NCBI RefSeq assembly: GCF_009914755.1
Contig: NC_060934.1
Length of the DNA stretch: 64,000 bases
Reading direction: 5' to 3' (one strand)
Origin: the human T2T-CHM13v2.0 reference genome, Homo sapiens
The notes under the pieces are model-generated. The model was not told the origin of the DNA. It did not search any database and saw only the letters and a program-made list of their open reading frames with translations. The translations under genes and the position numbers were made by a program. Positions 1 to 64,000 of this stretch are shown piece after piece. Position 1 is the stretch's first letter. Each line of letters begins with the position of its first letter.

Positions 1-299
1 AATGTGTATTTTTTTAGCAAAATATAAGCTGCCACTATTGATCCCAGAGGAAGGAACAACCATGAATAAACAAATTACCATAGAAGGGATGGACAAGATA
101 ATGGAAGATCTACAATTAAGAAAGACAGCAGTATAAGATATTGTCACAGCTGAGGAAAGCCCTCTAGCAAGGAGATGCAGGTGTTGGCAGCTGGAAGTCC
201 AGCAGGCATTCACAGAAAAGGTAAGAGTGAGAGGACCTGACAGAACGCTGATAGTATCTGCAACAACTACTAGGGCAAAAATATGTTAATTGCCCTGGT

Positions 300-1100
300 A
301 GGCAAGGAAATGCACATTAAAACAATAGACATCATTGTGCCCCATAATATTGGCAATTACAAGGGGGAATTACAGATGCTTATGGCTGGAGGCCCACAGG
401 AAAAAAAGATTCTCTTATATTTGGTGGTGGAAGTATGAATTGTCACAACCTATTGAGAAACAATCCAATAATATCCATTAAAATTCAAGTTGTGTGTGTG
501 TGTGTGTGTATGTAATTTGTTTTAGCAATTCCAGTTCTAGGGATCCATCCCATGGAAATAAAATAAACACAACAATCTATAGGAATATATGATCAGGGAG
601 ATTTTACAGCAATATTGTAGAGATTTTTAGAAAAGAAAATGCCAATCAATAGGAAAATGGCTGAAAACATATTAATACCTCCATACCATGTACAATTGTT
701 CAGCTATTAAAAATGAGTTATGGCCAGGCATGGTGGCTCATGCCTGTAATCCCAGCACTTTGGGAGGTTGAGGCAGGAAGATAATTAAGGCCAGGAGTTC
801 AAGAGCAGCCCAGGCAACATAGTGAGATCCCACCCCTACTAAGAATTTAAAAAACTTTAAATAAATTTATAAAATAAAATTTTAAAATGAGTTAGATCTA
901 AATAGATCAAATCAGAAGAATTTTTCAATGTATTATTAAGTGAGAAAGCTAAGATATGGAGGAATTTCCATAATATGATTTCATTTTAGTAAAAAAAAAA
1001 GTTAAATCACATTGTGTCTGTGTTTATGCTTGTACAAAAGCATGAAGGAAGGTCCAGAAGGATGCTCAGTAGCTTGGTACACAAGGTACCCTGCTTCTTC
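300..1100 (+). mobile_element. Old L1 (L1M) 3'-end remnant, interrupted by a monomeric Alu
   Basis: Degenerate L1 ORF2-end/3'UTR motifs (aaatgcacattaaaacaat, gcaattccagttctagggat, tatgatttcatttt). Confidence 0.6.
722..883 (+). mobile_element. Monomeric Alu (FLAM-like)
   Basis: Left-arm sequence only, A-rich tail, TSD aaaatgagtta on both sides. Confidence 0.85.
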
Positions 1101-1190
1101 TGGTGGTGGAGAGAGATGGTAGTAATGCCAATGTTTGGGAAGGAAAGAGAGAGAGAGAGAGACCCAAGATTAAAAAATATGTATGGTATC

Positions 1191-1552
1191 TCTGTTAGCC
1201 CATTTTCACATTGCTGTAAAAAAAACTCTCTGAGACTGGGTAATTTATAAAAAAAGAGGTTTAGCTGACTCACAGTTCCATATTGCTGGGGAGGCCTCAG
1301 GAAACACAATCATGGTGGAAGGTGAAGGGGAAGAAAGGCACTTCTTACATGGTAGGAAGAGAGAGAGACTGAGGGGGGAAGTGCCACACTTTTAAACCAT
1401 CAGATCTCGTGAGAACACCTCACTATCACAAGAACAGCACGGGAGAAATCTGCCACCATGATTCAATCACCTCCACCAGGCCCCTCCCCTGACATGTGGG
1501 GATTACAATTCAACATGAGATTTGGGTGGGGATGAAGAGCCAAACAATATCA
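1191..1552 (-). mobile_element. MaLR solo LTR (MSTA-like)
   Basis: ctgagactgggtaatttata...gagatttgggtgggga...atatca; TSD gtatc/atatc. Confidence 0.85.
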
Positions 1553-1972
1553 ATATCTATGCATCATTCTATATGTGTATGGATATAAAGAAATATATGA
1601 AAAGCAGGTCTCCAAAATTAAATAGTGTCATGTGACAAGATATCAGAGATGGTTTTGCCTCTCTGTTTCACATATTTTTGAGTCTTAATTTTAATTAATG
1701 TGTGTTTGTATTAGTCAGGGTTCTCCAAGGAACAGAACCAATGGCAGAGAGAGAGAGAGAATAGATGATTTGATAAACAGAGAGATAAATAGATGATTTA
1801 ATAGATAGTTAGAGAGATAGGAAGATAGAGGATAGACATAGATATAGATAGATGTTTAGATAGATAAATACATAGGAAGATAAATAGATGATAGATAGGG
1901 AGATAGAGAGGAAGACTGATAAATCATAGATGATTTGATGGATGATAGATATATGGATAGGAAGACAGATAG

Positions 1973-4222
1973 TCATATGGTTAGGCTGTATCCCCACTCA
2001 AAATCTCATCTTGAATTGTAATCCCCATGTGTCAAGGATGGACCAAGTGGACGTAATTGGATCATAGAGGTGGTTTCCCCCATGCTGTTCTTGTGATAAT
2101 GAGTGAGTCTCATATGATCTGATGGTTTTATCAGCATCTGGCATTTCCCCTGCTTGTTCTCATTCCGTCCTGCTGCCCTGTGAAGGTGTCTGCTTCTCCT
2201 TTGCCTTCTGCCATGATTGTAAGTCTCCGGAGACCTCCCCAGCCATAATAAACTGTGAATCGATTAAACCTCTTTCCTTTATAAATTACCCATTTCTTCA
2301 TAGCAGTGTAAATTGGTACCGGAAGTGGAGTGCTGCTAGAAAGCTACCTGAAAATGTGGAATAACTTTGGAAATGGGGTAACAGGCAGAGATTGGAACAA
2401 TTTGGAGGGCTCAGAAGAAGAAAGGAAGATGTGGGAAAGTTTGGAACTTCCTAAAGACTTGTTAAATGGTTTTGACCAAAATGCTGATAGTGATGTGAAC
2501 AATGAAGTCCAGGCTGAGGTGGTCTCAGATGAAGATGAGGAACTTGTTGGGAACTGGAATAAAGGTGACCCTCGCTATGCTTTAGCAAAGAGACTGGCAG
2601 CATTTTGCCCCTGCACTAGAGATCTGTGGAACTTTGAACTTGACAGAGATGACTTAGGGTATCTGACAGAAGAAATTCTTAAACAGCAAAGCATTCAAGA
2701 GGTGACAGAACATAAAAGTTTGGAAAATTTGCAGCCTGACAATACAAGAGAAAAGAAAAATCTATTTTCTGGGGAGAAATTCAAGCCAGCTGCAGAAATT
2801 TGCATAAGTAACGAGGGGCCAAATGTTAATCACCAAGCCAATGGGGGAGATGTCTCCAGGGCATAACAGATAACTTCATGGCAGCCCTACCCCCATGACA
2901 GGCCCAGAGGCCTAGGAGGAAAAAATGGTTTTGTGGGGCAGGTCCAGCGCCCTGCGGCTGTTTGCAGCCTTGGGACTTGGTGCCCTGCATCCTAGCTGTG
3001 CCAGCTCCAGCTGTGGCTAAAAGGGGTTAAAGTACAGCTTGGGCTGTTGCTTCAGAGGTTGTGAGCCCCAAATCTTGGCAGCTCCCATGTGGTATTCAGC
3101 CTGTGGGTGCACAGAAGTCAAGAATTGAAATTTGGGAACCTCTGCCTAGATTTCAGAGGATGTATGGAACCTCCTGGATGTCCAGGCAAAAATTTGCTGC
3201 AGGGTCGGAGCCTTCATGGAGAAACTCTGCTAGGGCAGTGCAGAAGGGAAATGTGGGATTTTTGCCCCCACCGAGTCCCCACTGGGCCACCACCTAGTGG
3301 AGCTGTGAGAAGAGAGCCACTGTCCTCCAGACTCCAGAATGGTAGATCCACTGACAGCTTGCAGCATGCACCTAGAAGCCACAGACACTCAATGCCACCT
3401 GTGGAAGCAGCTGAGGTGGGGGACGATACCCTACAAAGCCACAGAAGCAAAGCTGCCCGAGGCCATAGGAGCTCACCTCTTGCATCAGCATGACCTGGAT
3501 GTGAGACATGGAATCAAAGGAAATCATTTTGGAGCTTTAAGATTTAATGATTTCCTTGATGGATTTCAAACTTGCATGGGGCATGTAGCCCTTTTGTTTT
3601 GGCCAATTTCTCCCATTTGGAACAGGAGAATTTACCCAAGTCTTGTGCTCCCATCATATCTAGGAAGTAACTAACTTTCTTTTGATTTTACAGGCCCGTA
3701 GATGGAAAGGACTTACCTTGTCTCAGATGAGACTTTGGACTTGGACTTTCGGGTTAATGCTGGAAAGAGTTAAGATTTCGGGGGACTGTTGAAAAGGTAT
3801 GATTGCATTTTGAAATATGAGGACATGAGATTTGGGAGGGGCCAGAGGCAGAATGATATGGTTTGACTGTGCCCCCCACCCAAAATCTCATCTTGAATTA
3901 TAATCCACATATGTCAAGAGCAAAACCTGGTGGAGGTAATTGGATTATGGGAGCAGTCTTCACCATACCCTTCTAGTGATAAGGAATGAGTCTCATGAGA
4001 TCTGATGGTTTTATAGGCATCTGGCATTTCCCCTGCTTGTACACATTCCATCCTGCTGCCCTGCGAAGAAGGTGCCTGCTTCTCCTTTGCCTTCCATCAT
4101 AATTGTAAGTCTCCTGATGCCTCTCCAGCCATGTGGAACTGTGAATCAATTAAACCTCTTTCCTTTATAAACTAGTCAGTCTCAGGTATTTCTTCATAGC
4201 AGTGTGAGAAACAACTAATAGA
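1973..4222 (+). mobile_element. Full-length THE1 (THE1D-like) MaLR: LTR ~1973-2309, internal region, LTR 3854-4222
   Basis: Two similar direct LTRs, MaLR internal sequence with ORF remnant 2330-2866, purine tract before the 3' LTR, TSD gatag. Confidence 0.92.
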
Positions 4223-4314
4223 GATAGAGAAAGAGAGATGGTAGAGATAAATGGATAGATAGGATGATAGATGATAGAGACAGATAGATGATTTGATAGA
4301 CAGATAAATGAGAT

Positions 4315-4412
4315 AGAAAGAAGAAGGAAGGAAGGAGAGAGACAGAAAGAAAGAAACAGAGAGAAAGAAAGAAAGAGAGAAAGAAAAAGAAAGAAAGAAA
4401 GAAAGAAAAGAA

Positions 4413-4460
<48 letters not shown>

Positions 4461-4490
4461 AAAAGAAAGAAAGAAAGAAAGAAAGAAAAA
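4315..4490 (+). repeat. (GAAA)n / GA-rich microsatellite
   Basis: Long interrupted aaag run. Confidence 0.95.
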
Positions 4491-5663
4491 GATTAATTAT
4501 GAGGGGAATTGCCTCACAAGACTATGGAGGCTGCAAAGTCTCACAATGGGTTATCTGCAAGCTGCAGAGCAAGGGAAACCAATACTGTGGCTCAGCCCCA
4601 GTCTGAAGGCCTGAGATCTGGGGTTGCGGGGGCCACTGGTGCAATCCCAGAGTCTGACAACTGCAGATGCTGGAGTTCTGACATCCAAGGGTTGGAAAAA
4701 ATTGGCATCTCAGCTCCAGGAGTGAGCAAGCAAATTGACCTTTTCTGTTCCTTTTAGTTCTCTCTGGGCCCTCAGTGGATTATAAGGTGCCACCCATGTT
4801 GGTGGGGGCAGATCTTTCTTCCTCAGTTCACTGACTCAAATGTCAGTCTTTTCTGGAAACACCTGAACAGACATACCCAGAAATAATACTTTACCAGCTA
4901 TCTGGGTATCCCTTAGCCCAGTCAAGTTGACACCTAAAATTAACCATCACAGTGTTCTTTTATGACTAAAAAAAAAAAATAAAACTTTTATGAAATAGAA
5001 TAAAAGAAACTTCCAAGCCAGAATTTCTCAAAGAGGACAAATTCTGTGAGATATTTATTGGGGGTGGCTGAATTAAGAACACTGTGATCAAATAAGTTTG
5101 GCAAACATGAAAGTAAATGAAGTTGAATGTTTTCTTTACTTTAGAACTTCCAGGACCTTCTCTGTGTATGTGCATGGTAAGTCCTCCTCAGTATATGCTA
5201 TGGTACAAACTGTTTCTAGATCTTATTTAACCATAGGATGCCCAACACCTGCCCTGTTTGTGAAGTGGAAAGCCGTTTGAGATTCTTGTATTTCTTGGAC
5301 CTTCTCAAGGGAGTGAATAGCCACAGAGAAGCTTTTGGAGCAAGCTAGTAAATGTTTTAGGAAAATTAATATAGAAGTGAGGTGCTAGACAATAATGGTT
5401 TCTTTTCTCAAAGACATAAATCCCAGTGGGGCAGCTGAGTATTTTAAGGCTGAGATCATTAGTGGAATATTTTTTCCTTCACTTTGTCCCTCAGCTGCCC
5501 CCAGTGACTTACGCAACTTCACAACTCTGTAGTTCCCTCATCTACAGCATAGGCAGGGAAGGTAGAAGGGGTCAAGGTAAGCCATTTGCTAGAATACCTG
5601 GTGGGAAAGAGATGTCATGGAATCCCAATGATGAATTTTGCTACAGTTGGTGTAGTAGTCTGA

Positions 5664-6008
<345 letters not shown>

Positions 6009-6188
6009 TTAAGAAAAGAAGTTTAATTGACTCATGGTTCTGCAGGCTGTACAGGAACCATGATGACTTCTGCCTCTGGGGAGGCCTCAGGAAACTTACA
6101 ATCGTGGCGGAAGGTGAAGAGGAAGCAGGCACATCTTATGTGGCCAGAGCAGGACCAGAGAGAAGGGAAAGGGGGAGGGAGGTACACA

Positions 6189-6490
<302 letters not shown>

Positions 6491-6934
6491 GGAGGTACAC
6501 ACTTTTAAACAACCAGATCCTGTGATAACTCACTCACTATTATGAGAGCGGCACCTAGAAGATGGTGCTAGACCATACTTGAAGGATCCACCCCATGATC
6601 CAGGCAGCTCCCACCAGGCCCCACCTCGAACACTGGGGATTATAATCCGACATGAGATTTGGGAGGGGATACAGATCCAAATCATACCAGTTGGTATTGA
6701 AATCAATGGAGCACCACTATGGCAGTCTCAAAGAATGGTCTTAGAATTCATTCATTAATATAAACCATTTCATATTTTTAAATGTGCTAAAGACTGTTAT
6801 ACTTTTACTCCCATCTGCCTCATAGAGAGGCCCAGCTCAAATGTTCCCTTATCTTTGTCTTCTTTCCTAATCTCTGCAAATGAATGAAAACTGATCACTT
6901 TTCTGAACCTTCAAAGACTTTAGCTTTCAGTATC

Positions 6935-7390
6935 AGTTCATGTCATCCAGGAAAGAGATATCAATATAGAATAACACATGCAAGAAATTTATTAGGGGAA
7001 TTGGAATCCCCTGTAGAAGGTAAAGGAGAGGAGGAACAAGAGTCGGCAAAGCTTCCAGACCAGGCTTGCAGTCTGACACCTGTGAAAGAAGAGGGAGGAG
7101 GAGGTGTCAGGAAGAACCTCAGATTCCAGTGCAGCTCTGAGAAAGCCTGGCCAGGATGATGGAGTGCCCTGGAGCAAAGATTGTTAGAGTGCTGCACTGG
7201 AGCAGAATGGTTTGGCTCAGGTGTCCCATCCTTACTGACTGGGAGCAACCCAGAGAGTGTATGGCCCTGGCTGAAGTCTGCAGTGGGTCCTGGAGGTGTG
7301 GCCAGTGGAGCTCTTTAGCTAACTCCACTCCCCACAGCAGGTCTCCTCCCGGAGGATCCGCAGGAAAGTCTGCACAGCACAGCTGAGCTA
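6935..7390. mobile_element. Old ERVL LTR (LTR16/LTR33-like)
   Basis: Degenerate motifs gcaagaaatttattagggga...gtctgacacctgtgaaagaagag; family uncertain. Confidence 0.5.
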
Positions 7391-7564
7391 TCCCCCTCTA
7401 TTTCTCACATGCTGTGGCTCACTTCCAGGCTTTATTAGAATTGCTTCTTACATATTTTATTTCCCTAACTAGTGTGTGGCATTCTTGAGCATAGGATCCA
7501 TGTCTGATTTATTCTTGCAAGTTTGCAAATCTAGGACGTACTTGGAGGGACCTAGAGACTCGTA

Positions 7565-8477
7565 TCTCAGGATCCCAAAATTACTAAGCCATAAGGAAAA
7601 GTCAAGCAGGGAACCGCATCAGGCAAAGCTGCCTCCCATTTGATTCCTAAATAACAAAGCTACAAAGATAAACAAGATACCTCCCTCCCTCACAATTTGC
7701 CCACAAGGAAATTCCTTGTGGACAAGGGACACACAGAACTCAAAGTCATCCCTCTGCTCATGTGAGGCAAATGCATATCTGATAGCTTTCTCTGCCCTTT
7801 TGTTTCACTGAGCCACACTAAGGCTTGAGTGACTATTCCTCTACTGTCATCTCACAGGTAGATTGTGTATTCAGTGAAAGGCTAATCAGAGACTCAAAAG
7901 AATGCAACCGATTTTCTGTTAACTACTTATGACACGGCAGCCCGCTTCCTGGCTTCAAGTTGTCCGACCTTTCCAGAGCGAACCAGTATTCATCTTACAC
8001 ATATTGACTGACGTCTCATGTCTCCATAAAATGTATAAAACCGGCCGGGTGCGGTGGTTTCACGCCTGTAATCCCAACACTTTGGGAGACTGAGGAGGGC
8101 GGATCACGAGGTCAGGAGATCGAGACCATCCTGGCTAACACGGTGAACCTGTGTCTCTACCAAAAATACAAAAAATTAGCCGGGCGTGGTGGCGGGTGTC
8201 TGTAGTCCCAGATACTTGAGAGGCTGAGGCAGGACAATGGCATGAACCCTGGAGTCATAGGTTACAGTGAGCCAAGATTGTGCCACTGCACTCCAGCCTG
8301 GGCGACAGAGCGAGACTGTGTCTCAAAAAAAAAAGTATAAAACCAAGCTGTTCACTGACCACCTTGGGCACATGTTTTCAGGACCTCTTGAGGCTGTGTC
8401 ACGGGCATGTCCTTAACCTTGGCAGAATAAACTTTTTAAATTGATTGAGATATGTCTCAGATACTTTTGGGTTCACA
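7565..8477 (+). mobile_element. MER4-group ERV1 LTR interrupted by an Alu
   Basis: Ends aataaac...ttgattgaga...tctcagatacttttgggttcaca, typical of MER4 LTRs. Confidence 0.8.
8043..8334 (+). mobile_element. Alu (Y/Sc-like)
   Basis: gagatcgagaccatcctggctaacacggtg diagnostic; TSD gtataaaacc. Confidence 0.95.
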
Positions 8478-8804
8478 TAACACAAAACGAATGGTCAGAA
8501 ATGGACTTCCACAGTAATAATTATTTCTTGAATACATCATGGTGTGAAATTGAGGGTTTCCTCGGCTTCCGCAATTAATTGCCCTTAGCATCTTTTGAAT
8601 ACAACAGTCTCCTATCCTGACAGCCTTCTCTTGTTTACTCAGGAGTTCAAGTGTTCACTCGCTTCCTAAATGCTTTTCCTTCCTTGACAGCGACATGAAG
8701 CTAAGTGAGACCAATCATTTGCAGGGGCAGGTACTCACTCCGTAACGCATTTCTCATCCACTCTGTGCAACACTCCACCTGCTACTATGCATGTATGACA
8801 TTAA

Positions 8805-8938
8805 TTGTATACATTTATCATGCACCTTTTATAGGTAAATTTGTACACATTTACCATGCACCTTTTATAGGTAAATTTGTGTACATTTACCATGCACCTT
8901 TTATAGGTAAATTTGTATACATTTACCCTGCACCTTTT
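8805..8938. repeat. 36-bp minisatellite, ~3.7 copies
   Basis: Unit ttgtacacatttaccatgcaccttttataggtaaat. Confidence 0.93.
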
Positions 8939-9956
8939 AAGGATTCAAGCTGTATGTACAGGTGACACAGACTACAAAAGTCATTTGATAAACAGTTCTA
9001 GTTTGAATAAACCAAATTCAAGTTAGTATAATACTAATATGCAAAAAAGAGGCTGCTGCTAGGCATACCAGGTCAAGTCTAAATAATCTCTCTTCTCAAC
9101 AATCTCTTTTTGTAATATTGGGTCAGTATTGTTTGGGTGGAGAGTTACTATTTTTTCTTTTTAAATCAAAATGTAAACGTTGCTCTTTTGAACTACTGGT
9201 TAAGAGCTGCCACCCTGAAGACCTCATGGAAAAAAGATAAATGGGAAGAAGTCATAATTCTTTTTTATAACCTGGTATCACTATTACTCATGCTGATCAA
9301 ATGGCTTCTGGTGGCACTACCATTGCTATTTTGCCAGTAATTCAGAATCAGTTGAAAACACAGAAGGTAGCTTACATTCATTCAAACATACATATGTGCA
9401 TGGAAAGAAAGAAATATTTCCTTTGGATTACTGTATTTCAGAATGCCAAGAACACCATGGGATTAATGTCTAGCCTGAGAATGGAGAGAAGAACTAACTT
9501 TTTATCGAGTGTTATTTTATGTTAAAAGAAGCACTACTTTTTCGTTTTCCCCAGTCACTTGCACCACATTTATGAAATTATGAACCAATAAATATTTTTG
9601 AGTTCCCACTAAATCATTTATAGCACGGAAGACCCACTTCATAAAAGAGATCCAGGCTAGAATTTTTTAAATTGTCTACAATAAAGATCACATGAGCTGA
9701 AATTTATGAATACTGGAGGCTTTACAAGTTGAATCCTGAGCAAGCTGGAAGATCTCCACTATTCCCTGCCACCTAATTTTTTGAGGATGAAAAATTGTCC
9801 CCACACCCAGGAGGTGAGAATTTTATTTCCCTGTAAAACAAAAAGAAGAGGAACATTGACCTGTGAGCAACCCAAAGCACCCTCAGAAAGCTTTGAAAAT
9901 CAAAAGCTGAAAATAACTATCAGCCCAAGTCACCATTTAGCAATCTGGAGAGCTTG

Positions 9957-10265
9957 TTTTTTTTTTTTTTTTCTTTTTTGAGACGCAGTCTTGCTCTGTT
10001 GCCCAGGCTGGAGTGCAGTGGCGCAATCTCGGCTCACTGCAGGCTCCGTCTCCCGGGTTCACGCCATTCTCATGCCTCAGCCTCCTGAGTAGCTGGGACT
10101 ACAGGCGCCCGCCACCATTCCTGGCTAATTTTTTGTATTTTTAGTAGAGACGGGGTTTCACCGTGTTAGCCAGGATGGTATCGATCTCCTGACCTCGTTT
10201 CGTGATCTGCGCGACTCAGCCTCCCAAAGTGCTGAGATTATAGGCGTGAACCACCGCGCCCAGCC
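9957..10265 (-). mobile_element. Alu (Y-like)
   Basis: PolyT + body with ccgtgttagccaggatgg. Confidence 0.95.
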
Positions 10266-11225
10266 GGTTTAACTTTTAATGTGTCCTGTGGTTGCGATCT
10301 AATATTTTGACTCTCTGTAGTTGATAGCTTGTGAATAGCATTCTGTGTATAATGAGAAAGAATCAACCATTAGAGCAGGTGCATTTCTACAGGGCTGTCA
10401 GCATTATGCATTCCACTGTCCCATGCGTGCCAACCGTTCTCACCTCTGTTAAATTGTAGAAAATAGAAGCTTCTATTAAATTGCCATTTCAGCACCTGCA
10501 ATTCTGCTAATCCTTCATTTCAGGAGAAGAGCAAATCTGATTTAGCCACAGTGCAGGTTATTAGATAGTGGTGATTATGAAACTTCGGTTCCCTGATAGC
10601 TACTCTATGCTAAAATAAATAATCCTTTAAGAAAATATGACGATGCCCCTTTTCCTTCCTCTCTCAAATATTAGTTTTGTACCTAGTGAATGAAGTCAAA
10701 TGACATATTTCAGAAAATCTCTTGAAGGCAAGATTGAGCTGAAGACGTGGGTCACCTGAACACTGTGGTTTCACCTCTGGTTCTCGGGTCTGATTGAAAC
10801 GAGTTTTGGAGATTACAGTTCAGTCCCTAGAGGGCCCTACAGGATAGTCAATCCACATCAAAAAGCCATTGCGTGTATGAATTCATGCTGATTTTATGTG
10901 ACAGCCTTTTTCCATTTAGACAGGTTCAAGCACTACAGAGCGGAATCACTCCTCTTCCGGTAAGATTAAAAGCTTACCCATTTTTGCACAGAATCTTTCA
11001 CCAGGAATTGCTCTTACTACTTTTTGTTTTCTCAGAATCATAAAATCTTTATTTTCTGATAGCAGAAAACATTTTGCCATCCATTCACCTTCACTTCTTG
11101 CAGAACAGAAGTGTCATAACTAAGACACCAGCTGGTTCAAGGGGCGTTCCATTATTTTAGTTATGAAGAAGAATTACAAGGCTCTAACTACAACTAATAG
11201 CAGGCCTTAAGATTTTAAAAATGTC

Positions 11226-11505
11226 AGCCGGGTGTGGTGGCTCATACCTGTAATCCCAGCACTTTGTGAGGCTGAGTCAGGCAGATCACTTGAGGCCAGG
11301 AGTTTGAGACCAGCCTGGCCAACATGGTGAAACCCTGTCTCTACTGCAAATACAAAAATTAGCTGGGGGTGGTGGTAAGTGCCTGTAATCCCAGCTACGC
11401 GGGAGGCTGAGGCAGGAGAGGCGGAGGTTGCAGTGAGCCAAGATAGCACCACTGCACTCCAGCCTAGGCAACAGAGTGAGACCCTATCTCAAAGAAAAAA
11501 AAAAA
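11226..11505 (+). mobile_element. Alu with a right-arm deletion
   Basis: Alu body lacking the aatcgcttgaacc segment; A tail. Confidence 0.93.
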
Positions 11506-12114
11506 GTCACCTCCGGAGGAACCATATTATCTACTCAATGGGTCTCTCATTTCTGCCTATCAATGAGTTAAACATTTTTTCCCAGAAGATTCAACTTCTG
11601 GGAAATCCACTGGATTTAGTGGGAAAATAAATTAATAGTAAGGCTTTTAAAATCTTACTTATTTCTCCAGTGTGTATTCATGTTGGATAAATCCTTAAGG
11701 AGAAGACAGGTTAACTGAAAATTTATTAACATTTCTAAAGGAGTTGAGGATTATGATGATCATGGATTATTCATTTACTTAGGAGTTGTATGTATCTGAA
11801 TTCAGATAATAAAATGAGAAGATGGTGATTCAAAGAACTGCGGTGAATGCTTTACAGGAAGCTGAGAGCAAAGCTTAACGATATGGGCTTAGGAGTCACA
11901 CAGACCCGAGTTGAATTCTTGCTGGCTTCTCCTCTTTTTAGCAGCTTTGGATAAATTATTCGCCTTCTCAATGTCTCTGCTTTCTTATTTTTAAGATAGT
12001 GGTTGTAGAATATCTCCTTACGGTGTCTGCTTAGACCTCATAGTATCCTTCTTCTAAGTAAGTCCCCTCCTCCTATGTTCCTGCTCAGACTGGAGTGTTG
12101 GCAACCACGTGAGT

Positions 12115-13105
12115 TTTTTTCCCCCAGCTTTAATGAGACAAATAAAACTTTGTTGATTGACAAATAAAAATTGTGACCAGGTGCAGTGGCTCATGCCTAT
12201 AATCCTAGCACTATGAGAGGCCAAGGTGGGCAGATTGCTTGAGCCCAGAAGTTCAAGACCAGCCTAGGCAGTATAGTGAAATGCTGTCTCTATTGAAAAA
12301 AAAAATACAAAAAATTAGCCAGGTGTGGTGGCATCAACTGTAGTCCCAACTACTTGTGAGGCTGAGGTAGGAGGATCACTTGAGCCTGGAGAAGTGGAGG
12401 CTGCAGTGAGCCATGATAGCACCACTGTACTCCAGCCTGGGCAACAGAGCAAGACCCTTTCTTCAAAAAAATTGCAAATACTTAAAGAGTACAATATGAT
12501 GTTTTGCATAAGTTTATTTTGTGAATTGATTGCCACAATCAAGCCAGTTAATATATGTTAATATATTAAAATATGCTGTGTGTTTCTATGAGGGCTGAAT
12601 TAACGTATCCATTGCCTCACAGTTATTATTTCTGTGTGCGTGTATGTGTGTGTATGTGTTGAGAACACTTAAGATCTCCTCTCAGCAAATTTCAAGTGTA
12701 CAATATGTAATTATTAAGTGTAGTCACCATGCTGTACATCACGTCTCCAGAACTTATTTATCTCATCTATAACTGAAAGTTTGTACCATTTGATTGACAT
12801 GTCCCCGTTCCCCCACCTCTCCTTCTACTCCCAGCCCCTGGCAACCATCACTCTACCCTCTGCTTCTGTGAGTTTGACTCTTTTAGTTTCCACGATAAAT
12901 GAGATTCATGCAATGTTTGTCTTTCTGTGTCTGTCTTGTTTCACTTAACATAATGTCCTCCAAGTTTATTCAAGTTGTTGCAAATGGCAGGATTTCCTTC
13001 TTTTTTAAGCCTGCATAATATTCCATTGTGTGTGTATGTATATTTCACATTGTATCCATTCATCCATTCACCACTTCGGTTGTTTCCATATGTTGGCTAT
13101 TGTGA
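12115..13105 (-). mobile_element. L1MA/MB 3' end interrupted by an Alu
   Basis: cttaagatctcctctcagcaaatttcaagtgtacaat...gtcaccatgctgtaca L1M 3'UTR motifs. Confidence 0.85.
12175..12470 (+). mobile_element. Alu (J-like)
   Basis: Dimeric Alu with gaggatcacttgagcct. Confidence 0.93.
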
Positions 13106-13631
13106 CTCATTTAGCAGCCATGTTTGTTACTGCATGACTATTATCTGGAGTGGATGTGATGTGTGACCCAGACCGAACCATTAGCTTTCCTCTCCAGGGA
13201 AGTTGTAGTTGACATGAAATAGCTGTCACTGAATCTCTGTTTGTGACTGGCACCAGAGAATGGTGGGGTAGCAGGTGTGAGAAAAAGCCAAGAAAGTCAG
13301 ACAGCAGAGAACTAGAAGCCATATGTGGAAATCAAGGTCAATGTGGTTCCAGACATAGGGAGCATGACTGAAGAGGGGACTGTCTTGGTATCCCATGGCC
13401 TTTCGTTTCTTGGCTTAAGTCACACAAGAGGCCAAACTGCTCTTGACTGAGGCAGTATATTTTAGTCAATTTCCTATTTTTTTAAGATATTTTAAAGTGA
13501 ATTTCCTATTAGTAGAAAATAAAATACTCACACCCACTACAAGGCTAATAGTACCTAAATATGAGGGCAACTGTGAAAGTTAGAGGATATGTGTAAAATG
13601 CCAGCAAGTACATTCAATAAATAGTAGCTAC

Positions 13632-13930
13632 TTTTTTATTTATTTAGAGACAGGGTCTTGCTCTGTCACCCAGGCTGGAGTGCAGGGGCGGTGAGATCAC
13701 GCTCGCTGCAGCCTCGACTTTCTGGGCTCGAGCGATCCTCCCACCTCAGCCTTCTAAGTAGCTGGGACTACAGGCACATACCACCACGTCTGGTTAATTT
13801 TTGTATTTTTGGTAGAGACGGGGTCTTGCTATGTTGCCCAGGCTGGTCTTAAGTTCCTGAGCTCAAGCAATCTGCTGGCCTCGGCCTCCCAGAGTGTTGG
13901 GTTTACAGGGGGGAGCCACCGCACCAGGCT
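13632..13930 (-). mobile_element. Alu (J-like)
   Basis: Antisense Alu; TSD tagcta. Confidence 0.93.
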
Positions 13931-14262
13931 GGTAGCTATGGTTATGTCATTTTTCCTATAAGTAAACTGTGAATATACTTGCAGTAAAGATCATTATTGG
14001 AGAGATTTTAAAGTAAGTGCAGATAACAGGGAAACCGTAAATTGGTAGAAAATCTCATTGTTATAATTTATGCTAACGTGCTTTCCTAGAAACCCAAATA
14101 TAAAGTTTCTGTCATCTGTGTTTCCCAGTGGCACTGCCAAGGAGTCACAGAGCTCTAATTTAGATGTATGTGTGTGTGTGTTGTTGTGTACTTGTGTGTG
14201 AATATGTATGTGCTGTGTATGTGTTTTATAGATGAAGATAATGCATTTTCATCTCTTATTGA

Positions 14263-14667
<405 letters not shown>

Positions 14668-15163
14668 TAATAAGCTGGGGACTACCAGTTATATTTATGA
14701 AAGCTAGAATTTTCAACTAAAACAAAGGAGTTAGCAGTAGCATTTAGTACTTTAGAATTATGATGCTTGGTCAGTGGCAATCTCAGGGAAAGCTTTTGGG
14801 GGTCTTCCCCTTTTGCATAGGATCCAAAAGCATCCCTTGCATAGTGCAAAGCATGGATTTTCCAACAGTTCATATCACCAGATGGATGGTCTCACTCGGT
14901 TCCCTTCTATCTGTGTCTCAAAGCAGCCATTTCTTATATGTGCTCATCTCATTCTTAAAACACTTTGCTAAATATAAGTGATAGCAATGAACACTTCTAA
15001 TGTTCTGATTTCCAAGTTCTTTCCTCAAAGCTACAGTTCTAGTAGGCATGTGGTCTTCTTCCCAATTTGTAGCAGTGACAGTTTTGCCAAAAGTTTGATT
15101 CAGCATGACAACTTTTCCAAGCCTTCCCTCCTGCCTTATCTACATTGCACGACCTTAAGGTAA

Positions 15164-15482
15164 TTTTTTTTTTTTTTTTTTTTTTTTTTTTGAGACGGAG
15201 TCTCGCTCTGTCTCCCAGGCTGGAGTGTAGTGGCGCGATCTCGGCTCTCTGCAAGCTCTGCCTCCTGGGTTCACGCCATTCTCCTGCCTCAGCCTCCTGT
15301 GTAGCTGGGACTACAGGTGACCAACATCACGCCCGGCTAATTTTTTTGTATTTTTTTTTAGTAGAGACGGGGGTTTCACAGTGTTGGCCAGGATGGTCTT
15401 GATCTCCTGACCTCGTGATCTGCCCACCTTGGCCTCCCAAAGTGCTGGGATTACAGGCGTGAGCCACCGCGCCCCGCCAGCC
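15164..15482 (-). mobile_element. Alu (Y-like)
   Basis: Long pure polyT; TSD ttaaggtaatt. Confidence 0.95.
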
Positions 15483-15784
15483 TTAAGGTAATTAAAAATA
15501 AGTGGAAAAAAAGAGGCAGGAGAGATAGAAAAAAAAAATTAACTGGTCTTGATGATTACATCTAGGAAAGAACACAGGTTTGGTTACTAACACAAGCAAC
15601 TGATAGGAAGTAAAATTTCAGAGACTTTTCTTAAGTTTTTGAGGGAATCACATTGGCAGAGAAACCATAAACACAGAATAAAAAGATGTCTTTGCTCGTT
15701 CCTTAAAACATTACTTAGTCGCCAAATGAACCAAATGCATCTTTATACTTTTTCAAGGATTTAAACACAAAGTAGTTATTGGGC

Positions 15785-16365
<581 letters not shown>

Positions 16366-16827
16366 TGACTGAAATATCTTAACAATACTTGACTTATACT
16401 TTAAAAACAGTGCATTAATTTTGCCTCTCTTGAATGTCGATTAATATTTTAAAAATCCAGTCATTTGAATATATCTTTGAAAACAGTTCTATTATTTTAT
16501 TTTGAAAAATGACTTCATTCAAGTATAGATTTCTAGAACCTATGAGAAGCTGCATTTCCCTGGAACAAAAATAATGTAGGGGAAGTCCAGGGTGCCTACT
16601 AAAAATTTCTGCGCTTGGAAATCAAAACTAAAAGACAACCATTTATATACCTCAAAAGAAAAAAGAATAAGATGCTTTACGATGTAGTCTTGATTAATTG
16701 CAGTTTAAATATAATGGCAGAAGTCTCTTTACATATATAATATTGACTTTATTTCACTACAAGTTACATTTGCGTACCGTCAGCTTTTAGGATGTTCTCA
16801 TTGACACATCTCTGTTCCACACTTTTA

Positions 16828-17202
<375 letters not shown>

Positions 17203-17315
17203 CTATGGCTACATGTGTTGAGACCCTATGTGCTTCTCACTTTTCATGGCTCATTTACCCCACAGCCTTATGGGCAAGGCAACTCAAAGAAATAATTAAC
17301 TGCATCTAAAATTAG

Positions 17316-17618
17316 TATTTATTTATTTAAATTTAGAGACAGAGTCTTGCTCTGTTGCCGAGGCTGAAATGCAGTGGTGCAGTCGTGGTTCCCTGCAGCC
17401 TCAAACTCCTGGGCTCAAGTGATCCCACCACCTGGGCCTCCCAAGTAGCTGGGGCTACAGGTGTGTGCCACCACAGTGGGCTAATTTTTTAAACTTTTTG
17501 TGGAGATGCAGTCTCACTACATTGTCCAGGCTGGTCTTGAACTCCTGGGCTCAAGCGATCCTCCCATCTTGGCCTCCCAAAGTCCTGAGATTTCAGGTGT
17601 GAGCCACGATGTCCAGCC
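17316..17618 (-). mobile_element. Alu (J-like)
   Basis: Antisense Alu with (ttta)n tail. Confidence 0.93.
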
Positions 17619-18202
17619 CCATCCTGCCTTTAAAATGTCCTCCCCTCCCATCTTGTCTTGGACAAAGTAGTCATCACTGGTTTGTTGATTTGGGGGAATG
17701 AAAGAGAGAACTTTAGAGATGAGGACAGCCAACCTCTTAGGGCAGGCATCTCTGAGCTCTCTTCTGAGACCTGGCGGGTGGCTAAGCAGGCAGAGCCCTC
17801 AGCATGCCAAGGGACTTGAGTTCATCAACTCCGTGAATCTGACATATGGTTGAAATATTGGGAACAAAAAAAATATGCCAGCTTTAAGCTTTGAGACTGT
17901 AGATCTATGAAAAATAAAATGGGAATGACATCATTGTCTCATCAGGAATCTAGCTTCCGTGAAGTGTCTGGGGAAAGATGGATGTTATATTTAATGTCAG
18001 AAGTGCCAGTTCATACTGCTCTTTATTAAACGGAGGTGCTTTGCCATCCCCGTTGTCTCAGAGGTTGACAGGTCATACCTCCAAGTGCCTAATATTATAC
18101 ATACAATTTTACTGCCTTTCTACTGAGGAACTAGAATGAAAAGTCAAACTTGTTACCTGTGATGGGATGCTGTAATGTGGCTGGTTTGTTTTTGTGTCTG
18201 GC

Positions 18203-18564
18203 TGTATTACTCTGTTTTCATGCTGCTGATAAAGACATACCTGAGACTGGGTCATTTATAAAGAAAAGGAGGTTTAATGGACTCACAGTTACACGTGGCT
18301 GGGGAGGCCTCACAATCATGGCAGAAGGTGAAAGGCATGTCTTACGTGGCGGCAGGCCAGACAGCATGAGAACCAAGTGAAAGAGGTATCCACTTATAAA
18401 AGCATCAGATCTCATGAGACTTATTCACGACCATGAGAACAGTATGGGGGAAACTGCCCTCATGATTCAATGATCTCCTCCCAGGTCCCTCCCACAACAC
18501 AAGGGAATTATGGGAGCCACAGTTCAAGATGAGATTTGAGTGGGGACACAGCAAAACCATGTCA
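18203..18564 (-). mobile_element. THE1B/C solo LTR
   Basis: tgtatta...tgctgctgataaagacatacctgagactggg...aaaccatgtca; TSD ctggc/cttgc. Confidence 0.9.
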
Positions 18565-19368
18565 CTTGCCTTGCAACAGTGCCAAGGTTGAGAGCTCACA
18601 AAATACTTCCAGGTTCGTGGCTCGACCAGTAAATGTAGTGAAGTCCTTAAGGTCAGAATTCATTGATTCCAAATTTTATTATGCAGAAGAAAGAAAAACA
18701 TCCTTGGAATACATGTCATAGGAAGCCTATAGAGTCCTCTGCTTGAAGATGTGTTAAAAACCAGTGTTCACCCCTTTGCTGGAAATGGAGAGAAGACAGG
18801 GGAACCCTAAAACCTTCCAGGGTTTTGTAATAATCCTGAGAAAGGCTGTGACAAAAATGAATGACCCTGACATTTTCTTAAGGCATACAGAAGAAACCAA
18901 AGACTTCTGAAGACCAAAGAATTCTGTTTTGTTTGATTCACTGCAGTAAATGTGTTGAATGATATTTTGGAAGAGAAAATCTGCTGACTCTCATCTCTTG
19001 CTCAATTTTCTAATTTGCATCCAGAGACCATGTAGGCTGCTTAAAAGCTAGCTAAAAATGAGTTATAATAATAAGAATTTTGTGAAGTATTTTCAGACTG
19101 TATTTCCTGACAAGTAAAATACCACTCACCAGTTGCCTACAAATAAATATGCCAAAGAATAGCAAAAATACTAGAAAAATTCTTCTCAGGAACTGAATAA
19201 ATAACTGACTCAAGGATTGCAGACATAAATAATACTCTTGTTCTTCACCCAGATGGAGGAGGCAATCGAGTATGTTGGTAAAGAAGGAAGTTTGTTTTCT
19301 GCAATTCATTTCTAATTATATTGTAGTTATATAAGCAGATGATACTGTTCTTAGAAAATACTTGGTGA

Positions 19369-19867
<499 letters not shown>

Positions 19868-20520
19868 TCATCTAAAGGAGCAGATGGGAAATTTATTATA
19901 CTATTCTTGAAAATATTATTACTAGGAAATTTAAAATATTTCAAAATAAGAAGTTATTATACATGTATTTTTTTAGTTTCCACTTATCAGCTATAAATCT
20001 AGCTCAAGTTTTGAATCTTTAATTTTCTTATCTATAAAATGAGGATAAAACACTAGTGACAACCTCAAAAAATTCAATAAAATGACAACTCAAGAAAAGT
20101 TGGTGATAGTTTATACAAATCTCAGAAGTTATTTATAAATAATAGATTATGTATTTTGGTTTTAGTCAGTTACAAGTAGCTGAGTCCTTATATGAGATCT
20201 ACTATGATAAGAAAATATGCTGATACCATATTTATTACATGGCCATCAGTGCTCAGTGATATTCAATATTTACAAATGCAAACATTGTAAAACAGGCTGT
20301 TTATCACAGAAGCCCTCTAGTTATAAAACAAACATATTTACCCAAAGATATGTATTAAATGAAATGGAAAGAACTGGAAATTTATCAGATATTAAGAATT
20401 ATTTAGAAATTGTATGGAATTTTTAGTAGCTTCTCAAAACATAGAAAAGACAGACAAAAAGCAAGAAGCAAAGAAATGTTTTCTTAAGTTTTCCAATATA
20501 CCATAAAAATGTTAATAATT

Positions 20521-20815
20521 GGCTAGGCGTGGTGGCTCACGCCTGTAGTCCTAGTGCTTTGAGAGGCTGAGGAGGGAGGATGGCTTGAGGCCAGGAGTTC
20601 AAGACTGGAAAACATAGTGAGATCCCATCTCTACAAAAACTTAAAAAACTTTCCAGATGTGGTGGTACACTCCTGTGGTTCTAACTACTCAGGAGGGTGA
20701 GGTGGAAGAATCGCTTGAGCCCAGGAATTCGAGGCTTCAGTGAGCCATGATCACACCACTGCACTCCAACCCGGGGTGACAAAGGGAGACTGCTGGTCTT
20801 AAAAAAAAAAAAAAA
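20521..20815 (+). mobile_element. Alu (J-like)
   Basis: TSD gttaataatt. Confidence 0.93.
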
Positions 20816-20978
20816 GTTAATAATTGTCTCTGGCATGTATAGACAAGGAAGCCTATTTACTGTTACTACTGTGCCATGGAGATGGGAGGAATATTTTGTC
20901 AACAGGGAAAATAAATATTGGCACCTCCTCTTGAGTGGGCTGGTACCTGTGTTTAAATCAGGACCAGTTTTATTTTTC

Positions 20979-21780
20979 TTCTTTTTTTAAATTATACTTT
21001 AAGTTCTGGGACACATGTGCAGAACTGCGGGTTTGTTACATAGGTATACATGTGCCATGGTGGTTTGCTGCACCCATCAACCTGTCATCTACATAAGGTA
21101 TTTCTCCTAATGCTATCCCTCCCTTTGCCCCCCACCCCTGAAAAGGCCCCAGTGTGTGACGTTCCCCTCCCTGTGCCTATATGTTCTTATTGTTCAACTC
21201 CCACTCATGAGTGAGAACACGTGTAGTTTGGTTTCCTGTTCCTGTGTTAGCTTGCTGAGAATGAGGATTTCCAGCTACATCCATGTCCCTGCAAAGGACA
21301 TGAACTCACCCTTTTTTTGGCTGCATAGTATTCCATGGTGTATATGTGCCACATTTTCTTTATCCAGTCTAACATTGATGGGCATTTGGGTTGGTTTCAA
21401 GTGTTTGCTATTGTGAATAGCACTGCAATAAACATATGTGTGCATGTGTCTTTACAGTAGAATGATTTCTAATCCTTTGGGTATATACCCAGTAATGGGA
21501 TCGCTGGGTCAAATGGTATATCTAGTTTTAGATCCTTGAGGAATCGCCACACTGTCTTCCACAATGGTTGAACTGATTTACACTCCCACCAACAGTGTAA
21601 AAGCATTCCTATTTCTCCACATCCTTGCCAGTATCTGTTGTTTCCTGACTTTTTAATGATTGCCATTCTAAATAGTGTGAGATGGTATCTCACTGTGGTT
21701 TTGATTTGCATTTCTCTAATGACCAGTGATGATGAGCTCTTTTTCATATGTTTGTTGGCTGCATAAGGTCTTCTTTTGAA
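20979..21780 (-). mobile_element. 5'-truncated L1PA (ORF2 C-terminus + 3'UTR)
   Basis: attatactttaagttctggg 3' end; ORF 21469-21816 gives ORF2 peptide [12 protein letters not shown]-like region; long flanking direct repeat. Confidence 0.95.
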
Positions 21781-22396
21781 ACCTATGTTTAAATTAGGAC
21801 CAGTTTTATTTTTCACACGTGAATTTTTTTTCTGATCTTCAGGAGAGCTATAATTACTCTGGTGTCTTCAATGTCTAGCTTTAATTGTATCCAGAAATAT
21901 TTTGACAAGCTGACAATAAATATGTTAAGATACTTAAGTGATAGGTTGCTTTTGCCTTTAAAGTGCTGAACGTATTAATCTATGAAGATATTTTGTGGCG
22001 TGGGTACTTCCATCTACATTTCTTAGAATGAAGGAAAAGAACAAGAGAGGTTAAATATATTTATGACCGCAATTGGAAGCTGGTACTGGAATGAATCAGG
22101 GAAGTACTGGAACTGACCTCATAGTTTTCTAATTGTGCATCATTTCTAGAGAGATGCCCATTCAGAAAACAAAATCCATTCACAGTAGAGATAAAAAGCG
22201 TTCAAAATTCAGGCAATTCCCCTAAAGACCTTTACACACCTGTGTGACCAGGTATCAATGTCCTCTTGAATCTCAGAGAGTTAGAAATATGCAATCTCTG
22301 GTTAAGAGTTTTAAAAACCTGAACTTTAAACTTTTCAGTAATGATATGGTACATTATTAATGAATTCTGTTTATGAAATTCTAATTTCAAAGAACC

Positions 22397-22495
22397 TTGG
22401 TGACTATATACATTGCCATTCAAACTGGACAACTTTGAGAATGAAAAAGGATAAACTAGGACTGTCTGGGCAAACTAGGACATATGATTACTCTA
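22397..22495. mobile_element. Short hAT-Blackjack MITE (MER81/MER94-like)
   Basis: ggtgactata...ggcaaactaggacatatgattactcta resembles the terminal inverted repeats. Confidence 0.5.
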
Positions 22496-23679
22496 TTAAA
22501 TAGTATCTTTATAAAATAATATAATATTGCACATATTCTTCTACTACTTGCAAATTTTCTTTAAAAACCCTCCAGACTGTGTTTTTGAGATTAACCCATT
22601 GAAACATAGACTTTTAAAATTTAGTTAATTTTTGTCTTCTCGTGGTATTGTAGTGTGTAATATGCAGTTTACTTATCCACTATCTGGATTAATTTGTATT
22701 TTTTATTTGCATTTATGAACAATGCTAGTTACCAGTACATCTCTCTTCGAGCACATGGGCAAGAGTCTCTCTTGGGCAAATACCTGGAAATTCATTTTCT
22801 GAGTTTCTGGCATGTGCATCGTCATCTTTACTAGATTTTGTCAAGTTGTTCTCTAAATTAGTGATTCTAATGTACATTCTTAACTGTAGATTGAGATTAA
22901 TCATTTAGCGTTATTCATAACTTCCCCCCGCAATCTCTTGGACTGAAAATGGTATGTCAGTGTGATTTCAATGATTACATTTTCCTGAGTATAAATGAAG
23001 CTTAGATTTTTAAAACTGTGAATTACTTCTTTTTATTATTAACTTTTTTGTATTTAAATGTTTTTGTCTTGATTTAATGTCAGTAATTATATAGTCTGGA
23101 GAGTAATCCTTTGTGTACTATATTTTCATTTTGTTCATGGAGTTTTTTACTCCACAACTTTTACTTTTTACTCTATACCTTTCTTTGTAATTTGCTAATA
23201 CAAATATATGACTTTTAAAATAAATATCAGAAAACAAAACAAAAAGAATAAACTCTTATAAGCTGTTGACTTACTGATGTAAAATGAAAAGATGCATTGT
23301 CTTCAGAGATGTTTATTGCTAGGAAACCAACCATTGTCCTGTGAGTAGAACTACTATGGTGCTGCTAATGTATAAGACACTGCATGATTCTTAGAAGAGC
23401 AGCTTGGGTGAATACTGAATGAAAGGGCAACTATTTTAGGAAGCCATCAGCATTGAGCTCTTTAGACAAACTTGTTAAAATATCACTATCTTTACCCAAA
23501 GATCAGTAGGTCCAGAAAGTGTACTACAAAGTCTAGTCTTAATAGCTATTTCTAAGACTTCACACTTGAGCACACGTTTCATTACACTTGTTTGATGAAA
23601 AAACTAATCAAGGTATTGTCTTATGAAAGAGAAAAATAAGAATATCAGATCCTCCATATTACATTTCAATTTAATACAG

Positions 23680-23930
23680 AACATCTAGTGTTAACAAACT
23701 ATGATATTAATAAAATATCAATGATATTTTTATATCATCTAGTGATATTAATAAATATGGATGATATTTATGTAATATCATCTAGTGTTGACACAGAGTT
23801 GACACACTATGATATTGATGAAATAAATCAATGTTATTTCTAGATCATCTAGTGTTAGCACACTATTATATTGACAAAGTACATCGATGATAGCTGTATA
23901 ATTTCATCTAGTGTTAACACACTATTATTC
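23680..23930. repeat. AT-rich ~55-60-bp tandem repeat (left flank of satellite)
   Basis: Recurring atcatctagtgttaacacactatgatattaataaa. Confidence 0.85.
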
Positions 23931-25310
23931 ATATCTTAGGGAGATATTATTCCTAATATCACATTTGGTGTACACCATGTGTGTTACACCCTGTAATATT
24001 ATTCATAATATCCTAGGGAGATATTACTCCTAATATCACAGTGGGTGTAAACCCTGTGATATTATTCATAACATCCTAGGGAGTGATTACTCCTAATATC
24101 ACAGTGGGTGTACACCCTGTGATATTATGTGCAATATCCTAGAAAGCCATTTCTTCTAAATCACAATAGGTGTACATTCTATGATACTATTGTAATATTC
24201 TAGGCATGGATTACACCTAATATCAAAGTGGGTGTACACCCTTGTGATGTTATTTGTAATATCCTGGGAAGATATTACTCCTAATAACACAGTGGGGGTA
24301 GGCTCTGTGATAGTATGGTAATATTTTAGGAATATATTACTCCTAATATCACAGTGGGTGTACACCGTGTGAAATTATTTGTAATATCCTAAGGAGATAT
24401 TACTACTAATATCACAGTGAGTGTACACCCTGTGGTATTATTTGTAACATTCTAAGAAGATATTACTTTTAATATCACAGTGGGTTTACACCAAGTCTGT
24501 GCACCTTGTTTTATTATCTGTGCTATCCTAGGGAAATATTACTCCTAATATCACAGTGAATGTACATCATGTGTGTATACCCTGTGATATTATTTGTAAT
24601 ATCCTAGGGAGATATTACTCCTAATACCACAGTGAGTGTACACCCTGTGATATTATTTGTACGTATCCTGGGGATATATTACTGCTAATATCACATTAAG
24701 CATATACCATTTGTGTAAACCCTGTAATGTAATTTGTAATATCCTAGGGAGATATTACTCCTAATATCACAGTAGGTGTACATCATGAGTATACACCTTC
24801 TGTGATATTAGGAATAATATTTAGGAGTAAATAATTAGGAGTATTATTTGTAATATCTTAGGAAGATACTACTCCTAATATCACAGTGGGTGTACACCAT
24901 GTGTGTACACCCTTTGTGATATTCGTGATGTCCTAGAAGGATTTTACTTCTAGTATCACAGTAGCTGTACACCCTGTGATATTTTTCGTAATATCCCAGG
25001 GAGATAATACTTCTAATATCACGGTGGGTGTACACCCAATATCACAGGTAGTATGAAGGGTGTAGACCCACCGTGATATTATTCATAATTTCCTAGGGAA
25101 ATATTACTTTTAATATCATAGCGGGTGTATACCCTGTGATATTATTCATAATATTTTAGGGAGATATTACTACTAATATCACAAGGGGGTGTACACACTG
25201 GGATATTATTCTTAATATTCTAGGGAGATATTACACCTAATATCACAGTTGGTGTCCATTCTGTGATATTATTTATCATATTCTACAGAGACATTACTCC
25301 TAAAATTACA
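23931..25310. repeat. SATR1/SATR2-family satellite, 63-bp unit with ~76-bp variants
   Basis: About 20 copies of gatattactcctaatatcacagtgggtgtacaccctgtgatattattcataatatcctaggga. Confidence 0.88.
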
Positions 25311-26173
<863 letters not shown>

Positions 26174-26343
26174 ATATCATCTAGTGTTAACATGCCGTGA
26201 TATTAATAAAATATATCAATGATATTTATCTATTTCATATCATCTTGTGTTAACACACTATGTTATTAACACAATATCGATGATATTTATATAATATCTT
26301 CCAGTGTTTACACACTGTGGTATTAATAAAATATCGATGATGT
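26174..26343. repeat. AT-rich ~60-bp tandem repeat (right flank, same unit as 23680-23930)
   Basis: Three copies of atatcatctagtgttaaca...tattaataaaatat. Confidence 0.85.
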
Positions 26344-26778
26344 AATTTAATCAGTGCATAAAAGGAATTTTTAAAAGGTATTGATGTAAGTATTGTTTCT
26401 AGAGTGAATGCATGTCGTGTCTAGTAACTAATTTTATGGGGGAAAATTTAATGTCACCTACAGCGTATCTGCTCAGTGATCAGCAGGATGGCATTCTAAG
26501 AAGCTTCAGGACTTGAGAGAAGATCACGAAATGTGGAGACCGAACTATTTGAGCTCAAACTCTAGTTCAGTCACTTAGGAGATAGGGGAAGATACTTATA
26601 CTAACTATGGTTAGTTGCCCATCCAACATCATTTATTCCTCCCTTCCTCCTTCCCGACAGAACCCTCAATTTGCTCAGGTACACATGTGTCCGCCTTAGA
26701 ACCCCTAGGGATGAGACTAAAGGTGAAGGTTACACCCCAAATCCCTTTGCCAATGGCTACTTTAAGAATAGGCATGTG

Positions 26779-27309
<531 letters not shown>

Positions 27310-27869
27310 TCAGCATGAAGTCATCACACAGAGGTAAACTGGGCTAAGACGCCACAGGGAAATGAAGCCAGAACCAAAGGGTGAAGGCAACTGTTAAGCT
27401 TCCCTGTCTCTGGACTTCCAGATCTGTGAGCCAAGAATTCCAAACAGTGTAAAAGAATTTGGTGGGGCTTTTTGATATTTGTGGCTGAAAGCACTCTAAT
27501 GGTTCTAAGCCAGTTTTTTATCTGTGAAAGTCAGCTGGATAGCTATATTGCATTCTTCCAGTAATTCATGATATTACATGTAAAGTATTGGGCACAGTGC
27601 TCGACACAGAGCAAGCTTTTAATAAAGGACACCAGATGTGGGGTGTTTGTTGTCTACACACTGAATACCTGCTACTAACTTAGGGAACAATTAAGCAAAT
27701 GTTTAACAGCCTGGATTTTTGATTGCTTGCATTTTCACATCAGATGAGTTGGTGATATTAGTGTCCAGGGAAGACACTGTAATCGCTGAGTTAAGGGTTT
27801 TCAATCTCTTTGAGATCCTCAAAAGACAAAGAATAGAATAATAATGCAGTGGTATTTTATTGGATGTCG

Positions 27870-27908
27870 CACACACACACACACACACACACAGGCATAC
27901 ACACACAC
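27870..27908 (+). repeat. (CA)n microsatellite
   Basis: Direct reading. Confidence 0.95.
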
Positions 27909-28425
27909 TCTTATTAAAGGCCCAGAAAATAAACTAATTTATCAGAGTACAACATATTGGATAATTCCAAAGTTAATTAAACTTTAAAATAAATCCAGTA
28001 GAATAAACAAAATTTATAGTATAAGCTTGAGTGATAATTCCTTAAATGAGAAAAGTTAAAATTTGGAACCAATCACAAAGAACGGGACAATTTAAAAAAA
28101 ACAAAAAACCAATATAATGATGGTCAAATTCCAAAACTTTTAAATTTTAGATGTTATTTTTTTCAACCATCAACAACAATGAAACTAAAAGATACTGATT
28201 AAGCACCTGGGCTTTGGGTATACAATCGGAATTTGAAACTTGCCCCTAACGTTTGTAACTATAAAACCTAGGGAAAGTTTCTTAGCCTTTCTTAACCTCA
28301 GGTTTCAGACTTATAAAATGTAGATAGTAAAACTCTACCCTGACTTAGGTTTAAATAAGATAAGATAATCTAGGCCAAGTGCTTATATAGGTGCCAAATA
28401 TATAGTAAGCACTTAATAAAAAAAA

Positions 28426-28770
28426 TTTTTTTGAGACAGGGTCTCGCTCTGTTGACTAGGCTGGAATGCAGTGGTGTGGAAGGCAGCTATGCTAACCACT
28501 ATACCACCAACGCCTCAGCAAGTGGTGTGATCTCTGCTCACTGCAGCCTCTGCCTCCTGGATTCAAGTGATTCGATTCTCGTGCCTCAGACTCCCAAGTT
28601 TCTGGGACCACAGACTTGCACCACCATGCCGGGATAAGTTTTGTATTTTTAGTAGAGATGGGGTTTTGCCATGTTGCCCAGGCTGGTCTTGAACTCTCAA
28701 CTTCAAGTGATCTGCCCGCCTCTACCTCCCAAAGTGCTGGGATTACAAGCAGGAGCCACTGCACCCGGCC
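28426..28770 (-). mobile_element. Alu (J/S-type) hosting the tRNA fragment
   Basis: Antisense Alu whose right arm is interrupted at 28479-28520 and resumes at the duplicated site. Confidence 0.93.
28477..28513 (-). pseudogene. tRNA-Gly(TCC) 5'-half retropseudogene inside an Alu
   Basis: Minus strand GCGTTGGTGGTATAGTGGTTAGCATAGCTGCCTTCCA matches nt 1-37 of tRNA-Gly-TCC as recalled. Flanked by direct repeat agtggtgtg (28470-28478, 28521-28529). Confidence 0.93.
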
Positions 28771-29375
28771 AATAAAATGTTTTTATTAAAATAAAACTTT
28801 CTTCTAATAGAATTAGTGCCATGGGATCCCACTGACTTCTGGTGGTCTAAGTTGAAAGTGATCACATAATCCTGGGACTAAGAAGACAGGCTCAAATTTC
28901 AGATGGGCAGAGGGAACTACTAGAAGATATTTGCAGCAACCCCAATAAAAACAAGAGACAAACACTATAAAAATAAAATCAGAAGGTAATTTCTCCTTCT
29001 GAATAAGGTGAAGTACCAAGGACTGGATTTAGCTGCCATCTAAACAAATATAAAAAGGAAAACCAGACAAGCTATATGAAACAATGGTTTTCAGACACTG
29101 GACATCAGGCAACTCAGGACTGTGATCCTCAAGAAAGAGAAAAGAAATGAGGTGAGCCTACTGATGCCCAGCCCACTGCCTGGAGGGTTTGCAGACTACA
29201 GCACAGGCAGGAGGAACTCAGTGGGGTCCAGAGGTCTGAGTAGAGAGGTTACAGATCTAGGAGCCTGGAACACCAAGGGAGCTGCAGAGGGAAGACAGCT
29301 TCATGGATCTCAGCAGAGGGTTCCCTCTAGTCTTCAAATGAGTCCCGACCAGCACATGTGTGGGAGGAAACTACC

Positions 29376-29731
29376 TGTATTAGTTTGTTTTCCTGCTGCT
29401 GAAAAAGACATACCTGAGACTGGGCAATTTACCAAAAAAAAAAGACTCACAGTTTCACGTGGCTGGGGAGGCCTCAAAATCATGGTGGAAGGTGAAAGGC
29501 ACATCTCATGTGGCGGCAGAAAAAAGAAGAGAATGAGAGCCAAGCAAAAGGGGTTTCCCCTTAAAAAACCATCAGATCTCGTGAGACTTACTCACTACCA
29601 TGAGAATAGTATGGGCGAAATCGCCTCCATGATTCAATTATCTCCCACTGGGTCCCTCCCACCACACAGGGGAATTATGGGAGCTACAATTCAAGATGAG
29701 ATTTGGCTGGGGACACAGCCAAACCATATCA
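29376..29731 (-). mobile_element. THE1B-like solo LTR
   Basis: tgtattagt...ggacacagccaaaccatatca; TSD ctacc/ctact. Confidence 0.92.
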
Positions 29732-29841
29732 CTACTTGAGTCTGGGAAAAGTCACCCCAAAGGAGCAAAGGGAACATCCCCTGAAACTTAGAAGACCAGC
29801 AATAATTCATGCTCCCACCCAACAGAAAGGACAACCTTGCC

Positions 29842-30195
29842 CAGCAGGTCATTGAATAACATGGGTTCATTCAACATTGTTTTGTTATATTGTTGATGAG
29901 AAAAAAAAAAACTTTAATTGCTGGCTGGGGCCACTGTTTGTGTAGAGCTTGAATGTTCTCTCCACACATGCCTGGTTTTTCTCCGGGTACTCCAATTTCT
30001 CACTATATACCAGAAATGTGCATATTATGTGAATTGGTGTGTCAACATGGTTGCAGTCTAATGAGAATACTGGGTGTGGGGTGTGGGTGTGAATGTGTCC
30101 TGGGATGCAGGGGAATCCTGCCAGGTTTTGTTCCCTCCTTGCCCTGAAGCTGCTCGAATAGGCTCTGGCCACCTGTGACCCTGAATTGGAGTAGT
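29842..30195 (+). mobile_element. MER6 (TcMar-Tigger group) 5' fragment
   Basis: cagcaggtcattgaataac...ggggccactgtttgtgtagagcttgaatgttctc...ttctccgggtactcc resembles the recalled MER6 consensus. Confidence 0.75.
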
Positions 30196-30638
30196 GTACT
30201 CACAAGGGTATTGTCTGAGAACAGGAAAAAATTAGAATAGACACAAGAGAAAACTAAAATAAACACCAAAAAACTAGAATAACCACTGCTCTCATTCCAA
30301 CAAAGACTAAAAGTAAGCCTCTGAAAGAAGCAAATTGTTTCTAAGTTTGCAAGTAACTCAAATGCTTTGGGAATAAATTTTAAGATATTTGTCAGAATAT
30401 CAAAATATCCAGCATCTAACAAAGTAAAATTCACAATGTCTGGCACTCAATAAAAAAATTACCAGACATTCAAAGAAGTAGGAAAATATAACCCATAATG
30501 AGAAGAAAATTAATTAGTAGAGACAGATCCAGGAATTACACAGATGATGAAATTAGTAGAAAAGGACATTAGAAGAGTTAAAACTATATTTTATGTGTTG
30601 AAGAGGGTAGAAGAATGATAGCACATGTCAAATAGAGA

Positions 30639-31003
30639 TGCTATAGACTAAATGTTTATGACTCCCCTAAACTCATATGTTGAAACGTAATCACCAATGT
30701 GATGATATTTGAAGGTAGGGGTTTGAGGAGATGATTAGCTTATGAAGCCAAAGATCTTATGAATGGGATTAGTGCCCTTATTGAAAAGGCTCCAGAAAAT
30801 TCCATCCACCCTTTTGCCATGTGAGGACACAGTAAGAAGAAGGTTATTTATGACCCAGGAAGTGGGCCTTCATTAGACCAAGGCTGCCGCCTGCATCTTG
30901 TACTTCCCTGACTCCAGAACGGTGAGAAAAAATAGATTTCTCTTATTTGTAAGCCAGCCAGTCTATGATATTTTTGTTACAGGAGTGCAAATGGACTAAG
31001 ACA
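30639..31003 (+). mobile_element. MLT1A-type solo LTR
   Basis: tgctatagactaaatgtt...catatgttgaa...gactaagaca. Confidence 0.85.
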
Positions 31004-31852
31004 ATAGACAAGGAAGATAGAAAAAGACACAAATCAGACTTCTACAGTGTTTTAGATTTAAAACACATAGATTGAGATTAATGGAAAATTAGACATTGCA
31101 AAAGAAAATACTAGTTAGGTTGAAGAAATAGGAACAGAAATGATCCAAATAGAAATTATGTAGTACACAAAGATAATAGAAATTATCTAAAGAATTTACT
31201 TTGGAAAGTTCTTTTCCAAAGAAAAAAACAAATAAAATGAACTGAGAATCAGTGAATTACAGAACAAATTAAAGTGGCTTCATATGTATGAGTAATTGAA
31301 GTCCCTGAAAAGGGGAAGGGAGTACACAGAAAAGATTTGAAAATAATGGCAAAAAAACTTTCTAAATTTAATGAAAGCTATAAGCTCACAGATCTATTAA
31401 TGAGAAGCTCAAAGAATTCCAAGTACAAAACACATAAAGAAAATGACACCAATACATATAAAAATAAAAGTGCTTAGAACCAGTGGTAGAAAGCAATATC
31501 TTAAAAGGAACAATAACAAAAAGATATATGATGTATCTGAGAACAAAAATAAGGATGACAACAGACTTTGCATTGAAAATGATACAAGTCAGAAGAATAG
31601 CACACATTTAAAGTAGTGAAAGATGCCATCAATCTAGAATTCATCGCCAGCAAAAATATCACTTGAAAATGAAGAAACAAACACTTTTCAGACATACAAA
31701 AGCTGAAAAAATTTATTACCAGGCAGTCTGGCACTATAAGGCATGTTAAAGAAAATCCCTCGGAGAAATGATAATCATTAAAAGTCTAAATCTTCACACA
31801 ATATGAAGAACACTGGAAATGGTAAATATAAGTAAATATAAATTCTTTTCTT

Positions 31853-33436
<1,584 letters not shown>

Positions 33437-36400
33437 TTAAAAAAATATTTTTGAAAGGTAACTGACAGTTTAAAGCAGAAAAATAATAATGTCCTGGGGG
33501 TTTACAATATATGTATAAGAATAATGTGTGGCATTAATTACAAAGCACCAAATAAAAGGCAGATTTCCAGGTTATATCAAAAAGCAAAACTCAACTATAT
33601 TCAGTTAATTAAAAACACTTTTGATATAAAGAATCAACTTAAAAGTAAAACTACGATAAAAAGATACGCTAACAGTAACATAAAAAGCTGGAGTGGCTAT
33701 AATAATATCAGACAAATTAGATTTTAGAGAAAAAATATTAGCAGGGATAAAGAGGATTATTTTATAACAATGGATCATTGATCAAGAAAACATAACAATC
33801 CTAAATATTCATGCATATACTAAACAGAATTTCAAAATGCATGAAGCAAAAATCGCTAGAACTGCAAGAAGAAATAGAGCCACGATTATTGTCAAAGATG
33901 TAGCACTCTTCTCTCTATAATTGATAGAAGTGTACAGAAAATTAGGAAAGATAAGACTTGACTAACAGCATCAATCTGATCTAATTGACATTAGTAGAAC
34001 ACTCCACCTAACTACAACTGAGCACACATTCTTTTGAAATGCACACAAGATATTTACCAAGAAAGGCTGTATTCTGGGCTGTAACAAAGTCTCAATAAAT
34101 TTAAATGGATTTAAATCCTACTAAGCATATTTACTGACTACAGTGAAATTAATTTAAAATGATCTACAGTAACACATATAAAAAAATCAGAAATATTTAG
34201 AAACTAAATAATATACTTCTAAATAACCCTTGGTCCAAAGAAGATTTCAAAAGGCAGTTAGAAAGTATTTAGAAAGGAATGAAAATGAAAACATGACATA
34301 TACAAATTTGTGGGAAACAGCTAACGGTTTTTAGAGGAAAATACAGCACTAAATTCTCAAGTTTAAAAAAAGGTATCTCAAATCGATGACTTTAGGAAAC
34401 TATAAAAGGAAAAGCAAATACAACTAAAGAAAAGAAATAATAAGGACCAGAGAAGAAATCAGAGACCAAACAGCAGGTTCTCGAGACAATCAATAAAATA
34501 GATAAATCTCACACTGGACAGACCAGGGGCAAAAGAGAGAAGACACAAATTACCAATGTGAGAAATCAGACAGGGGGATCATTGCAGACTCCACAATATT
34601 AACAGATAAAGGAATATTATGAACAACTTTATTACGATAAATTCTACAACTCTGATGAAGAAGATAAATTTCCTGAAGAACACAAACTACCACATCTCAC
34701 TCAAGAAGAAATAAACCGTCTGAATGATCCTGCATCTATTAAAGAAATTGTTCAATATTAAAAATCTTCCCTCAAGGAAAATTGTAGGTCAGATGGTTTG
34801 TCTGGTGAATTTTTCCAAATGTAAAGAAGAAAATGCTGAACTTATGCAAATTCTTCCAGAATAGCAAAAAGTAAAACATAAACACAAACAAAACCAATAC
34901 CAGCTTTGAGAAAGAATTAAGATTGGAGTTTTATCTCAAGACTTATAAAGCTACCGTAATAAAAATGGTATGATATTGGCATAACAACAGACAAATCAAT
35001 GAAACAGTATAGAGTCTACAAATAAATAAGCCCAAATATAAATCAATTGATTTTCAATATAGGTGCAAAGCAGTACAACAAAGTCTCTTCAACAAATTCT
35101 ACTGGAACAACTGATCAGATACATGCAAAAATATGATTTAAACTTTACCTTACACTGTGAACACATATGTAAAATAATTAACTCAAAATGGCTCATAGGC
35201 TTAAATATAACAAACTATAAGTCTTCTAAAAGAAAACATAGGAGAAAATCTGTTACCTTGGGTTTGGCAAAGATTTCTTAAATTTGACACCAAAAACACA
35301 AACTATAAAATTTTTAAAATTAATAAACTAGACTTTAGTAAAATTAAAAACTTCTGCTATTGAGAAACACTGTTAACAAAATGAAAAGGCTGAGAAAGTA
35401 GTTGCAAAATACATTCTAATAAAAGACTTGTATCTAGAATATATAAATATCCTTTATAAGTCACTTATAAGAAGACAACCCAATTAAAAACCGCCAAAAT
35501 ATTTCAGCAGACACTTCATCAAAGAAGATATAAGGAAGTCAAATAAACACATGAAAAAATAATAAGGGAAATGAAAATCAAAATCACAATGAGATACAGA
35601 GATAAAACTGTGTACCCAATAGACTGTCGAAAATTAAATACTACTCAAACCAAATTTTGTCAAAGATGTCAGGCAACAGCAACTGGCATAGGCTACTGAT
35701 AGGAACATGAAATGTTATAACCACTTTGTAAAACAGCATGGTAGTTTTCTAAAAGTGTTAGACATACATGGACCATGTGACCTAGTCATTCCAATCCTAG
35801 ATATTTGCCCCAAGGAAATAAAAATATGTTCACAAGAAGACTTGCACATTAATGTTCATGATACCTTTATTTGTAATAGCCAAAACCAGGAGATAGTAAA
35901 ATGTTCATCAACAAATGAGCAGATAAGCCAACTGTGGTCCATCCATATAACATAATTCTACTCAGTAAATAAAGGCATAAACTACAGATACACAATCAAC
36001 ATGAATGAGTTTTAATATTATTATGTCGAGCAAAAGTGCAAGACAAGAAATGAGTACAGACAGTAAGATTCCATTTATATAAAATTCTAAAAAATGTAAA
36101 CAGTCTATAGTGTAAAAATGTAAATGTCTATAGAAAAACAGATTAGGAATTTTCTGGGGACGAGGGTGGGATGGACAGGGAGGAAGAAGAGGGAGGGATT
36201 ACAAAGTAGCACAAGAAAACATTTTGGGGTAATGAATATATACATTGTCTTAATTGGAGAGACGGTTTCATGGGTATATGCATGTACATAAATATGTGCC
36301 ATTTATTACATGTCAATGACATGGGATAATACTGATTTTTCTTTTCATTTTATAATTGCATAATGGAAATAATATTGGCTTTAGAGTCAGACATATGAGT

Positions 36401-36559
36401 TGAATACTAGCTCTGCTCTTATATATAATGCAACCTTATATAAGTTACTTACAATTTTGAGTCAGCTTCTATATTTATTTATGTAGTAGTAAGAATATCA
36501 TATGTGAGTATAAGAATATATATGTCAAAGGCTTGCTGTATTAAATATAATAACATGTA

Positions 36560-37670
36560 TATTTTTCTTCTTTATCCCTAAACCCACTCCGATTACCCTC
36601 TTCTTAATGGGTACCCTTCTTGTATTTGACACGTAGCCTTGAATATGTTTGTATGTATGCATGCATACGCTTTAAAGTAATTAAATGGCATTGTGCTAAA
36701 GCTTTTGTTTTCCCTTTATGCTAAATTTAAAGGACATACCCTTATTTCTGTATATATGTCCAGTAAGTTGCTTCTAACTGCTGTATCATATTCCACACTA
36801 TGGATCCAGTCAAGTTAGTTCACTGACTTCCGAAGAGACAGATATCTGTGAGTCCAATTTGTCTACTTACTACCGCAAACCATAATGGAATAAATACCTT
36901 AATACTTGTTTTTTTGTGTGGATCAGAACAGGTCCTCTTGGCTGTATATGCAAAAGTGCAATTACTGGACTATAGGACAGACATATGATGAATTTTACTA
37001 ACTCAGTACTCCTAGGTTGCTTTCCAAAATGATTCAATCAGCTTATACTTCCACACTTGAAGTTAATGACCTTACTCATTTTTACCAATGCAATGGATGT
37101 AGTATCTCACTTTCATTTGCATTTCTCAGGTTACTGGTAAATTTGAGTATCACTTCCTATTCTTATTAGCTACTCAGCTTTCCCCTTTGTAAATCACATT
37201 CTTATCTTTTGTTCATTTTTATATTGAGTTTCCTGTCTTTTACTTGTTGATTTACAATTCCTTGGAATGTCTCTCTATTAATGTCATTAATTTTATGCAT
37301 TACTAAAAGCTATTTCAGTCTGTCCCCAGCCTATTAACTTTAAGGTGTCATTCACTGACTAGAACTCTTTCATTTTAATACAGTCATAGCCATCCTTTCT
37401 TAACCCAACTATTTAAAAAGATATTTTTGGGTCATGTTGAAGAAGTACAGTTCCTCACCTGTATCTCAAACATAATTCTCCTACATTTTCTTCTATGAGC
37501 TTTAAAGTTTTCTTTTTAATCCATCGTTTTCATCCCTCTGGAGCCCAACTTTTTATATGGTGCAATGTAGGCATTTATTTTTCTCCATAGAGTGAGCCAA
37601 TGTTTCAATATTATCTGCTAAAGAGTTTGCCCTGTCTCCATTACATAAGTAGCGCATCTTTATCATATAT
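36560..37670 (-). mobile_element. Very old L1 (L1ME-like) remnant
   Basis: gtagtatctcactttcatttgcatttctc, tttttatatggtgcaatgtagg motifs. Confidence 0.6.
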
Positions 37671-38635
37671 CACCCACATTTTTTTTATAAAAAGAAGAAT
37701 GCTTCTGGAAGAGTGATGACCCAAAATAAGAAAGACCATGAGAAATATTCTTGCCTTTCCACTCTCAGGAGGGTACTGGTGACACTGTTCCTCGCTATGG
37801 GATCAGCCTTCTGAAGCCACATGTAAATAGGAAATCTTCAACACTCCTAGCAGCCTCAAGTGGATTTATCAGATCAAGTGCATCAGATATATCAGATGAA
37901 TTCCTACAATGCCTTCAATTTTTAATGGCATAATAATGTGTTTCCATGTCATGTTAGATAAATAAAATGTCTTGAAGATCACAATATATTATATATCACA
38001 TCTTAACTATACTTCTGCAGTAGCTGTTTAGGATGTTAGTGGACCTGTTTTCCACAAAATTTTCCACTTTTCCCAAAGCTTCCTAATTCATGGAGTGATT
38101 TACGGTACTTGACATTACATAATACTTAGCTGGTAAATTTTTTATAAGCAAGGAAAAATTTAGGCAAACACAGGTCTGATTTGCTGCTTAATTCTGTATT
38201 CTACAGAGAGTCCTCAAAAAAAGACTTTTTGACTGATTACCTGGCTGAGAGCCCACGCAGTTACTGGGTTAGGACTTACATGAAGAAGGAAATATCCTTT
38301 AGTGAAAGCCATGATCTATTTGTCATTGCCTTTTGTTCCAAGGGAAAAGCACCAGAGACTTCAAGGATGTTCGAGGATTATTACACTGCGCAAAAATTAA
38401 CACTATGCAATTGATCATGAAGCCCTTTGCAGGGACCACAGAGTACTATGGACTATATACTTAAATGAATATTTCTGCCTTGCCTTTGGATTTGGCTGAA
38501 AATTATATTGGAATCTTGTTATTCTGTTTCATTGCTCAATGAGGCTGAACAACAAGTGGAAAATAGAATCCAGCAAGCTAGTATTTCTCTTAGAAACTGG
38601 TAGTATGCAGCGTTATGAGCTAGAATCCTAACTAA

Positions 38636-38998
<363 letters not shown>

Positions 38999-40234
38999 TA
39001 GATGTACTTGAGTTTTAAGAGCAGAAGATCACATTAGATCTAACAATATTTAAGCAATGCTGATTACATACAGATTTCTTGGGAGTGTCACAGTCAGACT
39101 TGGTTGTGGCGAATCTACAAATCTACAAGATGGAGTTTATAGTTTTTCTTTTTGTTTTGCACTTGGTGAAAAATTTGCAATGATTCACCAATACAGAACA
39201 AAAAGAACTGTGACTTACGTTTTACAGTTTACATAGCTGACATGCTGTATTGTAAACATTCATGTTCTATCATATTTTAGAAAGTTCTAAGTAATGTTCT
39301 GTTTTGGAACAAAAGAACATTATTGGCACCTCACAGCAGGATATATGGAAGGTGGGATATATGCCCTACCAGGAAGAAAATGTTAGGATTCAATGAGGCA
39401 CTGTGTCTTTTACTCCCTTTAGTTCTCTGCAACACACTGACTATGCTAGAAAGAGAGTAGGAGAGCTTCAAACAATGGCCAACAACCCCAATCTGCTGTG
39501 AAATCACAACTATAGACCCACTTGAGAAAAAGATAAAAAGAATGCACATGTTATATGTGTCACAATGAATGTGTCTAAATATGACAGATTATGGATATCG
39601 ATAATACACCACATCAGCTATGTAAATCATAAAACATGCGTCACAGTTCTTGTCGCTCTGTAATGGTGAGTTACTGCAAGTTTTTCACCAAGATCAAAAT
39701 AAAAAGAAAAACTATGAACACTATTTTGCAGATTTGTAGATTAATTACCACCAATTCTGACTATAACACACTTTATGAAATCTCGGGGTGTCTGTTTAGC
39801 CAAAGATTTTTGGCTAACGTGAATCTAGGTAGGATTGTTGTAAAATTTCACACGTGCTTTTAGGATGGCAACACAGATGTCGAACCAGAAACTTCAGATG
39901 TGTTAACTTGGAAATGTCTACAATTTTCTCCACAAAAGAAAACCCGCAAACATTCTTTTTCTCCTAAGCTTTTACTGGAACATGGGTATCACTATGCTGT
40001 TTGATCTCACACCATTTGGAATATTTCTGAAATCCATATCAGTGATACTAGAGATTCTGTTTTGATGTTCTAAAGAAAAATTTTTAAGATAGGATATTAT
40101 ATGGGAAAAAAAAGTAAGCTCTAAATGTCCTAACTATATGTAAGTTTTATTAAAATAGCATATAAAGTCCCCACATTGTATATTTAATTATTTCAGTATA
40201 TTTTGTTACTTTTACTAATCAATTACATATTTCT

Positions 40235-40304
40235 AATATCATCAATGGTTTCAGGCATCCACAGGGGGTCTTCCCATATCTGCAGATTAGGGGAGACTAT
40301 TGTA
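40235..40304 (+). mobile_element. Tigger-group (MER44/Tigger7-like) terminal fragment
   Basis: ttcaggcatccacagggggtctt...gggagactattg followed by TA. Confidence 0.6.
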
Positions 40305-40965
40305 CATTGAAATAGATTCCACTGAAATGGATTTAATTATCCCTGCTTCTGTTCCTTGTAGCACTTTATTCATAGCTTTTGTCATTGTAATACTTATCAT
40401 ACCCCATCATAATTAATGATATGCACATCTGTTTTCTCCTACAAGAGGCAATAATCCTTCTTGTCCTCTCACAGAGCCTGGTGCAGGGCCTGGCATGAAG
40501 TAGTTATTCAGTAATTTTAAAATAAAATTGAGTGAGTGACCCCACAGGCAAGACAACAGGTAAGAAAGACTGGGTATTGTAACTGTTCACGTCCTTGAAG
40601 TATATCGTATAAGTGAGAGAGAAAAAAGTGTAAGAATGAGGCAGGAAGTTAAAATAAAATTATTAAGTGATGAAGAAATGTAGACATAAGAGGAAAATAA
40701 ATGGCTTAAATTCAACCAAAATATCATCACAGCTACTATTAAAAGTGAATTTAATCAGAAGCAGGCATACTGCCATACTCAGAGAAGAATTTCATTCCCG
40801 AATGATCAAGAACTTTTTGCTTAAGTATATAATTTTCTTGCATGCAGTCTTTGAGACAGAAAAATGGGAAGGATATTATTGATAGAGACCTGCCACAGAA
40901 AGAAATCCAATGGATACTGGTAATGCAGCTATTCTCTTTAGAAGAGATCTCCAAGAAAGCATGCT

Positions 40966-40971
40966 TTTATT
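40966..40971 (-). terminator. Candidate proximal poly(A) signal of ST8SIA6 (others at 40365-40370 and 40146-40151)
   Basis: AATAAA on the minus strand ~335 nt past the stop. Actual usage cannot be read from sequence. Confidence 0.35.
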
Positions 40972-41305
40972 ATCGGTCTGGTGAAGGTGGAGATGGCTGG
41001 TATAAATAGTAAGAAAGAAATATTCTTTGAGTCCCTACCTCACACCAAAGGCCATGCCAATAATTTTCATAAATTATAAAAATTTGTATGAGTCAGATAT
41101 GGTGTCCATGTTATAAGGAGAAAAAATGAAGATGAGAAGGATTGAATGACTTGCCATCATTGCAAAATGAGTGGGGAAGCTTTGGTCAAACCAAATTTTG
41201 GGGCTCATCTCAAAATACTCTTTAGCCACCTCCTTTGGTGTTTGGAGACATTGTTAATCACCTACTGCATTATATTAAAATTATTCCCATTTTAAGATAC
41301 TTTGT

Positions 41306-41774
41306 TTAGGCGACTTCACATTTGCTAAATTGCAGTTTGAGGATTCCTTTCATGTGAAGTTGGAGGATCTGGCTGTATTCTTTGGGCATCTGATGGAAAC
41401 CATGTTTAGGTAGCTTGTTGTCATAATAGTGATGGCTGACAGGTATGTCTTCTACAGTTTTAGAGAAGGGCCAGAATCCATACAGCTTCACATTTTTACA
41501 CAGTTCCACTGCAACACTTGTGATCATCAAGCCGGTGGACAAGCGGTATGCAGTCACACCTTTAGTTCTCCAGAAAAGGGCCAGATCTTTCAGGTACTTG
41601 GGATGGAAAAATAGAACCTTTTGTCTTGCTTTAGACTCTTCGAGCGTGTAGTATACTTTGAAAGAGGTACCCGTGTTGGCCCTGAAGGAAAATGCTGGCA
41701 GAAGAAAAAATGCATCTCCATAGGTTGCAATGTCCTCCAGAAATAGGGCTTTTTTTTCCTTTAAGTTCCCATAT
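41306..41774 (-). CDS. ST8SIA6: ST8SIA6 last coding exon: YGNLKEKK...QFSKCEVA*
   Basis: tggcag|A TAT GGG AAC; open to TAA at 41306-41308. Contains sialylmotif S (LSTGLMITSVAVELCKNVKLYGFWPF), motif III (HHYYD) and VS (HQMPKE). Confidence 0.98.
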
Positions 41775-42152
41775 CTGCCAAATTAAAAAAAAATTATAGT
41801 AATCCCAAGAATAATAATCAAAGTAGCAGTTTTGATAACATAAAGCTGAATTTACCATTGGTCAAAACACTGAACGATTTGTATACTGTATATAAAACAG
41901 ATAAAGTGTGGACTCAGAGAAAACTCATTCAAGTAAGCATAATGTCAATATCAACAGCTAGATCTTCATCTCTCTTTCTTGGAATCCTTTCAATTTCTAC
42001 TTTCTTACTGGGCTATAGCCTTAATGAACAGACATTTCTTGTATTATTTTCTATTCTTATTCGTTAATTTTTCCTAAAGTTGTTTTTTGTTATTGAAACA
42101 CCTTCCAAATGTATAATGATAAAATATTTTTTCAAGCATAGTATGCATATCA

Positions 42153-42803
<651 letters not shown>

Positions 42804-43486
42804 CTATGTGTATGATTTAAATAACTTAGTATCCTGGTAAGTATAATCGTGAGTGTTTAGAAAATATACTTTGAAAGGCAAGTTCAATATTTATTTTATT
42901 TTCTTTCAAGGGATGCTATAACTATTAGCACGAACATATTCTATTACTAATGCTTATCAGTCACTTTTGACGAAAACAATGGAGTAAAAACTTTGTATAA
43001 GATTACTTATTAGCCAACAATTGTATGGTAGTTATGTTGCAGAAATGAAAGATGGTAATTATTGTTTAGTAATAAACTCTAACTTGATAACTGTATTTTG
43101 CCAGGTTGTCTTAGCCCTTACTCTCTGAAGTTTCTAAATAGAGTAAGTTTTATCAAGAAAGTGCTACCAAGAAAAAAGAGTAATGCTAACACTCTAAAAG
43201 AAAATGGAAAAAAGTGGCTTCATTATTGTTAAAAGAGATAAAGAAATAAATATGTTCTCATTTGATTAGCTTATGACATTGGAAGTACAACTGAATCATA
43301 ACTCTTAGGAAAAACGACCTTGATAGAATGCCACAATTTGCAAATGAATTCTTATATATTTTTCCAAAAACTCATTCCACCTGTACTGCAAGTCAGTCTC
43401 AGCAACAAGATTAGTGCTTAAGCTGAGAAACATGTTGAACAATGAAAAAGTGTTCCTGATCAGTTATGTAACTTGCAGCTACTTAC

Positions 43487-43579
43487 TTCAGAGTTATGAT
43501 GCTTGGATTTATAGTCACAAGATTTGTTTTACTGCCAACATCTTTACTAACATCTCCTGTGGTTGGGGGTAGGTTACAC
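43487..43579 (-). CDS. ST8SIA6: ST8SIA6 coding exon (probably exon 7): CNLPPTTGDVSKDVGSKTNLVTINPSIITL(K)
   Basis: tttcag|G TGT AAC ... CTG AA|gtaagt. 93 nt, phase 2 to 2. Completes sialylmotif L (RCN...DVG.KT). Confidence 0.97.
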
Positions 43580-43814
43580 CTGAAATTTGAAAAGAAAATC
43601 ATTTTCAAAATAGAACTTGTAGAAAAAAGATTGTATACACACATATGCGCGCACACACACACACACACACACCTATCTATAATAATTGTTCTTATGTTGG
43701 AGAAATCATTGCTATTGAGACCCTCAGAATCCATTTGGTTTCTATTTTAAATTATTTACTTTAATAATTACTCAGTTCTTAGTTGACATTTCAATGTTGT
43801 ATAAAATATACACC

Positions 43815-44106
43815 TTTTTTTTTTTTTTTTTTTTTTAAGGCAGAGTCTCGCTCTGTTGCCTAGGCTGGAGTGTAGTGGTGCTCTGGGCTCACTGCAACCT
43901 CCGCCTCTCGGATTCAAGCAATTCTTCTGCCTCAGCCCCCTGAGTAGCTGGGACTAAAGGCATGCACCAAGCGAATTTGTATTTTTAGTAGTGATAGGGT
44001 ATCACCATGTTGGCCAGGCTTGTCTTGAACCCATGACCTCAAGTGATCCACCTGCCTTGGCCTCCCAAAGTGCTGGGATTACAGGTGTGAGCCACTGTGC
44101 CCGGCG
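43815..44106 (-). mobile_element. Alu (S-type)
   Basis: PolyT + Alu body. Confidence 0.94.
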
Positions 44107-44995
44107 AAAATTACAAATTTGATAAATGCTTTCAATATGGATAATAACTTTTATAAGTATCAAAGCCAGAAATGACAATTACACCTTGTCTAAGTTTAGA
44201 AGAGTTCCCAATCCTTTTATTAAAATTGTTATTTATATTATTTCTATTGATTATGTTCCCATAGTGGTATGATCACCAATTGGCATATTCTTAAAAACTT
44301 GATGTACTGTGACTAAAGTTATACAGTCTGCCAGAAGCAAAGACTAAATTAAACAAATCAAAACCTCCCAATTCCCATGTGGATAGTTTTGCCACCAAAT
44401 TATGGTTTTAATAAATAAAATCCTAATGTTCTTATAGTGATGTTTTCAAACTGATGTTCTCATCTTCCTTTGAGTACTAATTTGCTTTTAAATTGGAAAA
44501 CAAATTAAGAATTCTAATTTTGAGTAATTATATTCTTGTCACAAAAAAGGAAAAATTGGCTATGACTTTCTAAATATCATTTACTGAATTTCAAGTAGTA
44601 AGGCTAAACATAAGAAGGGAGCATCTTTGAGTGCTTCCTAAGGAAGGTTGTTCAAAGTTGATGTGGTCTATAACATGACAGAAGATGAAATAAGCTGTAC
44701 CATGTCCTATAAAACACATGAATGAATGAAACATGAACTTCCCTCATTGATATAAAAGCTATGTCAGAAAATAAAATAAATACGGCACCTTGGTAAAATA
44801 AATATGAATCAAATATCAATAATACATATTCAATGATAAAGATTAATCATAGGTACTAGGCCATAAAGGTGATCTCAGTAGTGGGCCTCCCACAACATAT
44901 GTCCTTTCCAGAACAGTCTCATATTCTTCTGAATAATCAAAAGTGATTTCTAGTAGAATATCATAGGAGACTCCATAGGGAAGGGTATTTTATAG

Positions 44996-45127
44996 AGGAA
45001 ATACAATAAGTTTTGGCTTAAAACTTAAAAGAAAAATATCTCAGAATATATTTAATTCATGAGTCTAAAATGCCTGTGTTTCTAGATTCTACTTTTGCTG
45101 ATGCCAGGTATTTTCCTGAATATAGAG

Positions 45128-45167
<40 letters not shown>

Positions 45168-46314
45168 AGTATAGGTCATGGTATGTACCATACCATGCAT
45201 GCATGGTATGTATGCATGTATTATATATGTACATGCATACATATTATAGATTATATATTATATGTAATATTAGTATATTATATAATATGCATATATGTAA
45301 TATATGTATATTATATATAACATGTATATATAATATGTAATATATAATATGCATACATATTATACATATATAACACATAATGTGTATATAATATGTAATA
45401 TATAATATGTATACATATTATAAATATATAACACATAATACTGTTATATAATTGTATTTATTATATGTATATATGTATACATATTATACATATATAATTA
45501 CATATAATACTGTTATATAATTTTATACAGAATATATGTATATATGCTATTATAGATTTATAAAATGTATGCATATTGTTATATAATATGTACATATGTA
45601 ATGTATACATATTATACGTATATAATTACATATAATACTGTATTATATAGTATATTATATAGTATACAATATACTATATTATATACTATACAATGTACAA
45701 TATATTACATACTATCTATAACACAGTATTATATATTTATCATACATATGTATAATATGTATATATAATATGTAATATATAAATACTACTGGATTATATG
45801 TATTACAGTATACGACAGTATATATGTGATTATATATATTACTACTACTGTAATATATATGTGATTATATATTTTACTACTACTGTAATATATATGTGAT
45901 TATATATTACTACTACTGTAATACATATATGTGTATATATAAACTGGTATAGTCATATATAGCAGTAGTATATATAGTCATTGCCTATTTTTGTTCCTCA
46001 CACACTTTATTCATAGCTCCAAATCTTTTGAAATGAAAAATAAAAGTTTGTTTTCTGAACTGTCAACCTGAAGCACCAAAATAAGTACAGGCTTAAAAAA
46101 TTAAGTATATTTTAATGACACCAAACACGTCTAGCCCTCATTTTGCCTTTCAGTTCAAATGGCTAGTTTTAAAGGAAATTCTATATTCGGGAAAATACCT
46201 CTCATCAGCAAGTGTGGAATCTAGAAACATAGACAGTTATTTTAGAATTATAAGTGAAATATCTGCTGAGATATTTTTCTTCTGGGTTTTAAATCAAAAC
46301 TTATTGTATTGCCT
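44996..46314. repeat. Inverted repeat (arms 44996-45126 and 46180-46314)
   Basis: Manual alignment of the left arm to the reverse complement of the right arm: ~110/131 identical, one 4-nt gap. Confidence 0.9.
45127..45978. repeat. (CA)n followed by a TA-rich low-complexity tract
   Basis: Direct reading; includes short local tandem duplications. Confidence 0.95.
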
Positions 46315-47435
46315 ATACTTGCTATAAAGTATAATGAATGTTTAGGCCTGATCCTCATTACAGATGTTTTGGGAATTTTAAGCCTATAAAAAGTCTACTG
46401 CAAGAAGAATTATCTTCCTTATGGCTTTTTCACACTGGATACTTGAACAAAATGTGTAAACCATTCAGATATTGGCCATTTTAACAGTAATCATGAAGAA
46501 CACATTCAATAATTGTTGCACTGTCGGGTCTATTGTGGCTTCATCATTACCTGCAGCACAAAATTTAAAAATGAGATTGAAATTGGGAGGGAGCTGTTTA
46601 CTAGAAACCCTGTTTCTTTTTCAATTGCTTAAAAGGGCAGCATTAAATCAAGAGGGATCAAAGCATCTCCTCTGATGTATGAAATCAGTGCTCCTAAAAC
46701 AGGAAGAACCAGACTTCCACTTACTCTTTGAAAAGGTGCATTTCAATTGAAACCCATCCTCAGAAGGATAAATTACCTTTCCATTACACTGAGACAGTGG
46801 AGATGCTTTGGTATGGCTTATTAGTACAAGGCACACAGAAAAACCATTTTGTTTCTATTTTTGCATGCTAGCTGATATTCAGATAGAAAACATTTTAAAA
46901 GACCAGAACTTAGAAGCTGTACAAATTTGTTTTTTAAATTGCAAGCCAGAAAACGAAATAATGATACAGTTTGCAGGGCTGAAAAATGTCTTGATCAGCA
47001 TTTTCCCAAGTATTGTCTAAGAACAAAACATCCTTGAAATGCGCTGTTAAACAAAAACAAAAACAAACAAACAAATAAAAAAAGATCTTCAAGGTCAGGT
47101 GAGCCTGAGACATGCTGCCCTCTGGAGTCCTCCCAAGGTAGCCATTAACGTACTGAACGCTCTGAAAGGTCCTGCACTACCAAACCCTCTTTCACCACAA
47201 TTTCACCCAGAGTTTCCTAAACATATATAAACATAGCACATTTTGTTTCTTCTGGTATTGACATTCTGAGGAACTCATGAGCCACATAACACTTCAGGAA
47301 ACCTTCCCGGGTAATTTGTAGACTTTTGTAACAGAGCTCAAAGGTGAAAATATACAATGGATATCTTTACACTATCCCCCTCTGAAATACCCAACTGATC
47401 TATTGTTTCAAAGAAACCAATTTGTCAGGTCTTAC

Positions 47436-47548
47436 CTAAAAACGAAGTCGGATTTATCTATTTCAGTTCCACAGAGAGACTTATTCAGAATTCCCCCATT
47501 TCCGACCACTGCACACTGATTATAAGGGTAGTCCACAAAAGGCTGGGA
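47436..47548 (-). CDS. ST8SIA6: ST8SIA6 coding exon (probably exon 6): SQPFVDYPYNQCAVVGNGGILNKSLCGTEIDKSDFVF(R), first part of sialylmotif L
   Basis: Translated by hand (absent from the ORF track): ctcctgctag|TCC CAG ... TTT AG|gtaag. 113 nt, phase 0 to 2. CAVVGNGG is the sialylmotif L signature. Confidence 0.97.
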
Positions 47549-47726
47549 CTAGCAGGAGAAAGTGGAAAACTACCATGAAATACCGTTAATTTTAGAACCA
47601 TAGACAACAGCTTAATTCTAGTAACTTAACTCTTTATACATGCTAAGGAGAAGAATACGAACAAGAAAAAGCAGCAGCCCAGTTTGCTAATCAACTTACT
47701 ATGACTTAGCATAAAGAACCAGCTGG

Positions 47727-48390
<664 letters not shown>

Positions 48391-49264
48391 TCATTTCTCT
48401 TGAGAGAAATAGACATCATAGGATACACGGCATAATGTAATAATACAAAATACAGTATCATGTATTTTTCATCACATAATTAAGGAAAAAAATTAGAATG
48501 GCAAAACCCCATATTCTGCCTTTCTGATAAACAAGGACATTTTCAGCAAGAAAGAGAAAATAAAGAAATTAGGAAGCAGCATTAAATCTATTCTAAGGCA
48601 TAAAATTAATAGGTGATTTAGCAAAAATTTCCTGTGCTTCTTAAATAGTTAGACCTTCAGGCTCAGTAAGGCATTAGATTTATGCCTGCCGTCTCTGCGA
48701 ATGACCAGCCAGCGTGCTTCAGGGAGGCCTACCAACTGGACTGACATATTTCAAATTAATTTCCAAGACCTGAATCTTTCTTATTCCTTTTAGGACCTGG
48801 CCTGCTTACCCCAGAAGGTTTCCTATTTTCCCCAAGTTCTCTGCAGACTGAAATCTAACTTTTCAATTCAATGGTGCGCTTTCCTTCCCTCTCCTGGTCA
48901 CTTTCCATGAAGTAATAATGTGACCTTGAGCCCACGGCCAGGGTGCCGGCTCGTGCTTCCCAGTGATGAGGTCCTGATCTACCGATTTTGTCTGTAGGAT
49001 TAAGGTGTAAGTCCTCAAGAGCAGAGAGGCTGTTTATTATTTTTAATTTCCTTTAATTTCCCCTCATTTTTCCCTCCTGATCTTGTGTAGTGCAATGTGC
49101 ACAGCTTTCAATACCCATCTCATGGGCTTTCAACAAGCTCTCCCACCTTCTCACTAGGTGGCTCTGTGAATAAATCTTATTTCTTTTGCAAAACCGGTAT
49201 CACGGGAATTAATTTACTGCACGTGCGCAGAACGAACCTGACCCTGGCCTGTAACCATTGAAGG

Positions 49265-49425
49265 GGCCACTGGTAAATATTCAGGAATTTTGTGAGCTGG
49301 TTTTTTAAAGCATTGGTAACTAAAAATTGTCCAGGGTGGGGGTATTGACACCACTGAATTTGGCAAAGGTTGCAAAATCAAGGCACATCGCCCTTGTCAA
49401 AGTCAGTTTACCAGCCCAACTGACA
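49265..49425. mobile_element. MER63-like hAT fragment
   Basis: ctggtaaa...tttaccag inverted termini. Confidence 0.5.
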
Positions 49426-51829
49426 ACAGCCCAGGGCCGATGTGGTTCTGAGCAGTCCGGAGTGACAGAAGATGCCCCAGAATCATTGTGACTGCTGTCT
49501 GCCCCTAATGCTGGCTCTGGGAGCTGCCCAACTAGCAAAGAAACTCGGTTTCAGTACAACTCTCTTTGTAGGTTTGCCTTTGAAATGTAAAAGTCATATT
49601 GCACTTTTTATGCAAGAGGCACTATTTCAAGTACATACTTTATTAGCACATTTAACCTACACAGCAACCTTTTGAGTATTTTACAGATGCGAAAATGGAG
49701 GCATGAGTCCAAGTAACAGCTAGAAAGTGGCAGAACTGGGATAGGAACCCAGGCGGTTTGCTCCAGAGTACCTGCTCTAAACCACTACACATTATCGTTT
49801 CTTACAATTCCATGGATTAAAATGATAACTTAATTATGTATAATTATGTATCTTATTCCTGGTTATATCTGCAATGGCTAGCAGAGTGACTGGCTCTTAA
49901 ATGAATGGTTCCTAGATACCTCAGGCTATTTCATGTCACTGAACTTCTAGCTCAAGATGTCTTCAGCCAGTATCTACTAAATGGTGCCACCATAAATTCT
50001 GAAGTTTATAGATAGGGTAGGATGCAAAAATGCAAATAGGCTCATTATGGTATAAAATAGAAAAGATTACTGAAGGAAACATATCTCAAATTATGCACTC
50101 ACAATAAGGAATGTTTTTCTCTGGTTTCTTGGTCAACTGGGAGGAAAACATCTATATGCTTTAGTATCTCATGTTCAGTATGAATTTAAATAAATTACAA
50201 ATCTCAACGTTTCCTTAAATAAACCTCCTGAGAAAATGCAAATGTGCACGCTCCACTGCCTGCTCATTGCCCACTCTGGTTGAAAATCAACTTTTATTTT
50301 TTTCTCTGCAAGTAACTTAGCCAAGTTTGTGGAGGAAGTGGCTCCATATCATTTCATTAAAACGTTTAATGCCGTCTTCTTGTGTGCCCAGCAGTTCGTC
50401 CTGGAGAGTTTCATGCAGAAGGGCAGAGTAAAGCAACGTGGGAAAGAGGACATTTCCACCACGAGCCCCGTCTATGAAAGGAGAAGGCTGGAGCAACACA
50501 AAAATAGGGACCTGGCTCTGCAATTGCTGCTGTATTGACTGCAGAATTTCCTCTCCCCAGTTTAAAAAAGAAAATCAGTATAAATTTGGAAAGCAGATGC
50601 AGTTCCCAGTTACATACATAATTATCAGGCCTATATTAAGTTAATCCTTTCAAAGTGCCAAATGAGGGTAAAGCAGTTGCTGCTCCTCTGTTCTGGTCAG
50701 TTGAAAACATGGCAGACACTGGCAAAACCTGCATGGATGAATGAGTGAAAGGGCTCACTGTCAAACTTTCCAAGGCTTTCCCTGATAGGAAAGATAAATA
50801 CTCTTTCCTTATCATCTTTTCAATCACTGGTCATTTCAGGGCGTCATGAGAAAGCTTTATATTTTTGTCCCTTTTTCTTCCAGAAAATTTACAGTATTTT
50901 TTCTCTATCATTTTCTATTTATTTCTCATTCATTCTCAGCTAGTTATTCTTCCTCTAAATCCTAATATAAAAAAAATTGGAACAATTTACATGAGCAACA
51001 AAAATTAGCTGAAAGAGGTCAAAGCTCCAATAAAAGAAAACTGTAAGAATCTCATATCCTACAGTTAGTATACTGCACATATAGAGGGATCCTATTTTGA
51101 CCATCTTGATATGGCCTAATTGTTTTTTAATGGAATCATAGAAAGACGCTGGAGAGTGTATGTTTATAAGCAATGAGATGTTTATGTTCCTCAGAACCAA
51201 AACTTCCCCAAGTGTGGGTTTGCATTAAGGGTCGAGTTTCTCCTAACTGTGTGAAGTGGTTTTATATCATATCATTACTCATTTTTCTAATTTTACAAAT
51301 TGGTAGTGAGTGCATATATGTACTGGGAAATGTTCTAGGGGTTTGGGATATATCTGTGAACACAGCAGACAACAATCTCTATCTTATGGTGGGTACGTTT
51401 ATTGACTATAAATTCTTACATATTTACTTCCCAAAGATGAGCCACATAAACGCACCGTTCCTTGGGAAGGAATTGATTTAGTCACCATAACTGACAATTG
51501 GAAGAATCTTATTTGAGATGAAAAATGGCCGTCTTCACAAGCCTCAGTAATTACTAAGCAGGAAGCCCGAGTGTCTCATCTCATTCGAAGAAGAGTCTGG
51601 AAGACAGGACTGGAAGAGCTTATCATTTAAGATATAAATAATCCTTCCCTACAGAGCCACACTGCATTCAAAATGGCCCTTTTAAAAAATGGCTCACTGT
51701 CCAAATTTTATACAACATAACAATATGGTATTTTAATTGAGTCCATCATAATTGTAAGTTACAGCTTAAAGTAAAAGAAAATTCACCTGGAATGGTAACA
51801 CAAATAACCCACCAGAAACCTTTACTCAC

Positions 51830-51974
51830 CACTGGAAACATATGAAAAATGTTCTTCTTAATTGGGATTTCTTTTTTGCTTTCCACCTCGTAACTCATAT
51901 TAGTCCCAACTGGAGTGTTATTCTGAGAAACAACAAAGTTTTGAACAGCATCACAGCAGGAAGCAAGTTTGGCT
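51830..51974 (-). CDS. ST8SIA6: ST8SIA6 internal coding exon (probably exon 5): (R)AKLASCCDAV...NIFHMFPV
   Basis: Minus strand: pyrimidine tract+ttgcag|A GCC AAA ... CCA GTG|gtgagt. 145 nt, phase 2 to 0. Peptide recognised as ST8Sia VI and joins in frame to the next exon. Confidence 0.96.
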
Positions 51975-52164
51975 CTGCAAAGGAAAAGGATGAAAAGGAA
52001 GCCAAAGTATAAGATTAAGAAACCGAAAATGCAGACCACGATGGACAATGCCGAAGAGGATTTTGCCAAACTGACTTTCAAAAAGAAGATAATTATTCAC
52101 AAAGATGACTTTGATTTTTGTCCTCCAGGTTTCATATCCCTTGAGGACTGGGACTGACTCTCTT

Positions 52165-54091
52165 TTTTTTCATTCTTCTTTTGTCTTTTGTTTAATCTTA
52201 TTTTGATTTCTTTTTTAATTTTACTTTAAATTCTGGGATACATATGCAGACATGCAGGTTTGTTACATAGGTACATGTGTGCCATGGTCGTTTCCTGCAC
52301 CTATTAACCCGTCATCTAGGTTTTAAGCCCCACATGCATTAGGTATTTGTCCCAATGCTCTCCCTCCCCTTGCCTCCAACAGGCACCAGTGTGAGATGTT
52401 CCCCTCTCTGTGTCTATGTGTTCTCATTGTTCAACTCCCACTTATAAGTAAGAACATGTGGTGTGTTTGGTTTTCTGTTCCTGTGTCAGTTTGATGAAGA
52501 TGATGTCTTCCAGCTTCATCCATGTCCCTGCAAAGGACATGATCTCATTCCTTTTTATGGCTGCGTAGCATTCCATGGTGTATATTTACCATATTTTCTT
52601 TATCCAATCTATCATTGATGGGCATTTGGGTTGGTTCCATGTCTTTGCTATTGTAAACAGTGCTGCAATAAACATACGTGTACATGTGCCTTTATAGTAA
52701 AATGATTTATATTTTTTTGCCTATATACCCAGTAATGGGATTGCTGGGTCAAATGGTATTTCTGGTTCTAGATCCTTGAGGAATAATCATACTGTCTTCC
52801 ACAATGGTTGAACTAATTTACACTCCCACCAACAGTGTAAAAGCATTCCTATTTCTCCACAGCCTCACCAGCATCTATTTCTTGACTTTGTTTTTTTATT
52901 TTTTGAGACAGAGTCTCACTCAATCTCCCACACTGGAGTACAGTAGCATGATCTTGGGTCACTGCAACCTCTGCCTCCTGGGTTCAGGTGATTCTCCTGC
53001 CTCAGCCTCCTGAGTAGCTGGGATTACAAGTGTGCACCACCTATGCCTGGTTAATTTTTTTAGTAGAGACAGGGTTTCACCATGTTGGCCAGGCTGGTCT
53101 CGAACTCCTGACCTCAAGTGATCTGCCTGCCTCAGCCTCCCAATGTGCTATTTCTTGACTTTTTAATAATTGCCATTCTGATGGGCCTGAGATGGTATTT
53201 CACTGTGGTTTTGAATTGCATTTCTCTAATGATCAGTGATGATGAGCTTTTTTTCATGTTTGTTGGCTGCATAAAATGTCTTCTTTTGAGAAGTGTCTGT
53301 TCATATCCTTTGTCCACTTTTTGGTGGGGTTCTTTTTCTCTTGTAAATTTGCTTCAGTTCCTTGTAATCCTGGATATCAGACCTTTGTCAGATGGGTAGA
53401 TTGCAAAAATCCCATTCTGTAGGTTGCCTGTTCACTCCGATGCTAGCTTCTTTTGCTGTGCAGAAGCTCTTTAGTTTAAAATCAATGTGCAAAAATTACA
53501 AGCATTTCTATACATCAACAACAGACAAGCAGAGAGCCAAATCATGACTGAACTCCCATTCACAATTGCCACAAAGAATAAAATACCTAGGAATATAGCT
53601 TACAAGGAATGTGAAGGACCTCTTCAAGGAGAACTACAAATCATTGCTCAAGGAAATAAGAGAGGACACAAACAAATGGAAAAACATTCTATCCTCATGG
53701 ATAGAAAGAATCAATATTGTGAAAACAGCCATACTGCCCAAAATAATTTATAGAGTCAATGCTATTCCCATCAAAATACCATTGACATTCTTCACAGAAT
53801 TAGAAAAAACTACTTTAAATTTCATATGGAACCAGAAAAGAGCCCATATAGCCAAGACAGTCCTAAGCAAAGAGAACAAAGCTGGAGGCATCATCCTGCC
53901 TGACTTCACACTATACTACAAGGCTACAGTAACCAAAACAGCGTGGTACTGGTACCAAAACAGAGAGATAGACCAATGGAACAGAACAGAGGCCTCAGAA
54001 ATAACACCACACATCTACAACCATCTGATCTTTGACAAACCTGACAAAAACAAGCAAAGGGGAAAGGATTCCCTACTTAATAAATGGTGCT

Positions 54092-54095
<4 letters not shown>
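52165..54095 (-). mobile_element. L1PA with a 5' inversion (3' part on minus to ~53479; inverted ORF2 part on plus 53478-54095)
   Basis: Minus-strand 3'UTR/ORF2 end abuts plus-strand ORF2 peptide ([25 protein letters not shown]...). Confidence 0.93.
52890..53149 (-). mobile_element. 5'-truncated Alu inserted in L1
   Basis: TSD ctatttcttgacttt (52875-52889, 53148-53162). Confidence 0.93.
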
Positions 54096-54163
<68 letters not shown>

Positions 54164-54446
54164 TTTTTTGCTACAGTCTTGCTCTGTCCCCCAGGTTGGA
54201 GTGCAGCGGCACAATTTCAGCTCACTGCAAATTCCACTTCCCGGGTTCAAGCAATTCTCCTGCCTCAGCCTCCTGAGTAGATGGGACTAAAGGCACCTGC
54301 TACCATGTCCGGCTAATTTTTGTATTTTTAGTAAGGACAGGGTCCAACCATGTTGGCCAGGCTGATCTTGAACTCCTGGCCTCAAGTGATCTGCACCCTC
54401 AGCCTCCCAAAGTGCTGGGATTACAGGCGTGAGCCACTGCACCTGG
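54095..54446 (-). mobile_element. Alu with (AT)n + polyT tail
   Basis: ~25 AT dinucleotides, polyT, Alu body. Confidence 0.93.
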
Positions 54447-54685
54447 TTTTTTTTTTTAAATCTCACTAGACTTCTAACTGGCCCTGGATTGTAGCATGGT
54501 GACTTGGCAAGATAAATGGCAAAGCAGTTAAACACACTTAGGTAGGGACCTACTCACCAATAGAAAATGCTCATGAATATAACATTTTTAAAAATACGAA
54601 CTTTCTTCTGATGATACTGTTATAACACTAAAGACAAAAAATGAGAGGATTCATTGTAATGATTTTATAATAATTATAAAATACA

Positions 54686-54980
<295 letters not shown>

Positions 54981-56388
54981 TTATTATTATTATTATAATA
55001 ATAAAATACAGAAACTAAGTTAAGAACAGTATCACAGTCACTAAAACAATACATAATCATTTATTATCAGACAAGTCCAATGAAAAAAAGAAATATACAG
55101 TGAATTTTTAAGTGGGGTGAATTTAAAGTTGCCATTCCTTGTAGAAAGCCCAGCAAAGCATAAATTAATACCAAGCTACGTTTCAAAATGATTACCATGG
55201 AGTGAAACATTATTATTGGAATGTAGACCTAGGAAGTGCTTTCAAGGATCATCTGAGTTAACCCCCAACCTCTGGCAAGTGCATGTAGAACCACTTAGAA
55301 TTCATATTTCATTTCTTTAATTCTCCAATGATGTAGATGCCTTAAAGTCTCTTGATAATTGTTCCAGGGTTTAATCAACCTTAAAGTCAAAGAGATTTCT
55401 GCATTTGCACAACGAAACTATGTTTTAATGTAAATCTATTTTCCTTGTTAGGTTTTCATAGAATCTCCTTGTGAAAATACTTCACGTACTTGAAAATGGA
55501 AATCAAGCAAAGCTTTAGCCTTTTTCAGTCTTGCAGAGTTTACAGAATTTTCTCTTCTCTCAGGTTTTCCTCATAGGACCAGTTTTTCATGGTTTTAGTC
55601 ATCTTGTTTCTCTTTAAACCTCAACTTATTTCTCCGTATTACTTAAAAATCTGTATCCAAGCCAGATCCAGTCATAAGACAAGAGTCAGTGAATATTCAG
55701 CAAGAAATGTTGATGGTAGTGAGTCATTAGAAATAGTCCTTCCTCAGTCCACACTTCTATTATTGGTTTAGTCCTGAAAAGTAAGCTTCCAAACATGTTT
55801 CTACTGAATTTTGCCCTTTTGCAAAAATACAACGATCTAATTTGTCAAGGTCATCTAAAATTTAGTCTTCTGAATTCCAATAATTCTCAAGACGTGAAAA
55901 GTAGGGGTAATATTTGCACCTCAAAGTTAAGGTTTTTAAAAATACTTCTTATCAGTTAAATATGTTAAAATATTCATTAAAATAGTATATCCTTCTTAAT
56001 TGGATTCTGTCACCCACTTATTATTTCTTTTTGTATTTTACAACCTACCATTCAAAAAAGATGGTTCATGGAGATTAACAAAAGAGAAAAAATGAAAATG
56101 AAATGGTGTGTAGTCAAAAACATGATACTAAGTAGTTTTTAATTATACATTTAATTTGATAAAAATTTGTGTGACATATTGCAAATTCAGAAATTCTTAT
56201 GCGTATATAATTTTTAGTGGCTCTTTTATCCAGCATTTTGAGAAAAAGCAACATAATAAATTCTCATTTACCTTTGGCAAACAATTTCTCTAAGGATATT
56301 CAATGCCCTCAAGAATATTGCATCACCAAAAACACTAAATCAGATTTCTCCTTATGCTTTTTAAAACATTAATAGAGTTTTTGCTGAA

Positions 56389-56684
<296 letters not shown>

Positions 56685-56992
56685 TTTTTCTTAAATTATA
56701 TATTTTAAATATCGTGTAAAATTTCCAAACCTGTAGGAAAGTTAAAAGAACTGGACAATAAGCGCTTGAATAACCAGCAGTTAGATTTGACAATTAACTT
56801 TTCACTATATTTGCCTTATTGTGTATCTGTCCATTAATCCAATTTTATAGTTGTACTTGTTGCAATTCAAAGTAAATTATAGATCTGAGTGCATGTCACC
56901 TTCAAACACTTCCTATCTCCCGACCCTCCGCCAAGCCCCAGAGGACACTTTTGTGATGATTTTTCACCACAGATTCGTTTTTCCTGTTCTAG

Positions 56993-57394
<402 letters not shown>

Positions 57395-57769
57395 TGACAT
57401 GGTTTGGGTCTGTGTCCTCATCCAAACCTCATGACGAATTGTAATCCCGTGTTGGAGGAGGGGCCCGGTGGGAGGTGACTGGATCATGGGGGTGGATTTC
57501 CCCCTAGCTGTTCTCGTGATAGTGACTGAGTTCTCACGAGATCTGGTTGTTTTAAAGTGTGAAGCACCTCCCCTTCTCTCTCTTCCTCCGGCCGTTTAAG
57601 AAGAGCCTGCCACCTCTTTGTCTTCCGCCATGATTATAAGTTTCCTGAGGCCTCCTCAGCCACGATTCCTGTGCAGCCTGCAGAGCCGTGAGCCAATTAA
57701 ACCTCTTTTCCTTATAAATTACCCCATCTCGGTTATTTCTTTAGAGCAGTGCAAGAACAGACTAATACA
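57395..57769 (+). mobile_element. MSTA-like solo LTR
   Basis: tgacatggtttgg...aattaaacctctttt...gactaataca. Confidence 0.9.
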
Positions 57770-58381
57770 CCTTGTGTAGCAGCAGACTGTTCTTTATTCC
57801 TGGAGTAGTAGTCCATGGTATGGATGTACCAGAGTTGGTTTAGCCATCCCCCTTGCAACTTTTGAAGATCTCACTATCAAAAATCAACATTCAACCCCAA
57901 AGCACTCGTTATAATCTCCCAGGAAAAATATCAGAATTATAATCTAAGATGTCACAGGCTAAGGGGACTTTTCCAGCTTTTGTGTGCGGTGGCGGAGTGA
58001 TAAGCATATGCTCTTTGTCACTTTCCAGCTCATCCATGTGCCAGAGAGTAAGAGCCAGTGTTGGTATAAAGCTGACCTGCTTACAACAAATAAAACAAAA
58101 TGGAATTTTTATCTCTATTATGCTATTTCCCATCACCCCTAAAGTCAGAATCAGTTCTGATCTTGGGTGACTCTAAAGTCAACTAGACATGTTCACAATA
58201 ATGGGTATGGCCATTGCTCCCTTCTTGGGTAAAAAGAAGAGGATACATTAAGAAATGGAGGACACTGTGGGTATTCATCAGAAATCCTGCCATTTCCATG
58301 ACATCTCAGTTGTCTATAATGCAAGGTTTCACCTTCCATGGCAGTAAATATCCCCACCAGATTAGTAGGCACAAGCCTTAA

Positions 58382-58760
<379 letters not shown>

Positions 58761-60517
58761 TGTTATTCCCATTTTAAAGATGAGAAAATTGGGGTTGAGA
58801 GAGGGTAAGTTATATGACCAAAGCATACAGTTTGTAAACAACTCAAACCTTTGTGTTTTGACATCCACTTTTCTACAGTTTACACTAGAGTATGTTGTAA
58901 TTGGGGAAATGTCATTATCTAAGCCTGTTCCCCTTGGATGCTTTCCAAAATGGTACCACCATAGCATAGATAGTTGTTCCCAAAGTAATGCTGGTAGCGT
59001 CTTGCTAAAAACCTACCTAGACTCAATTCAAAGGCTATCATACAATGTACATATAAATGCTTCAAAGCCTGTATAACTGAGACATTTGAGGCTCTCCTTT
59101 TACGTGGAAGATGTATAAGCTGCCCTATGGGAGCAGGATTATCAGGTGACCCGAACAATGCACCCTAAAATAAATTGAAAAGAAGCCTCTGGCTTGCTGC
59201 GAGTCTAACTCTTGCTGCGTTCTACCTTCAGCAATTTCCTCCATGCAACCCAGGTTCAAAAGAGCATACACTGCCCATCCATGTGGCATCCCCCAAGGAA
59301 AGAATTGAGACTTTCTGTACTGCACCGAGTTCTAGAATTCAGGAGAGTTCATATACTTTGAAAAATGCTTAACTTTCAAGGAGTAGGTTGGTTCTGGGAG
59401 AATCTGACTTAGTGCTTTTCACCTGGATCTATAAGGATGAAATCGAAGATCTGCAAAATCACCTTTGCATCCAGATGTCAAATCATCTTTGCATTACAAA
59501 TTCCTTTTGAGAAAGGGATCTTTATTAAAATTGTAAAAATTCCTTTTTTTTTTCACTGTAGGTGCTATTTTCTTTTTCTGTTTCTTTTGTTTGTTTGTTT
59601 TTATTTGTTTCAAGTCTCAGGTCAAAATTCTTCTTCAGTTCTAAATGCAGTGCTTCCTGGATTTCCATGAAGTGTTAACAACTACTTAAGGCTTACAGTT
59701 CACAGACCGAGGCTAACGACCTAAAGGCCCAAACCCATGGCTCCCAGGCACCTCTTCTGTTTATTAAACTCTGAGCCTCCCTAATGAGATGTGAAAAAGT
59801 TCCCATAAGGTAGAGGCTGCAGGCACTTTCCAGGTATTGATAAAGAGCTACCTTTCCAGAATTCATTCTCCATGATTCTAATGAGGGTCCTAGGAAAAAG
59901 AGTTTTAAAATGTAAGCACAGCAGAAAGTCAAAGGATTTACTTACCATCCAAATCATTTCTAAAATGGCCACATTTCTTTTTCTTCACGAAAATATAACA
60001 TACATAGGCCAACAATCCAGCACTTGCCTGTCTCCTGTTGGTGCCCCCTTTTTTTACTTCTCTTCTTGCCTCATTTGACATGTAATTCATGGATTGACCA
60101 ATAATAACAATAACCAACATTTAGTGCATTCTCACTGCATGCTAAATATTTTACATAGATTATTTCACTTAAACCCTACAATAGCCCTACAAAATAGATG
60201 CAATTAATATTCTCATTTTATAGATGAGGATAACTTAGGATCATAAAGTTAAGAAGGTCACATATGACACGTTCATTCACTCATTCATATTTATTTAGCA
60301 CCTATTAAATATTGAGCTCTATGAGAAGTGCTGGCTACACATTGGTCAATAAATCAAGCATTGTCTCTGCCTTTATAGTGTTTGTGATCCTGTAGGAAAG
60401 AAAATAAAAAGGTTTAGAAAGATGACTTGTAAGGCAGTAAGTAGCAAAGCAAAGATTCAAACCCAGAATTCAAACTATTCCTCTAAAGCCATTGCCAGGG
60501 CTTGCACTGCAAAGAAC

Positions 60518-61123
60518 TGATAAATACAGTGAGTTCTAAGTTTCTCTTGAAAGAATCAGTATGTCGATATGTTCAGTTCTTTGTTCTCCATCTTAAAGTT
60601 TAACTTCCTCGTTCTCTTCGTCTCCTTGCCCCTAGTTTCCGTAAACAACCTTCCCACCAGTTCTCATCAGTAGTTCACATCTGTTCCCCTGGTCACCTGC
60701 TTCGTCCTGAGTCACCCTGGTCACCTGTTCCGTCCTGAGTCACCCCTGGTCACCTGCTCCATCCTGAGTCACCCCTGGTCACCTGCTCTGACCTGTGTCA
60801 CCTTTAGTCACGTGTTCCGTAACTGTCTTTCCTGCCAAAACTGCTCACCCCGCCACTCTGGCTCATACCTCTGCTCTCTTTAAAACAGCCAATCGGAATT
60901 AAGCTTAGACTGTGCGGTCCAAACCCAGCCAATATGGGAATGTCGCAGCAGTAGGAGCTTCCTGTGTCAGGGATAAGAACCCCTTCCCCTCCCTTGTTCA
61001 GGTGTGCTCTCGCCATTGCTCCCTTCATGAGACACACCCTTCTATAGAAGTAAAATTGCCTTGCTGAGAAAATTTATGTTTGAGTGTTATTTCTTTTGCA
61101 GCACCAAAAATTTATTTCCAGCA
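60518..61123 (+). mobile_element. LTR10A-like solo LTR (HERV-I group)
   Basis: tgataaatacagtgagttctaagtttctctt...aagaatcagtatgtc start; ttgccttgctgagaaa...tttatttccagca end; internal 28-29-bp repeats; flanks gaac/aaac. Confidence 0.85.
60686..60810. promoter_or_regulatory. Tandem AP-1 motif array in the LTR10 internal repeat
   Basis: TGAGTCA at 60708, 60736, 60765; variants TGTGTCA at 60794 and TTAGTCA at 60804. Confidence 0.7.
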
Positions 61124-61896
61124 AAACCATGGTGTGCAATGGGGGAAATTAAAATGTTCTTATCTGAGCCACTGTATCTTACAACCCAAAATATTTTTCT
61201 AGATTTCTCAAGTTCGTATTTGGAAGAACTTCTTTAACAAAAAATAAAAGAGCTTTCTGGGCTCAAGGGGCCTTTCCATTGCTGTCACATAGTGTAGAAG
61301 ACTTACCCCCTGCACCCTAGCTGCCCAGCCTCCACACACAGTCTTCATATCCCAGTGACTGCTCTAGACACTGCAGGAGTCTGTGTGTTTGCCTGTGGGC
61401 TTGTGTTGTGCAGCTACGGGAGGCAAGGCCCAGAGAAGGTGAAAGAGAAAGAATACTTTGGTATTACAGGTTGAGAACAAGACATCTCTGGTTAGAGGCC
61501 ATTGAAGTCAGGAAGATTTACAGGCTTTCACTTGACTTTCTAGAACCCAGCAGTGTGCACTGGCTTTCCAAAATTCAAGTGTGATCTGAAATTGTATATT
61601 TAAAGGAATCATGGCTACAAAGGGAAGACAGAGATACATACAACTCTATAATGTTCAAAACCATGCCTAGTGTGCTTGGATCTGTTGTGGAAGCTTACTT
61701 TCAAAGGCAATTGACAAACCAGGGCCTGTCTGGAGGGAACAGATTGAAATCCATGGTAGGTGAAGAACTAATAACGTCCCGGCTGGAGAAGAGCAGATTC
61801 GGAGGATTCAGTAGCTCTCTTCAAATATTTTAAGGACCATAAGGTAAAGGAATAATGAGATTTAACTTCTGTAGCTTCAAGATACAGAATGAGGAC

Positions 61897-62545
61897 TGAT
61901 ATGGACTGAATGCTTGTGTCTCCCCAAAATAAATATTTTGAAACCCAAAGCCCCAGTATGATGGTATTAGGAGGTGAGGTCTTTGGGAAGTGTTTAGGGT
62001 CATGAAGGTGGAGCTCTGATGAATGTGAGGTTACAGTAAGAAGCTGGGGCCAGGTGCGGTGGCTTATGCCTGTAATCCCAGCGCTTTGGGAGGCTGAGGC
62101 AGGAGGATCACAAGGTCAGGAGTTCGAGACCAGCCTGGCCAACATGGTGAAACCCCCATCTCTACTAAAAATACAAAAAATTAGCCAGGTGTGTTGGCAG
62201 CCACCTGTAATCCCAGCTACTCAGGAGGCTGAAGCAAGAGAATCGCTTGAACCCAGGAAGCAGAGGTTGCAGTAACTGGAGACCGCACTACTGCACTCCA
62301 GCCTGGGCAACAGAGCAAGGCTCCATCTCAAAAAAAAAAAAAAAAAAAAACAAAAAGAAAGAAAGAAAAAGAAAGAAGCTGGCTGTCTATAACCCAGAAG
62401 AGGGCACTCACCAGAACTTACCAGAACCATGCTGGCACCCTGATCTTATACTTCACAGCCTCCAGAACTGTGAGAAATAAATGTGAGTTGTTAAAGCCAC
62501 CCTGTCTATGCCATTTGATGATAGCAGCCCAAGCTGACTGAGACA
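61897..62545 (+). mobile_element. MLT1A-type solo LTR interrupted by an Alu
   Basis: tgatatggactgaatg...cagcctccagaactgtgagaaataaat...gactgagaca; TSD aggac/aagac. Confidence 0.85.
62048..62375 (+). mobile_element. Alu (S-type)
   Basis: TSD aagaagctgg. Confidence 0.94.
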
Positions 62546-63096
62546 AAGACCGATACATAGAGCAATTCAGCCCACATTCACTGAGCAGCCAGCGGTGATG
62601 TCCATGGCCCAAGGTCATGGTATTACAATTTGCAAAGTATTAAATACAAATATGAATAAAACATGGATGGGGCTTGCCCTCTGGGAGCTTACGTGTATTA
62701 AGAGAGACAGACACAAAGCATCACTGGCATTTAAGTATCATTTCACTATCATATGAGGCTATGAGAGCAGCACAGGGGAGGGGCACTTAACCAGTCTGGG
62801 AGTTAGGGGAGATTTTGTGATGGAGCTGTTAACACCGAACCCAGCGCACAGAAGGCACTTGATAAATATTTCCTCATTGAATGAATAAACTTGTGTTTGA
62901 GGATAATTCTTTGGGTCATATAGGATGGATGGCAGTGGAAGGAGATCAGAGGGAAGAAAGCCAGCTGGGACATGGCTGCGAGGTTTTTACTAGAGTCACC
63001 TAATTAAAGATTAAAAGGGCCTACATGAAACAAGTAATTTTAAAGTTGAAAAGAGGAGGAAGGAGACTTGTGATATATTTAGTAGGTGGAAAGAAC

Positions 63097-63390
<294 letters not shown>

Positions 63391-64000
63391 ATGACAAAGG
63401 CAGCAGGGCGTTATGATAATGGCTCAATATGAGATGCTCTTCTTGGTCTTCCCCTAAACCTCAGTACTCCCAGAGCAAATCATTCCTTTCGCAAATATTC
63501 ATCAAGGGCATCCCGGGTGCCTTGCACTGTGCTAGGCTCTGGGGATATGCCAAGGAATGACCCAGACCCCCAGCCTGTCCTCTTCTTGCTCCTGGGACAG
63601 CACAATGTAGATGAGAAGCAGAAGGTGGAAGAAGCCTCTGAACAAGGTAACAAAGGTGAACAACGGTTGTTAACTATGGTCCAGGAAGAAAGGTCAGCAA
63701 GATAGAGGGAATCTTTTCTCTACAAAGGGTCACTGAACCACAGGAAGAAAAATCAATAGACGGTTGTGCAAGCAAAGAACAATTTGATTCTCCCCTAGAG
63801 AGCCACAGAAAATATTGTATTCGTAAGCTCATAAATGTTTGAAAAGGTAATAGAAAACTATTTAATGAGCTCAGAAAATAGTTTCTAAATTTCAGCTCTG
63901 ATGTTATTGGTACCTGCAGAAGAGAGGTGGAGAGGTTAAAGAGAAAGAGCAAACTAAGACTGCAGAAACCAAGGGAAAAGAAGAAGAAACAGGTGAACAT

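What the first reader, a model, noticed from the sequence alone, without database searches (positions are those of the whole stretch)
28470..28529. Tailless tRNA-Gly(TCC) 5' half, ending in the anticodon loop, retroposed into an Alu
Seen: the Alu right arm is interrupted by 42 nt between two copies of agtggtgtg. On the minus strand the insert reads TGCTGAG + GCGTTGGTGGTATAGTGGTTAGCATAGCTGCCTTCCA, which is tRNA-Gly nt 1-37 and stops one base after the TCC anticodon. There is no polyA, and the last 2 nt (CA) are shared with the TSD. Known: 5' tRNA halves arise by anticodon-loop cleavage (e.g. angiogenin), and tailless retropseudogenes primed by 3'-end/target microhomology are a described class. 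Inference: this is a genomic fossil of a tRNA half, or of internal priming in the loop. The target is not the T-rich L1 endonuclease consensus, which hints at capture at a staggered break.
Basis: partly seen in the sequence, partly recalled or inferred. Interest (0 to 1): 0.8.

Follow-up and report, generated by a model that had tools for sequence, protein, structure and literature searches.

The report
Catalogued tailless tRNA-Gly retropseudogene in Alu
A 44-base copy of the front half of a glycine tRNA precursor was pasted into an old Alu repeat without a poly-A tail; this kind of element has been known since 2004 and this very copy is in a published 2015 list, so it is ordinary.

Summary
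On the + strand two exact copies of agtggtgtg (28470-28478, 28521-28529) bracket 42 nt inside a minus-strand Alu. On the minus strand the insert reads 7 nt (TGCTGAG) followed by tRNA-Gly-TCC nt 1-35, or nt 1-37 counting the CA shared with the repeat. The 37-mer is identical to the live chr19 tRNA-Gly-TCC gene.

It is not new. It belongs to the "tailless retropseudogenes" (Schmitz 2004; Noll 2015). Table S2 of Noll 2015 lists hg19 chr10:17350048-17350084, 37 nt, source chr19.trna2-GlyTCC, which matches this locus.

In the window's own genome, 40 of 42 dispersed Gly-TCC copies are tailless 5' halves ending at nt 34-39. This copy's 9-bp duplication, 2-nt microhomology, 7 extra 5' bases and A-poor target all fall within that class.

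One thing is added here: the 7 extra bases are a pre-tRNA 5' leader. Of the 8 copies of the same gene variant, 4 carry it, against 0 of 32 others.

The template was therefore an unprocessed nuclear precursor. That favours internal priming in the anticodon loop by LINE-1 over an angiogenin-type half of mature tRNA. Primate empty sites could not be checked.

The parts
28470..28478 (-). Target-site duplication, copy at the 3' end of the insert (minus strand CACACCACT). Its first two bases, CA (28477-28478), are also tRNA nt 36-37, which is the microhomology.
28477..28513 (-). tRNA-Gly-TCC nt 1-37, identical 37 of 37 to the live chr19 gene. It holds the acceptor 5' strand, the D arm, the 5' anticodon stem, and the loop through the anticodon TCC plus A37.
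28514..28520 (-). 7-nt 5' extension TGCTGAG, read as the 5' leader of an unprocessed pre-tRNA. It differs by one mismatch, C>T at a CpG, from TGCCGAG, the leader kept in the truncated chr19 paralogue.
28521..28529 (-). Target-site duplication, copy at the 5' end of the insert (minus strand CACACCACT).
28426..28770 (-). Host Alu (T-run 28426-28432 on the + strand is its A-tail; its 5' end is at 28770). It is about 294 nt without the 51 added bases. Subfamily not determined here.
   Evidence: (SRP/Alu-type Rfam hits below threshold)

Best explanation
The element is a tailless retropseudogene of tRNA-Gly-TCC. A Pol III precursor transcript that still carried its roughly 7-nt 5' leader was reverse-transcribed at a nicked site in an Alu right arm, most likely by the LINE-1 ORF2 protein through target-primed reverse transcription.

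The 3' end of the nicked strand (...GGTGTG-3' on the + strand) paired with C36-A37 in the exposed anticodon loop, not with a poly-A tail. cDNA synthesis then ran to the 5' end of the precursor. A second nick 9 bp away produced the CACACCACT duplication.

The copy has no B box and no 3' half, so it is inert.

Shown here:
- the anatomy of the insert;
- identity to the tRNA;
- the duplication came with the insert;
- the leader is shared with sister copies;
- the copy fits the class and is listed in the published table.

Inferred, not shown:
- LINE-1 as the enzyme;
- internal priming rather than a pre-cut RNA;
- the identity of the source gene.
For: Anatomy and identity are shown.

The class is in print. 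Passages of Noll et al. 2015 (PMC5322556) read cite Schmitz et al. [quoted passage not shown] The truncation falls in loops, and the target is complementary to the terminal 2-18 nt of the annealed RNA. They argue for internal priming.

[quoted passage not shown] The reasons to equate that entry with this locus are:
- 7 of the 9 partial 5' hits have a Table S2 entry of identical length on the same chromosome.
- The four chr10 elements keep their order and roughly their spacing.
- This is the only Gly-TCC fragment found (at up to 3 mismatches) on chr10 between 17 and 22 Mb.

Survey of the window's own genome:
- 70 matches to tRNA nt 1-30 at up to 3 mismatches, 0 in the reversed control.
- 42 dispersed ones were fetched. 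40 are retro-like 5' halves, 1 is a truncated paralogue and 1 is full length.
- Ends fall at nt 34 (1), 35 (6), 36 (2), 37 (8), 38 (22) and 39 (1).
- 32 of 40 have a clear duplication of 8-24 nt.
- Microhomology of at least 1 nt is seen in 29 of 32 (exactly 2 nt in 6).
- Extra 5' bases number 0-13 (exactly 7 in 3 of 32).

Leader:
- The 7 nt before G1 lie within 1 mismatch of TGCCGAG in 4 of 8 copies that share T at tRNA position 20. These are this copy, L038, L047 and L071. L056 has 2 mismatches.
- None of the 32 other copies does (0 of 32). Fisher p = 7.7e-4; the chance of a random 7-mer doing so is 0.0013.
- In the control, 4 of 5200 upstream 7-mers match.
- Copies with G at position 20 likewise echo the leader of the chr1:145.15 Mb gene: 4 of 32 within 1 mismatch.
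Against: The nick site (minus strand AT/CACACC) does not fit the LINE-1 consensus TT/AAAA, nor the TT/WAAAAWW that Noll et al. derive for tailless elements. The microhomology is only 2 nt, the lower bound of their 2-18.

The leader of the only live gene with T at position 20 is TATCAGG, 5 mismatches from this copy's 7 nt. The TGCCGAG form survives only in a truncated neighbour that has no 3' half. The source must therefore be an earlier state of the live gene or a lost gene, which is an assumption.

3 of the 8 sister copies (L034, L069, L070) do not carry the leader.

No enzyme can be shown from sequence. No primate empty site was seen.
Confidence: 0.8

Rival explanations
1. Fossil of a true 5' tRNA half. 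A mature tRNA-Gly-TCC was cut in the anticodon loop (angiogenin-type), and the free 5' half was reverse-transcribed from its 3' end.
For: The end point, one base after the anticodon, lies where such halves end. 40 of 40 retro-like copies end at nt 34-39, and none ends in the variable loop or T loop. A fixed RNA end could explain that as well.
Against: Mature tRNA has no 5' leader, yet this copy and 3 of its 7 sister copies carry the same leader-like 7 nt. Noll et al. looked for truncated RNAs matching the breakpoints of 5S and U2 elements and found none. They concluded in favour of internal priming (passage read). That test was not done on tRNA.
Confidence: 0.05
2. A leader-bearing precursor fragment, already cut in the anticodon loop inside the nucleus, served as template. 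That is a truncated RNA rather than internal priming on a full-length precursor.
For: It is compatible with both the leader and the narrow range of end points.
Against: Nothing in these calls supports such an RNA species. End points spread over six positions and track the first bases of the target (overlap of at least 1 nt in 29 of 32). Annealing-guided internal priming predicts exactly that.
Confidence: 0.08
3. Endonuclease-independent capture. The cDNA or RNA fragment was patched into a pre-existing staggered break in the Alu during repair, without LINE-1 endonuclease cleavage.
For: The target AT/CACACC is unlike TT/AAAA. Noll et al. note that the LINE-1 machinery can use existing nicks (Introduction passage).
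Against: A clean 9-bp duplication with no loss of target bases is the normal outcome of two staggered nicks. 14 of 32 class members are equally A-poor beyond the microhomology, so this target is not exceptional within the class.
Confidence: 0.06
4. DNA-templated patch. A short stretch of the chr19 tRNA locus (flank plus gene) was copied as DNA into a break by template switching.
For: A genomic template would also supply the 7 nt upstream of the gene.
Against: 40 independent copies share RNA-like limits. They start at or a few bases before G1 and end in the anticodon loop. Copying of DNA would not respect these limits.
Confidence: 0.01

Closest known systems
Tailless retropseudogenes of tRNAs (Schmitz, Churakov, Zischler, Brosius 2004, Genome Res 14:1911; Noll et al. 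2015, Genome Biol Evol 7:889, PMC5322556)
   Same: It is 5'-complete and 3'-truncated in a loop, has no oligo(A), and is flanked by a duplication. The target is complementary to the last bases of the copy, and the source can be an unprocessed tRNA. This locus appears in Table S2 of the 2015 paper. That table holds 666 tRNA-derived entries, 647 without genomic duplicates. The word 'gly' occurs 96 times in the file, and the Gly entries are mostly 30-47 nt long.
   Different: Nothing differs in kind. Within the class this copy is at the short end for its duplication (9 bp; range 8-24) and for its microhomology (2 nt). Its target lacks the A-run of the class consensus. The 2004 paper was not held; its content is known here only through passages in PMC5322556, PMC3747384 and PMC5135761.
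5' tRNA halves (stress-induced, angiogenin-type cleavage products of mature tRNA)
   Same: Same span of the tRNA, from nt 1 to the anticodon loop.
   Different: Halves come from mature, 5'-processed tRNA; that point is recalled knowledge, not taken from a call. This copy carries a 7-nt leader shared with sister copies, so membership is not supported.
Canonical LINE-1-mobilised copies (Alu, processed pseudogenes)
   Same: Short target-site duplication and a 5' junction with a few extra bases.
   Different: No A-tail. Priming is by microhomology inside the RNA. The target is not TT/AAAA.

Membership tests
Tailless retropseudogene (criteria in Noll 2015 Methods) | 5' end of the source RNA present (almost complete) | tested here: met
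   The copy starts at G1 of the tRNA and has 7 further nt in front.
Tailless retropseudogene (criteria in Noll 2015 Methods) | 3' truncated by at least 10 nt, at least 30 nt long, and more than 69% identical to the source | tested here: met
   37 of 72 nt are present and 35 are missing. Identity is 37 of 37.
Tailless retropseudogene (criteria in Noll 2015 Methods) | No oligo(A) tail at the 3' end | tested here: met
   CCTTCCA is followed directly by CACCACTGCATTCC.
Tailless retropseudogene (criteria in Noll 2015 Methods) | Flanking target-site duplication of 8-35 nt, at least 70% identical | tested here: met
   The duplication is 9 of 9 identical. The 9-mer is single-copy in other Alus.
Tailless retropseudogene (criteria in Noll 2015 Methods) | Truncation in a loop or other single-stranded region | tested here: met
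   The end is at nt 37. ARAGORN places the anticodon at 34-36 in the live gene.
Tailless retropseudogene (criteria in Noll 2015 Methods) | Target complementary to the terminal 2-18 nt of the copy | tested here: met
   2 nt (CA) are shared, which is the lower bound.
Tailless retropseudogene (criteria in Noll 2015 Methods) | Consensus target TT/WAAAAWW (a tendency, not a criterion) | tested here: not met
   The site is AT/CACACC. 14 of 32 class members are similarly A-poor beyond the microhomology.
Tailless retropseudogene (criteria in Noll 2015 Methods) | Made by LINE-1 target-primed reverse transcription | not testable with these tools
   Sequence alone cannot name the enzyme.
Tailless retropseudogene (criteria in Noll 2015 Methods) | Listed in the published catalogue | tested here: met
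   Table S2 lists hg19 chr10:17350048-17350084, chr19.trna2-GlyTCC, 37 nt. The mapping to this window rests on length, source gene, order and spacing, not on a coordinate lift-over.
Genomic fossil of a mature 5' tRNA half | Template is a processed tRNA, so nothing precedes G1 except target or random bases | tested here: not met
   The 7 nt before G1 match a gene leader in 4 of 8 sister copies against 0 of 32 others.
Functional tRNA gene | Complete cloverleaf with the internal B box (T arm) | tested here: not met
   ARAGORN finds 0 genes in the window. The copy ends at nt 37.

The most novel reading that the evidence does not exclude
The leader-bearing 5' halves may be dated snapshots of the tRNA gene's transcribed flank. 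Sister copies carry TGCCGAG-like or TGCCAGG leaders, while the live chr19 gene now reads TATCAGG. Either the leader of an active tRNA gene turned over at 4-5 of 7 positions while its retrocopies stayed nearly unchanged, or the true source was a T20-type gene that humans have since lost. If so, tailless copies could be used genome-wide to measure transcription-linked mutation and gene turnover at tRNA loci. A bolder variant is that the templates were real nuclear precursor fragments cut in the anticodon loop.
Probability: 0.3. Interest if true: 0.35.

Novelty: already known. Interest (0 to 1): 0.12.

Why it matters
As a single locus it matters little. It is an inert 44-nt insert in an intergenic Alu, 7.3 kb beyond the 3' end of ST8SIA6, and both the class and this locus are in print.

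The useful results of this check are two. Second, the extra bases in front of such copies are pre-tRNA leaders that can be matched to gene variants. That ties the class to unprocessed nuclear precursors and argues against a link to stress-induced tRNA halves.

Tried and rejected
1. The 7 nt as the leader of the live chr19 gene: rejected. That leader is TATCAGG, 5 mismatches from this copy.

2. The 7 nt as untemplated filler, or as a switch onto Alu RNA (GCTGAGGC-like words occur in Alus): dropped once the same 7-mer family was found in sister copies.

3. A profile of the 41 halves (A1, R1) to find more diverged copies in the genome: the tool does not take a model for this genome, and no other route was tried. 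As a result, three entries that Table S2 assigns to chr19.trna2 (hg19 chr2:40742213, chr7:68601780, chr12:58889118) were not examined for the leader.

4. Reading Schmitz et al. 2004 itself: not held.

6. Rfam: only sub-threshold Alu-type hits (mir-3135 31.8 bits against a gathering score of 80, SRP 23.8 against 70, and others) and no tRNA hit. These are of no weight.

7. Primate orthologues and pangenome presence or absence: no tool here holds primate genomes, so this was not done. The 2015 paper gives only summary counts of presence/absence patterns (Table S4), not a per-locus age.

Full report
**What is there.** On the + strand the window reads agtggtgtg (28470-28478), then 42 nt (28479-28520), then agtggtgtg again (28521-28529). 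On the minus strand the 42 nt are TGCTGAG followed by GCGTTGGTGGTATAGTGGTTAGCATAGCTGCCTTC. The next two bases, CA, are at once the first bases of the repeat and the next bases of the tRNA. No A-run follows.

The surrounding sequence is a minus-strand Alu (about 28426-28770). 31 other Alu matches in the window align to it, and many of those alignments begin exactly at the second 9-mer copy. Where both flanks could be placed on another Alu close to the junction, they overlapped by exactly 9 nt in 3 of 3 cases. The 9-mer is therefore single-copy in ordinary Alus. Two further pairs gave -13, from hits lying far from the junction. The duplication is tied to the insert.

**Identity.** The 37-mer occurs exactly three times in the 3.1-Gb genome that holds the window, and the reversed control gives none. 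One place is chr19:4708387, which ARAGORN calls a 72-nt tRNA-Gly with anticodon tcc at position 34. The second is this locus. The third is another tailless 5' half on chr2.

Among the full-length Gly-TCC genes found, only the chr19 gene has T at position 20.

**It is a known kind and a listed locus.** Noll et al. 2015 (PMC5322556; abstract, Methods passages, the Results section and supplements read) describe "tailless retropseudogenes". They cite Schmitz et al. [quoted passage not shown] In those elements the truncation falls in loops and the target is complementary to the terminal 2-18 nt.

Their Table S2 covers perfect elements (5' full-length, flanked by duplications; hg19). It holds 666 tRNA entries, 647 without genomic duplicates. 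One of them is chr10 17350048-17350084, chr19.trna2-GlyTCC, 37 nt.

I could not lift coordinates over, so the match to this window rests on other evidence:
- The entry has the same chromosome, the same length and the same assigned source gene.
- 7 of the 9 partial 5' hits have a Table S2 entry of identical length on the same chromosome. The two without one are the chr19 paralogue and a copy with a poor duplication.
- The four chr10 elements keep their order and roughly their spacing in both assemblies.

The 2004 paper itself was not held.

**The class in this genome.** A search with tRNA nt 1-30 at up to 3 mismatches gave 70 matches and 0 for the reversed control. I fetched the 42 dispersed ones and left out the 28 that one search shows as full-length genes on chr1, chr17 and chr19.

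Of the 42, one is a full-length pseudogene, one is a truncated paralogue beside the live gene, and 40 are retro-like 5' halves. The features of the 40 are as follows:

| Feature | Class | This copy |
|---|---|---|
| End point | nt 34 (1), 35 (6), 36 (2), 37 (8), 38 (22), 39 (1) | nt 37 |
| Clear duplication | 32 of 40, 8-24 nt | 9 bp |
| Start of duplication overlaps last tRNA bases | at least 1 nt in 29 of 32; exactly 2 nt in 6 | 2 nt |
| Extra bases between duplication and G1 | 0-13 nt; exactly 7 in 3 of 32 | 7 nt |
| At most one A in first four target bases beyond the microhomology | 14 of 32 | yes |
| Mismatches to a live gene variant | 0 in 6 of 40 | 0 |

This copy lies inside every one of these ranges. 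Its target (AT/CACACC) does not fit TT/AAAA, nor the TT/WAAAAWW consensus of Noll et al.. That is common in the class and does not single this copy out.

**The seven extra bases are a precursor leader.** The live chr19 gene is preceded by TATCAGG, which does not match TGCTGAG. About 1 kb away on the other strand lies a fragment (chr19:4707379). It is homologous to the live gene from roughly -60 to tRNA nt 39, and not beyond. Its seven bases before G1 are TGCCGAG. This copy differs from that by one C>T at a CpG.

Of the 8 retro-like copies with T at position 20, 4 have a 7-mer within one mismatch of TGCCGAG directly before G1:
- this copy;
- L038 (agccgag);
- L047 (tgcagag);
- L071 (tgccaag).

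L056 (tgccagg) has two mismatches. L034, L069 and L070 do not match. None of the 32 copies with another base at position 20 matches within one mismatch (Fisher p = 7.7e-4). A random 7-mer does so with probability 0.0013, and 4 of 5200 control 7-mers further upstream did.

Copies with G at position 20 likewise echo the leader of the chr1:145.15 Mb gene, 4 of 32 within one mismatch. The extra bases are therefore templated and follow the gene variant. The template was a 5'-unprocessed precursor.

**Mechanism.** The best reading, at about 0.8, is the published one: target-primed reverse transcription, probably by LINE-1. The nicked Alu strand paired with C36-A37 of the exposed anticodon loop of a pre-tRNA. 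cDNA synthesis ran to the 5' end of the precursor, and a second nick 9 bp away gave the duplication.

The anatomy, the leader and the fit to the class are shown. The enzyme, and the choice between internal priming and a pre-cut RNA, are inferred.

The leader speaks against a half of a mature, processed tRNA. That mature tRNA lacks a leader is recalled knowledge. A precursor already cut in the loop, capture at an existing break, and a DNA-templated patch remain as minor rivals. The shared RNA-like limits of 40 independent copies speak against the patch.

**What stays open.**
- The source gene. The live gene's present leader differs at 5 of 7 positions from this copy. The neighbour that keeps TGCCGAG has no 3' half and cannot be a Pol III gene now. 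The source was therefore either an earlier state of the live gene or a lost gene.
- The order of the leader states TGCCGAG, TGCCAGG (L056) and TATCAGG does not fit the apparent ages of the copies in any simple way. I leave that unexplained.
- The age of the insertion. No primate or pangenome data could be reached, and the 2015 paper gives only summary presence/absence counts.
- Three further Table S2 entries assigned to the chr19 gene were not examined, because the profile search was not accepted for this genome.

**Verdict.** Interest is low.

Noticed in passing
L004:362-682 (minus strand), equal to G000 chr19:4707379-4707408 and flanks; also L040: A fragment lies about 1 kb from the live tRNA-Gly-TCC gene, on the opposite strand. 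It is homologous to the gene from about -60 to tRNA nt 39 and not beyond. It keeps a different 7-nt leader (TGCCGAG) and ends in the anticodon loop like the retrocopies. Whether it is a DNA duplicate or a copy of an upstream-started transcript is open.
   Followed up: partly
L068 (G000 chr10:22508306-22508735): This 5' half is followed, after its 24-nt 'duplication', by the start of a second copy of the same tRNA fragment. The element plus its flank has been tandemly duplicated, and the long repeat is not a plain target-site duplication.
   Followed up: no
L041, L047, L064 (chr19:61057942, chr7:29725147, chr6:42390127): Three more of the 40 Gly-TCC 5' halves also sit inside sequence that looks like Alu. 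Lying in an Alu is therefore not special to this copy.
   Followed up: no
L056 (G000 chr1:229801333-229801762): Its 7-nt leader tgccagg is half like the paralogue's TGCCGAG and half like the live gene's TATCAGG. It may be an intermediate state of the gene flank.
   Followed up: no
window 28453-28563 and 28585-28636: There are sub-threshold Rfam hits to the Alu-derived microRNA families mir-3135, mir-1908 and mir-1268. The mir-3135 alignment simply skips the tRNA insert. None reaches its gathering score.
   Followed up: no
L003:2072-2144 (minus strand): A tRNA-Val (cac) gene lies about 500 bp downstream of the live chr19 tRNA-Gly-TCC gene.
   Followed up: no
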